Positions 1-64,000 of a DNA stretch of 64,000 nt are shown piece by piece. A program made the translations under genes and the position numbers. Source of the DNA: Candidatus Saccharimonadales bacterium. GTDB lineage: Bacteria; Patescibacteriota; Saccharimonadia; Saccharimonadales; Saccharimonadaceae. Under the pieces are notes generated by a model, which saw only the letters and a program-made list of their open reading frames with translations, did no database searches and was not told the origin of the DNA. Position 1 is the stretch's first letter. Every line of letters starts with the position of its first letter. The stretch spans positions 197,486-261,485 of the forward strand of contig DASWYA010000001.1 of the NCBI GenBank assembly GCA_036405235.1, in the 5' to 3' direction.

Positions 1-1730
<1,730 letters not shown>

Positions 1731-1733
1731 CCA

Positions 1734-2156
1734 GTGAATCTCCAGCTTGTTACCCTTACTGGTGTAAAAGTTGACTCAGATGTCTACGAGGTTCAGCTGC
1801 CAACCGCGGCTGGACCGATAGGTGTATTCCCTGGTCACGAGCCACTTGTTTCTATGGCCGTACCGGGTGCAATTGCTGTACGCTATAAAAAAGGCGATCC
1901 AGAGAGCCAGATAGATTACTTTGCTATCGGTGGTGGTGTGATAGAGATTAATCAAGAGGCTGTAAAAGTACTAGTAGACGAGGCTGATCATGGAGATGAT
2001 ATCGTGGAAGCTGAATCAAAAGCAGCCCTCGATAAAGCACTTGCTATGCAAAAGAGTGCTAAAAATGCTGTAGAGCTTGAGAAAGCGACCGCCTTGGTAG
2101 ATCGTCACCAAGTACGCTTAAACGTAGCTGGCCTACGCCGTCGACATCGTCGCTAA
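1734..2156 (+). CDS. atpC: ATP synthase F1 epsilon subunit
   Basis: The 140-aa ORF has a GTG start 3 nt after the atpD stop. It shows the N-terminal beta-sandwich pattern (VTLTGVKV...GPIGVFPGHEPL) and a helical C-terminus. Confidence 0.85.
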   Translation: MNLQLVTLTGVKVDSDVYEVQLPTAAGPIGVFPGHEPLVSMAVPGAIAVRYKKGDPESQIDYFAIGGGVIEINQEAVKVLVDEADHGDDIVEAESKAALDKALAMQKSAKNAVELEKATALVDRHQVRLNVAGLRRRHRR

Positions 2157-2163
2157 ATAATGG

Positions 2164-3105
2164 CTACTCCGACAAGATAGCGCGGACTTCGTCCGTGCTT
2201 TTTGTATGCATGAGTTTGTCGCGAAGTTCAGCAGCGCCTTCAAAGCTATTGACGTAGATCTTGAAGAAGCGTTTGAGTGTGTCGAACGGTCGCTTCGTGA
2301 GGTCGGAGTATTGATCGTATAGATCGAGCTGAGTTTTGAGTAATCCAAGAAGTTCTTCTTTTGTATGGAGTTTTGGCTCGTGTTCGAAAGCGTATGGATT
2401 GTGAAAAATACCGCGGCCTATCATGATGCCGTTAACGCCCGGATGTTCGGCGGCGATTTTTAAGCCTTGCTCTCTGTCTTCGATATCACCGTTAATAGTA
2501 AGTAGTGTGTTCGGTGCGACTTTGTCGCGAAGGGCGACAATCTCTGGGATTAGTTCAAAGTGTGCAGGCACTTTACTCATCTCTTTTTTAGTGCGCAAAT
2601 GAATAGTAAGATTCTCGATATTTTGCTCAAGCAGTACACGCAGCCAGTCTTGCCATTCATCGACGCGCGAGTAGCCGAGGCGAGTTTTTACAGAGATCGG
2701 AAGGCCACTAGATCTAGCAGCTTCGATCATTTGACACGCTACATCTGGTGTGCGAATCATACCTGCTCCGCCTCCGGCTTTTACAGCACTGGCATCTGGA
2801 CATCCCATGTTGATATCAATTCCCTTGAAGCCGAGATCCTTACAGTGAGCGGCTAGTTTTGCTATATCGTCAGGTATGGCGCCCCAGAGTTGGGCTACGA
2901 GGCTCGTTTCATCCTTGGTTTTAACAAGTCGTCCGCCAATCGCTTTTTCTCCAGCGTGTACCCAGCCGGTAGCATTGGTAAATTCACTAAAGTATAGATC
3001 TGGCGCTCCGGCTTTTTCTACGACATGACGAAAGACGACGTCAGTCACTGCCTCCATTGGAGCGAGGATAAAAAATGGTTGCGGAAGGTCGCGCCAGAAA
3101 GACAT
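2164..3105 (-). CDS. dus: tRNA-dihydrouridine synthase (Dus family, FMN TIM barrel)
   Basis: The 313-aa product contains LAPMEAVTDVVFR and GIDINMGCP motifs typical of Dus enzymes. Confidence 0.85.
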   Translation of the reverse strand: MSFWRDLPQPFFILAPMEAVTDVVFRHVVEKAGAPDLYFSEFTNATGWVHAGEKAIGGRLVKTKDETSLVAQLWGAIPDDIAKLAAHCKDLGFKGIDINMGCPDASAVKAGGGAGMIRTPDVACQMIEAARSSGLPISVKTRLGYSRVDEWQDWLRVLLEQNIENLTIHLRTKKEMSKVPAHFELIPEIVALRDKVAPNTLLTINGDIEDREQGLKIAAEHPGVNGIMIGRGIFHNPYAFEHEPKLHTKEELLGLLKTQLDLYDQYSDLTKRPFDTLKRFFKIYVNSFEGAAELRDKLMHTKSTDEVRAILSE

Positions 3106-3113
3106 ATTGGAGG

Positions 3114-3278
3114 TTATTCTACGCCTGGAATAATATCAGTGCCATCACGATTTTCGCCAAACTCTTCGTGAAGTGATTCGAGCACACTCACGGTCTTCCC
3201 GAGATTACGATGTTGCCGTGCGTCTGCAGAAAGGTCTACTCCACGCATTTCTTCGTCTTGTGTATGATATGCTTCCAT
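3114..3278 (-). CDS. Hypothetical 54-aa acidic protein, translationally coupled to dus
   Basis: This ORF is below the track cutoff. The ATG is at 3276-3278 and AGGAG at 3286-3290 lies 7 nt upstream. The TAA at 3114-3116 ends 8 nt before the dus ATG, which itself lacks an SD. The product is MEAYHTQDEEMRGVDLSADARQHRNLGKTVSVLESLHEEFGENRDGTDIIPGVE. Confidence 0.4.
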   Translation of the reverse strand: MEAYHTQDEEMRGVDLSADARQHRNLGKTVSVLESLHEEFGENRDGTDIIPGVE

Positions 3279-3329
3279 GGCATAACTCCTTTTGTGTATG
3301 TAGATTGTATTGAACCCTCAGTATATCAC

Positions 3330-3390
3330 GTATGATATGAAAGGAAAATCTCACAGAGCCCACGAAAATATTTCATGAAATCTGTGAGAT
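3330..3390 (-). terminator. Terminator-like hairpin at the 3' end of the structured RNA
   Basis: On the minus strand, AUCUCACAGA (3381-3390) pairs with UCUGUGAGAU (3348-3357) across a 23-nt loop, followed by UUUUCCUUUCAUAUCAU. Confidence 0.45.
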
Positions 3391-3822
3391 GACAGAGATG
3401 CTGTCTGAGGCGAGACGGTGAGTCTCGAGCCTCGGATGTTAGCAATGGCTTGAGATGCGGTGATTGTGAGACCACGGGCAAGGTGTTGTGACGAAGGGGG
3501 CTACGCCTTACACCCTGCCCGCGGCCGTTTTGGGGCGACGCCCCCTTATCCCTCCCAGCTCAGAGGGCGCCGCCTGATTGGGGTGGCGGGACCTGGTCTG
3601 CGGAACCAGATCCCGCCTGTTTCAGAGCTTTGGCGGCCGTAAGCCGACCATCTTCCCCGGTTTAGCCATGACGATCTGCGTAAGTCGTCATCGCTCTGAA
3701 ACATCCTCCGTTTCCGGAGGAGCATCTAAAGTATCTCTGTCATGTGCGTTGACAGGAGTACTCTATGTTGAAGCAAGAAGACGGTGATTCATACTGCAAC
3801 ATAGAGCACTCAACCACCAAAC
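3340..3822 (-). ncRNA. Unclassified large GC-rich structured RNA (core about 3389-3744)
   Basis: No credible CDS lies here. There is a consensus-like promoter upstream, many nested helices, one H-type pseudoknot candidate and a terminator-like hairpin downstream. RNase P CR-I, tmRNA T-arm/CCA, SRP and B12-box motifs were not found (see findings). Confidence 0.55.
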
Positions 3823-3828
3823 ATACTT

Positions 3829-3857
3829 ATTATATCGTAAAATAGACTAATCATCAA
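3829..3857 (-). promoter_or_regulatory. Sigma70-type promoter driving the structured RNA
   Basis: On the minus strand, -35 TTGATG (3852-3857), a 17-nt spacer and -10 TATAAT (3829-3834). The -35 lies within the last codons of the helicase gene. Confidence 0.5.
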
Positions 3858-6800
3858 GAGATGAGATAATATCATCTTCGAAAGCAAGGATTCCCTTATG
3901 ATTTTCTGGATACTTAGAGGTATCCGGCAGGTCGAGCGTGATGATCTTTTGCCATACCGCCTCTATGAGACGAGAAAAACGTGTCAATTCGTCTTTATCC
4001 CAGTCGATCTCTAGAGATACGATAGTGCCGCTTTCGGTTGGCTCAACAAACTGTAGATAAGACCTGTCGACTGTGTACGGGCTATAGTCTGCAGAGTGTT
4101 CGACAAGCAGTTTGTAAAACATTAGCTGCTGACGATATTTGTGAAGCTTAATCTTCTCAAAATCAGCCTTGCCTTTCCAGCTCAAGGATGGCTTACCAGT
4201 TTTGTAATCAACTACGGTGATCGACTTTGCTTCTTGATCGATATCGACCACGTCTAAGGTGCCAGTGAGTCGTGCATCTCCTACTCGACTTTGCTGGTAT
4301 GAAAAATTAAGTTCAGGAAGTTGTGTAGTGGTAAAGTTTTCATATTCATGACTTAAGAATTGTTGGAGATAGTCAACTCCTCGCTTGTGATAAAGATTGA
4401 AATCCCCTTCGCTTAGCTGAAAATCTGCCAGGTTTGCTTCAAAATCTATCAGCAAATCTTCGACCGGTCGACGCTTACCTGTGCTTACAAGATGAGAGTG
4501 TGCCCGCTGAAGGGTGCGATGAACAGCTGAGCCATATGCGGCATTTGGACTCATCGCCTGAGGAAATCTGAGTAGACTACCGAGCAAAAACGCTTCGGGG
4601 CCGCCGCGTGTTATGTCGAGGAATGTACCTAGGTGTGTTGCGCTGAGCTTGTATTTTTCGAGAGTTGAAGCAAGCAGTGTTTTCATGTCGCCACGAGGGA
4701 GTTCTGTGAGCGGCTGATGCCACGATGTCTGTATTTGCTCAATGCGAGCATCAACCGAGGATGCTTTCTCGGGCAAAAGAGTTGAGGCTTTTTCGGATAG
4801 AAAGCTTGCCACAAGTGTAGGACTTCCATTGTCGCTGGTGAGGCTGTATGAGACATGAAGATTAGATCTTGCTCTAGTCATTGCTACGAAAAAGAGCCGG
4901 AGGCGCTCATCATAGGTGTTCCCTGACGGAGCAAGCGGGAGATTTTCTGGATAGTTGATTGACCGAGACCGGCTTCGTACTCTTTCACCCCAAGTGCTGT
5001 CGATTGAGCCGTAGATATAGACGTGTTCAAACTCAAGACCTTTTGATTTATGTGCAGTCATGAGATGTATGTGGCTACTCATCTCGGCGCTTGGGCTTCT
5101 GGTGGAAGTAATGACTGAGCTGAGTTCTTTATGGAGGCGAATAAATTCAAGAAAGTCTACAAGTTTTGGCTTATCGGACGAGGCGTGCTCTCGGAGCTTG
5201 GTCCGAATAGTTCGAAGTGCCTCGAGATACTCTAGATAAGCTTCTGGTGTATCGTTCTGCTTTTGATTACCGAAGAAATAGCTATATAGTGGCGATGAGA
5301 AGTCTGAGGTATCGACATGTGGGGCGCCAGTAAGCTTGTCAAGCATGGGCTCAAGTGGCGTGATAAGACTCAGACTGGCTAGGCCGATGAGCCAAGTATG
5401 AAAATCTGCAAAATCTGGATTGTCGCTCATTATCTCGAGCCAAGATATTCGCTCTTTGGATGCTTTCAAGCTCAACTTCCAGAGTTTGGACGGCTCAATT
5501 CCCCAGGCAGGATGTGCTAAAAGATTTGGCAAAAGCGAATTCGCCGAGAGGAAGTCTGAAGTAGCGAGTGCGTGAACAATCTGAGCTAGCAGCTCTAGTT
5601 GTATGATAATGTCGCTTTCAAGCACATTGTCTCGTCGTTCGTAATTGACTGATAGATTATGGCGTGTTAGGTATGGCAGTAGATCGAGCAACTCTTGGTG
5701 TTTACGAGCAAGTACGGCTATTGATGAAGCTGCTACACCGGCATCTATTGATTCTCTTATGCTGCGAGCCAAGGAATCGCGTTCATCACTGGCCGTGTGA
5801 AATGATGTAAAGTTAACCTTACTTCCCTGATTTTCGTAGTGTGCTTTGAGTGTCTTGTCTAGTTCCGGTAGGTAATTCTCGAGTCTATCTTCTCCCTGCG
5901 TGATGACATCTCGTGCCGCATGGAGAATCTTGTCGGTTGAGCGATAGTTGTCAGTTAGAGTGATTACTCTGGTCGTTTCATAAAGATCTTTAAACTGCAG
6001 GATGTTGCTAATCTCGGCGCCTTGGAAACTATAGATCGCCTGATCATCATCGCCGACAACCATAATATTTGGCGCACCCTCACTTGCAGGACTATTTGCG
6101 AGACTGCGCAGCAAGCGCGACTGTGCAAGGTTTGTATCTTGGAATTCGTCAACCATGATGTAGAGATACTTTTCTTGTAAATTGTATCTGAGATCATCAA
6201 ATACCTCGAGCGCATGAACGACTCTCAGTACCATGTCGTCAAAATCGTAAAGTTCTTTTTCCTGCATGCGCATAAGGTACTGATAATAGATAAAGCTGAC
6301 TGCTCGGAGTTTCTTCGTGCGTTTTCGGTCTTTAAAAACGAATGCATCTTGATCATTTTTCTCAAGCCATTTATTCCTCCAGGCGGTAATTGGCTTAGTG
6401 GAGTCTGCTAGACGTGCGCTATCGACAGCATGGGAGATGCTGAGCGCTAGAGTATCGACAAGCGAGTTGATTTGCGGCGGGAGAGTGCCAAGCTTAAGGC
6501 TTGCAATACTGTGCGCAATAGGTACGAGCTCGTCGGCCGTTGTCTTTGAGATTCGGCGGGAAAAAACAGTTGCAAGCTCTGACTCGCAAGTATCAAGAAC
6601 ACGTTCATTATCATCAAGTACCTGGAGTAATTCATCGCTAGTTAAGCCGCTTTTTTTCAATTCTGATATAACTCGAATCGTATCGCTCAGATGTGTAAAT
6701 TCGCCGTTCATAGTGCTAGCGAGTGGATTTACGTGGTCAAGTTCTTCAAAGATGCCGCGTAGGATTTCGTAGACATTAAGATCGCTTGCTGGATGAAAAT

Positions 6801-7128
6801 CTGCACCCTGGTAAAAATAGTCACTGTTTTGGTTGATGATCTCACTCCCAAAACTATGAAATGTGTGGATTGCGACTTTGTAGGCGTCTTGGCCGATGAT
6901 GTCACTTAGTCGTCTCCGCATGGCATCAGCGCCACTCTCAGTAAATGTCAGGCAGAGAATATTTTGCGGTAGAGTGTCGGTTTTTTTCAGTATGTTAGCG
7001 GCGCGCATGCCGAGTAGCTCTGTCTTTCCGGTTCCTGGTCCGGCTACAACCATGAGTGGGCCATCAATGTGGTCGACTGCTTCCCTCTGCTGTGTATTGA
7101 GCGCTTTATAGCGCTTTTCAAACTCCAT
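3847..7128 (-). CDS. UvrD/PcrA-type superfamily 1 helicase fused to a C-terminal PD-(D/E)XK nuclease
   Basis: The 1093-aa product has Walker A AGPGTGKT, motif II VDEFQDTN and later SF1 motifs (VGDDDQAIYSFQGA, TAHKSKGLEFEHV). The C-terminal VVDYKTGKP nuclease motif resembles AddA/AddB-type nucleases. Confidence 0.85.
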   Translation of the reverse strand: MEFEKRYKALNTQQREAVDHIDGPLMVVAGPGTGKTELLGMRAANILKKTDTLPQNILCLTFTESGADAMRRRLSDIIGQDAYKVAIHTFHSFGSEIINQNSDYFYQGADFHPASDLNVYEILRGIFEELDHVNPLASTMNGEFTHLSDTIRVISELKKSGLTSDELLQVLDDNERVLDTCESELATVFSRRISKTTADELVPIAHSIASLKLGTLPPQINSLVDTLALSISHAVDSARLADSTKPITAWRNKWLEKNDQDAFVFKDRKRTKKLRAVSFIYYQYLMRMQEKELYDFDDMVLRVVHALEVFDDLRYNLQEKYLYIMVDEFQDTNLAQSRLLRSLANSPASEGAPNIMVVGDDDQAIYSFQGAEISNILQFKDLYETTRVITLTDNYRSTDKILHAARDVITQGEDRLENYLPELDKTLKAHYENQGSKVNFTSFHTASDERDSLARSIRESIDAGVAASSIAVLARKHQELLDLLPYLTRHNLSVNYERRDNVLESDIIIQLELLAQIVHALATSDFLSANSLLPNLLAHPAWGIEPSKLWKLSLKASKERISWLEIMSDNPDFADFHTWLIGLASLSLITPLEPMLDKLTGAPHVDTSDFSSPLYSYFFGNQKQNDTPEAYLEYLEALRTIRTKLREHASSDKPKLVDFLEFIRLHKELSSVITSTRSPSAEMSSHIHLMTAHKSKGLEFEHVYIYGSIDSTWGERVRSRSRSINYPENLPLAPSGNTYDERLRLFFVAMTRARSNLHVSYSLTSDNGSPTLVASFLSEKASTLLPEKASSVDARIEQIQTSWHQPLTELPRGDMKTLLASTLEKYKLSATHLGTFLDITRGGPEAFLLGSLLRFPQAMSPNAAYGSAVHRTLQRAHSHLVSTGKRRPVEDLLIDFEANLADFQLSEGDFNLYHKRGVDYLQQFLSHEYENFTTTQLPELNFSYQQSRVGDARLTGTLDVVDIDQEAKSITVVDYKTGKPSLSWKGKADFEKIKLHKYRQQLMFYKLLVEHSADYSPYTVDRSYLQFVEPTESGTIVSLEIDWDKDELTRFSRLIEAVWQKIITLDLPDTSKYPENHKGILAFEDDIISSLDD

Positions 7129-7140
7129 AGCTTAATTGTA

Positions 7141-8553
7141 TCAGAGCTTGAGTTCCTTGAATGCCTTGAGCATGATAGTGAGAAATAGTCGATAGTCTTG
7201 TTCTTGGGAGCCACTTACCTTTTTATACAAATATACTGTGTTGTCGGCGACTTCGATCGAAGCATTTGAGTCAGTATCGTAGAGATATGCCATAAATCCA
7301 GGATTGAGCAGCTCAAACGTAGCGAGTCTATCGGCATTGGTAGCGTAGACATCGTAACGTTTGTTGAAGTCGGGCCATTCAAATTCATACTTCTGGTAAT
7401 TGCCAGGCCGGCCGCTGCTCATTCTTTGCCAGAGGTTTTTGTCTCGCTCGATAATGATACCACCGTAACTTTTAGGTAGCTGTAGCTGAACAACGAGATA
7501 GTTTTCAGGCGCATCGTCGCTTGGGTTTGCTACGAAGGTGTAGAATTGCACCAGATGACCGCTATAGGTACCGATAACGTGATTATTTACATCGCTGGTG
7601 CCGAACTTGCCTTTTTTAAAGAGGACACCGCTCTTTGGTAAAAACAGCCAACCCATATCAAGGCTGTAGTACATATGATTATTTCGAGCAAAAGTTGCCA
7701 GCGCATTGTTGCTCGAGCGGATGTCTGCAGTAGATTGATCGATCCGGCCAAGCAGCCAGTTATCGCCAGAGCGGTTGAATGTCCAGTATTCTGTAAAAGA
7801 TCTGGAATCCTTGAACAGTTCGGTGTTCGAGGCGATATCAATTAAGCGATCGTCAGCTTTTGCTTCAAACGCAACGGTGAACGAATCTTGAGAGTTGTCT
7901 GTGTGGTCTTGAGCGTCAATGATGAGAGCATTTTGAATTGTTACATTGTCCATTTGGTTGCGTCTGCCAAGTTCGGCAAGAGCGCTAAGCATGAGCGCGG
8001 CATGCGTAGCGTATGAGGGTATCATGTATGAGTGCATACTTTGACCATTACCCGTCGACCAGTCAGCTTGATACTGCATAAAGGCGCTTTTTGCCTGTGC
8101 CAGTAGTTTCTCTTCATTCCAGGCACTATCGTTCTGTCCAGCTACGGCGATAGCTTGCTTGGTCTTGGCGGCTTGCTTCTTCAGTTGTTCCCATAGACTA
8201 AAGAACGCTGCGATCCAACCGGTCCATATTCCGGCAATGATAACAATCATTGCTAGTTCGCCAATAATCCCGATAAACCAGCCAACAACGAGCAAGACAA
8301 TACTAGCCAGAGAGGCAATGCTGGCGCTGACGATGAGTTCAGGGTTTCTCGGTAGTAACTTCTTTATCAATTTCCCTAGATAGTAGCTCGGGAAGTAGCC
8401 AATGAAAAAGAGCAGTAAGACAATTCCACCGCCTCCGCCGCCACCACCGGATCCTCCTCCGCCGCCTCCGCCACCGCCAGAGCCGCCTCCACCTCCGCGA
8501 GCGAATTGTTCTAGTAGCATGAAGAAATCAGACATAAGCATTGAAAGTATCAT
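7141..8553 (-). CDS. Membrane protein with an N-terminal poly-Gly tract, TM helices, a Tim44-like domain and a C-terminal DUF3137-like region
   Basis: The 470-aa product has GGGGGSGGGGGGGGGSGGGGGGGG near the N-terminus and 2-3 hydrophobic helices. The AKSAFMQYQADWSTGN...FTEYWTFNRSGDNWLLGRIDQ pattern is typical of Tim44-like domains. Confidence 0.6.
   Translation of the reverse strand: MILSMLMSDFFMLLEQFARGGGGGSGGGGGGGGGSGGGGGGGGIVLLLFFIGYFPSYYLGKLIKKLLPRNPELIVSASIASLASIVLLVVGWFIGIIGELAMIVIIAGIWTGWIAAFFSLWEQLKKQAAKTKQAIAVAGQNDSAWNEEKLLAQAKSAFMQYQADWSTGNGQSMHSYMIPSYATHAALMLSALAELGRRNQMDNVTIQNALIIDAQDHTDNSQDSFTVAFEAKADDRLIDIASNTELFKDSRSFTEYWTFNRSGDNWLLGRIDQSTADIRSSNNALATFARNNHMYYSLDMGWLFLPKSGVLFKKGKFGTSDVNNHVIGTYSGHLVQFYTFVANPSDDAPENYLVVQLQLPKSYGGIIIERDKNLWQRMSSGRPGNYQKYEFEWPDFNKRYDVYATNADRLATFELLNPGFMAYLYDTDSNASIEVADNTVYLYKKVSGSQEQDYRLFLTIMLKAFKELKL
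8425..8497 (-). repeat. Low-complexity (GGN)n tract encoding about 24 consecutive Gly/Ser residues
   Basis: The plus strand reads ccaccgcctccgccgccaccaccggatcctcctccgccgcctccgccaccgccagagccgcctccacctcc. Confidence 0.9.
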
Positions 8554-8611
8554 ACAGCTATTCCAGACCCATTACAACGGTGGCGATGATGACACGTAGT
8601 ATACTAGAGCT

Positions 8612-9100
8612 ATGAACGACGAAGTCTATGATGACATGGCGCTTGAGCAGAACGCTAAAGCCTTGTTCGGAAAGCAACTTGAGGTTGAGCATGTTGTAGC
8701 TCGGCGCGTGCCAGTGAGTCATACGGCTCACGGAACGGTATTTCTCACGGCTAAAAAAGAATTGATGGTATATCTCGATGGTCAAACGAGGTTTCTTCTT
8801 GATGACGTACGTAAGATTTTGACACGAATGGGGTTGGTTGCGGAATTCTACTTCCCACCCAAGGGCAAACCGCATTACTTTGATGAGGTTGCTCTCGCAA
8901 AATATAGCGTTGTATATCCAGGAAGACGAAATCCATCTGATCAGGATCTTGAGTACTATAGAGGGCTAGCACCCTATCAGCCAGCACTTGTGCAGATCCT
9001 AGAAGTGCGCGACTCAAACATCTATCAGTTTGATACAGATAGCAAAAGCGGGTGGCGTCCAGTCGTGAAATTTGCGTATCGTCGTATCAAGACGAGCTAA
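8612..9100 (+). CDS. Hypothetical protein (162 aa)
   Basis: This is a long ORF with no competing frame. TATACT at 8600-8605 lies 6 nt upstream of the ATG. No family was recognised. Confidence 0.5.
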   Translation: MNDEVYDDMALEQNAKALFGKQLEVEHVVARRVPVSHTAHGTVFLTAKKELMVYLDGQTRFLLDDVRKILTRMGLVAEFYFPPKGKPHYFDEVALAKYSVVYPGRRNPSDQDLEYYRGLAPYQPALVQILEVRDSNIYQFDTDSKSGWRPVVKFAYRRIKTS

Positions 9101-9708
9101 TTTGAACCAAATACGCAAGGCTGGATAGCGCCTGCATTCGACTCAATTGTGACGGCGCCCCTATTTGACCTATATATTATCCAGCGATCACTCACATGGC
9201 TATAGTAAGCTAACGCATAGGCTGTAGATCCTATTCCTTGACCGGCAAGCTCAACAGGAAAACTAACCTTGCAGCCAGAAGAACCGATATTGAAATTATA
9301 TATTGATCCGTTAGTCGTATCCTTACTCATGAAGTATATAGCGTTTTTTTCGGTAATAAGTGCAAGCCCGACTGATGCAACCGCCGGTATAAACCTTCTT
9401 TGTTCGTTAACGAGAGAGTCTTTAGCGATACCAAGTTTTTGCGCTAAACTATCATACTGAGCATCGCTGAGAGTTGAGCCATTTACACCACTACCGACCA
9501 TATCTCGAGATGATAAGTATTCGCCGTTTTTGTCAAAATACTTTTCTTCAAAACTCATGACCTGTTGAGATAAAGTCTTTGTGACATTCTCACGGGCCTG
9601 TCTTTGATAGCCCAGATATGCAAGTGTCGTGATTAACGCCAAGATCACTAGGATAAGGATGACAATAAGAATTTCTACTAATGTAAAACCGCTTATGTTT
9701 TTTCGCAT
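9097..9708 (-). CDS. Type IV pilin-like / pseudopilin protein
   Basis: The N-terminus MRKNISGFTLVEILIVILILVILA is a class III prepilin signal (G|FTLxE) followed by a hydrophobic helix. Confidence 0.75.
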   Translation of the reverse strand: MRKNISGFTLVEILIVILILVILALITTLAYLGYQRQARENVTKTLSQQVMSFEEKYFDKNGEYLSSRDMVGSGVNGSTLSDAQYDSLAQKLGIAKDSLVNEQRRFIPAVASVGLALITEKNAIYFMSKDTTNGSIYNFNIGSSGCKVSFPVELAGQGIGSTAYALAYYSHVSDRWIIYRSNRGAVTIESNAGAIQPCVFGSN

Positions 9709-9737
9709 AAACTTACTTTACTACACTCAGTGCATAA

Positions 9738-10796
9738 TTACGAGTGTGTGCGGTCGTAACGCGATGCTGCGATTGAGCTGGCAATTGAAAGCCCAACGAT
9801 GATAAGACCTGCTACTCCAGCGATAACTTCCGGGATGTCAAAGAATAGCCCCGCAAGCAGTACGAGAGCAAGTACGCCAATTGTGTAGTGTGCACCATGC
9901 TCGAGGTAACGATATGCATGCAGTACGTGGCGTCTGACCATGAAAATTGTCAGTGAACGAACCCAGAGTGCCCCAATGCCAAGACCGATTGCGATCAAAA
10001 TCACATCTTTCGTAACAGCAAACGCACCGATCACACCGTCAAAACTAAAGCTCGCATCAAGAACTTCAAGGTAAAGGAATGCCATGAACCCAGCTATACC
10101 TGTTTTTACTACGATTCCCTTTGAGGCAGATTTAGCTTCCTGTCGACGTGTGAATAATTCTGCAAGACCATGAATGATGATGTATGTGGCGATACCGACG
10201 AGTCCGGCCTTGAACGTCTCCATTTGGTCGGGGTTCCACGGAAGCAGTGAGATAACAGACAGTACAACGACACAGACTGCGGTATAGAGCCACCAACGAC
10301 TCATGTCTTGGAGGGGCTTTTCTATAACGTTGATCCAGCGTATCTTTCGCTTTGTGTCAAAGAAGAAATGCAGGCAGAGCATCAGTAGGAACATGCCTCC
10401 AAATGACGCAATGGCAATATGCGCTTCATGTAGTTCATGGGCGTACTTCTCTGGTTCATTGAGCGCTAGACCAATCACGTCACCTGCAGGAAGACCTGCT
10501 GTAATCATGACAATTAGTATTGGGAAGACAAGACGCATGCCAATAACGGCAATAAAAATACCTACGGTGATAAATATTTGTTGCCAAAATCGACTGACGG
10601 TTGCAAGAACTTTCGCATTGATGATTGCGTTTTCAAAACTAAAGGTAATTTCTACTAATATCAAAACAAGTGCGATGAAAAACGCTGCTGGCCCCATAAA
10701 ATAGCCGACAAGCCCAAGGCTGGCGAGTGTGATAAAACCACTAATAAAAAATATACGGAACGGGTGATGTGAATGAAGAAGTTGTTTCATGCTCAT
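9738..10796 (-). CDS. Integral membrane protein, DUF475/TerC-like
   Basis: The 352-aa product is polytopic. An FSFENAIINAKVL motif and a duplicated membrane-domain layout resemble DUF475. Confidence 0.55.
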   Translation of the reverse strand: MSMKQLLHSHHPFRIFFISGFITLASLGLVGYFMGPAAFFIALVLILVEITFSFENAIINAKVLATVSRFWQQIFITVGIFIAVIGMRLVFPILIVMITAGLPAGDVIGLALNEPEKYAHELHEAHIAIASFGGMFLLMLCLHFFFDTKRKIRWINVIEKPLQDMSRWWLYTAVCVVVLSVISLLPWNPDQMETFKAGLVGIATYIIIHGLAELFTRRQEAKSASKGIVVKTGIAGFMAFLYLEVLDASFSFDGVIGAFAVTKDVILIAIGLGIGALWVRSLTIFMVRRHVLHAYRYLEHGAHYTIGVLALVLLAGLFFDIPEVIAGVAGLIIVGLSIASSIAASRYDRTHS

Positions 10797-10839
10797 ATAA
10801 GTATAACGGATTTGTGCTATATTCTATAAATAGAAGGCT

Positions 10840-11490
10840 ATGATACATAAACTATCAAAAGTAGAACTTGTCGAAGCGCAAATCGCATTGTTTGTGGCGG
10901 TGCTGCTGCAGTTTGTGGTGTGGCTCATCAATGATCATATTTTTTCTGTACCGCAATATATTCTGATAGCAGTAGAGCTTGCCTTGGCGTTGTCGCTTGG
11001 CTTTGCAACGAGCGTCAAGAGCTTACGAGAGCGTACGCTGCACCATACGATTGCGACACTACTCATCGGACTCATTTCACTGGCAAATATCGCATCACTT
11101 GCCGTTGTCATCTATGCGTTGATCGTTGACGGCAGTGCAAGCGGTTTTGAGCTTCTCGGTTCTGCACTTGCAATTTTCGCTACAAATGTAATTGTCTATG
11201 CCCTATGGTATTGGGAAATTGATAGCCCAGGTCTGACGAATCGACGCTGGACAAAGTCCGATAAGGATTTCCAATTTACGCAGCAAAGTATGCCGCAGGA
11301 ATTCCCTGACTGGCGGCCAGAGTTTATCGATTATCTGTATATATCCGCCATAAATTCAGTAAATGGAGCGACCACGAGTGCTCACCCTCTGACGCGTCAA
11401 GCAAAGATGCTGATGGCGACACAAGCGATGATTTCGATCTTTACACTTGCACTCGTAATTGCTCGTTCAGTAAGTATCTTAGGATCATAG
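10840..11490 (+). CDS. Integral membrane protein of unknown function
   Basis: The 216-aa product has 4-5 predicted TM helices. No confident family assignment was made. Confidence 0.5.
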   Translation: MIHKLSKVELVEAQIALFVAVLLQFVVWLINDHIFSVPQYILIAVELALALSLGFATSVKSLRERTLHHTIATLLIGLISLANIASLAVVIYALIVDGSASGFELLGSALAIFATNVIVYALWYWEIDSPGLTNRRWTKSDKDFQFTQQSMPQEFPDWRPEFIDYLYISAINSVNGATTSAHPLTRQAKMLMATQAMISIFTLALVIARSVSILGS

Positions 11491-11492
11491 GT

Positions 11493-11975
11493 ATGGACAA
11501 GCACGCTCTTCGTGAGCAGCTGAAGGCTATCCGCTCAGGTCTCGATAACGATTTTGTCCAAGAAGCTAGCCAGATGATTGCAAAAAAATGCCTCGATATT
11601 TTTAGCAGTCATACTATTCGCCAAGCGCATGTGTATCAAACAAATCCGAAATGGCATGAAGTTGATAGCGCTCCGCTGGTTGAGATACTCAAACTGGCCT
11701 ACCCTGAGTGCGAGATAGAATACCCGATGATTCATAGCGCGGCCAATTTTCCTGATCGAGAGTTTGATCTCATTATTGTACCGACACTTGGTTTTGATGG
11801 TGACCGCTATCGTATAGGGCTTGGAGCTGGCTGGTATGATCGTTTTTTGCAGATGCAGCCGAATGCGTTTAAGCTTGGCGTAGCGTATGAGGCAGGATTC
11901 GTGGAGCATGTACCACGAGAGACCCACGATATTCAGCTTGATGTAGTTGTTACTGAGGAGCGTGTTATCACTTAG
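11493..11975 (+). CDS. 5-formyltetrahydrofolate cyclo-ligase
   Basis: The 160-aa product has a VPTLGFDGDRYRIGLGAGWYDRFL motif corresponding to the GxGGGYYDR signature of MTHFS. Confidence 0.75.
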   Translation: MDKHALREQLKAIRSGLDNDFVQEASQMIAKKCLDIFSSHTIRQAHVYQTNPKWHEVDSAPLVEILKLAYPECEIEYPMIHSAANFPDREFDLIIVPTLGFDGDRYRIGLGAGWYDRFLQMQPNAFKLGVAYEAGFVEHVPRETHDIQLDVVVTEERVIT

Positions 11976-12945
11976 CTTCCCAAGGGAAACCCGCGTGTCC
12001 AAAGTGCCCATAGCGAGCCGTCTCTTCATAAAATGGCCGCTTTAGATCGAGAGCTTTGATAATACCTTTTGGAGATAGATCATAGCTTCCGACTGTCTCT
12101 TGAACTCCGTCAACCACCACACTTGCTTCAAGAGCCTGGTCGTAGCCGATTGCGTAGGCTAGGTGGACATACACCTCCTCTGCATTTCGCTTCTCAAGAT
12201 AATCAAGCGCAATCTTTCTAGCCATGTATGCCGCAGAGCGATCCACCTTTGAAGGATCTTTTCCACTAAACGCACCTCCACCAATTGGGACTCGAGGCCC
12301 GTAGTTATCGACAATGAGTTTACGACCAGTAAGTCCAGCGTCGGCATCAAAGCCTCCCTGTTCCCAGTCACCTGCTGGATTTATAAGGTAGTCGATATTA
12401 TCGAGTGGTTGCGCATGCTTAGAGGCTTGTAGCCAATCTTTTACTGCAGCTTTCAGCTTGTCGTGTGGGGCGTGTTGGAAACTTGCTACAACAGATACGA
12501 TCTCGTCGCCTTTTAGCGTGACTTGTGTTTTTCCGTCGTAAGGCCAGAGGCTATATAGGTGTTGATTGAGATTACGCGCGAGTACTACTTCAAGCGGAAG
12601 TCGCTCGGCTGTTTCGCGACACGCATAGCCAACCATTATCCCCTGATCGCCGGCTCCACCGGTGTCAACACCTTGGGCAATTTCTGAGCTTTGTGCGGCG
12701 ATATGTTCGATCACTTGTACATCACCTGCGATCCTCTTTACGATTTCGGTCACATTGATATCGGATGCGCTTGATGTAACTTCTCCAGTTACAAACACAG
12801 TTCCGTGTCCGCCGGCTACATCAATTGCTACACGTGCGTCAGGATCCTTGGCGAGGTACGCATCTAATAGCGCGTCAGAGATCTGATCGCAGATTTTGTC
12901 TGGGTGCTTTGGCGACACGCTCTCAGCGGTGCGATATTGCGGCAT
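11968..12945 (-). CDS. metK: S-adenosylmethionine synthetase (short form, 325 aa)
   Basis: The product contains GAGDQGIMVGYA, DAGLTGRKLIVDNYG and GGGAFSGKDPSKVDRSAAYMAR motifs. Confidence 0.9.
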   Translation of the reverse strand: MPQYRTAESVSPKHPDKICDQISDALLDAYLAKDPDARVAIDVAGGHGTVFVTGEVTSSASDINVTEIVKRIAGDVQVIEHIAAQSSEIAQGVDTGGAGDQGIMVGYACRETAERLPLEVVLARNLNQHLYSLWPYDGKTQVTLKGDEIVSVVASFQHAPHDKLKAAVKDWLQASKHAQPLDNIDYLINPAGDWEQGGFDADAGLTGRKLIVDNYGPRVPIGGGAFSGKDPSKVDRSAAYMARKIALDYLEKRNAEEVYVHLAYAIGYDQALEASVVVDGVQETVGSYDLSPKGIIKALDLKRPFYEETARYGHFGHAGFPWEAK

Positions 12946-13100
12946 AAAAATAACTCCTTAATGTTCCAGACACTTGCTAGGACAAAGGAGCTTTTAGGTT
13001 CATTTATCTTCCCTGCTCTCACGCAGGCTAGAAGGGGCACCGAATTCAATCGGTTGCCGACAGATCATCGAGCTAGATCTCTCACTGTCTCTGGATAGTA
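12946..13100 (-). promoter_or_regulatory. SAM-I riboswitch (aptamer about 13003-13100) with an SD-sequestering expression platform
   Basis: The minus-strand RNA CUAUCCAGAGACAGUGAGAGAUCUAGCUCGAUGAUCUGUCGGCAACCGAUUGAAUUCGGUGCCCCUUCUAGCCUGCGUGAGAGCAGGGAAGAUAAA matches the SAM-I core elements AGAGA..CGAUGA..GGCAACC..GGUGCC..GAAGAUA. It lies directly upstream of metK. Confidence 0.8.
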
Positions 13101-13202
13101 TATTGTTAAAGTTTGTCTTCTAAGGATAGTATCACGAGGGATATAACTTCGCAATATCACCTCTGGAAGAACTGATGAGTATTCTATATAGTATATAGAC
13201 GT

Positions 13203-14123
13203 ATGAATCCAGATCTATTTAATACTATCAACCAAGAGGTTCAAGAGTTTTTTACGCGGCCAGACGCTTATCGATCCGTGTTGATACTCGTTATTGCGGT
13301 GGCGCTTTCGTATGCCGTCAGTAAGTTTCTGGCAAATGGTATAGTAAAGCTGGCTCAGATTATTGGTACAAAGTCTGATGGGATATCGAATCGTCAAAGA
13401 CAGATTCGCTACAGACAGATTGAAACCTACCTTAGTATTGCAGTAGCAATGGTGCGAGCACTCGTTGTGGCGGTGACCGCATATGTAGTCTGGAGAATCT
13501 TTAGTCCGAATGCGAGTAGTAGCGCTGCTGCGATTGGAGCTAGTGCTTTGTTTATTGTCGTAGCTGGCCAAACACTTGGCCCTGTGCTGCGTGATATCAC
13601 GGCGGGTGCGGCGATGATTGCGGAAGGTTGGTTCCACGTTGGAGACTATATCAAGATTGAGCCGTTTATTGAGATGGCAGGAGTGGTGGAGCGATTCACT
13701 CTCCGCTCTACGAAACTACGTAGTTTGAGTGGCGAAGTGATTTGGGTACATAATCAGCAAATCCATGCCGTGCACGTAACCCGTAATGCGGCTCGCACGT
13801 ATATCGTAGATGTATTTACTCATGAACCATCTATCGCTCAGGCCGCTATCCAGGAAGTGATCGATGCCGTACCGTCAAATAGTGCTATGGTGCGCAACCC
13901 TATAAAAATTGGTGAGATCGAAAAGTGGGACAAACTATGGCATATCGTTGTCCACGCTAAGACTGCACCTGGTCGTGAATGGCTCATTGAAAGCTTTTTT
14001 ATCAATGCTCTCAAGCAACTTGATGAAAACAAGCAAAAGAATGAGCGTATTTTTGCATTTGAACCAACAGCGAGATATGCAGATCCGCGTGCAGAGAAAG
14101 AATTTAAACGTTCAATTCGTTAA
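13203..14123 (+). CDS. Mechanosensitive ion channel, MscS family
   Basis: The 306-aa product has three N-terminal TM helices followed by GDYIKIEPFIEMAGVVERFTLRSTKLRSLSGEVIWVHNQQI, the MscS beta-domain pattern. Confidence 0.75.
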   Translation: MNPDLFNTINQEVQEFFTRPDAYRSVLILVIAVALSYAVSKFLANGIVKLAQIIGTKSDGISNRQRQIRYRQIETYLSIAVAMVRALVVAVTAYVVWRIFSPNASSSAAAIGASALFIVVAGQTLGPVLRDITAGAAMIAEGWFHVGDYIKIEPFIEMAGVVERFTLRSTKLRSLSGEVIWVHNQQIHAVHVTRNAARTYIVDVFTHEPSIAQAAIQEVIDAVPSNSAMVRNPIKIGEIEKWDKLWHIVVHAKTAPGREWLIESFFINALKQLDENKQKNERIFAFEPTARYADPRAEKEFKRSIR

Positions 14124-14136
14124 AACTGGAAAGCTC

Positions 14137-15918
14137 TTAGTGCCGAGCTTTTTTCGTCTTAGCAAAATAAAATGTAGTAATTAGTCCAATGAGAACCAAA
14201 GCTATAAGTAGCCAATTTACTGTGGTCTCCTGCAGAGACGCCACCCCACTGTCAGGCGCTAACACGGTCGCCTCGCCTGCCTTGACAACTACACTGTATG
14301 GCCCAAGCTTCTGTACGCTGTTATCTGGATTGGTGATTTCTACGTAGACAGTGTGCTTGCCAGCTGGCAAGTCTTCGGAAAGCGTGCAGCTCCACTTACC
14401 GTTCGCATCAGCTGTAGTGGTGCAAGTGACTGGATCAGAGTGAACAGTGACGACTACTGTTGCTCCTGGTGTGGCTACCCCACTAAAGGTTGGGAGTGAT
14501 GGAATAGTCGGTGTCTTAGTGATAGCCTTGTCGCCATTAACGGCAACAGTTGGACTAGCGTTTTTATGGTAGGTAAAGGTTAGTACATTCTCTCCGGGCG
14601 TAAATGTGACAGTCTTGGCACTTGGCGTAGTGTAACCGGCAATGCTTGGCGGAGTGAAAGTTTTGGTTTGGCCGGAGCGATAGTACTGAGCGAAGCCAGA
14701 AGCAAGTTCACTTGCTTCTTGAGGGGTCGGGTTGGTAGGATCCAGAGGTGCTTTAACGGCAGAGTCTACGATACCGTAGTTGGTGAGGTTCGTACTGCCA
14801 CTGGTGCGGACGCCAGTGTATTGGGCTGGCGCTTGTAGCTGATTTCCCTGCTCATCTTTGTAGTGAATGGTAACTGAAGCGGGGTTGATAAGTTGGCCAC
14901 CGGTTGGATCATGCTGATCTCCGTTTTGGTTGACATCACCTGTCCACCACCATTCGCTCATAATACCGTCTGGTATATTCTGCGGGTTTGAAGGGCTACT
15001 TGTGTAGAGGCGCGTATACCACACGTTGTCGAGAACATTTTGAACGATGGAGAGGTCACTGCTGTAGATATCATGTGCAGGGTCGCTTGAATCTTCTATT
15101 GACCTGCCCCAAGTATTTTGGCCAGCGAAAGCGGTTGGATCGATAGATTGAACAGAAGTGGGAATTACTACCACTGTAATACGGTTAAATATAAAGGCGC
15201 CCTCATCTATGGTGGTAAGCGAAGTAGAAAGGACAACCGACCCAAGTTGATTACTCTGAAATGCATACTTCCCAATACTTGTTACCGAGTCTGGGATATT
15301 TACAGACGTAAGTTGATTACGGGAAAAAGCGCCAGAACGAATCGTTGATACACTATCTGGGATTGTTAGCGAGACGAGCTGGTTGTTTGAGAATGCATAG
15401 TCGCCAATACTTGTCGTTGAGCTTGAGATGGTCACAGAAGTGAGTTCATTGTTCATGAAAACGTAAGCGCCAATATCTGTTACAGAATTTGGGATAGACA
15501 CGGATGTGAGCTGATTATCGCTGAACGCCTGAACTCCGATATTTGTTACCGAATCTGGAATGATCACAGAGGTTAGTTTATTGTAAGAGAACGCGGCATT
15601 TCCGATATTCGTTACCGAGTCTGGAATAGTCACAGACGTAAGGTCTTTACCTAGAAATGCCGAGTAGCTGCCGTAGCTAATAGTCGTTACTGCGGTTCCA
15701 TCGATGCTTTCGGGTATTTCAACATCCCGGCTACAGGTCGGTTGCTCAGGGTCATTATTCTCGTTGTTGTAGTATCCTGTTATAGCACCCATTGCACTAT
15801 TGAACTGAAAACAACTGTCTGGAGTGGCAGCGGCATATGCTTGTTGGTATGACGCCAAGCCAACTATACCAGCACTTACGCCGATCACTAATGCTGTCTT
15901 GACGAAAAATTGATGCAC
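14137..15918 (-). CDS. Secreted/surface BspA-type leucine-rich-repeat protein with Ig-like C-terminal domains and a sorting-signal-like tail
   Basis: The 593-aa product has a signal peptide and about 8 tandem 23-aa repeats (LTSVxIPDSVTxIGxxAFxxNx). The C-terminus is LAPDSG followed by a hydrophobic helix and KTKKARH. Confidence 0.8.
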   Translation of the reverse strand: MHQFFVKTALVIGVSAGIVGLASYQQAYAAATPDSCFQFNSAMGAITGYYNNENNDPEQPTCSRDVEIPESIDGTAVTTISYGSYSAFLGKDLTSVTIPDSVTNIGNAAFSYNKLTSVIIPDSVTNIGVQAFSDNQLTSVSIPNSVTDIGAYVFMNNELTSVTISSSTTSIGDYAFSNNQLVSLTIPDSVSTIRSGAFSRNQLTSVNIPDSVTSIGKYAFQSNQLGSVVLSTSLTTIDEGAFIFNRITVVVIPTSVQSIDPTAFAGQNTWGRSIEDSSDPAHDIYSSDLSIVQNVLDNVWYTRLYTSSPSNPQNIPDGIMSEWWWTGDVNQNGDQHDPTGGQLINPASVTIHYKDEQGNQLQAPAQYTGVRTSGSTNLTNYGIVDSAVKAPLDPTNPTPQEASELASGFAQYYRSGQTKTFTPPSIAGYTTPSAKTVTFTPGENVLTFTYHKNASPTVAVNGDKAITKTPTIPSLPTFSGVATPGATVVVTVHSDPVTCTTTADANGKWSCTLSEDLPAGKHTVYVEITNPDNSVQKLGPYSVVVKAGEATVLAPDSGVASLQETTVNWLLIALVLIGLITTFYFAKTKKARH

Positions 15919-16061
15919 CCCTATTGTCCCCTCGCTATATTGCTACTTGAGACTATAGAGTATAAAAGAACAGGAGTCAATCCACTCATGGTTCAAGCTG
16001 AGTAATAATGCAGCCTTGAAATAATACATCAAGCATGTGAACGTTGTAGTATAATTGCTCT

Positions 16062-16655
16062 ATGAGTGAGCCAATGGGATTGAGGGAACGAAAGAAAATA
16101 CAGACAAGACAGGCCATGCTGAAAAGCGCCTATGAACTATTTGAACAAAAAGGATACAATCAGACCTCAATTGAAGAAATAGCCTCGAGAGCTAATTTTG
16201 CTCCACGTACTTTTTTCCTCCACTTTACTTCTAAGGAAGATCTTTTGTTTCCTCAGTCAGAAGAGCTATTGCAGCGATTGGTAGAAACATTTGAGAATCG
16301 TGGCAAGACATCAGCTGTTGAGGCGTTTAAGCAGTGGCAGGCCGAAGAGATGACCCCTATGTTGCTAGAAAACAAGCAAAAGGAGGCACTCCGTCGGCGC
16401 TTAATCCCCGAGAGTCGGCAGCTGCAAGCTCGTGTGCAATACTATGTTGACGAGACTCGACGTCTTCTTGCTGCAGAGATTGCTAAAGATAGAGGTCTGT
16501 CGTCTGTCGATCTTACTTCAAATATTGTCGCAACCGCTGTTGTGTCTACGTTTAGTAACATTTATGACAATGGCATGCAACAGCTTTCTCAACATGAGAT
16601 CACGAAATCTATTCGTGAGGCTCTGGAGGTACTTGGCGCAGTACCGAGCGTATAA
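16062..16655 (+). CDS. TetR/AcrR family transcriptional regulator
   Basis: The 197-aa product has an N-terminal HTH (RERKKIQTRQAMLKSAYELFEQKGYNQTSIEEIASRANFAPRTFFLHF). TATAAT at 16050-16055 lies 6 nt upstream of the ATG. Confidence 0.85.
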   Translation: MSEPMGLRERKKIQTRQAMLKSAYELFEQKGYNQTSIEEIASRANFAPRTFFLHFTSKEDLLFPQSEELLQRLVETFENRGKTSAVEAFKQWQAEEMTPMLLENKQKEALRRRLIPESRQLQARVQYYVDETRRLLAAEIAKDRGLSSVDLTSNIVATAVVSTFSNIYDNGMQQLSQHEITKSIREALEVLGAVPSV

Positions 16656-16793
16656 CTCGCCTGCTCTACTTTAGCTAGTATTATTTGATGTCGGAGATGA
16701 TGGTTTCACAGGCAATCTTGCCGGCAAGATGAGCTTTCTTGTCTTTCGCCGCTTTGTATTTGACCTCGCAGTTACGGTCGCCAGATAATCAAT

Positions 16794-17120
16794 TCATTGT
16801 AGATCCAGCACACTTCCTGGACCAGTGTAGTCACCGCTAACTATATGCTCACCCTGATTTGCCTCATGATCATACTGCACGAACTGACTCTCGTCCTCGC
16901 TCCAGTATCCGAATAAAGTAGACATAAGCACGTTATTCATCCTTAGAATTGGAGGTTCTACTGAAGTGTCTAGTTCGAGTCTGCTGGATGTATCCGTAGG
17001 GTCAACTACAGCGCCACTTAAGGCGATATTGCCAAAATTATTTACGACGATAGCGCCATCAAATACTTCACTTGCACTTGGAACATGATCTGCGGCAGTG
17101 AATAGTACTCTAGATCTCAT
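16794..17120 (-). CDS. Hypothetical protein (108 aa)
   Basis: An ORF only; no family was recognised. Confidence 0.35.
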   Translation of the reverse strand: MRSRVLFTAADHVPSASEVFDGAIVVNNFGNIALSGAVVDPTDTSSRLELDTSVEPPILRMNNVLMSTLFGYWSEDESQFVQYDHEANQGEHIVSGDYTGPGSVLDLQ

Positions 17121-17205
17121 ACGATTACATTAGCATAAATATTATAAAAAGTCAATATGCAGAGAGTGAGAGATGCTGCAATCAAAGCGTGCTTCTTCAC
17201 CTAGC

Positions 17206-17751
17206 CTACTCGTTGCGCATATACAGCTGACACCACACTCGTTGGCCATCGTTACCAGGTACAAACTCATCTGTATTACCGGATGGAGGTTTGCAATCAC
17301 TTGAGCTTCCTTTCACATACCAAGTAATTAACGCTCGACCATCTACTAGAACACCCCAGTATCTAATACCAGCACTCTTTATGCCGGACGTTCCTTGTAT
17401 TTGATCTGTAATCACATTTGGTAAAGTGCCGACTGTTCTAAGCTTGGTTAATAAGGTGGGATTAACCTCTGTGCTTCCATCTTCACCGCAGTCTTTTACG
17501 CCATTACCGTTTGTGTCGGTATTGTTTTCACCTAGACAACCTGATTCAGTGGGCCACTCTCCATTCTGGATCTTATACAATCTCAGCATCTTAATATATT
17601 GAGCGGCAGCACCTGATTGACTGACATTCTTTGCTCTTGTTTGAATACCGTTGAAAGCAACGACTGTTGTAGCCGCTAAAATTGCAATTATTACGATCAC
17701 AATAAGAAGTTCAACGATCGTAAAGCCTAACTGTTTTTGTTTTGCCCACAT
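17206..17751 (-). CDS. Type IV pilin-like protein
   Basis: The N-terminus KQKQLGFTIVELLIVIVIIAILAA is a prepilin signal. The C-terminal globular part has 4 Cys and a DTNGNGVKD loop. Confidence 0.75.
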   Translation of the reverse strand: MWAKQKQLGFTIVELLIVIVIIAILAATTVVAFNGIQTRAKNVSQSGAAAQYIKMLRLYKIQNGEWPTESGCLGENNTDTNGNGVKDCGEDGSTEVNPTLLTKLRTVGTLPNVITDQIQGTSGIKSAGIRYWGVLVDGRALITWYVKGSSSDCKPPSGNTDEFVPGNDGQRVWCQLYMRNE

Positions 17752-17832
17752 AGATCTTCTAATTATATCAAAAAAGACTTCAGGCGAGGTCTTGCATAAT
17801 GCTTATGCTTAGCTGGGGCTAGTGGATGTGTT

Positions 17833-18366
17833 TCAGGAAGAGGGTCTAGCTTTAATGACATTAAGGATGTCATTACTGACTGAGTTAAGAGATCTAGAGG
17901 CATCAATTTTGTAGGTGCAATCTAAGTATTTTTCATCTAGTTTCTTTTTTCTAGCTAGAATAGTGTTAAGTTCCGAGGACTTCTTCCCATAGTCGTTATC
18001 AATTCGTGAACGTAGACGCTCCTTAAGTTCATCGTTACCAATAAGTAGGTATATAACCTTGTCAAAGAGATCCAGTATCTCACTATCGTTCTCTGAAACG
18101 CCAAAAACTATAATATCTTTGTTTCGAGCATCTTGTTTTAACAATTCGAAAGCGTTCTTATACAATCGCCATTCATGTTTATCAAACCAGTCAGACTCTC
18201 GTGCTTCGGCGGGCGGTATATCGACTTTCTTGCCACTTACTTTATTATGAGCGCCACCAAATTGTGAGTCATCAAGGTCATAGACCTCCATACCCTTACC
18301 TTTAAAACTTCTTTGTATTGTTGTTTTTCCTATTCCTGGTGCGCCAGTTACATATATAAAGGACAT
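17833..18366 (-). CDS. P-loop NTPase / nucleotide-kinase-like protein
   Basis: The 177-aa product has Walker A at the extreme N-terminus (VTGAPGIGKTT), a size and layout typical of small kinases. Confidence 0.6.
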   Translation of the reverse strand: MSFIYVTGAPGIGKTTIQRSFKGKGMEVYDLDDSQFGGAHNKVSGKKVDIPPAEARESDWFDKHEWRLYKNAFELLKQDARNKDIIVFGVSENDSEILDLFDKVIYLLIGNDELKERLRSRIDNDYGKKSSELNTILARKKKLDEKYLDCTYKIDASRSLNSVSNDILNVIKARPSS

Positions 18367-18417
18367 GAACTAACTATAACAGAAGCTCCCGCCTAAGTAT
18401 TTCGTAGTGCTTATGGC

Positions 18418-18435
18418 TGGCTGGAGTGGAGGGAT
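18418..18435. repeat. Degenerate copy (17/18 nt) of the 3' end of tRNA-Gln
   Basis: tggctggagtggagggat at 18418-18435 compares with tggctggggtggagggat at 18596-18613 in the same orientation, 160 nt downstream of the tRNA. Confidence 0.7.
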
Positions 18436-18595
18436 ATCGGCTAAGACCTCCTCCGCTTGCTCGAAAAATAAGCAAGCTAATTTTTCTTCACTGCACTACG
18501 CCGAACCCCGCGATGTTTTGTTTCACAAAACCGGGGTTTCAAATCTTCAGCTCTAGAAATGAAAATATCCCGACCAGAAGGTCGAGACATTTTCA

Positions 18596-18670
18596 TGGCT
18601 GGGGTGGAGGGATTCGAACCCCCGAATGCCGGAACCAAAATCCGGTGCCTTACCACTTGGCGACACCCCA
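18596..18670 (-). tRNA. tRNA-Gln (anticodon UUG), CCA encoded
   Basis: The minus strand reads UGGGGUG UC GCCAAGUGGUAAGGC A CCGGA UUUUGGU UCCGG CAUUC GGGGG UUCGAAU CCCUC CACCCCA G CCA. This is a cloverleaf with U1-A72, as in bacterial tRNA-Gln. Confidence 0.93.
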
Positions 18671-18713
18671 ATATGTGTAGCGCGTCTACCAGCATAGCAT
18701 ATTTACTGGGGTG

Positions 18714-18751
18714 AAAAAAGCCCGCCTGTGGCGGGAGTGGCGGGCTTTTTT
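18714..18751. terminator. Bidirectional rho-independent terminator downstream of greA
   Basis: aaaaaaGCCCGCC-tgtggcgggagt-GGCGGGCtttttt has a GC-rich stem flanked by A6 and T6. Confidence 0.8.
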
Positions 18752-18767
18752 CGCTTGCGAGAGGATT

Positions 18768-19235
18768 CTATGCGATGCTTACAAGCTGCATTTGACGATT
18801 CTTGAGGCCGCTTCCCCACTCGATCGTCTCTTTAATCGTCTTGCCAATCAGGCTCCTGCCGAGCGGACTTTGTGCTGAAATGCGTCCGTCGCTTGGGTTT
18901 GCTTCGATACTATCGACAATCGTATAGCGCACGATTCGGCCTTGCATATCGATAAGCTCGACGACGGAGCCAAGAGCTACCTTTAGAGCGTCACGCTTGC
19001 GAGGAAAAAGCTTGGCGCTTTTTAGGACGAGCTGTTTGTCTGCAAGCTCGCTCTCGATGATTTCAAGCTGTGCGAGTCGTTCGATACGGTCAAGTCGTTC
19101 GTCATGGCCATCTATCTTGTCTAAGTCGCGCAGGTCGGCAATTGCCTGAGCTTGTCGGCGTTCTAGTTTAGCTACAGATTTCTTGAGTTCTTTCATGCCT
19201 TTTTTGCTGAGTAGTGTGGTGATTTTTTCTGTCAT
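18768..19235 (-). CDS. greA: Transcription elongation factor GreA
   Basis: The 155-aa product has an N-terminal coiled coil and a C-terminal FKBP-like domain (SPLGRSLIGKTIKETIEW). An AAAGGAGG RBS lies upstream. Confidence 0.88.
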   Translation of the reverse strand: MTEKITTLLSKKGMKELKKSVAKLERRQAQAIADLRDLDKIDGHDERLDRIERLAQLEIIESELADKQLVLKSAKLFPRKRDALKVALGSVVELIDMQGRIVRYTIVDSIEANPSDGRISAQSPLGRSLIGKTIKETIEWGSGLKNRQMQLVSIA

Positions 19236-19330
19236 AGTACCTCCTTTTAGCTGTCTGGTAGCCGATTGTTTTGGCTACTGAGAGTAGTATGTATGTAAAA
19301 CCTGAAGGCAACCTGAAAATTCTAGTGGTT

Positions 19331-20341
19331 TTAGGCGCTTTTTTTGAACACTATAACAACAGAGGTAGTTTTGTCGGGTATACTTGTGATTTTAATGTCT
19401 GCATCGTGAAGGTCGGCTATCTTTTTTGCAAGGCTCAGGCCGAGCCCGTAGCCACTTGAGTCTTCGTTTGATGTACGTGATTTTTCTCCACGGTAGAATC
19501 GCTCGAAGACATGAGGTAAATCATCAGGTGCGATACCCTTGCCTTGGTTTATAATCTCTACGGCAATTGATCCACTTCGATCTTTTGTGTAGATATCTAT
19601 CGGCGAGTCTTCGGGACTATAGCGGAGTGCGTTGTCGACGAGGATCATTAGAAGTTCCGTGAGGCTCGCTTCGTTGCCAATGATATGATTCTTGCTCTCA
19701 AGATGTAGTTTGATCCTGCCGCCGCCGTCTTTCTTATGAAGTTTGGTCACAGCTTTTACGCTGTCGTTAAGCGAAGCTTTCGTAAGGCTTAAGCCGGAGA
19801 AATCCTGCTTGGAAAGCTTAAGTAGAACATTTGAAAGATCGCTTAGACGATTAACTTCCTCTAAATTACTCTCAAGCAACTCTCGCATATCTGACTTTGA
19901 AAGGCTCTTATCTCTGAGAGCAACCTCAAGCTCACTTTTCATGACAGCAAGTGGCGTACGAAGCTCGTGGCTGGCATCTGACGTGAAGCGGCTTTGTGCT
20001 TCATGCGACTCTTCGATTGGCTTAAGGCTCCGGCGTGCGAGGAGGTAGCTTCCGCAACCACCTGCAACGAGTATGAGAAGGTTTGTGTAGAATAATGCAA
20101 AGAATAACCTAGTCTCACTCTCGTGTAGCTGAATAGTGCGGAAAGTATCAAGCTGTCTTAGCTCGGCGGGATCGGCGTTTCTGCCGTGTTCAACCCGACT
20201 TGAAAAAGAATTAAAACGAGTGTCGAGCTCGGCTCTAGAAATCTGGTAGATAATGGTACTAAAGAGCAAACTGATCCCTATAAGGATCAGCAAGTACCAA
20301 GCGGTTAGCTTGACAGTGGTAGACTCAAACATTTGTTTCAC
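19331..20341 (-). CDS. Two-component sensor histidine kinase
   Basis: The 336-aa product has two TM helices, H-box ASHELRTPLAVM and G2 box GYGLGLSLAKKIA. It overlaps the response-regulator gene by 4 nt. Confidence 0.85.
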   Translation of the reverse strand: MKQMFESTTVKLTAWYLLILIGISLLFSTIIYQISRAELDTRFNSFSSRVEHGRNADPAELRQLDTFRTIQLHESETRLFFALFYTNLLILVAGGCGSYLLARRSLKPIEESHEAQSRFTSDASHELRTPLAVMKSELEVALRDKSLSKSDMRELLESNLEEVNRLSDLSNVLLKLSKQDFSGLSLTKASLNDSVKAVTKLHKKDGGGRIKLHLESKNHIIGNEASLTELLMILVDNALRYSPEDSPIDIYTKDRSGSIAVEIINQGKGIAPDDLPHVFERFYRGEKSRTSNEDSSGYGLGLSLAKKIADLHDADIKITSIPDKTTSVVIVFKKSA

Positions 20342-21015
20342 GACTTAGTATTCAGACGATAGCCAAAGCCGCGTACTGTCCCGATGAGGTCTTTTTTGAA
20401 CGGTTTATCAATCTTGTTACGCAGATACTTTATATATACCTCTACAGTATTTGGCAGGATGTCTGCGTCATAATCCCAGACGTGTGCAATGATAGAATCC
20501 TTCGAAAGTATACGATTTTTATTGCGCATCAAATATTCTAATAGTCCAAATTCCTTTGAGGTTAGCGCAATATCTTTACCACTTCGCGAGACGGTGTAGT
20601 TGGCTGTGTCCAGCGTGAGGTCATCGGCTGTCAAGATAGTGCTTTGTTGCTCTGAAGGGCGTCTAAGCAAGGCCCGTACCCGTGCTAGCAGCTCCTCGAT
20701 GGCAAATGGTTTTACGAGATAGTCGTCTGCTCCGCTGTCGAGACCAGCTGTCTTATCTTCTGTACGGCCGAGTGCTGTCAGGAAAAGTACTGGCGTGTGA
20801 ATCTTTTCTTTCCTCATGCTCTCAACGATTTGCAGGCCATTAAATTCTCCAGGAATCATCCGGTCGATGATCGCCACGTCATACGGCTCGGTTGTTGCCA
20901 TGGCATGACCTTCATCACCATCAAAGCAAATGTCTACAGCATAGCTTTCTTGCTCAAGCGCACGCTTCAGTGCACGTGCAATTTTGTGCTCATCCTCTAT
21001 AACAAGAATTCTCAT
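20338..21015 (-). CDS. OmpR/PhoB-family response regulator
   Basis: The 225-aa product has a receiver domain (MRILVIEDE...DVAIIDRMIPG) and a winged-helix output domain (VRGFGYRL). Confidence 0.9.
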   Translation of the reverse strand: MRILVIEDEHKIARALKRALEQESYAVDICFDGDEGHAMATTEPYDVAIIDRMIPGEFNGLQIVESMRKEKIHTPVLFLTALGRTEDKTAGLDSGADDYLVKPFAIEELLARVRALLRRPSEQQSTILTADDLTLDTANYTVSRSGKDIALTSKEFGLLEYLMRNKNRILSKDSIIAHVWDYDADILPNTVEVYIKYLRNKIDKPFKKDLIGTVRGFGYRLNTKS

Positions 21016-21051
21016 AATACAAAGTATACAATAACTACACTGAAAGGAAGC

Positions 21052-21372
21052 TTAAGTAGTTGGGTCACCGTATTGCTCGGACCAATCTTGCATGTTTTGC
21101 AGGATTGGTAGAAGTGCTTCGCCTTTTTTAGTTAGGCTGTATTCGCAGCGTCGGTCAGTGGTGGTGGGATGTTTAGTGATAATTTCTTCATCTTCAAGCA
21201 TTGTTAGGCGTGCAGATAAGGTGCGTGGATTGATGTTGCCGACAAGGTCTTGGAGCTGGCAAAAACGAACAACTTTTTCGTTGATAAAAAACCTAAGCAG
21301 CTCAGGCGTCCATTTATCGCCTATAATGTCGGCAGCCGCTCGTACGGAATCAAGTTTTACAGTTGCACTCAT
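21052..21372 (-). CDS. HxlR-family winged-helix transcriptional regulator (alternative start at 21387)
   Basis: The product has the IIGDKWTPELLRFF...RTLSARLTMLEDEEII pattern. I prefer the internal ATG at 21372 because a consensus promoter ends 6 nt upstream of it. Confidence 0.8.
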   Translation of the reverse strand: MSATVKLDSVRAAADIIGDKWTPELLRFFINEKVVRFCQLQDLVGNINPRTLSARLTMLEDEEIITKHPTTTDRRCEYSLTKKGEALLPILQNMQDWSEQYGDPTT

Positions 21373-21378
21373 GTTTAT

Positions 21379-21407
21379 ACTATACATTTTCTAGCGAAGA
21401 TAGTCAA
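21379..21407 (-). promoter_or_regulatory. Sigma70-type promoter of the HxlR-family gene (leaderless configuration)
   Basis: On the minus strand, TTGACT (21402-21407), a 17-nt spacer and TATAGT (21379-21384), then 6 nt to the ATG at 21372. Confidence 0.55.
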
Positions 21408-21433
21408 AGATACTAAGGTATAATAGTGGGAGT

Positions 21434-21967
21434 ATGAAAACTATCATTCGCCGCTTTGACTCGACGATTGTAGAGTGGGTGCGCCACATTCCTCGTTCGT
21501 GGGATCCATTCTTCCTCTCGGTTACCCACCTGGGTGATCCTATTGTGGTGGTCTTAATATCTGTAGTGGTTGGCTTGTGGGCGTTTGTCCAAACTAACAT
21601 CCGATTGGTCATTAGTGCAGCCGTTGTGCCGGCAACTCTTGCTGTTGGTGCTGTCTTGAAGTTGCTTTTTGAGAGAGCAAGACCTGTAGGTGATTTTAGT
21701 CACCTCTTAAAGCTCGATACGTTTAGCTTTCCTAGTGGACACTCGAGCGGGTCAATGGTCGCCTACGGGCTACTGGCATTTTTAGTATGGAAATTAGTTC
21801 CGGCGCCTTACGGGTATGTGCTTGCCGTGATACTCATCTGTGTGCCGCTGGTCGTGGGTATCTCTCGCGTGTATTTGAGTGTTCATCATCCGAGTGATGT
21901 GCTTGCGGGATGGCTGCTTGGTTTAATAGCACTCGGGATTATCATCTTTGTCGTGAGGCCACTCTAG
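21434..21967 (+). CDS. PAP2-family phosphatase (undecaprenyl-diphosphatase/lipid phosphatase type)
   Basis: The 177-aa product has SFPSGHS and SRVYLSVHHPSDV motifs. Confidence 0.8.
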   Translation: MKTIIRRFDSTIVEWVRHIPRSWDPFFLSVTHLGDPIVVVLISVVVGLWAFVQTNIRLVISAAVVPATLAVGAVLKLLFERARPVGDFSHLLKLDTFSFPSGHSSGSMVAYGLLAFLVWKLVPAPYGYVLAVILICVPLVVGISRVYLSVHHPSDVLAGWLLGLIALGIIIFVVRPL

Positions 21968-21968
21968 A

Positions 21969-22820
21969 ATGGAGATCGTTGTAGTCTACAATCCAAAATC
22001 TGGGAGTGCACCGGCGAAGTCAGAGATTATTTCGATGTGTAAGGATACTGGCGTAGTACCGAAGAAATTTATTGCTGTAGATGAAAGCTTTGACGCTAAG
22101 ATTAAGAGCTTGGCCAAGCAAGATAATGTAAAGGTCGCTGTCGTAGGAGGCGACGGTACGGTTAGCAGTGTTGCGGGTCATATAGCAGGCACGGGTAATA
22201 CGCTGATACCTTTGCCTGGCGGCACGTTAAATAACTTCACAAAAGATCTTGGCGTTCCGCAAGATCTAGAAAAGGCGCTGAAACACCTCGCGAGTATGAA
22301 GGTGCGGAAAATAGACGTTGCAGTGGTAAACGATAAGATCTTCGTCAATAATTCCAGTATTGGGCTATACCCCCTTAGCCTTCGTGAGCGTGAACAAAGT
22401 GAGAAACATGTTGGTAAATGGCAAGCTGCCGCGTATGCTGTCTTTAAGGTGTTGCTGAAGTTTAAAACGTATACGGTTACTGTAGACGAGGAAACATTTC
22501 GCACGCCATTTATCTTTATTGGTAACAATCGTTATAGTATTAGCTCGGGTGGCGTGCCCGAACGTTCTCGGCTAGATGGAGGCAAGTTGACGGTATTGAT
22601 CGCTAAGACGTCAAAGCGATGGCAGCTGATAAAAATATTCTTCCTTGTCCTAATCGGGAAAGGTCACCTATCCGAGGATTTTGAGGAAAAACACGTTTCA
22701 TCTATTGAAGTGGGATCGAAGAAATCACGAATAAGTATTTCTCATGATGGAGAGGTTTCAAAGCTTGAGACGCCACTGAAGTATAAGATAGAACCTAAAG
22801 CGCTAAAGGTTATTGCATGA
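21969..22820 (+). CDS. Diacylglycerol/lipid kinase family protein (YegS/LCB5-like)
   Basis: The 283-aa product has a VVGGDGTV motif and an N-terminal Rossmann-like fold pattern. Confidence 0.8.
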   Translation: MEIVVVYNPKSGSAPAKSEIISMCKDTGVVPKKFIAVDESFDAKIKSLAKQDNVKVAVVGGDGTVSSVAGHIAGTGNTLIPLPGGTLNNFTKDLGVPQDLEKALKHLASMKVRKIDVAVVNDKIFVNNSSIGLYPLSLREREQSEKHVGKWQAAAYAVFKVLLKFKTYTVTVDEETFRTPFIFIGNNRYSISSGGVPERSRLDGGKLTVLIAKTSKRWQLIKIFFLVLIGKGHLSEDFEEKHVSSIEVGSKKSRISISHDGEVSKLETPLKYKIEPKALKVIA

Positions 22821-24016
22821 GTAGTTTTTCGTTTCAGGTTTCCAGAGAGATTCCAGGTGCGCACGGACGATCTGGCGTACTCAGTACTCCACACGGTGAG
22901 ATTAAAACGCCCGCTTTTATACCTGTCGGCACGGGTGCGACATTGAAGGCATTAACGCCTGAGCAGCTTGACGCGACTGGTGCGCAGGCTGTGCTGGCAA
23001 ATGCCTATCATCTCTATCTTCGTCCTGGTTCTGGTGTCATAGACGAGGCTGGCGGCTTGGGTAAGTTTATGAATTGGGCAAAACCGACATTCACTGACAG
23101 TGGCGGCTTTCAGGTGATGTCGCTCGGTGTTGGCTTCAAGAAAGTTATCGATATGACTGGAGATGAGCAGACGCCTATACAATCAAAGGAGAAACTCGCC
23201 TGGATTTCTGACACAGGTGTTGAATTTAAGTCTCACATTGATGGATCGAGGCACGTGTTTACACCCGAGCTTTCTATGAAAATTCAGCATGAGATTGGCG
23301 CCGACATTACTTTTGCATTTGATGAGCTGACAACGCTCCATCACGATCGACCGTATCAAATCGAGTCATTAAAGCGACGGACACATCCCTGGGCTGAGCA
23401 GAGTTTGGCTGAACATCAAAAGCTCAATAAAGAGCGTAGTCATCGACCTCCGCAAGCGCTTTTTGGCGTGATTCAAGGTGCGCAGTATGAAGATCTGCGC
23501 CGCGAGTCATCTCGTTTTATGGCCGCGCGGGACTTTGATGGTTTTGGATTAGGTGGCGCGTATACGAAGAAAGATATTGGCGTGATTGTTGGCTGGATGG
23601 CTGAAGAGCTCCCGGAAGATAAGCCTAGGCATATGCTCGGGATTAGTGAGCCAAACGATATATTTGACTGTATAGAAAATGGCGCAGATACGTTTGATTG
23701 TGTCTCTCCGGCTCGTGTCGCGCGTAACGGTGCAATTTACACGCCTACTGGCCGTGTAAATATTAGAAATGCAAAATATAAACGAGATTTTTCACCGCCA
23801 GACCCGACATGCGATTGTTACACGTGCGCTCATTACACAAATGCATATCTCAATCACCTTTTTCGCTCCGGTGAGCTACTCGGCTTGACGCTCGCAACGA
23901 TTCATAATGAACGCTTTATTGTCAGGATGGTCGATGAGATCAGAGATGCTATCGAGAACGGCACATTCTATGAGTTTAAGACTCAGTGGCTCAACAGATA
24001 TTATTTTTCAAAGTGA
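22817..24016 (+). CDS. tgt: tRNA-guanine transglycosylase (queuine tRNA-ribosyltransferase)
   Basis: The 399-aa product contains TDSGGFQV, FDCVSPAR and the Zn site CDCYTCAHYTNAYLNHL. Confidence 0.9.
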   Translation: MSSFSFQVSREIPGAHGRSGVLSTPHGEIKTPAFIPVGTGATLKALTPEQLDATGAQAVLANAYHLYLRPGSGVIDEAGGLGKFMNWAKPTFTDSGGFQVMSLGVGFKKVIDMTGDEQTPIQSKEKLAWISDTGVEFKSHIDGSRHVFTPELSMKIQHEIGADITFAFDELTTLHHDRPYQIESLKRRTHPWAEQSLAEHQKLNKERSHRPPQALFGVIQGAQYEDLRRESSRFMAARDFDGFGLGGAYTKKDIGVIVGWMAEELPEDKPRHMLGISEPNDIFDCIENGADTFDCVSPARVARNGAIYTPTGRVNIRNAKYKRDFSPPDPTCDCYTCAHYTNAYLNHLFRSGELLGLTLATIHNERFIVRMVDEIRDAIENGTFYEFKTQWLNRYYFSK

Positions 24017-24681
24017 AACGGATTGAAGTCGGTCTTCTTGTCGTAGACTTCGAGGTTCTCGCGTTTTTTGAGTACGCGAACAAGCTTGTACGTGATCGGC
24101 ATGACTGCAAATTCAACCAATACTTTGTAGCACACGCCAACGAGTATGTAGTTAAGTAGTGAGCCTCCGCTCAAGATTCCGTAAAATGCGATTACGCAAA
24201 ATATAGTTGTATCAATGAGCTCACCTGCAAGTGTCGATGCGCCTAGGCGGAGCCAGAGCTTCTTGCCTTTTGTGCGGATTTTTAATTTCGCCATAACGAA
24301 CGCATTGATGAATTGTCCGGCAAATAAGCCAGCTAGACTAGCGAGTACGATATTTGGTACAAATCCAAGTACTGATTCAAATGCTGCTTGATTTGTGTAT
24401 TCAGCAGCTGAAGGAAGGTGTTGTACTGCGAGGAATGTGAGCGATGCTAGAACTGATGCAAAGATACCGACGTAGATTGCTCGTCGAGCAGCCTTGTAGC
24501 CATACACTTCTGTGATGACATCGCCAAATACATATACGAGCGGGAAAAGGATAGCGCCGCCATCAAAAATGAGTGGCCCGATTGCGACGAGCTTTGTTGC
24601 GGCGATATTTGATAGCAATATCAGTACGGCAAAACCGGCCAATATAATATCGAAGTAAATAAGTTTTCTAGCAGTTCCCAT
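24001..24681 (-). CDS. yhhQ: Queuosine-precursor transporter, YhhQ/DUF165 family
   Basis: The 226-aa product, starting at the internal ATG 24681 (MGTARK...), has an FPLVYVFGDVITEVYGYKAARR motif. The track's longer ORF to 24768 would run into the divergent promoter. Confidence 0.78.
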   Translation of the reverse strand: MGTARKLIYFDIILAGFAVLILLSNIAATKLVAIGPLIFDGGAILFPLVYVFGDVITEVYGYKAARRAIYVGIFASVLASLTFLAVQHLPSAAEYTNQAAFESVLGFVPNIVLASLAGLFAGQFINAFVMAKLKIRTKGKKLWLRLGASTLAGELIDTTIFCVIAFYGILSGGSLLNYILVGVCYKVLVEFAVMPITYKLVRVLKKRENLEVYDKKTDFNPFHFEK

Positions 24682-24738
24682 AATGTTGTTCTGTAGGAAT
24701 GATACCATAAAGTGTTCGAAACAGTGTATACTACCACT

Positions 24739-25869
24739 ATGAAGGTAAATATTCAAATAGATACACAAACGTTTGTACGCTTTTGGCTGGTGATGATTGG
24801 CTTCGCGCTGGCAGGACTAATGATTTATAGCGCAATGAGTGGCCTGATAATTGTAGGTACTGCGCTCTTTCTTGCTTTGGCGCTGAACGGCCCTGTTACG
24901 CGGCTTGCTAATTTTCTTCCAGGGAAAAGTCGTGTTGGAAGTACGGCAATCGCGTATCTTCTTGTCATCGCGTTTCTTGGTGCGTTTACGTTTCTAGCGG
25001 TTCCGCCTATCGTGCAGCAGACAGCGAAATTTGCCGCGACGGTACCGGATCTTGTCGATAATGCGACGAATAGTTGGCATAGTCTTGATAAAGCGATCGA
25101 CGACTATAACCTGAGACCACAGGTTGATGAAGCACTTGGCACGCTGAAGAAAAATGCTACAACATGGGCGTCGAATGTTGGCTCTAATGTTGTCTCTGGT
25201 GTTGGTTCTTTCTTCGGATTTATCACATCGCTCATCTTGACTCTAGTGCTCTCTTTCCTAATGCTCGTTGAGGGTCCGGAATGGATGAAGCGAATCTGGG
25301 GCTTGTATCGTAATAAACGTCGTATGGAGCATCATCGAAAAACCGTGACTCGTATGAGTAGCGTCGTTTCCGGCTTTGTAACGGGCCAATTGACTGTGTC
25401 AGCCTTGGGGGCTACGCTCGCCGGATTGGCTGTGTTTATCATTGCACTTTTTGTCAAAGAAGTACCGACGAACTTAGCGGTGCCGACAGCCGCTATTGTC
25501 TTTGTCTTTTCGCTGATCCCAATGTTTGGTGCAGTCATCAGTGCTGTGCTCGTGTGTCTCCTTATTGGATTTAATTCGATCCCGGCAGCGATCGTGTACG
25601 GCATCTACTTCTTGATCTATCAGCAGATTGAAAATAATTTTGTATCACCGGCAATTCAGTCGCGAAAACTTGAGCTCTCACCTCTTCTTATTTTAATCGC
25701 GGTGACGGTAGGTATTTATGTATTTGGCATCGCTGGTGCTATTATCTCAATACCTGTAGCGGGTTGTCTGAAAGTTCTTCTGGAAGAGTATCTTGTTCAT
25801 GCGCGCGATGAACGTGAAAAGCAAGAGAAGCCAATCGAAAAACTCGTCAAAAAGATTAAACAAGTCTAG
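24739..25869 (+). CDS. AI-2E family transporter (PerM/YhhT-like permease)
   Basis: This is a polytopic membrane protein with the family-typical C-terminal layout. I chose the start at 24739 because TATACT (24727-24732) lies 6 nt upstream; the track's start at 24712 remains possible. Confidence 0.75.
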   Translation: MKVNIQIDTQTFVRFWLVMIGFALAGLMIYSAMSGLIIVGTALFLALALNGPVTRLANFLPGKSRVGSTAIAYLLVIAFLGAFTFLAVPPIVQQTAKFAATVPDLVDNATNSWHSLDKAIDDYNLRPQVDEALGTLKKNATTWASNVGSNVVSGVGSFFGFITSLILTLVLSFLMLVEGPEWMKRIWGLYRNKRRMEHHRKTVTRMSSVVSGFVTGQLTVSALGATLAGLAVFIIALFVKEVPTNLAVPTAAIVFVFSLIPMFGAVISAVLVCLLIGFNSIPAAIVYGIYFLIYQQIENNFVSPAIQSRKLELSPLLILIAVTVGIYVFGIAGAIISIPVAGCLKVLLEEYLVHARDEREKQEKPIEKLVKKIKQV

Positions 25870-25918
25870 GCCTGCTACAGAGGTAGTATTGTAGTGCGTT
25901 CAGTGCTATGATGAGTTC

Positions 25919-27889
25919 ATGAAAAACGGTAAGCTTTTGGGCTATGAGTACTGGTTTGAAGTGTATCTCCGCAAGAGTACGCTTGATGGTGTTGCGTGGG
26001 ATTTTACGCTAAAATCAATCCTCCAACACGTAGGTTTAATACGCAGTATTAAAGTAATCATACACATTGACGGTAACCTCGTTCACTACTACGTAGGCGC
26101 AAACAAAGACCTAAGCGGTCTATCGAATAATCTTATGCAAGTTGTTCTCAGGCCAATTGATGCATCTAAGATTGCTTTGCCGCAGATTAGTAAATCTGAG
26201 CGGCTCGTTGTACTCGTTCCGGGTGGCAATATTCTTGATCTTAGGGAGCGCTATGAGCTCAAGCGCCAGAAAGTTCTCGAGTGGGGTGTATTTACAATGC
26301 GTGGTACGTCAAGTGTATTACACTCTACAGCAAGTTATCTTTTCCGCGGGATCAATGGACATCACAGCGAATCAAGGAAGCAAGCTTTCTCGTCGCCGGG
26401 AAGTCTCATTGCTATTAATTTCAGGGAAAATGAAAAGTATGACTACATGCGTCACTCGAAACATCTCGATATCCAGAAATCACTTCATATTCTAAAAAGT
26501 GATCCGACTGACGCTTTGTTTGAAGTCGGCACATTCCCTTATCTGCCGAAAAATGCATATTTATCACTTCCGAGCTATGATTTTGATAAGCATTCTTTCA
26601 TTGTCGGCGCGTCTGGTAGTGGTAAGTCGAAATTCATTAGTCTTTTTGTTGATCGTCTACTTCGCTCGCCGATGGCTTCAAACTATCGAATTGTAGTTGT
26701 CGATCCGCATGCCTCACTCGAGCAAGATATTGGCGATTTTCCAGACACAAATGTAATCAATTTTCGCTCGAGTAGTGATAGTACTGAGCTTTTTTCGGAT
26801 GCAAATACTGATATATCAGCTGCTACGGAACTAACTGGTACTCTTTTCGAGTCGCTGCTTGGAAAGAATTACAATGGGAGTGTTGAGCGTTTACTAAGGT
26901 TTAGTATGCTTGTTTTGATGACGGCTCAAATTATGAGCCTTGATAATCTCAAGCGTCTTCTTACCGATGATAGCTTTAGGGTTGGTGTGCTTGATCATGT
27001 TGAGCAATATGCGCCAGCCAATGTGATTTCATTTTTCAGGAACGAGTATGTAACGCTGCAGAGAGAGCATTATCAAACAGCTATCTTCCCTATCGTTGAG
27101 CTTGTTGATGAGATACAAGTGCAACCAGCGCTATCTGGGAAACACGGTCAAGCAAACTCACTCGCAAAAGTCATAGGATCAAACCGCATGACACTATTTT
27201 CGCTCAATAAAGTTGGTATGGGCGAAAAGGTTATCAAGACTGTCTCGGGGCTTTTGATCCAACAACTCTTTCTTTTGGCTCAGGCGCGTGCTTTTAACGA
27301 AAAGATTATCTTGATCATTGATGAAGTGAGTGTCGTGCAGAATCCGACAATCGCGCAGATCTTGGCTGAAGCGCGAAAGTATAACTTGTTTGTATTTCTT
27401 TCGCAGCAGTACTTTGGACAAATTGATGAGAAGCTTCAGAATGCTATCTTCTCAAATGTGACGAACTACTATGTCTTTAAGGTCTCGGAGCACGATGCTC
27501 GTATTCTCGAGGGTAATATTACTATGGAGCTTCCAAAGAAAATGATAATGGAGGCGACTCGCGTGATGAATAAAGAGGAAGACTTGCGGGTGCCGATACT
27601 CACCGAGCTTGATCCGCGCGACTGCGTTGTCCGAGTGTCTGCTGGCGGCAAAACATTGCCTGCCTTTAAGGGTACGACGCTTGATTTCTCACCGTCAACT
27701 AGAGAAAGATCTGCTCGACTTGTTGAACTAAGTAATCCAGATCGACCGGCGAAGTATGTTGAACCAGATGCTGGCGCTTCGGCAAATGTAGCGGCCAACA
27801 AACCACAGTTTAGCACTGGAGAAGGTACAGTTAATCTTATGGAAGTTCTCGCAAGCAAATCATCAAAGCGTAATAAGCGTCCAGACTAA
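25919..27889 (+). CDS. HerA/FtsK/VirB4-superfamily P-loop ATPase with an unknown N-terminal domain
   Basis: The 656-aa product has Walker A VGASGSGKSKF, Walker B IILIIDEVS and an AEARKYNLFVFLSQQ (Arg-finger/sensor) block. The C-terminal tail is disordered and basic. Confidence 0.6.
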   Translation: MKNGKLLGYEYWFEVYLRKSTLDGVAWDFTLKSILQHVGLIRSIKVIIHIDGNLVHYYVGANKDLSGLSNNLMQVVLRPIDASKIALPQISKSERLVVLVPGGNILDLRERYELKRQKVLEWGVFTMRGTSSVLHSTASYLFRGINGHHSESRKQAFSSPGSLIAINFRENEKYDYMRHSKHLDIQKSLHILKSDPTDALFEVGTFPYLPKNAYLSLPSYDFDKHSFIVGASGSGKSKFISLFVDRLLRSPMASNYRIVVVDPHASLEQDIGDFPDTNVINFRSSSDSTELFSDANTDISAATELTGTLFESLLGKNYNGSVERLLRFSMLVLMTAQIMSLDNLKRLLTDDSFRVGVLDHVEQYAPANVISFFRNEYVTLQREHYQTAIFPIVELVDEIQVQPALSGKHGQANSLAKVIGSNRMTLFSLNKVGMGEKVIKTVSGLLIQQLFLLAQARAFNEKIILIIDEVSVVQNPTIAQILAEARKYNLFVFLSQQYFGQIDEKLQNAIFSNVTNYYVFKVSEHDARILEGNITMELPKKMIMEATRVMNKEEDLRVPILTELDPRDCVVRVSAGGKTLPAFKGTTLDFSPSTRERSARLVELSNPDRPAKYVEPDAGASANVAANKPQFSTGEGTVNLMEVLASKSSKRNKRPD

Positions 27890-27904
27890 ACAGAAGGGAT
27901 TACT

Positions 27905-28603
27905 ATGAATCAAGCACAGGCAAAAGAACTTTTGGATCAGATAGTAGGCGCGGTATTTGGATACCAAAATCCGCTCGATTTAGAGAAAGCGATGAATAAA
28001 TTTGCTTTCGATGTGCGCCTTCCACAGCAAGTGTATGAAGTTGATGAGAATAAGCAGTCGTGGGCTGCGTCTATGAATTCGCAGGCCTATCGTACGTATG
28101 AGAATATCAAGAAAGACCTTGATAAGACGGATGGTCTGCAGCCTTACCAGGCGCTTGGTTCTGTTGAAGATGTTATGAAAGCATGGCAAGCGGTAAACTT
28201 TGCCATGAGCGAACGCCAGATAAATTCAAGCAATGTCTCTGAGAGCGACGGAGTGTACTCCTCAAACGGCGTGTATCGATCTGTTAATATTCGCAAGTCA
28301 AAAAATATACTCTTTTCTGACGGGCTAGATCAATGCGAAAGCGTTGTAGCTGGGCAAACGTCAAAATCTTGTAAAAATTCAATTCGAGTCGAAGATAGTA
28401 AGCACGTTGAAAATAGCTTCAACGTTATCTGGTCAAACAAAATTGTAAATAGTTACTTTATTCAGGATTGCTTTGATCTTTACGAGTGTATGTTCTGTAC
28501 GCATTTAGCGGGAAAGAAATTTTGTATCGCCAACATACAACTTGAAGAAGCTGAATATCGAGTGGTAAAGGATAAGATTACCCGCTGGATTTTGCAAAGT
28601 TGA
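27905..28603 (+). CDS. Hypothetical protein with a C-terminal Ser/Cys-ladder repeat region
   Basis: The 232-aa ORF starts 15 nt after the ATPase gene, with an AAGGGA RBS. About 8 repeats of 12-13 residues end in CFDLYECMFCTHLAGKKFC. Confidence 0.5.
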   Translation: MNQAQAKELLDQIVGAVFGYQNPLDLEKAMNKFAFDVRLPQQVYEVDENKQSWAASMNSQAYRTYENIKKDLDKTDGLQPYQALGSVEDVMKAWQAVNFAMSERQINSSNVSESDGVYSSNGVYRSVNIRKSKNILFSDGLDQCESVVAGQTSKSCKNSIRVEDSKHVENSFNVIWSNKIVNSYFIQDCFDLYECMFCTHLAGKKFCIANIQLEEAEYRVVKDKITRWILQS

Positions 28604-28610
28604 CCAAGCT

Positions 28611-30041
28611 CTAGACGTGATACCAAATTGAGCCAAAGTTTGTATCACGAATCGCAATAGACTCTTTGAGGAGTTCATCGCGTAGTTCATCGGATTTTGC
28701 CCACTCATGGTTGTCTCGAGCGTGACCGCGCTCTAGAATGAGTTGTTTAGCATCGTCTGAGATATCTGGAGTTGAATGAAGAAGCTGCAAGCCTAATGAC
28801 TCGTCAATCCATTCTAGTAGTGACACGAGTGCTGTTTTTTGTAATTTCGCTGGATCGGCTTTTTCGATGCGATCAAAGACTTCCTCGATGTATGCAATGG
28901 CTTCTGGCGAATTAAGATCATTCTCGAGTGATTCACGTGAGGCGTGCTTTACGGAAAGTATCTGTGCATTTACAGAGTGTCTAGAATCCTTGTCGTCGTC
29001 ATTGGCGAGCGTGTCATTGATCTGATGACGCAAGCTGGCGATACTTTGCCATCGTTTTAACCGATTTGCTGCTGCTTCCAGGATTTCCCATGTGAAGTTT
29101 CCCTCAGTTCGATAATGTTTAGAAAGAACGAGTAGCTTAAATGCCTGCAAGTCAAAGCCTTTACCGGTGATGTCAGCCAATGTATAAATATTACCAAGGC
29201 TTTTACTCATTTTTTTGCCATCTACCTTCATGTGATTGGCGTGTACCCAGGAATTGCTAAATTGCTTACCAGTGACGGCTTCTGTTTGTGCGATCTCGTT
29301 GGTGTGATGCACTGGAATATGATCAATACCGCCTGTATGGATATCGATTTGGTCTCCTAAGATTTCCTTTGCCATAACGGAGCATTCTAGATGCCAACCA
29401 GGAAATCCTTTCCCCCATGGGCTATCCCATTCCATGTCCCGTTTTTCTTTTTCTGGGCTAAATTTCCAAAGCGCAAAGTCGGTCGGATTCTTTTTGCCTG
29501 TATTTGCGACACGAGCGCCAAACTGCAATCCTTTGATATCAAGTCGCGCCAGCTTACCATAATCGCTAAGTTTACTTGTGTCGAAGTAGACTCCGTCTGC
29601 GATATTGTAGGTGTATCCTTTTCTCTCGAGCTCTTCTACAAATGCAATTTGTTGTGGGATGAAGTCGGTTGCTCGTGGAATGTGCTCTGGGCGAAGCAAG
29701 CCAAGTTGATCATATGCTTCGTTGTCTGCGATCTGTATATATTTTTCGGCCACATCCCAAGCAGTCTTTCCCTCGCGGAGCGCACCTTTTTGCATCTTGT
29801 CTTCACCAGCGTCACCGTCATCTGTTAGATGGCCAACATCTGTGATATTCTGCACTCGTTCGACGTCGTATCCGCTTTCGCGTAGTGTACGTACCAATAG
29901 ATCCCAATAAATATAGGCGACCCAATTACCGATGTGAGGTTGGCTGTATACGGTAAGACCACAGGTATAAAGCTTTGCTTTGTTGGGTTCAAGCGTTTGA
30001 AGGGTATCTACTGTTCCCGTAAGAGTGTTGTGTAGTTTCAC
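28611..30041 (-). CDS. cysS: Cysteine--tRNA ligase
   Basis: The 476-aa product has the HIGH motif (QPHIGN) and KMSKS (KKMSKSLGN). Confidence 0.93.
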   Translation of the reverse strand: MKLHNTLTGTVDTLQTLEPNKAKLYTCGLTVYSQPHIGNWVAYIYWDLLVRTLRESGYDVERVQNITDVGHLTDDGDAGEDKMQKGALREGKTAWDVAEKYIQIADNEAYDQLGLLRPEHIPRATDFIPQQIAFVEELERKGYTYNIADGVYFDTSKLSDYGKLARLDIKGLQFGARVANTGKKNPTDFALWKFSPEKEKRDMEWDSPWGKGFPGWHLECSVMAKEILGDQIDIHTGGIDHIPVHHTNEIAQTEAVTGKQFSNSWVHANHMKVDGKKMSKSLGNIYTLADITGKGFDLQAFKLLVLSKHYRTEGNFTWEILEAAANRLKRWQSIASLRHQINDTLANDDDKDSRHSVNAQILSVKHASRESLENDLNSPEAIAYIEEVFDRIEKADPAKLQKTALVSLLEWIDESLGLQLLHSTPDISDDAKQLILERGHARDNHEWAKSDELRDELLKESIAIRDTNFGSIWYHV

Positions 30042-31018
30042 GCCTGCTCCTTCAGCGTTTTCTCGGTTGCTGTCACGAGTTCATGAACACTTGCTTCGTA
30101 CTCTTCATAGATTCTAAACCCTGCTGCATAGGCGTGTCCGCCGCCACCGAAAAATCCGGCAATCTGTTCAGAGACTGGTGAGTTTGAACGGAGCTTGCCT
30201 GTAAGCTTACCATCGGGATATGTTTTGATAGCGCATGCGACCTCAACACCTTCTACGAGGCGCATTTCGTCGAGTACGAGCATACTTGGGTTGTATTTGT
30301 CGGAGTACTTCTCGATTTCATCAAAAGGGATATGTACGAGCGCAAGTTTACCGTCTAGGAAGTACTCAATTCGCTCGATTAACCTTCCCTTGTACTCCAA
30401 AATCTCTGGTGCCTTTTTCATGAATTCGCGACGGCGCTCTTCTATGTTAGCCGGATGCGCTCCGAGCTCAACGAGCTGTGCGGCGGTATTGTAGCTAGCT
30501 GGAGTGACACTTTGAGTGTTGAGGCCAAGCGTATCAGAGAGAAGCGAGCCAAGCAGGTGCTCTGCAGCTCTAGAATTTACCGTCCAGTTGAGTTCATTTG
30601 CAATCCTTAGGATGATTTCACTTGTCGCTGCTGCCTCTTCGTATACTGGCGTGACATCAAAACTCAACGTACTCTCGGTTGCGTGGTGATCAACTACCAC
30701 AACAGGATGTGTCTCAAGGAATGCACGCACACCGGGTGTTTCTAGTACTTTTGAAAGCAGTATGTCTGCTGAAGTGTCGACGATAATAGCTAGATCTGCC
30801 TTGACGTTGAAATCGTTTGTTACTCGGTCCCAGCCGGGAAAGTAGCGAAGATACCTGGGAATGTCGACCGGACAATATAGCGAAACGTTTTTTGCCAGGT
30901 CGCCAAGGATTTCTTCAAACGCTAGTGCGCTTCCTAGAGAATCGCCATCTGGATTTTCAGCCTGAACAATTACAATATTTTGTGCGTCAGCGACAAGATT
31001 TTTGACTTCCTCGTACAT
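30038..31018 (-). CDS. nrnA: DHH/DHHA1 phosphoesterase (NrnA-type oligoribonuclease/pAp phosphatase)
   Basis: The 326-aa product contains NPDGDSLGS, VVDHHAT and GGGGHAYAAG motifs. Confidence 0.8.
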   Translation of the reverse strand: MYEEVKNLVADAQNIVIVQAENPDGDSLGSALAFEEILGDLAKNVSLYCPVDIPRYLRYFPGWDRVTNDFNVKADLAIIVDTSADILLSKVLETPGVRAFLETHPVVVVDHHATESTLSFDVTPVYEEAAATSEIILRIANELNWTVNSRAAEHLLGSLLSDTLGLNTQSVTPASYNTAAQLVELGAHPANIEERRREFMKKAPEILEYKGRLIERIEYFLDGKLALVHIPFDEIEKYSDKYNPSMLVLDEMRLVEGVEVACAIKTYPDGKLTGKLRSNSPVSEQIAGFFGGGGHAYAAGFRIYEEYEASVHELVTATEKTLKEQA

Positions 31019-31019
31019 G

Positions 31020-31640
31020 CTAATTGTTTCGAATGAAATCGATGATTAGCTGATATTGGTCTTCGCTGATAGAATCTTGTGCGCGTAACTCATTAACCAG
31101 CTCTGTGATAGTGAACGCAGGAACGACTTCACAATTTTTTTCTTGGCGGAGTAACTCAAGTCCGCCTTGCTCGCGGTCGATGAGGACAAGAAATTTGTCT
31201 ACAACTAGCTCTGCCATAGCAACTTGGTCTATGGCTTCAATTTTAGAGTCGCCTTTTGTGATAAGATCGTCGATCAATATCACATGGTCGCCGGCCTCAA
31301 AAGCACCTTCAACAGCTGACTTTGTACCGTGATCCTTTACTACCTTGCGCGGTTGTACAAGTGACATACCAAGCTCGTAGCCAACGGCTGTGGCTAGCGG
31401 CACGCCCGCTTCTGGGATACCGGCAAGTTTTACACTTGCCTTGTCTGTGTTTACCAGAAGTTCGCAGAATGCTTTTGTGACAGCCTTTAGTGTGCTTGGA
31501 TATGATTGCACTTCGCGTAGGTCAATATAAAACGGTGACATAATTCCGCTTTTCAGCTTGAACTGCCCAAATTTAATTAAGCCATGCTCGTGCATTTCGT
31601 GTGCGACTTCAGATAATGTCTCTGTGGATATGTTAGTCAT
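31020..31640 (-). CDS. pyrE: Orotate phosphoribosyltransferase
   Basis: The product has the PRPP loop VILIDDLITKGDSK. I chose the ATG at 31640 (GGAGG upstream; it overlaps the pyrF stop) over the track's start at 31694. Confidence 0.85.
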   Translation of the reverse strand: MTNISTETLSEVAHEMHEHGLIKFGQFKLKSGIMSPFYIDLREVQSYPSTLKAVTKAFCELLVNTDKASVKLAGIPEAGVPLATAVGYELGMSLVQPRKVVKDHGTKSAVEGAFEAGDHVILIDDLITKGDSKIEAIDQVAMAELVVDKFLVLIDREQGGLELLRQEKNCEVVPAFTITELVNELRAQDSISEDQYQLIIDFIRNN

Positions 31641-32391
31641 TTTTTCCTCCAAGTTCTTCGATAATTTTTTCAAGCGCTGCTTTTGGTGAGCCAACTTCTG
31701 CTGGTGGCTGGGTAATCGGGCGGCCTATAACTAGGTAATCTGCGCCAGCTTGAATGGCCATTTTTGGTGTCATAACGCGTGATTGGTCACCACTAGCTGC
31801 CCACGTGGGTCGAATACCGGGTGTGACGAGCAGTAGATTCTTTGTTGCCTCGTGAGCGCGAAGCAACTCGGCTTCTTCGGCTGAACAGACCACGCCGTCA
31901 AGTTTGGCAGTGGCTGAGCTTGAGGCGAATTGCAGCACTTTTTCCTGTGCAGGAGCACCGTAAATCGCGTTCGATTCATTATCAGAGAGAGACGTAAGCA
32001 CGGTTACGCCAATAAGAAGCGGAGGCCTAAGTTTGTGGTTGGTAGTTGCGATATTTTTTCCTTCTACGGCAGCGGCTAGAACGTTTTCAGATGTATCAGC
32101 CATGACATTAAACATATCTGCGCCGAGGGTCGTGATAGCTTTTGAAGACAGCTTTACTGTCTCGGGGATGTCTTTGTATTTTGTATCGCAAAAGATAGAA
32201 AAACCACGGTCGTGAACGAGATTAATAGCTGATTCCCAGCCGATAGCTGTGCCGAGCTGATTTCCGACTTTTATCCAGATATTATAACCTTCAAGCTCAT
32301 CAAGGAGAGTTGTAGCGTCTTCTTTTGTGTCAACATCTAGCGCGACAATAATCGCCTGAGCCCAGTCTCGTGCGTCGTGTGTTGTGTGCAT
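31633..32391 (-). CDS. pyrF: Orotidine 5'-phosphate decarboxylase
   Basis: The 252-aa product has the DTKYKDIPETV (DxKxxD) motif and a C-terminal GADYLVIGRPI. Confidence 0.85.
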   Translation of the reverse strand: MHTTHDARDWAQAIIVALDVDTKEDATTLLDELEGYNIWIKVGNQLGTAIGWESAINLVHDRGFSIFCDTKYKDIPETVKLSSKAITTLGADMFNVMADTSENVLAAAVEGKNIATTNHKLRPPLLIGVTVLTSLSDNESNAIYGAPAQEKVLQFASSSATAKLDGVVCSAEEAELLRAHEATKNLLLVTPGIRPTWAASGDQSRVMTPKMAIQAGADYLVIGRPITQPPAEVGSPKAALEKIIEELGGKND

Positions 32392-32427
32392 TAGATATAG
32401 TATACTACACTAGTAAGATAAGGAGTA

Positions 32428-33513
32428 ATGATGACAGCTCAACCGCTACTCTATGATCCACATAGAACCTACGACGAGAACTACGATACTGGTCCATATA
32501 ATATCGATGAGAATGATTATCGAGAAAAATCAGAACCTCAGGAAACATTTTTAGGGTTTCCAGTTCATCTTCCTTTTGGAGTAGCTGCTGGTACGCTTCC
32601 TACTTCCAGGCACACAAATGCTGCGTTTCGTATGGGTTATGACGTGGTGTGTTACAAGACTCAGCGCTCTAGTGATTTTCCATCAAATCCATACCCGAAC
32701 GTACTACCGTTAGATATCGACGGCGATCTTACGCTTGAGAAATTAGTAGATCCGGTCGTGGCGAAAGAAGCATTTCCTGAAGATATTACTCATCTGAGTA
32801 TTACAAATTCGTTTGGTGTGCCATCTCGAGGGCCAGAAGTATGGTTTGATGATCTCAAGACAGCGGTTGCCGGTGCAGGCGCGGGACAACTCCTCATTAT
32901 GAGTGTGGTTGGTACGATCCGACCAGGCGAGACAGCCGACGAGTACTATGATGATTTTGCTCAGAGCGCAAAGCTAGCTGTAGATGCAGGCGCTAAAGCT
33001 GTGGAAGTAAACCTTTCATGTCCAAATGTTGCGAGTGAAGGAATTGTCTGCTATACACCGGATGCGGTGCTTGAAATATGTAAGCGCACAAAAGCGGCTA
33101 TCGGTGATACCCAATTGATCATAAAGGTTGGGTACTATAAGCCGGAGCAACAAGAACTACTGGAGCTTATTGTAGGACAAGTGGCGGAATATGTTGCCGC
33201 TGTAAGTGCGATCAACACGCTACAAGGTACTATTGTTGATAAAGATGGCAACCAAGCGTTGCCTGGTGAAGGTCGCTCTAAAAGTGGGATTTGTGGAGCA
33301 AGCATAAAATGGGCCGGCCTCGATATGGTACGACGCTTGCACGCTCTACGCCAAGCGAATGGATACAACTATGAAATAATTGGCGTCGGGGGTGTTATGA
33401 CGCCAGCGGACTATGAGGAATATCGAGCAGCTGGCGCAGACTGCGTACAGGCTGCAACTGCACCAATGTGGAATCCTAAATTTGCACTTGAAGTTAAGGA
33501 AAGCCTTACTTAG
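32428..33513 (+). CDS. pyrD: Dihydroorotate dehydrogenase-like flavoprotein
   Basis: The 361-aa product has NLSCPN and GVGGV motifs. It is divergent from pyrF-pyrE. Confidence 0.7.
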   Translation: MMTAQPLLYDPHRTYDENYDTGPYNIDENDYREKSEPQETFLGFPVHLPFGVAAGTLPTSRHTNAAFRMGYDVVCYKTQRSSDFPSNPYPNVLPLDIDGDLTLEKLVDPVVAKEAFPEDITHLSITNSFGVPSRGPEVWFDDLKTAVAGAGAGQLLIMSVVGTIRPGETADEYYDDFAQSAKLAVDAGAKAVEVNLSCPNVASEGIVCYTPDAVLEICKRTKAAIGDTQLIIKVGYYKPEQQELLELIVGQVAEYVAAVSAINTLQGTIVDKDGNQALPGEGRSKSGICGASIKWAGLDMVRRLHALRQANGYNYEIIGVGGVMTPADYEEYRAAGADCVQAATAPMWNPKFALEVKESLT

Positions 33514-33534
33514 ACACTTTAAGGTAAGGTGGCT

Positions 33535-34431
33535 TTATAACACCTGCGCAAACTGGCGTGCGGTGACTGCTCCGAGCTTGTTGAGTGATCCAATGACTGG
33601 TTTTTTCTGGGTAAATTCTGCGGATCGTACGAGGTTATTAATGCCAAAAAAAGGACCGGTTTGGGCTAGGCCAAAGCCTTCTCTTGTTGTGGTTAGGATG
33701 GGCATTTCTGTTGTAGTTGGTAGTAAACGAAGAGCCTCGCCCCACCCCTCTACGCCTAATTCACCTACCCGTGCGTCAGAAAATGGGATTACGTTCGTAA
33801 GATTCATAAAAGTAATCATCGCATTATTCTCGCTAAGCGTTTCGGAAAGTTTCTCCATATCTCTGTTGCTGCGAATATCACCATTCCAGCTCGTGATAGC
33901 TTTTGCGCGCGCTGCTTTCTGTGCTCTGTCAAACATTTCATCATTATTAAGGGGGTGGTCCTTACCCGAATTTAGCCAGGTCATCACTTGATTGTGAGCT
34001 TTGCCACTAAGTTCTCCTGGGAGGTATGCGTCCATTCTTTTGAGCCAATTATCAATATTTTTTGCAGTTCGCAAGGTGTTAACATATGCTTGCATGAAGA
34101 TACACATATCAGGAGAGATATCCAGCAGTATAATCGTAGACTCTGGGATGTGGTGTAGGTTTGCTATTAGGCTACTCTCGCCTACAAGAAGAGCTACTTG
34201 ATTTTGGGCTGCCAAGTACTCATGGCTATGCTGCCGCACGGATAATTGCTTGAAGTATGGCTCGCTACATTCGTCATTAGAAAAAGGAAATGTGACGGAG
34301 CTTGGTGTGTAAGTAAACTGCGATAGATCGGGATAAGGCAGGTCTACTCCGGCAAGAGGAGGCTTGACACTTGATTCTTCATGCTGGGGCTGAAACGGTG
34401 CCAAGACCTGACTTGAGTACTCTATTGACAT
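33535..34431 (-). CDS. Hypothetical protein (298 aa)
   Basis: A long ORF with no recognised motif. Confidence 0.45.
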   Translation of the reverse strand: MSIEYSSQVLAPFQPQHEESSVKPPLAGVDLPYPDLSQFTYTPSSVTFPFSNDECSEPYFKQLSVRQHSHEYLAAQNQVALLVGESSLIANLHHIPESTIILLDISPDMCIFMQAYVNTLRTAKNIDNWLKRMDAYLPGELSGKAHNQVMTWLNSGKDHPLNNDEMFDRAQKAARAKAITSWNGDIRSNRDMEKLSETLSENNAMITFMNLTNVIPFSDARVGELGVEGWGEALRLLPTTTEMPILTTTREGFGLAQTGPFFGINNLVRSAEFTQKKPVIGSLNKLGAVTARQFAQVL

Positions 34432-34492
34432 CGGTAAACAATAACATAATTTTACTTAAAAGTAAAATTACTCGTTCATGCTACGCTTGTAA

Positions 34493-34969
34493 CTAGCGGG
34501 GCAGCTGAGTCTCTGAGTCGGGGTAGTTTAGTTCTGAGTATGCTATCCCCTGTTTCGTCATGTCTAGTACGTGCTTCAAGATGGGTACTGTCTTTTCCGG
34601 GAGTTCGTTAAGTTTGCACCAGATAAGTTCATCGGCTTTGTCGGGTTCGGCGATGTGAGCGTTGCCGCTAAAGTTGCTCGCTTTAAAGAAAACAGATACT
34701 CGTTCGTGGTCGCGGCTGTCAGCTTGGTATATCGACGTATGAATTGCTTCTAGGTTGGCTGTATCAATGTCTAGGCCTACCTCTTCCTTGGACTCTCTGG
34801 CAGCTGCGCTCCGTGGTGACTCGTTTCCGTCCATATGTCCAGCTGGTACGGTATACCAGCCGTCACGCCAGCCAGTATTGAACCGTCGAATCAATAGGAT
34901 TTCGTTATTTTGGTTATAGATAAATACCCAAACAGCGGGAATGATAGAGTGCCGGTCAGGCTTGCTCAC
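34493..34969 (-). CDS. NUDIX hydrolase
   Basis: The product has the Nudix box GHMDGNESPRSAAARESKEEVGL. Confidence 0.8.
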   Translation of the reverse strand: MSKPDRHSIIPAVWVFIYNQNNEILLIRRFNTGWRDGWYTVPAGHMDGNESPRSAAARESKEEVGLDIDTANLEAIHTSIYQADSRDHERVSVFFKASNFSGNAHIAEPDKADELIWCKLNELPEKTVPILKHVLDMTKQGIAYSELNYPDSETQLPR

Positions 34970-35583
34970 AGTGTTCGTCTGCCTTCGAGAGCGTGACTGA
35001 GAGTGATCTGATCGGCGTACTCGAGGTCGACACCGACGGGAATACCTCGTGCAAGACGTGACATCGTGACGGTAATGCCAGCGTCAGTGATATACTTCTG
35101 CAAGAATAGAGCAGTCGATTCCCCTTCTACTGATGCATTTGTGGCAATGATGATTTCGTTTACGCTATCTTTCTTGATGCGCTGAATAAGCTCAGGTATA
35201 TGTAGCTCTTCTGGTCCGACGCCGTCAATTGGTGAAATAGCACCGCCTAGCACATGGTATGTTCCCTTGAACTGTCCGGTACGCTCAAGAGCTATGATAT
35301 CAAGCGGTTCCTCGACTACTGCAACAAGAGATTTATCTCTTGAGGGGTCGCTATAGAGTGGAGATAGCTCTTGGTCGGCGTCAATTAACGCATAGGTAAT
35401 CGGGCAATATTTTACACTTTCATGTAGGCGATCGAGAGCGCTTGCTAAGCTTTTTGCCGTTTTTGGAGAGCTCCTAAAAAGATAATAGGCATATCGTTCT
35501 GCGGTACGTGCGCCGACGCCTGGTAAGTTGCCTAACTCATCAATCAGAGATGTGAGCGCTGCTGGCAGGATGGGTTTTGCCAC
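34966..35583 (-). CDS. recR: Recombination protein RecR (zinc finger degenerate)
   Basis: The 205-aa product has an HhH region (LPGVGARTAERYAY) and a Toprim domain. Only one of the four usual Zn-finger Cys residues is present. Confidence 0.9.
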   Translation of the reverse strand: MAKPILPAALTSLIDELGNLPGVGARTAERYAYYLFRSSPKTAKSLASALDRLHESVKYCPITYALIDADQELSPLYSDPSRDKSLVAVVEEPLDIIALERTGQFKGTYHVLGGAISPIDGVGPEELHIPELIQRIKKDSVNEIIIATNASVEGESTALFLQKYITDAGITVTMSRLARGIPVGVDLEYADQITLSHALEGRRTL

Positions 35584-35597
35584 TTCAGACTCTCTTC

Positions 35598-35888
35598 TTA
35601 CATTCCAGGTAGGTTGAGGCCGCCCATGAGGGGCTTCATGGTGTCGGCAGCAATTTCTTGAGCCTTCGCCATTCCATCTCGGATAGCGATTTCAATCCAG
35701 TGCTCAAGCTCTGCGATATCGTCGAGATCAACTCGCTCTGGATCAATTTTGATAGAATCAACCTTTAGTTCACCTGTAATGCGCACTATGACCGCACCAT
35801 CACCGGCTTCTACTTCAACGATTTGTTTCTTTAGGTTTTTCTGTGCCTTACGCAGGTCATTAAGCATCTTTACTTGGTCAAACGCCAC
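35598..35888 (-). CDS. ybaB: Nucleoid-associated protein YbaB/EbfC
   Basis: The 96-aa ORF has a GTG start, a typical YbaB pattern and a PGM C-terminus. Confidence 0.85.
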   Translation of the reverse strand: MAFDQVKMLNDLRKAQKNLKKQIVEVEAGDGAVIVRITGELKVDSIKIDPERVDLDDIAELEHWIEIAIRDGMAKAQEIAADTMKPLMGGLNLPGM

Positions 35889-35931
35889 TCTTGTATCCCC
35901 TTTTACTTCCTTAGTATCTTACTAGTATATC

Positions 35932-37410
35932 TTAGTTATAGCCATTTTTGTAGAGGTAGAAGCGATTGGCGCTTTCGCCTGCTGAGGATACTAGTATCTC
36001 GCTTGGAGGCGTGTTTGCTGCAATGAATTCTCTGCTTGCTATGACAATCTCATCTGGCTTGACTGTTTGAGGAGGCTTGTCGGTAATAACTGGCTTTGCG
36101 GAATTTTTCAAAGATGTTGCATAGGTTGTGAAAAATTTCTTTTCAGAAGCCGGAACGATTAAAGTGATTCGTCGGTCTCCTGTGTCTCGGATAGCTTGGT
36201 CAACTTTTGATAAATCTCGGGAAAAACTTTGAGATGCCTCTGAGCTATAATGGTAGCCGTAAACAAAACGCTCTAAGCCTGAAAAAGTAATACCGAATAC
36301 CAGTACGGATAGAGGTAGTATGCCGACGACTCGCGCGTAAGGATTGTGCGGGAAAAGACTGTACCAGCCTTGAATTAAGTAATCTATTCCAAAGGCGACC
36401 AATAGCACAACAGGGATAAACGTAAAAGAAGTGATCGAGTTTTGCAGGGCCAGTATAGGTATAAGGCACAGGAACCATATTGATAGGATGTAGCTTTTTG
36501 CGGTATATTTTGCAGTGAATAACCTTATAATCCCTATAAGCGCGATTAAGAGGACGGCTAAACTATAGGCAGGTCGAATAACCTCACCACTTGTTGGCTG
36601 AATGAAGCCTATGTAATCACCAAGAAGTGCGAGAATATGGCTCCATGATAGGGCTGATAGATCACTTGGGATCCCGAGAAGCTGTAGGCCTAGATGAGGC
36701 GAGGCTATTAAACTAAGTGCTAGAGGAGCTGCCATGAGTAGGAATATACAGAGACCAAGCGCTAAAACAATTGGCGACTCTCTAAAGATAACGAAGCGTG
36801 CGTGCGGATGCAGTATGCTTGTGAGTCCTAGAGCAAGGAGTACGTATACCATGAGTGGAGAATATAAGCTGAGCCCGCCTATAATCATGGCACCGATAAG
36901 CCAGATTGGTCGAAATTTCTTCGCCCGAGCAAGCATTGAAGTGAAGAAAAGTAGTGCTGCGCTCCAGAAGATATAGCTAATCGATGGAGTTCCAAGTTGA
37001 GCTAACAGAAGGAATTGACCCGATGTGACTGCGATAAGACTAGTGATGATAGCAGTGTTACGCTTAAACCAAAGACGTACCACTCCGTAAAGCATCAAGA
37101 TGCTGCAAAATGCCATGACAAGCGCCGGAAGCTTGATCGCTAACTGGTTGAAGCCAAACGCCATGATCGAGAGCTTTTGCAGGATATGGTATGGCAAGTG
37201 CTGTACATTTTCTGGTGAGACTCCTTGTATCACATTTGGTGGCGTGTGAACGCTAGTGACAACGGAAGCCATCTCCAATTTTGAGAGACCATTTGGGACT
37301 AGGAAGCCAACCACAAACAGCACCAAAATAAGGAGTGCGCCCATAAGCGTAAAACCGATGGGGTATCGCCATCGATAAATGTAGAAATCATTCACTTTTA
37401 GTCTACCCAT
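35932..37410 (-). CDS. Polytopic membrane glycosyltransferase, GT39/ArnT-like
   Basis: The 492-aa product has about 11 TM helices and a soluble C-terminal domain. This is an architecture-level call only. Confidence 0.55.
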   Translation of the reverse strand: MGRLKVNDFYIYRWRYPIGFTLMGALLILVLFVVGFLVPNGLSKLEMASVVTSVHTPPNVIQGVSPENVQHLPYHILQKLSIMAFGFNQLAIKLPALVMAFCSILMLYGVVRLWFKRNTAIITSLIAVTSGQFLLLAQLGTPSISYIFWSAALLFFTSMLARAKKFRPIWLIGAMIIGGLSLYSPLMVYVLLALGLTSILHPHARFVIFRESPIVLALGLCIFLLMAAPLALSLIASPHLGLQLLGIPSDLSALSWSHILALLGDYIGFIQPTSGEVIRPAYSLAVLLIALIGIIRLFTAKYTAKSYILSIWFLCLIPILALQNSITSFTFIPVVLLVAFGIDYLIQGWYSLFPHNPYARVVGILPLSVLVFGITFSGLERFVYGYHYSSEASQSFSRDLSKVDQAIRDTGDRRITLIVPASEKKFFTTYATSLKNSAKPVITDKPPQTVKPDEIVIASREFIAANTPPSEILVSSAGESANRFYLYKNGYN

Positions 37411-37486
37411 CGTTGTTCTTTTAGTATATCACGGGAGCTTGGTTCGGTAGAGTGTAAACGATAAGCGCGAGGCGTGTTAACTCTCG

Positions 37487-38839
37487 TTAGTCACTTCCGT
37501 GACGCTTGTCGAGTGACATGAAACGTAGACGCTCTGGGTGGAAGTAGAGTTCTACCTTGCCAGTTGGGCCATTTCGATGTTTAGCAATGATAAGGTCGGT
37601 AATGTTTTCGAACTCGGGGTTGTCTGGCTCGTAATACCCCGGACGATAGATGAAGGTGACGATATCAGCATCCTGCTCGATAGAGCCTGATTCGCGGAGG
37701 TCAGAAAGCTGAGGAATTTGTGGGCTTCTGCTCTCGACTGAACGGGAGAGCTGACTGAGTGCAATAAGGGGTACGTTGAGCTCGCGTGCGATCAGCTTGA
37801 GGCCGCGAGAGATTTCTGAGACTTCTTGCACGCGATTACCATCGCTGCGGCCACTCGCTTGCATGAGTTGCAAATAGTCAACGATGATAAGACCAAGCGG
37901 CTGCTCGTGGCTGATCCGACGTGCCTTGGTGCGCATTTCGAGTACTGTTAAGCCTGGGGTGTCGTCGATAAAGATGGGTGCTTCTGCCATCTCACCCATG
38001 GCCTCGGAAAGTTTTGAAAAGTCATCGTCCGAAAGATTACCAGTACGAATATTCCATGCGTCGACTCCAGAAGCGTCGGCAAGCATACGATCTACGAGTT
38101 GCTCTTTACTCATCTCGAGGCTGAAAAAGAGTACGGGCTCTTTGGCGATAGTTGCAACATTGTACGCTAGGTTTGTGACAAATGTTGTCTTACCCATCGC
38201 TGGTCGGGCTGCGAGAATCAAGAGGTCGGATCTCTGCAGACCCGCGGTCATGTTGTCTAGGTCGCGATAACCGGTGCGAACTCCTCTGATTTGTCCTTTG
38301 TTTTTGTGTAGCTCTTCAAGACGGTCAAAGCTTTCCGTGAGGATACTTTCAAGAGAGATGACATCTTGTTTTAGGGATTGGTCGGATACAGAAAAAAGTT
38401 CCGCCTCTGCTTTCTCCAGCAGCTCCTGGGTGGTGGTGTCTTCGTCATAGCCGAGCTCAGAAATGTCTCCGCTGGCTTTAATTAAGCGCCTGCGCACGGC
38501 TTTTTGAGCAACGATTTCTGCGTAGCTTTCGGCATGGGCGGCTGTCGGCACGTACGTAGTTAGTTCCGTGAGATAGGCTGAGCCGCCTATTGTGTCGAGC
38601 TCCTTTTTACGTTTTAGTTCATCGGTGAGCGTAAGAAGATCGACGGGCTTATGCTTCTCGTAGAGTCGCATCATAGCACCAAAAATAATGCCATGCGATT
38701 TGTCATAGAAATCGTTCGATTTCACGTGCTCGGTAATGTCTGCCAAGGTTTCGTCGTCGATTAAAACAGCACCAAGTAAACTTTTCTCGGCATCTAAACT
38801 TTGGGGTGGCACTTTGCCGGCGGAAACTTCCTTACTCAT
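37487..38839 (-). CDS. dnaB: Replicative DNA helicase DnaB
   Basis: The 450-aa product has the N-terminal motif PPQSLDAEKSLLGAVL and Walker A ARPAMGKTTF. No intein is present. Confidence 0.93.
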   Translation of the reverse strand: MSKEVSAGKVPPQSLDAEKSLLGAVLIDDETLADITEHVKSNDFYDKSHGIIFGAMMRLYEKHKPVDLLTLTDELKRKKELDTIGGSAYLTELTTYVPTAAHAESYAEIVAQKAVRRRLIKASGDISELGYDEDTTTQELLEKAEAELFSVSDQSLKQDVISLESILTESFDRLEELHKNKGQIRGVRTGYRDLDNMTAGLQRSDLLILAARPAMGKTTFVTNLAYNVATIAKEPVLFFSLEMSKEQLVDRMLADASGVDAWNIRTGNLSDDDFSKLSEAMGEMAEAPIFIDDTPGLTVLEMRTKARRISHEQPLGLIIVDYLQLMQASGRSDGNRVQEVSEISRGLKLIARELNVPLIALSQLSRSVESRSPQIPQLSDLRESGSIEQDADIVTFIYRPGYYEPDNPEFENITDLIIAKHRNGPTGKVELYFHPERLRFMSLDKRHGSD

Positions 38840-40271
38840 CTAAACTCACTTCTTCTCCACCCCCCATCATAGCAGCAACACTCGCGACTGTCGCGTTATC
38901 TGACGGCTTTGCACCTGGAATAATGTTTAATTCTCGCTCAGCGTCGGTTTGCTCTGCGATCAGCTCGTGGATAATTTGCTGGAATTTAGATGTCTCAAGC
39001 TTTTTCTTATAGAACTCATTACGCCCATAAATTGTCAGAGTATCTCCGTCATCAATGGCGTCGCACTTTGCTAAGACGCTATGAAGTGCAATACTGCTGG
39101 CTTTAGTGCTTTCGAGGAAGTCTGCCCAATCTACTTTAGCGCCGTTAGGATTTGTCTTTGTTTTTGGCTTTGGTGATTCTAGTTTCTGTGGGAGTTCTGG
39201 AACGTCGGTCTCTATTGTCTTCATCGGCTTACGCTCTTTCGGGTGCTCTTCCGTCGCTTTTTTTGCAAGTGATGGGATCGGAGCTGCAATAGCCGGCATA
39301 GTCTTGTTGTATGAAGGCTTGTTTGCCCCTATGAAGTCGGCTAGTACGGTTATGAGTTTTACGCTGGGGAAATGAGACTGGCCGACATCTAGTAGGGCAT
39401 CGAGGAGCTTCACATACTGCGGATTTTTACTCAGATTTGCTTGCAGGACGTGTATAAGTTGATCAGTGAGGATCTTTGCTTGAATACCTTGCTCGGTGCT
39501 TGTGGCGAGCAATTGTAAAGTAACAGGAAGATTGCTTGTATTCAGTGATTCGATGAGATTGTCAACCATTTTTTGTGGAGCCAGACCAAGGCTTGTCTCG
39601 ATTGTCTGAGTGGTGATTTCCTCTCCGTTACTTCTGCTGCTTGCGAGCTGATCAAGAAGACTGACGCTGTCACGATAGCTGCCATCGGAATGCTGTGCAA
39701 TTAATTCAAGCGCTTCACTATTGATATTGATAGATTCTTCCTTCGCGATAGAGGTAAGATTTTTCTTTATATCCTCGATTGAAGCGCGACGGAACGTATG
39801 ACGCTGAGTCCTACTGATGATGGTCTCGGGTAGCTTATCGACGTCTGTGGTAGCAAGAATAAACACGACATGCTCTGGCGGCTCTTCGAGTGTTTTTAGT
39901 AAAGCGTTAAATGCAGCCTTGGACAGCATATGCACTTCGTCTATGATGTAGATTTTCTTTTTTGCAGATGATGGCGCAAGGTTTACCTTTTCACGCAAGT
40001 CTCGAATGTCGTCGACGCCATTATTGCTGGCTGCATCGATCTCAATGATGTCTAGATGAATTGATTCGTCTGAGTACGGTAACTCGTTGATCTCATGCGC
40101 AAGAATCCTAGCTATGCTCGTCTTCCCTACTCCACGCGGACCAGTGAAAAGATATGCATGCGCAATTCGACCTGATTTTAGAGCATTTTCGAGCAAAGTC
40201 GTGACGTGCTCTTGTCCGACAATTTCAGATAGTTTCCGCGAACGATACTTGCGGTATAAGGCCTTCCCCAT
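38832..40271 (-). CDS. dnaX: DNA polymerase III subunit gamma/tau
   Basis: The 479-aa product contains GPRGVGKTSIARILA, IYIIDEVHML and SRTQRH motifs. Confidence 0.9.
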   Translation of the reverse strand: MGKALYRKYRSRKLSEIVGQEHVTTLLENALKSGRIAHAYLFTGPRGVGKTSIARILAHEINELPYSDESIHLDIIEIDAASNNGVDDIRDLREKVNLAPSSAKKKIYIIDEVHMLSKAAFNALLKTLEEPPEHVVFILATTDVDKLPETIISRTQRHTFRRASIEDIKKNLTSIAKEESININSEALELIAQHSDGSYRDSVSLLDQLASSRSNGEEITTQTIETSLGLAPQKMVDNLIESLNTSNLPVTLQLLATSTEQGIQAKILTDQLIHVLQANLSKNPQYVKLLDALLDVGQSHFPSVKLITVLADFIGANKPSYNKTMPAIAAPIPSLAKKATEEHPKERKPMKTIETDVPELPQKLESPKPKTKTNPNGAKVDWADFLESTKASSIALHSVLAKCDAIDDGDTLTIYGRNEFYKKKLETSKFQQIIHELIAEQTDAERELNIIPGAKPSDNATVASVAAMMGGGEEVSLDE

Positions 40272-40297
40272 TACTACTATTGTACGCTATCAAGAGC

Positions 40298-40798
40298 TTA
40301 TTTAGCACTACTAGAAAGTGGTTTATTTTTCTTGCTCCGTGCGATATCCATGCTCATAACCACAACAAGTGTGATCATGACGATGAAGCCGCCACCGAAA
40401 CTAAGTGCAAATATAATTGTGTTCATCAACTCCGGAAGACCAATAAAAGTGAGTACAGATCCTACACTTTCTTTGGTATCACCACCGTCAACAAGTGACA
40501 GTTGGAACGTAAAAGCCAATGCGTAGTATGTCAGGAGTAGCAACATTGCCCACTCGGACAATTCTCTTTTTTTATTAACAAAAGCCAAAACGACAAGCAG
40601 TATATGATATGGGAAGAAGATGACGGCAGCAAGAGGAAGTGTGACAAGAAACATCCAGCCTCCAGCTCCAAAAAATGCACGTCCGAGTGCTATCCAAATC
40701 GGCATGACAAGTATCATGGGGATTAGCGACCAATACGCAACTTTATAGATAGACGGTGATTTTGGAAATTCCGCTCTATCTGTGAGTTGCTCTGTCAT
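40298..40798 (-). CDS. Integral membrane protein (166 aa), unknown function
   Basis: The product has four predicted TM helices. Confidence 0.45.
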   Translation of the reverse strand: MTEQLTDRAEFPKSPSIYKVAYWSLIPMILVMPIWIALGRAFFGAGGWMFLVTLPLAAVIFFPYHILLVVLAFVNKKRELSEWAMLLLLTYYALAFTFQLSLVDGGDTKESVGSVLTFIGLPELMNTIIFALSFGGGFIVMITLVVVMSMDIARSKKNKPLSSSAK

Positions 40799-40806
40799 GA
40801 TCTCGC

Positions 40807-41322
40807 CTAGAGGGCCGCTTCAACGGCTGCCCACGTAGCATCTGGATTGTCGGTTGGAACAATGATAGTGACTTGGTCGCCTACGTTGATGCGGAAGTAT
40901 GTGACGCTTGCAAGCAAGATGCGGTATTCTCTACCGCTTGCTTCCACGTAGTATGCGCCGTCGTGTTGTACGAGTGTGCCAATGACTTGTGTGCGGTCGA
41001 CTGGGCCGATTTGTTTGTAGATGAAACTTCCATCGTCGGCGATTGTGAGCTTCAAAATATCACCTTCTACAAGCTTTGATTTAGAAGCGTAGTTGGCTGG
41101 AATTGGATATTCTTTTCCGTCGGGACCGGCCATTTTCTGGCCGTCAAAAACGCCTTCGACGACTTTTCCGCTAACCTCCTCGCGTGAGCTTGTAGGCGTG
41201 ACGACTGTGCCATCATCGCCAACGATACTTATGAGTAGCTCCTTGGCAGCAGCTAGATTTGTTTCAGCCTCTTGTATTAATGCATGCAAGCGTTTGACTT
41301 GCTTCTCTGGTAATTCAGACAT
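40807..41322 (-). CDS. Hypothetical protein (171 aa)
   Basis: The product has an N-terminal helix and a beta-rich C-terminal domain. No family was recognised. Confidence 0.45.
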   Translation of the reverse strand: MSELPEKQVKRLHALIQEAETNLAAAKELLISIVGDDGTVVTPTSSREEVSGKVVEGVFDGQKMAGPDGKEYPIPANYASKSKLVEGDILKLTIADDGSFIYKQIGPVDRTQVIGTLVQHDGAYYVEASGREYRILLASVTYFRINVGDQVTIIVPTDNPDATWAAVEAAL

Positions 41323-41444
41323 ATTCTCGCAGTTTCCTTGTCTGTTTTTAATTTATTGTACTACCCCTATTATATATCAATTCGAGGGCTTCTAGTCAAC
41401 CCTATTTTTATCCACAAATTTTTCTGGGGTAGCCAGGAAGTTGT

Positions 41445-41480
41445 TGTAAAATAAAACACCACCTGGAGTTCCAAGTGGTG
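41445..41480 (-). terminator. Rho-independent terminator after rplL
   Basis: On the minus strand, CACCACUUGG-AACU-CCAGGUGGUG is followed by UUUUAUUUU. Confidence 0.7.
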
Positions 41481-41508
41481 AAATATTTACAATATGGTCG
41501 GATAAGAG

Positions 41509-41889
41509 TTAGGCGAGTTCTACGCTAGCGCCAGCTTCTTCGAGAGCTTTCTTAGCAGCTTCTGCTTCTTCTTTGTTTACTTTTTCCTTCACAGGCGCAG
41601 GTGCGCCGTCAACGATAGCTTTTGCTTCGCCAAGGCCAAGACCAGTGATTTCCTTTACGGCTTTGATGACTGCAACTTTTTGTGCACCAGCGTCAGTTAG
41701 CTTTACAGTGAACTCAGTTTTTTCATCGTCACCGCCAGCAGCGCCAGCGTCAGCAGCTGGACCAGCTACTGCTACAGCAGCTGCTGCAGGTTCGATGCCG
41801 TATTCGTCTTTTAGGATTGTTTTTAGTTCGTTTACTTCAAGCACTGTAAGTGCTGTAAGTTCTTTTGCAAGTTTAGCTACATCAGCCAT
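41509..41889 (-). CDS. rplL: 50S ribosomal protein L7/L12
   Basis: The 126-aa product has an Ala-rich hinge and a C-terminal [19 protein letters not shown]. Confidence 0.93.
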
Positions 41890-41928
41890 GACTTACTCCT
41901 TCGTTGTTCGGGTTAATAATGTTGCAGC

Positions 41929-42453
41929 TTATGCTGCTGCTTTAGCTTCTACGCCATCAAGTAGCGCGTGAAGATTGCCAGAAAGTGCGTTTGTAGTGTC
42001 GTGCACAGGGCTAAGTAGCTGTGCGACCACTTCTGCAATGAGTTGCTGTTTGCTCGGTAGACCGGCAAGTGCTTTTACGTCTGCTTCTGATTGTGCAAGA
42101 CCAGCGTCTGAGAAGCCACCGGCTAGTTCTAGGCTTGGATGAGTCTTTGCAAACTCGTTCAAGACCTTACTTGGTGCAACTTCATCACTTGAAGAAAATG
42201 CGTAAAGCAATTGACCTTCAAGCATTGATGTATCAGTACTTTTGAAAGTCTTGTCTTCAAGCATCGAAACGCGTACAAGTCGGTTTTTGACAACTCGAAT
42301 TGACACATCATTTGCACGAGCTTCTTTACGCAAGTTTTGCATGTCGGCTACGCTGAGGCCAGCGTAGCGAGCAAATGCAACTGCCTTCGCGTCTTTTAGC
42401 GCATCACTTAATTCGGCAACTAAAGCTTGTTTTTTATCACGTGTAATCGCCAT
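41929..42453 (-). CDS. rplJ: 50S ribosomal protein L10
   Basis: The 174-aa ORF lies immediately upstream of rplL and shows the typical L10 pattern. Confidence 0.9.
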   Translation of the reverse strand: MAITRDKKQALVAELSDALKDAKAVAFARYAGLSVADMQNLRKEARANDVSIRVVKNRLVRVSMLEDKTFKSTDTSMLEGQLLYAFSSSDEVAPSKVLNEFAKTHPSLELAGGFSDAGLAQSEADVKALAGLPSKQQLIAEVVAQLLSPVHDTTNALSGNLHALLDGVEAKAAA

Positions 42454-42612
42454 AAAATTCCTTTACTTTAGATTGATTTCGACCATATTGTTAAGGGTCG
42501 ACATCACAAGTGTGAAACAAGAGTATTGCCTCGGTAGCATGATTAAATCTGTTGATCGCTACTGTCTTTGGTAATGTCTATTGGATATTTTAGCAAAAAG
42601 AGGTTATTTTGT
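42454..42612 (-). promoter_or_regulatory. Possible structured L10 (rplJL) leader
   Basis: This 159-nt untranslated region has hairpins GUAGC...GCUAC and UCGACC...GGUCGA. The position matches that of known L10 leaders, but no motif-level match was made. Confidence 0.3.
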
Positions 42613-43452
42613 CTAGGCTCGACTTTGATCTGTGAAGTGTTTTAGTGCAGATGTTGTGCGGCTAACCCAGTCGTCTATCTCATGCTCTTTTGAGGTATCG
42701 CTTGCACCCGAGATCATTAACTGCTGCAGTAGTAGTTCTCGCCTGTCGTCGTCTCGATGATTTGCCGCAATTGAACCTAATGTTCTGAAGATCATCTCGG
42801 CGCATAGGTTATTCCTCACCTCAAGAGTTACATCGAGTGAGTCGAAAGGTCCGGTATCTGTGCGTACTAAAGTATTGAGGAGTGGATCACGGTCAGTGGC
42901 GATTAGCGGCATGGGCTGGACTGTTGTGGTAGCAACCTGGACATTTCTGTTGGAGGCAAGTGTGCGATAACCACGAGCCATGCCGGTGGTTCTGTTGATC
43001 CTCGTGTCTTGAGCTGAAATGACATTAAGGTTTTTGCTGCTATTTTTGACAATTCCAGCTAAAAAGTGTGCAGCGGCATAGATCGTACCACCATTTTGCA
43101 CTTCATCAAGCAGTACGAATTTAATATCTTCGTCTTTCAATTCTCCGATAGATCGTTCAAGCGCATGTTGTTTCTGAGGTTTGTTCAGGCCTGATGTCCC
43201 CACTTGCGGATGTTGAGAAAAGTGAGTACCGATAGGTGGACGTATCACCTCAGTAGCGAAGTTTTTATCAACACCGGGTAGACCTTCGGCGGCCCAGTAG
43301 ATAGGCATGGCGCCTCTTTCAGGCGTAACGAGAGCATCAGCTCCGCTGGCAAGTATAGCTGCGCGCACTACCTGCGTTTTTGCAGCAAAATCAGCCGCGT
43401 CTTCTGGGGTTGACCGCAGTAACATCGCAACCGTTTCGGCAGGTGCTGTCAT
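42613..43452 (-). CDS. Phosphoribosyltransferase-fold protein of unknown specificity
   Basis: The 279-aa product has a PRPP-loop-like FVLLDEVQNGGTIYAA and an upstream ERGAMPI element. TGcTATAAT lies 7 nt upstream of the ATG. Confidence 0.5.
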   Translation of the reverse strand: MTAPAETVAMLLRSTPEDAADFAAKTQVVRAAILASGADALVTPERGAMPIYWAAEGLPGVDKNFATEVIRPPIGTHFSQHPQVGTSGLNKPQKQHALERSIGELKDEDIKFVLLDEVQNGGTIYAAAHFLAGIVKNSSKNLNVISAQDTRINRTTGMARGYRTLASNRNVQVATTTVQPMPLIATDRDPLLNTLVRTDTGPFDSLDVTLEVRNNLCAEMIFRTLGSIAANHRDDDRRELLLQQLMISGASDTSKEHEIDDWVSRTTSALKHFTDQSRA

Positions 43453-43497
43453 GCTATATATTATAGCATAAACATTAGATAATTACAATTACTATTA

Positions 43498-44130
43498 CTA
43501 TGGAAGTATTTTGCTGATATATTCAGTTTGTATCTCGGCGGCGATCTCGTTGGGAGATTTTGCGGCATCTAATATGGGAAGCTGCTGAGATTTGGCTATC
43601 TCAAGATAACCATTGCTAACGCGCTCTTGAAAAACGCCAGTGCGAGACTCGAAGGTGTCAGGATTCTTAACTGATCCTCGCTCGGCTATTCTGCTAGCGC
43701 GTGTATCATGGTCAAGAGTGAGAATGATTGCAAGGTCAGGCTTCATGTATGATTCGCTAGTGAATTCGGCAGTCAGTCTCGTGATGAGGTCAAGGTCAAG
43801 GCCTTCCCCGTATCCTTGGTACGCGAGAGTTGAGAAATAGTTACGTGAGCAGACGACCCACTTGCCTTCTTCTAGGTCTTTCTCTGCTTGCTTCCAGATT
43901 TCATGGCGAGCAGCGGTAAAGAGCAAAAGATTAGTAGCGCCACTGCGCTCGAGCATGCCATTGATGATGACCTCGCGAATCGCACCTGCGATCGGTGTCC
44001 CAGACGGCTCCTGGTACTCACTCGACTCAATTCCTTTGCTGGATAGATATTCTCTGAGTAACTTTACTTGCGTTGACTTGCCTGTGCCGTCATTGCCTTC
44101 GATGACGATGTACTTGCCTCTCGACATCAC
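43498..44130 (-). CDS. tmk: Thymidylate kinase
   Basis: The 210-aa product has the P-loop IEGNDGTGKSTQ. Confidence 0.88.
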   Translation of the reverse strand: MMSRGKYIVIEGNDGTGKSTQVKLLREYLSSKGIESSEYQEPSGTPIAGAIREVIINGMLERSGATNLLLFTAARHEIWKQAEKDLEEGKWVVCSRNYFSTLAYQGYGEGLDLDLITRLTAEFTSESYMKPDLAIILTLDHDTRASRIAERGSVKNPDTFESRTGVFQERVSNGYLEIAKSQQLPILDAAKSPNEIAAEIQTEYISKILP

Positions 44131-44849
44131 TTCATTCCAGCTGCTAAGCCATCAATTTTTGGTGCAGGAACTCGCTGATCTTTGAATGCTCGTGGTAGCA
44201 TCATCTCTGGTTTCCAGGTGCGAATAAGCTCATCCAAGTCATCGGTATGTTGATATTTACCGCTCATACCGTCGCGCCCTTCTGCGTAGCCGCCTTCAAC
44301 TGGTCCGGTGTGATGGAATATGAGTTGTCCTACGCGCTCGCCTACTGGCAAGACGACGCTTTCGTGCATATTGAGATTGTATATTTCGAGAGTGATGCGG
44401 TTTATGTATCCTGGATCTACCCAGCCAGCATCAAAACAAACTGCAACACCATTTCTTCCCCAGCTAGAGCGGCTCTTTACTTCGCAGGCGCCACCGTGTG
44501 CGCGTATGCCAACGAATTCGTGGGTGTGCGCTAGGATGCGCTCACCTGGCTGTAACACAATGATTGGGTGGTCTTCGGGAATATTTGCGAACAAATTAAC
44601 GCCATTTTTCTCACACCACTCTTTGTGAGGAATTGCCTCAAGCGGACCTTTGAAGTAACGCGCTACGTCAGATTCGTCAAAAGGATTGTACACCCCAGCT
44701 GCTTCTGGCTGGTACTCCTGTTTGTAGAAATAGTGACCAAGCGTGAAGTCGAGGCTTGCCTCGGAGACGTGCTTGTCGTTGAACGGCACGCAGACGATTG
44801 TTCCGTCGTCTACAGCCGTGCGGATTTCGGTGTTACTGTATACTCCCAT
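44127..44849 (-). CDS. dcd: dCTP deaminase / dUTPase-superfamily protein (long form)
   Basis: The 240-aa product has the SRSSWGRNGVAV motif (RSSxGRxG) and a beta-barrel pattern. Confidence 0.72.
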   Translation of the reverse strand: MGVYSNTEIRTAVDDGTIVCVPFNDKHVSEASLDFTLGHYFYKQEYQPEAAGVYNPFDESDVARYFKGPLEAIPHKEWCEKNGVNLFANIPEDHPIIVLQPGERILAHTHEFVGIRAHGGACEVKSRSSWGRNGVAVCFDAGWVDPGYINRITLEIYNLNMHESVVLPVGERVGQLIFHHTGPVEGGYAEGRDGMSGKYQHTDDLDELIRTWKPEMMLPRAFKDQRVPAPKIDGLAAGMK

Positions 44850-44878
44850 AAACTAATTCTAGTGTATCATAAGTAGGT

Positions 44879-45382
44879 ATGAAATCGATTATCGTTGGTA
44901 TGGGAAAAAATCGTGAAATTGGAGCAAACCAAGACATGCCATGGAGTAATTCCCTGCCTGATGATTTAGCGAATTTTCGCAAACTCTCGACCGGTAAAAC
45001 GGTAATTATGGGGTATCGCACATTTGAGAGTATCGGCAAACGACCGCTGCCAAATCGGCAGAATATTGTGATCAGTCGAGAGCCAACTGGCGTCCAGGGT
45101 GTGCTGACGGCGCATTCTCTCAAGGCTGCTTACGCGTTGGCGCAGTACGATATTGTCGTTATGGGTGGCGGACAGATTTACGCGCAGGCTATTGATGATA
45201 TGGATGTGCTTTATGTCACGGAAGTTGATGCGGAATTTCCTGAAGCAACTGTATTCTTTCCTGAGATTGATAAGGCGAAATGGCAAGAAGCTTCTCGCGA
45301 GCATCACGTGGCTGACGAGCGCAATAAGTATGCGTTTGACTTTGTCGTATATCATCGTAAGCATGACACAAAGATCAAGTAA
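44879..45382 (+). CDS. folA: Dihydrofolate reductase
   Basis: The 167-aa product shows the IGANQDMPW...LPDDLANFRKLSTGKTVIMGYRTFESIG pattern. Confidence 0.88.
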   Translation: MKSIIVGMGKNREIGANQDMPWSNSLPDDLANFRKLSTGKTVIMGYRTFESIGKRPLPNRQNIVISREPTGVQGVLTAHSLKAAYALAQYDIVVMGGGQIYAQAIDDMDVLYVTEVDAEFPEATVFFPEIDKAKWQEASREHHVADERNKYAFDFVVYHRKHDTKIK

Positions 45383-45674
45383 GGCTAATTTGGCAAAGAC
45401 GAAAGTAATTTTTCTAAGTGTTCTTCTGTTGTTTATAACTGCTACAGTATTTGCTGTAAAAGTTATTCAGATAGATCCGGTACATCAATGCAGCTACCGC
45501 TATACAGATAAAGGCTCGAATGTACTTATGGGACCTCCGGATAAGGAAGTAAGTCGAGAATACATGCCTTTCTGGTCTGTAGGAGCTCGTGAAGAGCGTC
45601 TCTACCAAGAGGGTCGCTGTTATCATATAGATTTTTGGTGGGCACCAAACAAAGTACAGGTCAATTATTCATAA
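45363..45674 (+). CDS. Small membrane-anchored/secreted hypothetical protein (103 aa)
   Basis: This is the internal ATG of track ORF 45153-45674. The product MTQRSSKANLAKTKVIFLSVLLLFITATVFAV has a signal-anchor. It overlaps the folA end by 20 nt. Confidence 0.4.
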   Translation: MTQRSSKANLAKTKVIFLSVLLLFITATVFAVKVIQIDPVHQCSYRYTDKGSNVLMGPPDKEVSREYMPFWSVGAREERLYQEGRCYHIDFWWAPNKVQVNYS

Positions 45675-45685
45675 GAAAGGATTGA

Positions 45686-46606
45686 CTATACGGCAATAGG
45701 TGCTTTGATCGGCGGATCTGGATTGTAATTTTCGAGCTTAATATCGTCAAATGTAAAGTCATCGATATTCTTGATATCGGGATTGAGCCAGAGAGTCGGC
45801 AGCTCTTTTGGCGTGCGAGAGAGCTGCTCCTTAACTTGCTCAAAGTGGTTGCTGTAGATGTGTGTGTCAGCGAGTGTATGGACGAATTCGCCTTGCTTAA
45901 GGCCTGTTACCTGAGCAACCATAGCAAGAAGAAGTGAGTAGCTGGCGATATTGAATGGTACGCCGAGGAACGTATCGGCGCTACGCTGGTAGAGCTGTAG
46001 GCTTAACTTGCCGTCTGCTACGTAGAACTGGAAAAGGCTGTGACATGGAGGCAAACCACCAATTTGTACAATTTCGTCGATCTCTGATGCGTTCCAGGCG
46101 CTAACGATGATTCGGCGGCTGTCTGGAGTATTTTTAATCATGTCGATAGCTCGCTCAATCTGATCCACGAAGCCACCCTTGCCATCTGGCCACTTGCGCC
46201 ACTGGACGCCGTAGACTGGACCGAGATCACCCCACTTCATGGCAAAGTCATGATCTGAGGCGACCTTTTCGATAAACTCTTTCATTTGAGATTTCCATTC
46301 GTCAGAATTAACCTCTGGCATTGGTAAGTTATTCTTTTCAAGATACGCTTTGAATGGCCATTCGTCCCAGATGTGGACATTATTTTGCGCCAAGTATTCA
46401 ATATTACCAGTTCCCTTTAGAAACCATAGAAGCTCATGGACAACAGAATTGAAATAGAGTTTTTTAGTGGTGACTGCTGGAAAGCCTTCGGAAAGATCAT
46501 AGCGAACCTGGCGGCCGAATACGCTACGTGTTCCTGTACCGGTACGATCACTCTTATCGACGCCGTGATCCATGATGTCTTGTAGTAGGTCTAGATATTG
46601 TCGCAT
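45686..46606 (-). CDS. thyA: Thymidylate synthase (ThyA)
   Basis: The 306-aa product contains [19 protein letters not shown] and DTHIY motifs. Confidence 0.93.
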
Positions 46607-46697
46607 GTCTGCCGGCTCCCCTCGCTTATTACTATATTCAGTATAACAAATACCACTCGGCTAGCGAGTGGTATTTGTGGCATAGAATAAGTAGCTA

Positions 46698-47669
46698 TTA
46701 GCTAGCGACGTTTTCTACCTTGATGCCAGGACCCATAGTTGTTGAGATGTTTGTAGACTTTACAAACACACCCTTGAGTGAGCTTGGCTTTTGTGACTGA
46801 AGGCTATCAAAGAATGCGCGTGCATTTTCTTCAAGCTTTTTAGCACCAAATGACGCTTTACCGATAGATAGGTGGATGATCGCTTGCTTGTCGACGCGAT
46901 ATTCTACCTTACCTGCTTTTGCTTCTGACACAGCCTTTACGACGTCAGCTGCAACAGTACCAGCTTTTGGATTTGGCATGAGGCCACGTGGCCCGAGTAG
47001 ACGTGCATACTTACCGAGTTTTGGCATGTAGGCAGGAGTTGAAACGAGCACGTCAAAATCAAGCTGTTCTTTGTCGAGCTGCTTAAGGAATGTTTCGTCA
47101 CCAACGACATCTGCACCGGCTTTCTTAGCGGCTGCGTGGTCGCCTTCTGGTGCAAATACAGCCACACGAATATCCTTACCGGTACCGTTTGGCAGAGATA
47201 CAGTTGCGCGGATATTTTGGTCGGCTTGACGTGGATCTACGCCAAGGCGAACATGCACTTCGACTGATGCGTCAAACTTTGAAGGACTGGTCTTGGATGC
47301 AAGCTCAAGGCCTTCAACTAATGTGTATACTTTTTCCTTTTCGAGAAGTTTAGCAACTTCTTGGTACTTTTTACCGCGTCGCTCTAGGCGAGGGCGTGTA
47401 ACTGGCTTTGGGCCTTTCTTAACGTGTGCTTCTTCGTCGCCTTGTGCTGAAGTGTCGCCTGCTTCCTTGCGCGCTTCTTTTTCAGCTTTTTCTTCTGCTT
47501 CTTTTAAAGCTTTCTCGCTTCGCTTGCCAGCTTTTGCTGGAGCGGCCTCTTTTACTTCATGCTTCTCGGCGCTTGCAATCGCTTCTTCGATCTCGGCGAT
47601 TGTGTTTTTCTCTGAAACTTCAAGTTTCAATTCTGCTGCTTTTTCGAGCAACTCTGCTTTTTTAGCCAT
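46698..47669 (-). CDS. rplA: 50S ribosomal protein L1 with a roughly 95-aa Lys/Glu/Ala-rich N-terminal extension
   Basis: I chose the ATG at 47669 ([10 protein letters not shown]..., AAAGGA RBS) over the GTG at 47753. The L1 core starts around [25 protein letters not shown]. Confidence 0.85.
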
Positions 47670-47798
47670 AAGACTAATCCTTTCTGTGGTGCAAACGATA
47701 GTTCTAGCTATCTCCCAACATTGATATTGTCCTTCTATTATACCAAAAAACACCTCGGCTGTCGATGGCTGAGGTGTTTTCTTGGTTGGGCTCAGCCG

Positions 47799-48035
47799 CT
47801 ACGCGACTGAAAGCAATGTCCAGCTAGCTCCATTTTGGCGCAAGCAGAACGAGCGTAGTCCGTCAGTCAATGTGATCGTCCCTGTGCGAGACTTATCTTT
47901 GACATCCACACGAATACCATTGCCCTTAAAGTGATACTCGTGCCCTTCCCATTCCATCCGACTTGGAATCGCACACATGTGGCGACCAAATCGCATAGCG
48001 GTGACAAGAACCGGACTGTTAATAGATGTTTTCAT
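47799..48035 (-). CDS. Hypothetical small protein (78 aa)
   Basis: An AGGAGAG RBS lies 7 nt upstream of the ATG. No family was recognised. Confidence 0.4.
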   Translation of the reverse strand: MKTSINSPVLVTAMRFGRHMCAIPSRMEWEGHEYHFKGNGIRVDVKDKSRTGTITLTDGLRSFCLRQNGASWTLLSVA

Positions 48036-48326
48036 AGCATACTCTCCTATGTGGTGGGTTTGTTTTATAGAACCGAGTGATTGAGTATGAACTACAAGAC
48101 CGCTATGTTGGCTTCACTCGAGGCGCCGAGTAGCGTATGTCTGAAGTAGTGAGTTGCTTGTGATAGGGACGCTTTGCTTTAGAAGCTAGTGTGTATATCG
48201 TAGATGGTTTGAAAGTAGAAACCACTTATCGCTTGAAGCGGAGTACTTTCACAACCTGTCTCTATTGTACCGCGGCTATTCGTTGGAGTGTCAAGCTCAA
48301 AAATATCGAGTGCTATAATAGTAGTA

Positions 48327-50522
48327 ATGAGTAAACACCAACTGGTGATTGTATCTAATCGCTTGCCCGTCAGTGTGCGGCGCGAAGCTGGTAAGCTTGT
48401 ATTTGAGCCAAGTTCGGGTGGATTGGCAACGGCCATGACCTCTATAGGAGATAGTAAGAATCGTGTGTGGGTTGGATGGCCAGGGATTGCTTCTGATGAT
48501 CTGACTAGCGAAGAAAAAGATCAGATAGTAGAAGAACTTAAAGTGCATGGTTGCGCTCCGGTATTTTTGACAAAGAGCCAGGTTGAACAATACTACGATG
48601 GCTATGCAAACGATGTATTGTGGCCGTTGTTTCATTACTTTCAAGATACATCAAGCTACAAGGACGAGTATTGGCGTGTCTACCAAGAGGTGCAGCTTGA
48701 ATTTGCCAGGGTTACAAGCGAGCATGCCGAGCAGGAGAGTACAATTTGGGTGCACGATTATCATCTCATGCTGCTTCCTCACCTGCTCCGTCAAAGCTAC
48801 CCAAATGCCTCTATTGGCTTTTTCCTGCATATTCCGTTTCCGTCGTTTGAGATTTTCAGGTCGTTACCGCAGCGAAAGACGCTACTTGCTGGACTGCTTG
48901 GTGCCGACTTGATAGGTTTCCATATCTATGACTATGCCAGGCATTTTGCCTCGAGTTGTGAGCGTCTATTGGGGCTAGAGCCTCACGATGAGATGATGGA
49001 GTATCAGGGGCGCATGATCAAATTTGATACATTCCCTATTGGTATCGACTACAAGAAATTTTATGAGGCTACTTCACATCCGGCAGCACGTCAGGCGGAG
49101 CGAACAATGCGTCACTCTAATAAAGGTAAAAAGATACTAATATCCGTAGATAGACTCGACTACTCCAAGGGTATTCCGCAGCGGCTTGAAGGTTTTCAAC
49201 GCTTCCTCGAGGATTATCCTGAGTATCATGGCAAGGTGTGTCTGCAAATGGTTGCAGTTCCTTCGCGTACTGAGGTGGAGACATATCAGGCGCTGCGCGA
49301 TGACGTAGAAAAGACAGTCAGTCGCATAAACGGTATGTATGGCACGGCTGAATGGACGCCAATTTCCTACCGGTTTAAGAACTTACCTTTTGATGAAATC
49401 GTGGGTCTCTATATGGCGGGCGATGTTGCATTAGTGACTCCAGTGCGTGACGGCATGAACCTAGTAGCAAAGGAGTATGTGGCTACGAAACATGACGGAC
49501 GAGGTGTTTTGATCTTGAGCGAGATGGCTGGGGCGATCGATGAGCTATCAGAGGCGATTGCCGTGAACCCAAATGATACTACCTCTATTTCAAAGGCAAT
49601 TTTGCAAGCACTTACGATGACGAAACGTGAGCAAAAAGATCGCCTTCAGATTATGCATAGGCGACTTAGTTCCTATACGGTAAAAGCGTGGACAAAAGAC
49701 TTCATGAAAGAACTTGATGCGGCAGGACGATATTCTCGGCAGTATAGGCGACAGATGGATGACGGCGAAATCGCGGAGTTGCTTGAAGAGTATGACAAAG
49801 CCTCACGTAGACTGCTTATATTTGACTATGATGGCACCTTGCGAGACTACGTCTCGAGCCCGAGGGCATTCATGGCAATGCCATCCCTCAGATTGAGGCG
49901 TATGATTAAACGGCTCGTCGCAAACTCCCACAACCAGGTCGCTGTAGTGAGTGGGCGCTCTCGACAAGCACTATCTGCGTGGTTCTTTGATAAACGCATC
50001 ACACTCGTTGCCGAACATGGGGCATGGATTCGAAAGGACGGAAAATGGGAGCATAGGGCGAATGACTTCCATAAGGTTAAAAAAGAGCTGACGCCAATAC
50101 TAAAACAATATACTGCTCGGACATCAGGTTCGGCGATCGAAGAAAAAGATAGTTCCACTGTCTGGCATTATCGTAATGTCGTGCCAGAGCTGGCGTACAA
50201 TCGAGCAAAAGAACTCACTCGAGACATTTTGAGCATACTTAAGACTGATTCAATCGGCGTATTTACGGGGAATAAGATCCTTGAAGTGCGACCGAAAAGT
50301 ATCGACAAAGGCAAGGCTGTTACGGAGCTTGTAGAGAAGCACAAACCAGACTTCATTTTATGTGCAGGAGACGATTATACAGATGAAGACATGTTTGGGA
50401 CACTCAAAGAGAATGATAATGCACATACGATCAAGGTTGGCTCTGGTGATACAAAGGCGAAGCATCAACTAGGAGGTGTCGCTAGGATGCTACATTTGCT
50501 TAGTGAGATTTCGGCACGTTAG
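48327..50522 (+). CDS. otsAB: Bifunctional trehalose-6-phosphate synthase (GT20) / trehalose-6-phosphate phosphatase (HAD) fusion
   Basis: The N-terminal half is LVIVSNRLPV...GGLATAM (OtsA) and the C-terminal half is LLIFDYDGTL...GDDYTDEDMF (OtsB). The ATG at 48327 is preceded by TGcTATAAT 7 nt upstream. Confidence 0.85.
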   Translation: MSKHQLVIVSNRLPVSVRREAGKLVFEPSSGGLATAMTSIGDSKNRVWVGWPGIASDDLTSEEKDQIVEELKVHGCAPVFLTKSQVEQYYDGYANDVLWPLFHYFQDTSSYKDEYWRVYQEVQLEFARVTSEHAEQESTIWVHDYHLMLLPHLLRQSYPNASIGFFLHIPFPSFEIFRSLPQRKTLLAGLLGADLIGFHIYDYARHFASSCERLLGLEPHDEMMEYQGRMIKFDTFPIGIDYKKFYEATSHPAARQAERTMRHSNKGKKILISVDRLDYSKGIPQRLEGFQRFLEDYPEYHGKVCLQMVAVPSRTEVETYQALRDDVEKTVSRINGMYGTAEWTPISYRFKNLPFDEIVGLYMAGDVALVTPVRDGMNLVAKEYVATKHDGRGVLILSEMAGAIDELSEAIAVNPNDTTSISKAILQALTMTKREQKDRLQIMHRRLSSYTVKAWTKDFMKELDAAGRYSRQYRRQMDDGEIAELLEEYDKASRRLLIFDYDGTLRDYVSSPRAFMAMPSLRLRRMIKRLVANSHNQVAVVSGRSRQALSAWFFDKRITLVAEHGAWIRKDGKWEHRANDFHKVKKELTPILKQYTARTSGSAIEEKDSSTVWHYRNVVPELAYNRAKELTRDILSILKTDSIGVFTGNKILEVRPKSIDKGKAVTELVEKHKPDFILCAGDDYTDEDMFGTLKENDNAHTIKVGSGDTKAKHQLGGVARMLHLLSEISAR

Positions 50523-50832
50523 ACACAGGTTTCTTCTTTATTAGCGTTAATACGTCACGAGCTAGCAAAGGTAGCCCAACGGCAAGCACTAGATAAATAA
50601 GCGGGTTACGGTGCCACGCTCCAGTTGGGTTAAGGTGTAATAGTAGCCAATACGCTCGAGTAAGACCAATCGAGGGAGATGGTATATCGAGTCGCTGCCA
50701 GATGGAAAGCTCCGACAACCAATCGTATGGTACTAAGAATACTCCAATAGTGATTATGGCGAAAAAGCACAATCGGCCGCCAGGAGTCTGGAGACCGATT
50801 GCGTGAAGTGTGCGTTGTAAAATCTTTCGCAC
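50500..50832 (-). CDS. DUF2752-like small membrane protein
   Basis: The 110-aa ORF has a GTG start overlapping the upstream TM2 gene's stop by 1 nt. IPSPSIGLTRAYW...NPL resembles the CPGCGxTRA...NP signature with the Cys residues replaced. Confidence 0.5.
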   Translation of the reverse strand: MRKILQRTLHAIGLQTPGGRLCFFAIITIGVFLVPYDWLSELSIWQRLDIPSPSIGLTRAYWLLLHLNPTGAWHRNPLIYLVLAVGLPLLARDVLTLIKKKPVSNVPKSH

Positions 50833-51272
50833 TAGAGCGGCTGATTGCTGAAGCTGTTGAGCGCAAACAGACCAAGAGCATTCATGATGATGCTACTTAC
50901 GATACCGAGTGCAAAGAGTACGCCAACGATTGTCCAAGCAAGCTTTTTATCTTTCTCGAAGCCTGCAAGGTGATTCCCTTGGGCGTCCTTTAGGTTGTTG
51001 GTAAGAACCAGGATTAAATCGATAAGATACCAGATGCCGCATCCACCAAATGTGATGAGCTTCAAGACACCAAGACCAATGTAACCTAGGTAAAATCGGT
51101 CGACGCCAAGTCCACCGAGAAAGTAGCTGAGCATAGATGCGACGAGGTACGACTTTTCGCCTGTCTGAGGCTGCGGTGCTACTGGTGCTGGTTGAATTGG
51201 TGCTGGAGCCGGTGTGGGTGCAGACATTGGCTGCATGTCGGGCTGTTGGTTTTGTACTGGTTGGTTATCCAT
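50832..51272 (-). CDS. TM2 domain-containing membrane protein with a Pro/Gln-rich N-terminus
   Basis: The product has GGLGVDRFYLGYIGLGVLKLITFGGCGIWYLIDLILV, the TM2 signature. Confidence 0.7.
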   Translation of the reverse strand: MDNQPVQNQQPDMQPMSAPTPAPAPIQPAPVAPQPQTGEKSYLVASMLSYFLGGLGVDRFYLGYIGLGVLKLITFGGCGIWYLIDLILVLTNNLKDAQGNHLAGFEKDKKLAWTIVGVLFALGIVSSIIMNALGLFALNSFSNQPL

Positions 51273-51326
51273 GTGAAACTCCTTATGTTTACTGCCCGTT
51301 ACTATAGCAAACTGGCTTATTTCTGC

Positions 51327-51737
51327 CTAGCCCTCGACTGAGGGATTGTAGTCTTCTAGTTGCTTTTGCTCATGTTGATACAGTTCATGGTAGAGGTCGG
51401 TCTGGCGGATAAATTGGTCAATCATGATACCCGTATAGACGGCTGCAATAATTAGACCAATGATTTGTATGGAGACATACACGGCAGCGATAGTACCGGC
51501 AGTCTGGCGATGTTGTTTAACGTCTTTGATCTTATGACCTTCGGCATCTTTCATTTGATCAGTTAGGATGAGTACGATGTCAATCACGTACCATACGCCA
51601 AAACCGCCAACTGTTAGAAGCTTAGCAATGCCTGTACCGACTTTTCCAAGGTAGAATCTATCGACGCCGAGTGAGCCAAGCAATAGGCTAAAAAGGAATG
51701 TTGGCATGAATTCTTTTTGTTGTGAGTGCTGTGTCAT
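51327..51737 (-). CDS. TM2 domain-containing membrane protein
   Basis: The product has GSLGVDRFYLGKVGTGIAKLLTVGGFGVWYVIDIVLI, the TM2 signature. Confidence 0.7.
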   Translation of the reverse strand: MTQHSQQKEFMPTFLFSLLLGSLGVDRFYLGKVGTGIAKLLTVGGFGVWYVIDIVLILTDQMKDAEGHKIKDVKQHRQTAGTIAAVYVSIQIIGLIIAAVYTGIMIDQFIRQTDLYHELYQHEQKQLEDYNPSVEG

Positions 51738-51805
51738 GTCGGTAGTCTAGCATATAAAAATACCCCAAGCAATTACTACTCAGGGTATTTTAAGAAAGGT
51801 GCTAT

Positions 51806-52231
51806 TTAGTCGACTACTTCGACGCCCATTGAACGAGCGGTACCAGCAATAACCTTCACTGCTCCGTCGAGGTCAATAGCGTTGAGATGGTCGCGCTTCG
51901 TTTCAGCAATCTCTTCGAGCTGCTTGCGAGTGATCTTACCTACCTTTTCAGAGTGTGGCTTGCCGCTTCCCTTTTTGATACCGATCTTGTCGCGAATTGC
52001 GTCGTCAACTGGCTGTCCGAGAGACTTCCATGTGAATGTACGATCTTCAAAGACCTGGATGTGAACGATAACGTCCTTGCCCATGTCGCCCTTGGTTGCG
52101 TCGTTGAATGGATTGATGAAATCCATCATATTGAGACCCCATTGACCGAGGGTGCTACCTACTGGAGGACCTGCTGTTGCACGACCAGCTGGAATGCGAA
52201 GTTTGAGATTTCCTATAATTTTCTTTGCCAT
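51806..52231 (-). CDS. rplK: 50S ribosomal protein L11
   Basis: The 141-aa product contains KLRIPAGRATAGPPVGSTLGQWGLN. Confidence 0.93.
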   Translation of the reverse strand: MAKKIIGNLKLRIPAGRATAGPPVGSTLGQWGLNMMDFINPFNDATKGDMGKDVIVHIQVFEDRTFTWKSLGQPVDDAIRDKIGIKKGSGKPHSEKVGKITRKQLEEIAETKRDHLNAIDLDGAVKVIAGTARSMGVEVVD

Positions 52232-52312
52232 GTGTTTCCTTGTAAGTTTACTGCTAAATTGTTGAAGCGATTTTGCAGTGCGTAACGTAGTTATTATATC
52301 AGGTTTATAGCT

Positions 52313-52579
52313 CTATTCCAAGCCCTTGTCGCGTCCAAGCTGCTTGGCTTGAAGTACCATAGATAAGTCTGCTCGCAATGACTGCTGGTTAGCAAGTGCC
52401 GTATCTAGTTTTTCGCGCAGGTCTTGGACTTCAACTTGCTGTTCTTTTAGCTTTTCGTCGAGTTCTGTCTGTAAATCGGCAAGCCCCTGTTCACCGAGCC
52501 GTCCCAATAGAATTTCCGGAGTTTCCATGCTTGGACGATCAAACAGATCGAATAGGTTTGACTCCCCTTCTCGTGACAT
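52313..52579 (-). CDS. Hypothetical coiled-coil protein (88 aa) between nusG and rplK
   Basis: This is the internal ATG at 52579 of track ORF 52313-52630, which avoids overlapping nusG. The product is Glu/Leu/Gln-rich with a heptad pattern. Confidence 0.35.
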   Translation of the reverse strand: MSREGESNLFDLFDRPSMETPEILLGRLGEQGLADLQTELDEKLKEQQVEVQDLREKLDTALANQQSLRADLSMVLQAKQLGRDKGLE

Positions 52580-52583
52580 GTAC

Positions 52584-53129
52584 TTAAACCTTCTTGACCT
52601 GCAAAGCGTCGAGCTCAACAGGCGTGTCACGCCCGAACATGCTCACCATAACCTTGAGCTTGCCCTTGGCTGCGTCAATCTCTGAAATAGAACCGTCAAA
52701 GCCTTTAAACGGACCATCTGTAATTGACACTACTTCGCCCTCGGAGAAGTCGATTTGATGCTTAGGATCTTCTACGCCCATACGCTTCTTGATCTTGCTG
52801 ATTTCACTGTCTGATACAGGTGTTGGCTCTGTACCGCTGCCAACAAAGCCAGTGACGCCAGGTGTGTTGCGTACGATATACCAAGTTTCGTCGGTAAGTT
52901 TCATCTCGACAAGAACATAGCCTTGGAAAATTTTAGCTTCAATAACTTTGCGCTTACCGTTTTTAATCTGGATTTGTTTTTCTTTTGGCACCATGACGTC
53001 GAAAATTTTGTCAGCCATGTCGACGGCATTGATACGTTGGCGTATACTATCGGCGACTTTTTCTTCGTAGCCGCTGTACGTATGGATAGCGTACCACTGC
53101 CTAGTTGAATCGTAACGGTTTTTACTCAC
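52584..53129 (-). CDS. nusG: Transcription termination/antitermination factor NusG
   Basis: The 181-aa product has an NGN domain (WYAIHTYSGYEEKV) and a KOW motif (GEVVSITDGPFKGFDGSI). Confidence 0.92.
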   Translation of the reverse strand: MSKNRYDSTRQWYAIHTYSGYEEKVADSIRQRINAVDMADKIFDVMVPKEKQIQIKNGKRKVIEAKIFQGYVLVEMKLTDETWYIVRNTPGVTGFVGSGTEPTPVSDSEISKIKKRMGVEDPKHQIDFSEGEVVSITDGPFKGFDGSISEIDAAKGKLKVMVSMFGRDTPVELDALQVKKV

Positions 53130-53142
53130 TTTGTCGTTCTCC

Positions 53143-53448
53143 TTATTTCAGTATGAATTCGAATAAATATTTAAAGCCAGCATCTAGTAGAAGGATAAAG
53201 ACTACAAAGAAAGCGCTGAATGCCAAGACCGCACCTGTGAGTCCCCAGGTTGCTCGTCTAGTTGGCCAATGAACTTGTCGCAGCTCTTTCCAGGCTCCTA
53301 CGAAGTAGCCGACTATGCCGCCACGCTCCTCAACCTTTGGTTTTTTTGCTGCTTTTGGTGCCTTTGATTTCTTTGGCGCAGCTTTCCCTTTATTGTCACT
53401 TGCGGAAATGCGCGTGACAGTGTTGTTGCTCTTGTCGCTCTTTGCCAC
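53143..53448 (-). CDS. secE: Preprotein translocase subunit SecE (Lys-rich N-terminal extension)
   Basis: The 101-aa product has a C-terminal ELRQVHWPTRRATWGLTGAVLAFSAFFVVF pattern. It lies upstream of nusG. Confidence 0.75.
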   Translation of the reverse strand: MAKSDKSNNTVTRISASDNKGKAAPKKSKAPKAAKKPKVEERGGIVGYFVGAWKELRQVHWPTRRATWGLTGAVLAFSAFFVVFILLLDAGFKYLFEFILK

Positions 53449-53527
53449 TGCTCTAGTATCCTCCCAACTAAAATAGTCTGCTGCTGCAGACTGTCAAGTA
53501 TCACTATACTTCAGGGGGGGTAAATAA

Positions 53528-55168
53528 TCAAGCTTTTACTTTGGCAATCTTTATGTCTTGGCGTGCTGGTAACTCGAAGCTAAATGTCGATCCATGGTTG
53601 AGTCTACTCTTGACGTTGATAACTGTGCCGAGTTTTTTAGCAAGTTTGACTGCAACATACAAGCCAAGGCCTGTACCTCCTGTTTCTCTGGTACGGTAGT
53701 CTTCTGAGCGGTAAAATTTCTGGAAGATCTTTGCCTGGTCTGATTTTGAGATGCCTATACCTGTGTCTGCTACCGAGAAAGTGATAATATCCTTGTCGCG
53801 GGTGATTGTGAGCTCGATAGATCCGCTTTTTGTGTACTTTATTGAATTTGTAATGAAATTTTGCAGGAGTTCTTGGAGATAGAGTCGACTTGTGTCTACA
53901 TAGCCAAGCTTTCCGTGAGCATTGAGATTAAAATGAAGTCTCTTTTCTTTTGCTTGAGGAGCGTATTCATCATATAAACTGTGAGCTAACTCTTGAATGT
54001 CGATTACCTCAGTTTCGTCGGCGACTCCTCGCTCTGCGCGACTAAGGGTACTCAGATCGTTTACCATTTTCGATAGGAAAATAATCTGGTCATGCGCAAG
54101 TTTGAGAGTGTCCTTTACCGCTTCCTTTTTGCTACTGTCCTTTTCGAAAATGAGCCTAGCATTGTCGATAGCACCTTCTGTGATTGCAATCGGCGTGCGA
54201 AGCTCATGGCTCACTACGCTGATAAATTCGTCACGCTCTTCCTCGAGACTCTTGGCTTTTGTAACATCACGAAGTATGAGCATGTAGTCGGGTGCTTCAT
54301 CCTTTGTTGTATTGCCGCCTCGAATTGGGGCATACGTGAGTTCTAGCCTTAAGAATTCCTCATCAAGCTTAATCTGATAGGCATCGGTGAGTGTCACGCT
54401 CTTTGATTCGTGGAGTAGCTTCTTTAGTGAGACTGGTTTTTCATCCTTGTCGTATAATTGCACGATTGAATCAATATGACGGTTTTCTGGCAAGGAGTTG
54501 ATGTCTAGTAAGTTGAAAAAAGCAGCGTTATATATCTGCACTGTGCCGGAATGGTCAACGCCGAGAATGGCATCGGTAAGATTATTTATGAGAGTTAGAG
54601 TGCGGTCGCGTTGGGCTTGCTCTTTATGGTGACTTTTTTCTACTTCTGCTGTTTCTTGCTCTTTGCGGTTATTGATGACGACAGCAATCAGCGCAGCAAA
54701 CACAGATGTAATCATCGTCAAGGTGAAACCTAGTATTGCCTCTGTAGGTATGCTAAAGACAAACCATGCCGATATGAAGGTATAGACTAGCCCTGATAGG
54801 CTAAGAAAAAAGCCTTTCCACTTGAAGTAAATATGACTAACGAGCATCAGGATGGCCCATGAGACAAGGAACGGTGAACTGAGTCCAGCGATGAGCATGA
54901 CGTAAGCGTACGCAATAACATGATAAAGAGTGATGCGAACAGCAAGCGCTCCATATGTTTTTGCTTGAAACGCGTACTGGTAGATACTGAGTACAACTAA
55001 GCTGCCGATTACAAAGAAGTATCCAGTTGGAGTAAATGCGGGCGAAGCAGTTACGAGGCCGGCTAAGATGAGCGCACCATAGATCGCAAGAAAGAAAGGC
55101 AAAAATAGCCCTACATTTTGGAGCATGTACAGAATCTTTAGATCAAACTTGTCCCCACCACCGGCCAT
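53528..55168 (-). CDS. Membrane sensor histidine kinase with a PAS-like domain (no adjacent response regulator)
   Basis: The 546-aa product has about 5 TM helices, H-box VSHELRTPIAIT and G2 box GGTGLGLYVAVKLA. Confidence 0.8.
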   Translation of the reverse strand: MAGGGDKFDLKILYMLQNVGLFLPFFLAIYGALILAGLVTASPAFTPTGYFFVIGSLVVLSIYQYAFQAKTYGALAVRITLYHVIAYAYVMLIAGLSSPFLVSWAILMLVSHIYFKWKGFFLSLSGLVYTFISAWFVFSIPTEAILGFTLTMITSVFAALIAVVINNRKEQETAEVEKSHHKEQAQRDRTLTLINNLTDAILGVDHSGTVQIYNAAFFNLLDINSLPENRHIDSIVQLYDKDEKPVSLKKLLHESKSVTLTDAYQIKLDEEFLRLELTYAPIRGGNTTKDEAPDYMLILRDVTKAKSLEEERDEFISVVSHELRTPIAITEGAIDNARLIFEKDSSKKEAVKDTLKLAHDQIIFLSKMVNDLSTLSRAERGVADETEVIDIQELAHSLYDEYAPQAKEKRLHFNLNAHGKLGYVDTSRLYLQELLQNFITNSIKYTKSGSIELTITRDKDIITFSVADTGIGISKSDQAKIFQKFYRSEDYRTRETGGTGLGLYVAVKLAKKLGTVINVKSRLNHGSTFSFELPARQDIKIAKVKA

Positions 55169-55189
55169 AATGATGTTTAGTATAGCGTA

Positions 55190-55876
55190 TTATGAGATTG
55201 TTGGCGAGTATTTCTTTAGTGTTTGGCGATGCGCCTTGAAGTCGGGCACAATCTGTGCGACGAGCTTCCAGAATCTCTGACTATGGTTCATCTCTATCGT
55301 GTGGCAAAGTTCATGGATCAGTACATAGTCTATTAGTTCAAAGGGTAGCGTCATAAGTGCGATGTTCAGACTGATAGTGCCTTGACTGCTGCAGCTTCCC
55401 CATCGGCTGCTGGCGTGCGAGAAACGTACTTGCTCGTAGTGAAAGTCGTGCTTTTCTGCTAGGAACGCAAGTCGCTTCGGAAGATAGCTTTTAGCTTCTT
55501 TTCTCAGTGCTTTTATGACTACATCTTTGATGATCGATTGTGCTGATTTTGAGGATACATCGCTATCTGGTGCAGTAGTCTCAATCACTTGACCGCTTAG
55601 CTTCGCTGTAATCTTAGCTCCGTGCGTGACATGTATTGAGTGGCTCTTGCCGATCTGCATGCCGTGATAAAAGGCGCTGTCTTCAAGTGGTGTTAATAGG
55701 TTGCGTATTGAGTCTCGAGAAGATGTAATGAGGCGCTTGGCGAGAAATATTGGGGCGTACGGAGGCATACTGACGCGCAGGGTGCCATTTGGTGCGACGC
55801 TAAGCTTGACACTGCGAGCTTTGGCGGAGCGTCGAACTGTCACTTCACCAAATTCGTTGTCATGGAACGAGGGCAT
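55190..55876 (-). CDS. YgjP/DUF45-type (M48-like) zinc metallohydrolase
   Basis: The 228-aa product has an HELCHTIEMNHS (HExxH) motif near the C-terminus. Confidence 0.72.
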   Translation of the reverse strand: MPSFHDNEFGEVTVRRSAKARSVKLSVAPNGTLRVSMPPYAPIFLAKRLITSSRDSIRNLLTPLEDSAFYHGMQIGKSHSIHVTHGAKITAKLSGQVIETTAPDSDVSSKSAQSIIKDVVIKALRKEAKSYLPKRLAFLAEKHDFHYEQVRFSHASSRWGSCSSQGTISLNIALMTLPFELIDYVLIHELCHTIEMNHSQRFWKLVAQIVPDFKAHRQTLKKYSPTIS

Positions 55877-55877
55877 A

Positions 55878-56465
55878 TTATTGAATAGCTATTGATCCAG
55901 GCCGTGTTGGACGCTGCTTATGTGATGAGATGTCGCTTCTTGGCGCTGAAAGCCTTTTTAGGACAACTTTTGCTTGAGTTGCGTAGGTATGTTTACCACT
56001 AATTACGAGAGGCTTCTCTTGGGCATGTGGCGGACTGAACTTGCGGATTGAGGCATCTACCTCTGCAGGATCTTGCTTGTCTCGCACGAGACGTGCCCGA
56101 GCTGTATCTTGGTCGGTCTGCACCCAGATGAGGAGTGGTGTATAGCCCTGCTCTTGAAGGTGTTTTGCAAACTCTGCACGTTCCGCTCGCGTGCCTCCGG
56201 TAGTTTCAATGACGATTGACTGCTTTGTCTTGAGGATTTCGTCTATAAAGTGTTTTGTCAGCTTTGATGCGTTCTCGTTGTCGCTTGTATGCTGAGATAT
56301 GACGCTTGCTTCAACAAACGGTGCACTGAATGTTTCTGAGAATTTTTTAGCAAAGAAGGTTTTGCCACTGCCAGGGATGCCGACCATTATGAGGGCATGA
56401 GGTTTAGAAAGGCTAAGTGATTTCATATAGACAAGTATATCAAAAAGTGCTCTGGAGAGCGACAT
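55878..56465 (-). CDS. P-loop kinase-like ATPase (zeta-toxin/PNK-like AAA family)
   Basis: The 195-aa product has Walker A GIPGSGKTFFAKKF. Its stop lies 1 nt before the DUF45 gene's start. Confidence 0.6.
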   Translation of the reverse strand: MSLSRALFDILVYMKSLSLSKPHALIMVGIPGSGKTFFAKKFSETFSAPFVEASVISQHTSDNENASKLTKHFIDEILKTKQSIVIETTGGTRAERAEFAKHLQEQGYTPLLIWVQTDQDTARARLVRDKQDPAEVDASIRKFSPPHAQEKPLVISGKHTYATQAKVVLKRLSAPRSDISSHKQRPTRPGSIAIQ

Positions 56466-56470
56466 CTACC

Positions 56471-57130
56471 CTATGATACTGAGTCGCTTCCAAGCTCAAG
56501 AAGTGTCTCGATTAACTCTTGTCGTGATAGCTGTCCGGTCTCGATAGCGTCATGCTGAGCGATAAAATACCCTTGGATCAGCTGTTTCATATAGAGAGCG
56601 TCTTTGCGCCAAAAATAGTTTATCTCAAAGTGGTCCGTTGAATTCATTACACGTGATGATATAGTCAATGAGCCGAATAACGGTCCTACGCTACAAGCGA
56701 CATTTAGGATGTCTTCTATTCGGATGCTGATGACTTGTGCTGACCAGAAAAAAGTGCGCTTATGGATCGTTATTTTTGTGCGATCAACGGTTATGGTGTC
56801 GGGGAAAAGGTTGACGGGTAAAATGACCGTTCGTACACTTGCCAGCACTTCGTGGGATCTTCGGACTAGAGAGCGAATATCACTTCTTTCGTCGGTTTTT
56901 TGCTTAAGGCGCTTTCCGAAAAGTATTGTGTCTGGATTGCTTGGGTTGAGTGTAGTGACATCCTTTTTCAGGAATTCCTTTGTGATGTCATATGTTCGGG
57001 TAGCTAATCCGCCCATTTTTCGGCTTTGGCGTATGAGTAATTCGTAGGGATTTGACTTTACGGGCGATTCTTGCGGACTAGCAGGAGAATCGACTGAGAT
57101 AGTCGGCGGCAATGACTCTTCATCGTTCAT
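56471..57130 (-). CDS. Hypothetical protein, possibly a bacterial PH-like domain
   Basis: The 219-aa product contains ITVDRTKITIHKRTFFWSAQVISIRIEDILNV, which resembles bPH/YdbT-type domains. This is a weak call. Confidence 0.4.
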   Translation of the reverse strand: MNDEESLPPTISVDSPASPQESPVKSNPYELLIRQSRKMGGLATRTYDITKEFLKKDVTTLNPSNPDTILFGKRLKQKTDERSDIRSLVRRSHEVLASVRTVILPVNLFPDTITVDRTKITIHKRTFFWSAQVISIRIEDILNVACSVGPLFGSLTISSRVMNSTDHFEINYFWRKDALYMKQLIQGYFIAQHDAIETGQLSRQELIETLLELGSDSVS

Positions 57131-57244
57131 GGCGTACCTCCGTTAGGATATTTCTATTATATCAAAAAATGATAAATACAACTAGCTGGCGGATATTGCA
57201 CTCTTTTCTCTTAACCTCTCGCTGACTATCTAGCCCTAACAAAG

Positions 57245-57285
57245 CAAAAAGTCGACACTGTGTCGACTTCATACTGTGGCAGGGG
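57245..57285. repeat. 41-nt direct repeat copy 1 (terminator hairpin plus the last 9 nt of tRNA-Trp)
   Basis: caaaaagtcgacactgtgtcgacttcatactgtggcagggg compares with copy 2 at 57940-57980, caaaaagtcgacgtattgtcgacttcatattctggcagggg (35/41 identical; stems conserved, loops diverged). Confidence 0.85.
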
Positions 57286-57347
57286 CTTAAGGGTGATTAT
57301 AGAACCTATTGTGTTATAGCTTGTTTTTCGCCCAAACTATTAACAAG

Positions 57348-57890
57348 TTAGAGCTCCCGAATGCCTGATACATGCTTCTTGCCCAAGTCTTTCAAATGGG
57401 ATGCTGCAGTGACAATGGCAATTCCTGACGCTAAGGCGCCCGTAATATGGGTAGCTTTGCGATTCCCGGAGCTTGCAGCTAAAGCAAAGGTTGCTGTCGC
57501 AAGATTTGTCGCCTTTTGGTTTAATCTGCCTTTTGTGACTTCGCCCGCGATAGCAAGATGTGCGCTATTAAGGACACCGACAAGCGCTGCACGCGTGGCT
57601 AGCACTCCGATGTACGATCTTGATTCAGGATTCTTTTTCCATATTTCATACGACACCCGTGCGACAGACATATGGTCAACTACGCCATCCGCAACTCGTC
57701 GTACGGGCGTGTCCCTATCAAAACTACGTAGAATAGCTCCATCGGCGATGTCTGCAGCGATAAAGCCAATCATGCCAAGCCCTATAGGCTCATTATTACG
57801 GATCTTATCGGCCATATTCTCAGCTAATTGGTATCGTGCTGCGGTAAGAGCAAGGCCTGGGATTTCACTGATAAAGTTCGCATCACTCAT
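57348..57890 (-). CDS. Hypothetical membrane-associated protein with a partial CDP-alcohol phosphatidyltransferase-like motif
   Basis: The 180-aa product contains ADIADGAILRSFDRDTPVRRVADGVVDH, which loosely fits D-x2-DG-x2-AR...G-x3-D-x3-D. It is the only gene between the two 41-nt repeats. Confidence 0.45.
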   Translation of the reverse strand: MSDANFISEIPGLALTAARYQLAENMADKIRNNEPIGLGMIGFIAADIADGAILRSFDRDTPVRRVADGVVDHMSVARVSYEIWKKNPESRSYIGVLATRAALVGVLNSAHLAIAGEVTKGRLNQKATNLATATFALAASSGNRKATHITGALASGIAIVTAASHLKDLGKKHVSGIREL

Positions 57891-57939
57891 TAACTACATA
57901 TCTTACGTAAAAACATTAGCGATAGAAAGCATGAGCAAA

Positions 57940-57971
57940 CAAAAAGTCGACGTATTGTCGACTTCATATTC
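57940..57971 (-). terminator. Terminator hairpin immediately 3' of tRNA-Trp (part of repeat copy 2)
   Basis: On the minus strand, GUCGAC-AAUAC-GUCGAC is followed by UUUUUG. Confidence 0.7.
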
Positions 57972-58046
57972 TGGCAGGGGTACTAGGAATCGAACCTAGG
58001 TCGTCGGTTTTGGAGACCGATATACTAACCGCTGTACTATACCCCT
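57972..58046 (-). tRNA. tRNA-Trp (anticodon CCA), CCA encoded
   Basis: The minus strand reads AGGGGUA UA GUACAGCGGUUAGUAU A UCGGU CUCCAAA ACCGA CGAC CUAGG UUCGAUU CCUAG UACCCCU G CCA. Confidence 0.93.
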
Positions 58047-58109
58047 TCGCAGTAATTCATTGTATCAAACGCCTCTTGAAATCGCTATATTTTTCGAATA
58101 AATCAATGG

Positions 58110-58139
58110 TTGACGAGAAGCATAAGCGCCTCTTATAAT
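58110..58139 (+). promoter_or_regulatory. Sigma70-type promoter of the alpha-glucan operon
   Basis: TTGACG (58110-58115), an 18-nt spacer and TATAAT (58134-58139). This leaves a 5' UTR of about 60 nt before the ATG at 58208. Confidence 0.45.
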
Positions 58140-58207
58140 AGCCATAGATATAAAACAGTGAGGAGTAAGGAGCCGGCTGCCTCCGCGGTGGGATCGATAA
58201 CGGACGG

Positions 58208-59416
58208 ATGAATATACTGATGCTTGGCTGGGAGCTACCACCGCATAATAGCGGCGGTCTTGGTGTGGCTTGCTATCATATGTCGAAAGCTCTAGCTACT
58301 GCTGGTGCCTCGATTGACTTTGTTGTTCCCTATACTGCTGAACATCCTGAGATTACACATATGCGCGTACATGCAGCGACTCCGGTGGAGCCACTTGCCC
58401 GCCTTGGGCTTGGTGTGTATGATTCTTCTGCGTTTGAATCTGACAGTGCTCATATGGGGCTTGATACCCTCAGAGGTGTACAGAAACAGTATGGTAAATA
58501 TGTTGAAAAGCTTGTCGAAGGTAGTTCGTATGATGCCATTCATGCTCACGATTGGCTGACAATGGAAGCGGGCATTCGTGCAAAAGAACTAACAGGCGCA
58601 CCCCTTATAGTACATGTGCATGCGACAGAATTCGACCGCGCTGGATCAGAGTACGGTAATCCAATTGTGCACGAGATTGAAGAACAAGGCCTTCTTATGG
58701 CAGACCGTATCATCGCGGTAAGCAATATTACAAAAAGTATTATCATAAAACGCTATGGCATACCGGCTGAAAAGATTGAGGTTATCCATAATGCACTTGA
58801 CGTAGAAAGCTTGGCGAATCATACATATGATAAGCGCTCGTATCGCTACCTCGAAGAGCTAAAGAAGCAAGGCTACACAGTTGCAGCTACGATTACGCGA
58901 TTTACTGTTCAAAAGGGTTTGATCCACTTCATGAAAGCTGCTGCCAGAGCTTCTGAGCGATATGACAAGCTGGTGTTTTTACTTGCTGGCGACGGTGAGC
59001 AGCGTGATGAGCTTCTGAGGCTCTCTGCGGATCTTGGTATTGCCGATAAAGTGTTTTTCACCGGCTTTGTCAGAGGTAAGCAATGGCGAGACGCATTTGA
59101 AGTGGCAGACATCTTCGTCATGAGCTCGGTGTCGGAACCATTCGGGCTGACGGCGCTTGAAGCCGCCTACCACAACAATGCTGTCATTCTTACGAATCAG
59201 TCAGGTGTTGGAGAGGTGCTCTCAAACGTGTATCGTTATGATTTTTGGGACATAGATGCACTAGCAGATCGATTAGTAGCAATTGCCAGCTCGCACGCGC
59301 TCAAAGATACACTGAGAGAAAATGTCGCCTATGAATACAGTAAGATCAGCTGGCATACGGTCGCAGAGAAGTGCTTTGATCTATATCACTCTCTTCGAGT
59401 ACGGAGTACGGCATGA
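58208..59416 (+). CDS. GT4-family glycosyltransferase, glycogen/alpha-glucan synthase-like
   Basis: The 402-aa product starts MNILMLGWELPPHNSGGLGVA and has the EPFGLTALEA (E-x7-E) motif. Confidence 0.75.
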   Translation: MNILMLGWELPPHNSGGLGVACYHMSKALATAGASIDFVVPYTAEHPEITHMRVHAATPVEPLARLGLGVYDSSAFESDSAHMGLDTLRGVQKQYGKYVEKLVEGSSYDAIHAHDWLTMEAGIRAKELTGAPLIVHVHATEFDRAGSEYGNPIVHEIEEQGLLMADRIIAVSNITKSIIIKRYGIPAEKIEVIHNALDVESLANHTYDKRSYRYLEELKKQGYTVAATITRFTVQKGLIHFMKAAARASERYDKLVFLLAGDGEQRDELLRLSADLGIADKVFFTGFVRGKQWRDAFEVADIFVMSSVSEPFGLTALEAAYHNNAVILTNQSGVGEVLSNVYRYDFWDIDALADRLVAIASSHALKDTLRENVAYEYSKISWHTVAEKCFDLYHSLRVRSTA

Positions 59417-60636
59417 GTAAAAAAGGCATAGTACTTTACATGCACGTGCATCAACCGTGGCGTGTAAAGCCGTATTCGGTGTTTCATGTCGGGAGTGATC
59501 ATCAGTACTTTGATAGTACTGATCCAGATATGGATAACCGTGTTATTTTAGAGAAAGTTGCTGAAAAATCGTATCGTCCGATGAATGCGCTACTTGAGAA
59601 GCTTTTGGCTGAACATCCTGACTTCAAAGTATCACTTAGCCTTACTGGGACTTTCCTAGAGCAGGCAGAAGCCTGGGCGCCTGATGTCGTAGAAAGTTTC
59701 AAGCGTCTTGTGCAGACAGGCCGCGTGGAGATCGTGGCTGAAACGTATGAGCACAGCCTGGCGTTCTTCTATAGTCGCACGGAATTTGAAGCGCAAGTGG
59801 CTGAACACCAGCGGAAGATCCAAGATCTCTTTGGTGTTACGCCTCAGGTATTCCGTAACACGGAACTTGCCTACAATGATGAGCTGGGAGCGTGGGCTGA
59901 CAATGCAGGTTACAAAGCAGTGCTTGCAGAAGGATGGGATCCGGTTCTTGGCTGGCGCAGCCCTAACTTTGTATATCGACCACCGGGCGCGCAGCACACT
60001 AAATTACTCCTCAAAAATTATAAATTGAGCGATGATGTAGCATTTCGTTTTAGCGATAAAGGTTGGAGCGAGCATCCGTTGAGTGCCGAGAGCTACAACG
60101 AATGGGCAAAAGCAGCGACAGACGACGGGCAGATTCTGAATCTATTTATGGACTATGAGACATTTGGTGAACATCAATGGGCAGAGACTGGAATATTTGA
60201 TTTCTTTGAGCACTTTGTTGGCAAGTGGCTTGAAGGTGGTGAGCGTACGTTCTATACGGTTTCAGAGACGGCAGATAATTTTGAGGCTGTTGATGAAGTA
60301 AGTATGCCTCATACAGTAACATGGGCGGACACTGAACGAGATCTTACAGCTTGGCTTGGCAATTCAATGCAGCATGAGATCATGCGCTATCTTTACGATT
60401 TGGAGTCAAGTGTTCTGCACTCAGGGGACAAAGATCTCATACATGACTGGCGTAAGCTGCAGACCTCTGATCATGCATATTATATGTGTACTAAATGGTT
60501 TAGAGACGGTGATGTTCACGCCTACTTTAGTCCGTACAAATCACCGTACGATGCATTTTTATTCTATATGAATGCAATTCGTGATCTAAGGTATAGAGTG
60601 ATGGCAGACGAAAGGATCGGAGGCAGTCATGGCTAG
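59413..60636 (+). CDS. Glycoside hydrolase family 57 protein
   Basis: The 407-aa product contains YMHVHQPWR and a TFGEHQW region typical of GH57. It has a 4-nt overlap with the upstream gene. Confidence 0.78.
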   Translation: MSKKGIVLYMHVHQPWRVKPYSVFHVGSDHQYFDSTDPDMDNRVILEKVAEKSYRPMNALLEKLLAEHPDFKVSLSLTGTFLEQAEAWAPDVVESFKRLVQTGRVEIVAETYEHSLAFFYSRTEFEAQVAEHQRKIQDLFGVTPQVFRNTELAYNDELGAWADNAGYKAVLAEGWDPVLGWRSPNFVYRPPGAQHTKLLLKNYKLSDDVAFRFSDKGWSEHPLSAESYNEWAKAATDDGQILNLFMDYETFGEHQWAETGIFDFFEHFVGKWLEGGERTFYTVSETADNFEAVDEVSMPHTVTWADTERDLTAWLGNSMQHEIMRYLYDLESSVLHSGDKDLIHDWRKLQTSDHAYYMCTKWFRDGDVHAYFSPYKSPYDAFLFYMNAIRDLRYRVMADERIGGSHG

Positions 60637-62575
60637 GCAGATAGTGTTAAGCAATGGTGAGCTGCATGTCGGTATCAATAACTTTGGTCTGGTACATGAT
60701 TTTTATTTCCCTCATGTAGGGCTTGAGAATCACGCGGCAGGTAAAGATTTACGCCATAAGGTTGGCGTATGGATTGATGGCGTTCATAGCTGGCTTGATG
60801 ACGGTTCTTGGGAGTTCCGCTTCCGAACATCTACGGAAGCGCTTATGGGTCACACAAGGGCGAAGCATGCTGGACTTGGGATAATTCTAGAGTTTGATGA
60901 TTTTGTGGATGCTGAGAAAAATCTTTTCCTGAGGAACATTCATGTCGTCAATCTCAAGGACCAGCCAAGACAGGTGCGACTCTTCTTGCATCAGGCATTT
61001 GTGATTGGCGATTCTCGTAGCAATACAGATACTGCGCAGTATTTGCCAAATAGTGACTCTATCGTGCATTACAGGGGGCGTCGAGTCTTTATCGTTGGCG
61101 GCAAAGATGAATACAATAAACCATTTGACCAGCGAAGTATCGGCCTGTTTGGCATCGAAGGACGTGAAGGTACGTTTCGAGATGCCGAAGATGGAGAGCT
61201 TGAAAATGGTACAGTTGAGCACGGCCGCGTAGACTCAACTCTTAGATTCTCTATTCAGCTTGAGGCGCACAATTCACGTCGTGTTCACTATTGGATCGCA
61301 GCTGGTCATACGATGCGGCAAGCACTGACACTTCACAAATACATGCATGAGAATGAGCGCAACTTAGACCTCAGACAAGAGGCAACGGTCGAATGGTGGC
61401 ATAAATGGCTTGAGCCAACGGTGAGGGCATCCGATAAGCTGCCGAAGGAACGACGCGAGCTTTTCATAAAAAGCGCCATGATCATAAAGTCGCACATCGA
61501 CAAGAACGGTGCGATTATCGCTAGCACGGACACAGCGATGCTCAATTATTCCAGAGATGCATATGGGTACTGTTGGCCTCGCGATGGAGCCTACGCGTTG
61601 TGGCCGCTGATACGACTCGGCTACGTCCATGAGCCTGTCAACTTTTTCCTCTTCATGCTTAGTTCGCTTCATACCCGTGGCTACCTGATGCATAAATATA
61701 GGGCGGATGGAGCTGTTGGCTCAAGTTGGCATCCGTACACTCACGGTTCAATAGTCGCACCTCCTATACAGGAAGATGAGACGGCACTTGTGCTCTTTAT
61801 GTATGCGCAATTTTACGATGCCAACCCAAGTGCTGCGATATTAAACGAATTTTACTCGCCGTTTGTGAAGCCTATGGCTGAATTCTTGAGCTTGTCAGTG
61901 AATGACATGACTGGACTACCTAATCCAAGCTACGATCTCTGGGAAGAAAAGTTCCTCACGACTACCTACACTACTGCTGTAGTGCATGCGGCACTTCTTG
62001 CGGCTGCCGATCTTGCTGATGTCAGAAAAGACGCCGCATCAGCCGTTAAGTGGCGCTCAGCTGCTGAGGCAATTGCCTCACACGCAAAGAAATACCTTTA
62101 CGATGAGGAGCGTGGTATCTTCAGAAAAGGAATTTTGGCTCATGATGAAGTTGTCGACAACGACAATACTATTGATGCCTCAAGCTTCTATGGGTCATTT
62201 ATGTTTGGGCTTTTTGACAGTAGTGGTGATGAACTGAAGCGAATGTTTGATGCTATGACAAATACGATTAGGGTTAGCGGCATCGGTATGCAACGTTATG
62301 AGAATGATTCTTATAGGCGAAAATCTGATTATGCTCCAAGTAACCCTTGGCTAATCACTTCCCTCTGGCAAGCCCAATACTATTTTGAAACTGGTCGCCC
62401 GGATGAGGCGAAAGAGGTTGTCGACTGGGTTCAAAGAGCAGCTTCAAGTACCGGTATGCTTTCGGAGCAGGTGGATCCAGATGATAACAGCCAGGTATCT
62501 GTAGCGCCTCTAGTGTGGAGCCACGCTGAGTTTATGGCGACAATGCTTGATAGTGTGTCTGGAGATGAGCAGTGA
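60629..62575 (+). CDS. Glycoside hydrolase family 15 (glucoamylase/glucodextranase-like)
   Basis: The 648-aa product contains YGYCWPRDGAY, the LWEE catalytic region and WSHAEF. It has an 8-nt overlap with the upstream gene. Confidence 0.8.
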   Translation: MARQIVLSNGELHVGINNFGLVHDFYFPHVGLENHAAGKDLRHKVGVWIDGVHSWLDDGSWEFRFRTSTEALMGHTRAKHAGLGIILEFDDFVDAEKNLFLRNIHVVNLKDQPRQVRLFLHQAFVIGDSRSNTDTAQYLPNSDSIVHYRGRRVFIVGGKDEYNKPFDQRSIGLFGIEGREGTFRDAEDGELENGTVEHGRVDSTLRFSIQLEAHNSRRVHYWIAAGHTMRQALTLHKYMHENERNLDLRQEATVEWWHKWLEPTVRASDKLPKERRELFIKSAMIIKSHIDKNGAIIASTDTAMLNYSRDAYGYCWPRDGAYALWPLIRLGYVHEPVNFFLFMLSSLHTRGYLMHKYRADGAVGSSWHPYTHGSIVAPPIQEDETALVLFMYAQFYDANPSAAILNEFYSPFVKPMAEFLSLSVNDMTGLPNPSYDLWEEKFLTTTYTTAVVHAALLAAADLADVRKDAASAVKWRSAAEAIASHAKKYLYDEERGIFRKGILAHDEVVDNDNTIDASSFYGSFMFGLFDSSGDELKRMFDAMTNTIRVSGIGMQRYENDSYRRKSDYAPSNPWLITSLWQAQYYFETGRPDEAKEVVDWVQRAASSTGMLSEQVDPDDNSQVSVAPLVWSHAEFMATMLDSVSGDEQ

Positions 62576-63273
62576 GGCGCCTCGTAAAACGCATCTCTCA
62601 TCATCTATCTCCTAAACGGCTAGTTCATAAACGAAAAACAAAAGGCATCGTCCAAGATTTTGCTAAGAAATTTGGCCTCGTGTATTTTGGCGGTGTGTCT
62701 AGGAGTGACGAAGAATACCGAATAGTACGGGGCCTTACGGTTTCGAATCAACATAATGATCTACATTACTGCGTTGGTACATACGAAGGTTACGATGTTA
62801 GCTTTGTCGAGCGCTCTGATATGCTGAAAAAAGCTGGTGCTACGCAAGTAAGAGCACACAGATGGCATATTCTGGAATTTGATCTACTCGAAGCAAAAGG
62901 ATTGCCGCATGTGTTTGTAGGCATGCATAGCAATAGTGAGTCTTTCTATCTTCAGCTTTTTAATAAGTTTCCTCACTTGAGATCTGTCACCTTAGGTATG
63001 CTTGGGGCGCACAAGTCTGAATTTTTACATAAGTATCGCGTATATACCTCTCCGAGTGACTTGCTTGATGTAGAGGCTCTACTGTCGCCTCTTGTGACCG
63101 AGATGGTCTCAAAACATTTTGGAAGCCTGGCTATTGAAATAGTAGATGCATCTTTGTATGTGTATTCGGAGAACACGCATCTTAGCGCAGCACTTCTTGA
63201 GGCTATGCTCAAAAATGGCAATTGGTTGGCAAATCATATAGATGTGACAGCTCAAAAGCTAGTTAACGGCTAA
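62572..63273 (+). CDS. Hypothetical protein resembling the C-terminal region of the 7141-8553 product (DUF3137-like)
   Basis: The 233-aa ORF has a 4-nt overlap with the GH15 gene. The shared pattern is FA..xGxxYF...VxGTYxGxxVxF...YxVYTxxxD...LLxP...IExxDxxxYxY. Confidence 0.45.
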   Translation: MRRLVKRISHHLSPKRLVHKRKTKGIVQDFAKKFGLVYFGGVSRSDEEYRIVRGLTVSNQHNDLHYCVGTYEGYDVSFVERSDMLKKAGATQVRAHRWHILEFDLLEAKGLPHVFVGMHSNSESFYLQLFNKFPHLRSVTLGMLGAHKSEFLHKYRVYTSPSDLLDVEALLSPLVTEMVSKHFGSLAIEIVDASLYVYSENTHLSAALLEAMLKNGNWLANHIDVTAQKLVNG

Positions 63274-63320
63274 GCTTGCTGGGCGCTTAGCGTGAATTAA
63301 CGAGAGTATTTAATTTAGCC

Positions 63321-63352
63321 TGGAAAACAAACAGAGGGGCTTTCGCCCCTCT
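63321..63352 (-). terminator. Rho-independent terminator after rpmG
   Basis: On the minus strand, AGAGGGGC-GAAA-GCCCCUCU is followed by GUUUGUUUUCC. It sits between convergent genes. Confidence 0.7.
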
Positions 63353-63358
63353 TCGTGA

Positions 63359-63577
63359 TTATCCCTTGCGCGCTTTTACTTCGTTGCGGCCGAGATTCTT
63401 CTTTGTTTCCGTGTATACAGCGTGCTTGCGTGCGATAGGATCATACTTTTTAATGCTAAGTTTGCCCTTGCCGCTCATTTGCTGTTGCTGAGTATTGACG
63501 GTTGTATAGTAAGTACGGTGACCACTCAGTGAGCTCACTAAACCAACTAATTTACGCTTTGTATTCTTCTTTGCCAT
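63359..63577 (-). CDS. rpmG: 50S ribosomal protein L33 (Cys-less form, C-terminally extended)
   Basis: The 72-aa product MAKKNTKRKLVGLVSSLSGHRTYYTTVN...KLSIKKYDPIARKHAVYTETK follows the L33 pattern with the Zn-binding Cys residues replaced. Confidence 0.78.
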   Translation of the reverse strand: MAKKNTKRKLVGLVSSLSGHRTYYTTVNTQQQQMSGKGKLSIKKYDPIARKHAVYTETKKNLGRNEVKARKG

Positions 63578-63646
63578 AGATCTCTCTTAAAATTGTATTG
63601 TAACTTCGATCAATTATAACAAAGAAAAAAGGTTTTTTCAAGATGA

Positions 63647-63829
63647 TTACGCAACCTCGGTGTGATGTGGCTGAACAGCCAAGCTCTTTGTCGTGGGTGG
63701 CGTGAGCTTGACTACGTCAGCGACCTTCTGAGCGCCGAGTGCTCTAACTAGCTCTATTGCTTCATCCCGAATCTTAAGCCTCTCCTCACTTAGTTTGCGA
63801 GGGTTATCTACTGAAACATCCGCTTCCAT
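63647..63829 (-). CDS. Hypothetical 60-aa ORF
   Basis: An ORF only, with no clear RBS. Confidence 0.25.
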   Translation of the reverse strand: MEADVSVDNPRKLSEERLKIRDEAIELVRALGAQKVADVVKLTPPTTKSLAVQPHHTEVA

Positions 63830-64000
63830 TTCTTTTCCTTATTTAAGAATTATGATTACCAAATCGAATAATACTCCCAGTTATTTCAGAATGCAACAGT
63901 TTTTGATAAAGTTCTTTAACTTAAAGTGCTTCGAAAGTGCCGCTATCGCAATTTAATCCAGAATCGTCTCTTTAATAGACCTTCGGGAGTTTCCAAGATA

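Follow-up and report, generated by a model that had tools for sequence, protein, structure and literature searches.

Between the helicase gene addA and dus, the window (the whole 64-kb stretch of DNA that was analysed) carries a unit of about 480 nt which, with slightly better than an even chance, is an ORF-less member of a new family of small-gene transcripts clamped 5' to 3'; this reading includes a lock mechanism and a degenerate interior. The family of units framed by addA and dus is previously undescribed, a full-text search of the literature having found no description of the unit. The evidence comes from the window copy and from related loci, in which the outer frame covaries and the content is exchanged. 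The DNA runs for the window's lineage are SRR11449177 and SRR11449178.

The transcription unit and its predicted fold

The region appears to form one autonomous minus-strand transcription unit, from about 3822 to about 3340 (Table 1), between neighbours that include addA, dus and ATP synthase genes. A sequence-only reading had proposed a self-contained unit from promoter to terminator. The strand stands, as do the ends, which are conserved, with covariation in relatives; transcription itself we infer. The near-consensus promoter that it claimed is confirmed by a promoter scan of the minus strand (10 of 12 consensus matches). This promoter overlaps the helicase stop codon (3849-3847) and would start transcription near 3822; promoters at the same position in the related loci L001, L161 and L163 read TTGACR-17-TAtaaT.

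At the other end, the terminal hairpin (3390-3348) precedes UUUUCCUUUC and fits an intrinsic (Rho-independent) terminator, i.e. a stable hairpin with a U-run. A simple terminator scan did not call it, as the stem is interrupted; it is a terminator judging from the comparison with relatives, in which the terminator-like hairpin with its U-rich tail recurs and covaries. A further putative promoter lies outside the RNA unit and marks its 3' boundary. The same TGaTATACT is present in L001, and TATAAT-like -10 elements are found at the equivalent position in L161, L163 and L006.

Table 1. Features of the unit and of its downstream neighbours, in window coordinates
Feature	Position	Strand	Description
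Sigma-70-type promoter	3829..3857	-	-35 TTGATG 3857-3852, 17-nt spacer, -10 TATAAT 3834-3829
5' leader motif and long 5' hairpin	3756..3817	-	GUUGAG (3814-3809); MFE fold
Pairs of the 5' hairpin	3811-3797/3770-3756	-	Inner pairs up to 3788/3779; MFE fold
Local hairpin	3737..3755	-	Segment A CUGUCA 3755-3750 and start of segment B UGACAG 3742-3737
Closing helix, 5' strand	3733..3743	-	AUGACAGAGAU; 11 bp with 3399-3389
Interior (cargo space)	3400..3732	-	333 nt, GC 0.61; between the closing-helix strands
Anti-SD/SD hairpin	3704..3721	-	UCCUCCG-GAAA-CGGAGGA; MFE fold
Interior helix	3703-3693/3628-3618	-	11 bp; MFE fold
Nine-codon ORF	3662..3691	-	MTTYADRHG, then UAA; begins 13 nt after the SD
Interior helix	3691-3685/3674-3668	-	
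Interior helix	3617-3604/3598-3585	-	14 bp; MFE fold
Interior helix	3574-3562/3546-3534	-	13 bp; MFE fold
Interior helix	3526-3510/3486-3470	-	17 bp; MFE fold
Interior helix	3433-3422/3416-3407	-	
Closing helix, 3' strand	3389..3399	-	AUCUCUGUCAU; 333 nt downstream of its partner strand
Putative terminator hairpin	3338..3390	-	AUCUCACAGA..UCUGUGAGAU and inner stem, then UUUUCCUUUC; directly after the closing helix
Putative extended -10	3310..3318	-	TGaTATACT; belongs to a separate promoter that serves the small ORF and dus, from sequence reading
Downstream small ORF	3278-3114	-	Served by the promoter at 3318-3310
dus	3105-2164	-	Served by the promoter at 3318-3310

The GC content computed for 3425-3649 is 0.64-0.68 as against 0.36-0.48 in the flanks, in agreement with what had been seen by eye. 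The minus strand folds at -240.3 kcal/mol (z = -12.6; plus strand, z = -8.0), and the interior alone at z = -8.9. All helices listed by the sequence-only reading were found, most of them longer in the MFE fold. The interior helices are long and near-perfect, and the fold consists simply of hairpins in a row. In the 5' module, segment A is a mimic of the closing helix's 3' strand and thus offers an alternative, possibly co-transcriptional, partner for segment B; the local A/B hairpin is the MFE structure of the isolated module. An H-type pseudoknot had also been suggested. The underlying complementarity exists (3494-3507 with 3534-3547, 12 of 14 positions), but the knot is unproven, and 3534-3546 pairs with 3562-3574 in the MFE fold. 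Stems of 14 and 17 bp joined by loops of 2-7 nt would be sterically implausible together, so the complementarity is better read as an alternative pairing.

An ORF search of the window unit found no SD-led ORF of at least 20 aa, which bears out the earlier impression that the gap holds no credible long CDS. Nor does the unit belong to a known RNA class, as far as Rfam 15 covers these. With all 4227 covariance models, no hit reached the gathering score within 3250-3900, and a permissive search (E <= 10, on a 651-nt stretch) gave just five chance-level hits, at 11.6-18.3 bits against gathering scores of 38-100. Unmatched in the Rfam scan were RNase P RNA (RF00010/11), tmRNA (RF00023), SRP RNA (RF00169/RF01854), cobalamin (RF00174), ROOL, GOLLD, raiA, HEARO, OLE, the group I intron and the T-box. 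ARAGORN found no tRNA or tmRNA in the region, and the interior has no T-loop motif or tRNA-like element.

A conserved frame with exchangeable content

Related Saccharibacteria loci were searched with nhmmer and blastn (n = 164: 80 from genomes, 80 from metagenomes and four closer ones). None holds a sequence relative of the interior; matches are limited to the 3' hairpin and the downstream promoter. The interior is likewise unmatched in phage and plasmid collections and has no second copy within the window. The size of the unit had suggested a large RNA comparable to RNase P RNA or tmRNA, but the 333-nt core is unconserved even where Dus is 82-84% identical and the frame is the same; there, SD-led genes for small proteins and tRNA-like elements take the place of the core. 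The best Dus identity outside the source genome is 84%.

Comparison of the helicase-dus regions of relatives, the route that the sequence-only reading had pointed to, thus gave no homologue of the core; it did give covariation in the outer frame. This frame, conserved across 21 related loci, is confined to a single Saccharimonadales subclade and always lies between addA and dus, directly upstream of dus and on the same strand. It consists, in order, of a promoter located at the stop codon of the helicase gene, a long hairpin at the 5' end, the GACAG/CUGUC closing helix and an immediately following terminator hairpin. A blind search of the 21 loci and the window returned GACAG/CUGUC as the best long-range helix. 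Its length varies from 9 to 17 bp across the family. In 16 distinct loci, 92.9% of the cells are paired (67% when shuffled), and 12 of 14 pairs have compensatory changes. The covariation score is 0.71 as against 0.20 for shuffled sequences (0 of 500 shuffles reach it) and 0.07-0.24 for slid controls. Strands from the same locus pair at 7.7 of nine positions, those from different loci at 4.5 of nine (0 of 10000 permutations).

RNAalifold finds 27 pairs over the closing helix and the terminator hairpin, 19 of them with compensatory changes. Many pairs of the terminator hairpin in relatives are U-G, which points to pairing in the RNA of the minus (dus) strand, and the hairpin leads into a U-run in 11 of 18 aligned loci. 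The 5' hairpin is formed from unrelated sequence in all 10 of the 5' modules folded (z -3.0 to -6.8). The GUUGAG leader motif is common to the relatives. Segments A and B pair over a mean of 6.8 bp within a locus and 5.8 bp between loci (0 of 5000 permutations). An nhmmer profile of the 5' module matches the window at E = 5e-22, the window being one of its four seeds. The same layout emerges independently when L161 (z = -13.8) and L163 (z = -10.2) are folded to the MFE. SD/anti-SD hairpins are present in at least seven relatives checked; they immediately precede the cargo ORFs of L001, L006, L017, L052, L007 and L002, and in L161 and L162 the hairpin can be read as CCUCGAGAGGAGGUG.

Content is another matter. 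Inside the frame, 19 of the 21 relatives have an SD-led ORF whose product is a small basic protein; the proteins belong to several unrelated families. They have 40-65 aa, are hydrophilic and are often accompanied by tRNA or tRNA-like elements. The window copy has the promoter at the addA stop, the GUUGAG leader, the 5' hairpin and the closing helix with its direct terminator. It is the shortest member and one of two that have no SD-led ORF of 40-65 aa, the other being L092. The cargo proteins examined, 17 in number, are all hydrophilic (GRAVY -0.27 to -1.42, net charge +2 to +6) and have no membrane segment; none matched a Pfam, PADLOC or PHROG family. One cargo family, AAKQAGS, is real, being found in 37 loci and 209 database proteins, and all its significant ORFs are oriented as dus. 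How readily content can change is illustrated by L161 and L162. Up to the start codon these loci share about 98% identity; past it they cannot be aligned, until identity resumes about 50 nt before the 3' strand. The cargo gene is thus exchangeable between near-identical frames.

Several minor observations on the content can be added. Among the cargo proteins there is a sub-threshold resemblance to DnaJ CxxCxGxG, and L022 matches the tRNA-like domain of tmRNA below threshold (25 bits). GGGGAAG was considered as a shared interior motif and rejected as not enriched (6 of 19 interiors, shuffled maximum 6-8).

Function and origin of the window unit

How might such a frame work? A strong promoter would give rise to a transcript that begins with a stable 5' hairpin. 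The GACAG strand would pair with the CUGUC strand several hundred nucleotides downstream, with the terminator hairpin directly after it, and the 5' and 3' ends would be clamped together between two terminal hairpins. While transcription proceeds, the upstream mimic (segment A) would hold the 5' strand, and the ribosome-binding site would be sequestered in the anti-SD/SD hairpin. The frame might in this way yield a nuclease-resistant, translationally locked carrier transcript; its cargo would become free or active once the RNA is processed or unfolded, on the model of hok and aapA-type mRNAs. In type I toxin mRNAs the SD is sequestered, the 5' and 3' regions interact over a long distance, metastable hairpins form during transcription, and processing at the 3' end brings activation (PMC6733600). 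The hydrophilic cargo and the want of an evident antisense RNA speak against a lock and activation borrowed from toxin mRNAs.

The window interior is most likely a cargo cassette that lost, or never had, coding capacity, in which case the transcript acts, if at all, as RNA only. The frame of the nine-codon ORF continues to a UGA at 3562-3560, reading ..AAKALKQAGSGS.., and from its sequence may be a remnant of the AAKQAGS gene of relatives. It scores 2.2-4.8 bits against the AAKQAGS HMM and has an hhalign probability of 16% (P = 0.0016); 49 of 2000 shuffles score as high or higher. A decayed AAKQAGS gene was rejected as an explanation; the AAKALKQAGSGS stretch (frame 2) is suggestive, the statistics are weak, and it is kept as a hint only. 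The interior may not be a decayed ORF at all, since it is structured beyond what decay would lead one to expect (z = -8.9, four helices of 11-17 bp). The SD hairpin of the window is possibly not homologous to those of relatives, as it lies 12 nt past the closing helix as against 180-430 nt.

Could the interior be functional in its own right? A doubtful alternative is that it represents a stand-alone structured ncRNA of a new class, which the frame merely expresses, the hairpin array having a specific role at the RNA level, e.g. in protein binding or as a decoy or scaffold. The strong folding of the interior and its GC content (0.61-0.68 as against 0.36-0.48) would fit, as would the sequence itself, which recurs without a difference in two further assemblies made from other runs (three datasets in all). 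The second ORF-less frame, L092, also suggests that the RNA could be functional, and the tRNA and tRNA-like RNAs carried by other frames make RNA-only cargo plausible. Against this, with no homologue of the interior in the 164 loci, in phages and plasmids or in the rest of the window, neither conservation nor covariation can be shown. A simple hairpin string is unlike the junction-rich, bulged known large ncRNAs, and the SD hairpin and the stub ORF point to coding ancestry.

A bolder picture, offered tentatively and considered unlikely, is that the frame is an RNA 'socket', an end-clamped and SD-locked platform in which competent Saccharibacteria swap cargos, and that the window hairpin array is functional cargo, not debris. 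Cargos would comprise zinc-ribbon-like and other small basic proteins, tRNA-like RNAs and, in the window, pure hairpin RNAs. They would be swapped by homologous recombination, as known in naturally competent Saccharibacteria (PMC10187176). Rapid turnover would reflect an arms race, e.g. with phages or with the Actinobacteria hosts of these epibionts. If true, the socket would be an RNA-level counterpart of the integron expression site.

Precursors of rRNA and tRNA are flanked by processing stems, which are RNase III substrates. The geometry of the flanking stem resembles these, and the unit could be the remnant of a tRNA operon, with the closing helix as an RNase III-type processing stem and the tRNA cargo lost in the window lineage. 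In a catalogue of 20 relatives (L161 and L162 counted separately), ARAGORN reports a tRNA or tRNA-like element in seven interiors, and 11 have a T-loop-like motif. The commonest shared 7-mer, TGTAGCT, a tRNA D-arm signature, is found in 8 of 19 interiors, a count reached by 5 of 100 shuffled sets, and farther relatives have ordinary tRNA genes in the addA-dus gap. This origin is nevertheless improbable. Eight framed units (L002, L005, L017, L027, L052, L081, L089 and L163) have an ORF and no tRNA, SD/anti-SD hairpins and SD-led ORFs are foreign to stable-RNA operons, and the window lacks any tRNA-like element.

If the unit were a long leader that regulates or attenuates the small ORF and dus, which encodes a tRNA-modifying enzyme, its constant position directly upstream of dus on the same strand would be accounted for. 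It might sense tRNA by way of the tRNA-like elements seen in relatives, with the terminal hairpin as the attenuator. The sequence-only reading had considered an unusually large leader of this kind. It is very unlikely, because the small-ORF/dus operon has a promoter of its own past the terminator, in the window as in relatives. In addition, a sensor domain would need conservation, whereas the interior is unconserved; the window has no tRNA-like element, and the units of relatives encode proteins.

The segment between the inverted repeats (GACAG.../...CUGUC) is indeed hypervariable, and near-identical frames differ in their cargo, as would be expected of an invertible or mobile cassette (inverton, MITE or integron-like). 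Such an element at the DNA level is highly improbable, however, and was rejected: the unit is single copy in 64 kb, the orientation of AAKQAGS cargo is constant, the L161/L162 swap borders lie at the start codon and about 50 nt before the 3' repeat rather than at the repeats, and the G-U asymmetry in the adjoining hairpin points to RNA pairing. Moreover, no recombinase or transposase is nearby, the repeats covary instead of remaining constant like a recombinase site, and homologous recombination (PMC10187176) explains the swaps more simply.

Least probable of all is a type I toxin-antitoxin locus with an inactivated toxin gene, which the 5'-3' interaction, the SD-sequestering hairpin, the candidate metastable hairpin and the small ORFs of relatives would recall (PMC6733600), but which is rejected given hydrophilic, basic cargo, no consistent antisense promoter, no PADLOC hits and no ORF in the window. 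A consensus scan, which cannot exclude a promoter, gave no promoter-like site on the plus strand within 3340-3830, and the antisense sites that it gave in L161 and L163 are weak and inconsistent. To our knowledge, toxin families do not as a rule replace one another within a single frame.

Significance and comparison with known systems

Saccharibacteria have tiny genomes, with little space for non-functional DNA. One subclade keeps a highly structured, strongly promoted unit of 0.5-0.9 kb at a fixed site, the outer frame being preserved as the content turns over. High GC and a very negative folding z-score flagged a real RNA unit, yet its core is the least conserved part. If the locked carrier is confirmed, the logic of clamp and SD sequestration, so far that of toxin mRNAs, would extend to RNA cargos and to small proteins that are not toxic. 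An uncultivated, host-dependent lineage would then also emerge as having a hotspot of innovation in small genes, and about two dozen covarying sequences would be available for an RNA motif that is new and not in Rfam.

Among known large RNAs, tmRNA (RF00023) has a similar size, an end-to-end closing helix and GC-rich helices, and in relatives a small ORF and tRNA-like parts add to the likeness. The window copy differs in having no tRNA-like domain, tag ORF or Rfam or ARAGORN match. The ORFs of relatives differ in having their own SD and start codon and 40-65 codons, in unconserved interiors. ROOL, GOLLD, OLE, raiA and HEARO are also several hundred nucleotides in length, richer in GC than their genome, strongly structured and in some cases located beside tRNAs. 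They have covarying conserved cores, whereas here there is no Rfam match and conservation is confined to the outer frame.

Integron cassettes share a constant promoter and flank, exchangeable small cargo at one chromosomal site and structured cassette borders. The unit, in contrast, has no integrase, a single cassette and borders that lie off the inverted repeats; homologous recombination through the conserved flanks accounts for the exchange of cargo better than an integron mechanism would. The processing stems of rRNA and tRNA also place a long-range helix around a cargo, and many relatives have tRNA or tRNA-like elements inside. Here, however, the helix is short (9-17 bp) and set between a 5' hairpin and a terminator, and the family encloses SD-led ORFs, the window copy being without tRNA.

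Type I toxin mRNAs (hok of plasmid R1, aapA1 and aapA3 of Helicobacter pylori, and dinQ) are likewise stable primary transcripts with a small ORF. Their SD is trapped by an anti-SD, their two ends are clamped to each other, and an element farther upstream can transiently hold the 5' strand (PMC6733600). The cargo of relatives differs in being hydrophilic and basic, not membrane toxins, with no antisense antitoxin evident; it is interchangeable, often has tRNA-like elements and in the window lacks an ORF. SD sequestration and the 5'-3' interaction, both features of type I systems, are present in the window, though not by themselves proof of membership. The unit is not a member of the class; it is the architecture of its frame that resembles type I toxin mRNAs.

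The unit between the helicase and dus

The window is part of a metagenome-assembled genome of Saccharibacteria (Saccharimonadales). The helicase, a small ORF and dus are all on its minus strand, and the RNA unit sits in the 741-nt gap between helicase and dus. The addA-dus pairing is kept throughout Saccharibacteria, with gaps of 66 to about 2000 nt in the fetched loci. All elements listed by the sequence-only reading, the pseudoknot excepted, are found in the sequence: the minus-strand promoter (TTGATG-17-TATAAT, 10/12 matches to consensus), a GC peak of 0.64-0.68 at 3425-3649 vs 0.36-0.48 on either side, and every helix it named, usually longer in the minimum free energy (MFE) fold. The minus strand from 3830 to 3330 has an MFE of -240.3 kcal/mol vs -160.6 +/- 6.4 for dinucleotide shuffles (z = -12.6); for the plus strand of the same region z = -8.0. 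The H-type pseudoknot was not confirmed: the complementarity 3494-3507/3534-3547 is real, but 3534-3546 pairs with 3562-3574 (13 bp) in the MFE fold, and stems of 14 and 17 bp with 2-7-nt joining loops probably cannot comfortably coexist.

That the unit falls in no known RNA class agrees with Rfam 15, which gave it no match at gathering score in a scan of the whole window and no family match at 3250-3900 with permissive filters (E <= 10); ARAGORN found no tRNA or tmRNA in the region. The region is single-copy within the 64-kb window. Two assemblies built from other sequencing runs carry 3105-3900 without any difference, so the lack of an ORF is not due to misassembly.

Positions of features in the window and in related Saccharibacteria addA-dus loci (L numbers)
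Feature	Locus	Position	Strand	Remark
470-aa protein gene, 5' of helicase	window	7141-8553	-	Tim44-like domain, weak DUF3137 match
AddA-type UvrD/PD-(D/E)XK helicase-nuclease	window	7128-3847	-	
Promoter-like site TAGACT-16-GATAAT with TG	window	3843-3870	+	directed into helicase gene 3' end, antisense to helicase
Promoter of the unit	window	3857-3829	-	
Hairpin UCCUCCG-GAAA-CGGAGGA	window	3721-3704	-	12 nt 3' of closing helix
Unannotated ORF, 54 aa (small acidic ORF before dus)	window	3278-3114	-	without Pfam family
Small acidic ORF before dus	L161; L163; L001	2750-2995; 2787-2981; 2800-2991		
dus	window	3105-2164	-	
SAM-I riboswitch	window	13001-13101	-	Rfam/ARAGORN scan
Ribosomal protein L10 leader	window	42444-42589	-	Rfam/ARAGORN scan
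tRNA-Gln(UUG)	window	18596-18670	-	Rfam/ARAGORN scan
tRNA-Trp(CCA)	window	57972-58046	-	Rfam/ARAGORN scan
Unusual tRNA-like genes in gap	L009; L013; L015; L034; L037	2602-2675; 2712-2784; 2531-2604; 2261-2334; 466-538		
Unusual tRNA-like genes in gap	L010; L011; L032	2536-2609; 2432-2505; 2653-2725		
Unusual tRNA-like genes in gap	L089; L097; L093			interiors of L089 and L097
tRNA-like elements with anticodon-arm insertion	L161; L001; L092	1925-2035; about 2055-2175; interior about 118-196		L161 element also in L162
Shared 92-nt block	L001; L156	2279-2370; gap positions 432-522		
Analogous unit	L022	2330-2990		

A frame shared with related loci

Relatives were fetched via Dus (80 genome loci and 80 metagenome loci), and four closer ones (Dus identity 82-84%) were added via the protein database. 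Matches to the window are limited to the 3' hairpin and the promoter region ahead of the small ORF; for the GC-rich core, neither these loci nor phage and plasmid collections yielded a detectable nucleotide relative. Since the fetched loci hold no relative of it, the core is, by sequence comparison, not a conserved RNA. Covariation in relatives is present in the closing helix and terminator hairpin; the core offers no homologues to align.

What, then, is shared? Read beside the window, the relatives L001, L161 and L163 have a common frame (promoter, 5' hairpin, closing helix and terminator hairpin) and unrelated interiors. A search independent of sequence similarity found the GACAG.../...CUGUC helix to be the longest long-range complementarity in 21 related loci and the window, enclosing interiors from 333 nt, the window's being the shortest, up to 750 nt. 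When the strands are aligned without gaps on the invariant CA/UG, 92.9% of cells are paired vs 67% when shuffled, and 12 of 14 pairs have compensatory changes; the covariation score is 0.71 vs 0.20 shuffled (reached in 0/500 shuffles; slid controls 0.07-0.24). Closing strands pair at 7.7/9 positions within their own locus and 4.5/9 across loci (0/10000 permutations as high). Directly 3' of the helix is a hairpin, usually CGUCUCAC...GUGAGRCG, then a U-run, and RNAalifold over both gives 27 pairs, 19 with compensatory changes. The pairing is assigned to RNA of the dus-sense strand because the many U-G pairs would turn into A.C mismatches in the opposite strand.

On the 5' side, all loci share a promoter at the helicase stop and a GUUGAG motif, and each has a long hairpin of unrelated sequence (z between -3.0 and -6.8 for the ten modules that were folded). 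A segment just 5' of the closing helix repeats the start of its 3' strand and can pair locally with its 5' strand (6.8 bp within a locus vs 5.8 bp across loci; 0/5000 permutations). Folded as whole units, L161 (z = -13.8) and L163 (z = -10.2) show the same layout as the window frame in their MFE structures.

In window and relatives alike, a separate promoter comes after the terminator, ahead of a poorly conserved small acidic ORF and then dus; the unit is thus unlikely to be the dus leader that had been considered. This ORF (54-81 aa) always lies between RNA unit and dus, with its own promoter; its position is conserved and its sequence barely so, the sole tblastn match being to L041 (40%).

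Cargo in relatives

Twenty relatives were catalogued: the 21 framework loci without L104 and L111, which are exact duplicates, and with L161 and L162 as separate entries. An SD-led ORF lies inside the frame in 19 of them, of about 40-65 codons in nearly all cases. These cargo ORFs are of unrelated families: the AAKQAGS family, named by its signature (37 loci by jackhmmer; 209 small proteins in a large database, the few named ones being labelled hypothetical and coming from Saccharibacteria), CxxCxGxG or zinc-ribbon-like proteins, and a KTxGKK..GNY..C..HTYYKK family. They have no match in Pfam, PADLOC or PHROGs, and the 17 proteins examined are all hydrophilic and net basic. An anti-SD/SD hairpin commonly precedes the ORF (CACCUC-GAGAG-GAGGUG in L001, CGCCUUC-GAA-GGAGGUG in L017, a 12-bp version in L007); CCUCGAGAGGAGGUG occupies this position in L161 and L162. 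Many interiors carry tRNA genes or tRNA-like elements, mostly 5' of the ORF. The top two 7-mers by interior count are a tRNA D-arm signature (8/19) and the SD (7/19), counts attained in only a minority of shuffled sets.

From promoter through SD and ATG, L161 and L162 share about 98% identity; they are unalignable across the ORF and downstream tRNA, and resume identity about 50 nt before the 3' strand. Because identity breaks and resumes at these points, cargo has been exchanged inside a constant frame, from the start codon. Two papers describe natural competence in Saccharibacteria (PMC10187176, PMC10633639), and homologous recombination via the conserved flanks would be a sufficient mechanism. 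L001 and L156, whose surrounding interiors have diverged, share a block that is 91% identical and holds a 17-bp hairpin, GGGUGCCGGCACC...GGUGCCGGCACCC; it hints that some frames hold a conserved RNA element in the 5' part of their interior.

The tRNA-like elements enclosed by frames have normal D- and T-arms, but their acceptor stem is extended (to 9 bp in L161) and the anticodon arm is replaced by a long insertion with a hairpin in it. Gaps of relatives also contain high-scoring tRNA-like genes with unusual A34 anticodons (Val-AAC, Asp-AUC, Phe-AAA, Cys-ACA, Ala-AGC) or with 2-nt or 4-nt 'anticodons', and several Rfam tRNA matches there are abnormally long (88-128 nt). These genes could be decoy or processing-signal tRNA mimics, not decoding tRNAs. 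In more distant Saccharibacteria, L022 and a cluster of 53 oral Nanosynbacter-type loci have a different, analogous unit in the gap. It consists of a promoter, a 5' hairpin, a hairpin that sequesters the SD, an ORF of the AAKQAGS family and a tRNA-like element whose match to the tmRNA tRNA-like domain scores 25 bits, short of the gathering score. Pairings such as AAACGCUUUUGUU/GACAAAGGCGUUU are candidates for a 5'-3' interaction there.

The window's interior and comparison with known systems

The window copy has the full frame. Its AUG (3691) lies 13 nt after GGAGG, and its reading frame ends after nine codons at UAA (3664-3662). Past the UAA it reads ..TAAKALKQAGSGSADQ.. up to UGA at 3562-3560, and recalls the AAKQAGS signature with weak statistics (2.2-4.8 bits; hhalign probability 16%, P = 0.0016; 49/2000 shuffles score equally well). 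The interior has no further SD-led ORF and no tRNA-like element; the remainder is a row of long near-perfect helices (11, 14, 13 and 17 bp). L092 is the sole other ORF-less member among the catalogued relatives. The interior may be a cassette that has degenerated, or RNA cargo with a function of its own. The SD stub and weak protein remnant speak for the former; for the latter speak the very strong structure, the fact that ORF-less units recur, and the RNA cargo of other frames.

The best-supported reading places the unit in a clade-specific family of small-gene transcripts clamped at their ends, as a member that has no ORF, its transcription, processing and function being deduced from sequence. 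A known large ncRNA, a dus leader, a tRNA-operon processing stem or an invertible or mobile DNA cassette is less likely. The frame was not described in a full-text literature search and corresponds to no curated family in all of Rfam 15.

The family architecture combines a sequestered SD, a long-distance interaction between 5' and 3' ends, an element upstream that can hold the 5' strand during transcription, and great predicted stability. Because these four features are documented in type I toxin mRNAs, e.g. hok and aapA1/aapA3 (PMC6733600), it is proposed that the frame would yield a stable carrier RNA locked against translation, the cargo of which would be activated through processing or unfolding. 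The likeness is one of mode of working and does not imply membership; type I toxin-antitoxin membership is very unlikely, since the cargo proteins are hydrophilic and promoter scans showed no consistent antisense promoter. Small-ORF mRNAs that are clamped and SD-locked are already known in principle; new are a cargo that can be exchanged, the tRNA-like elements that accompany it, non-toxic basic proteins and a constant position between addA and dus.
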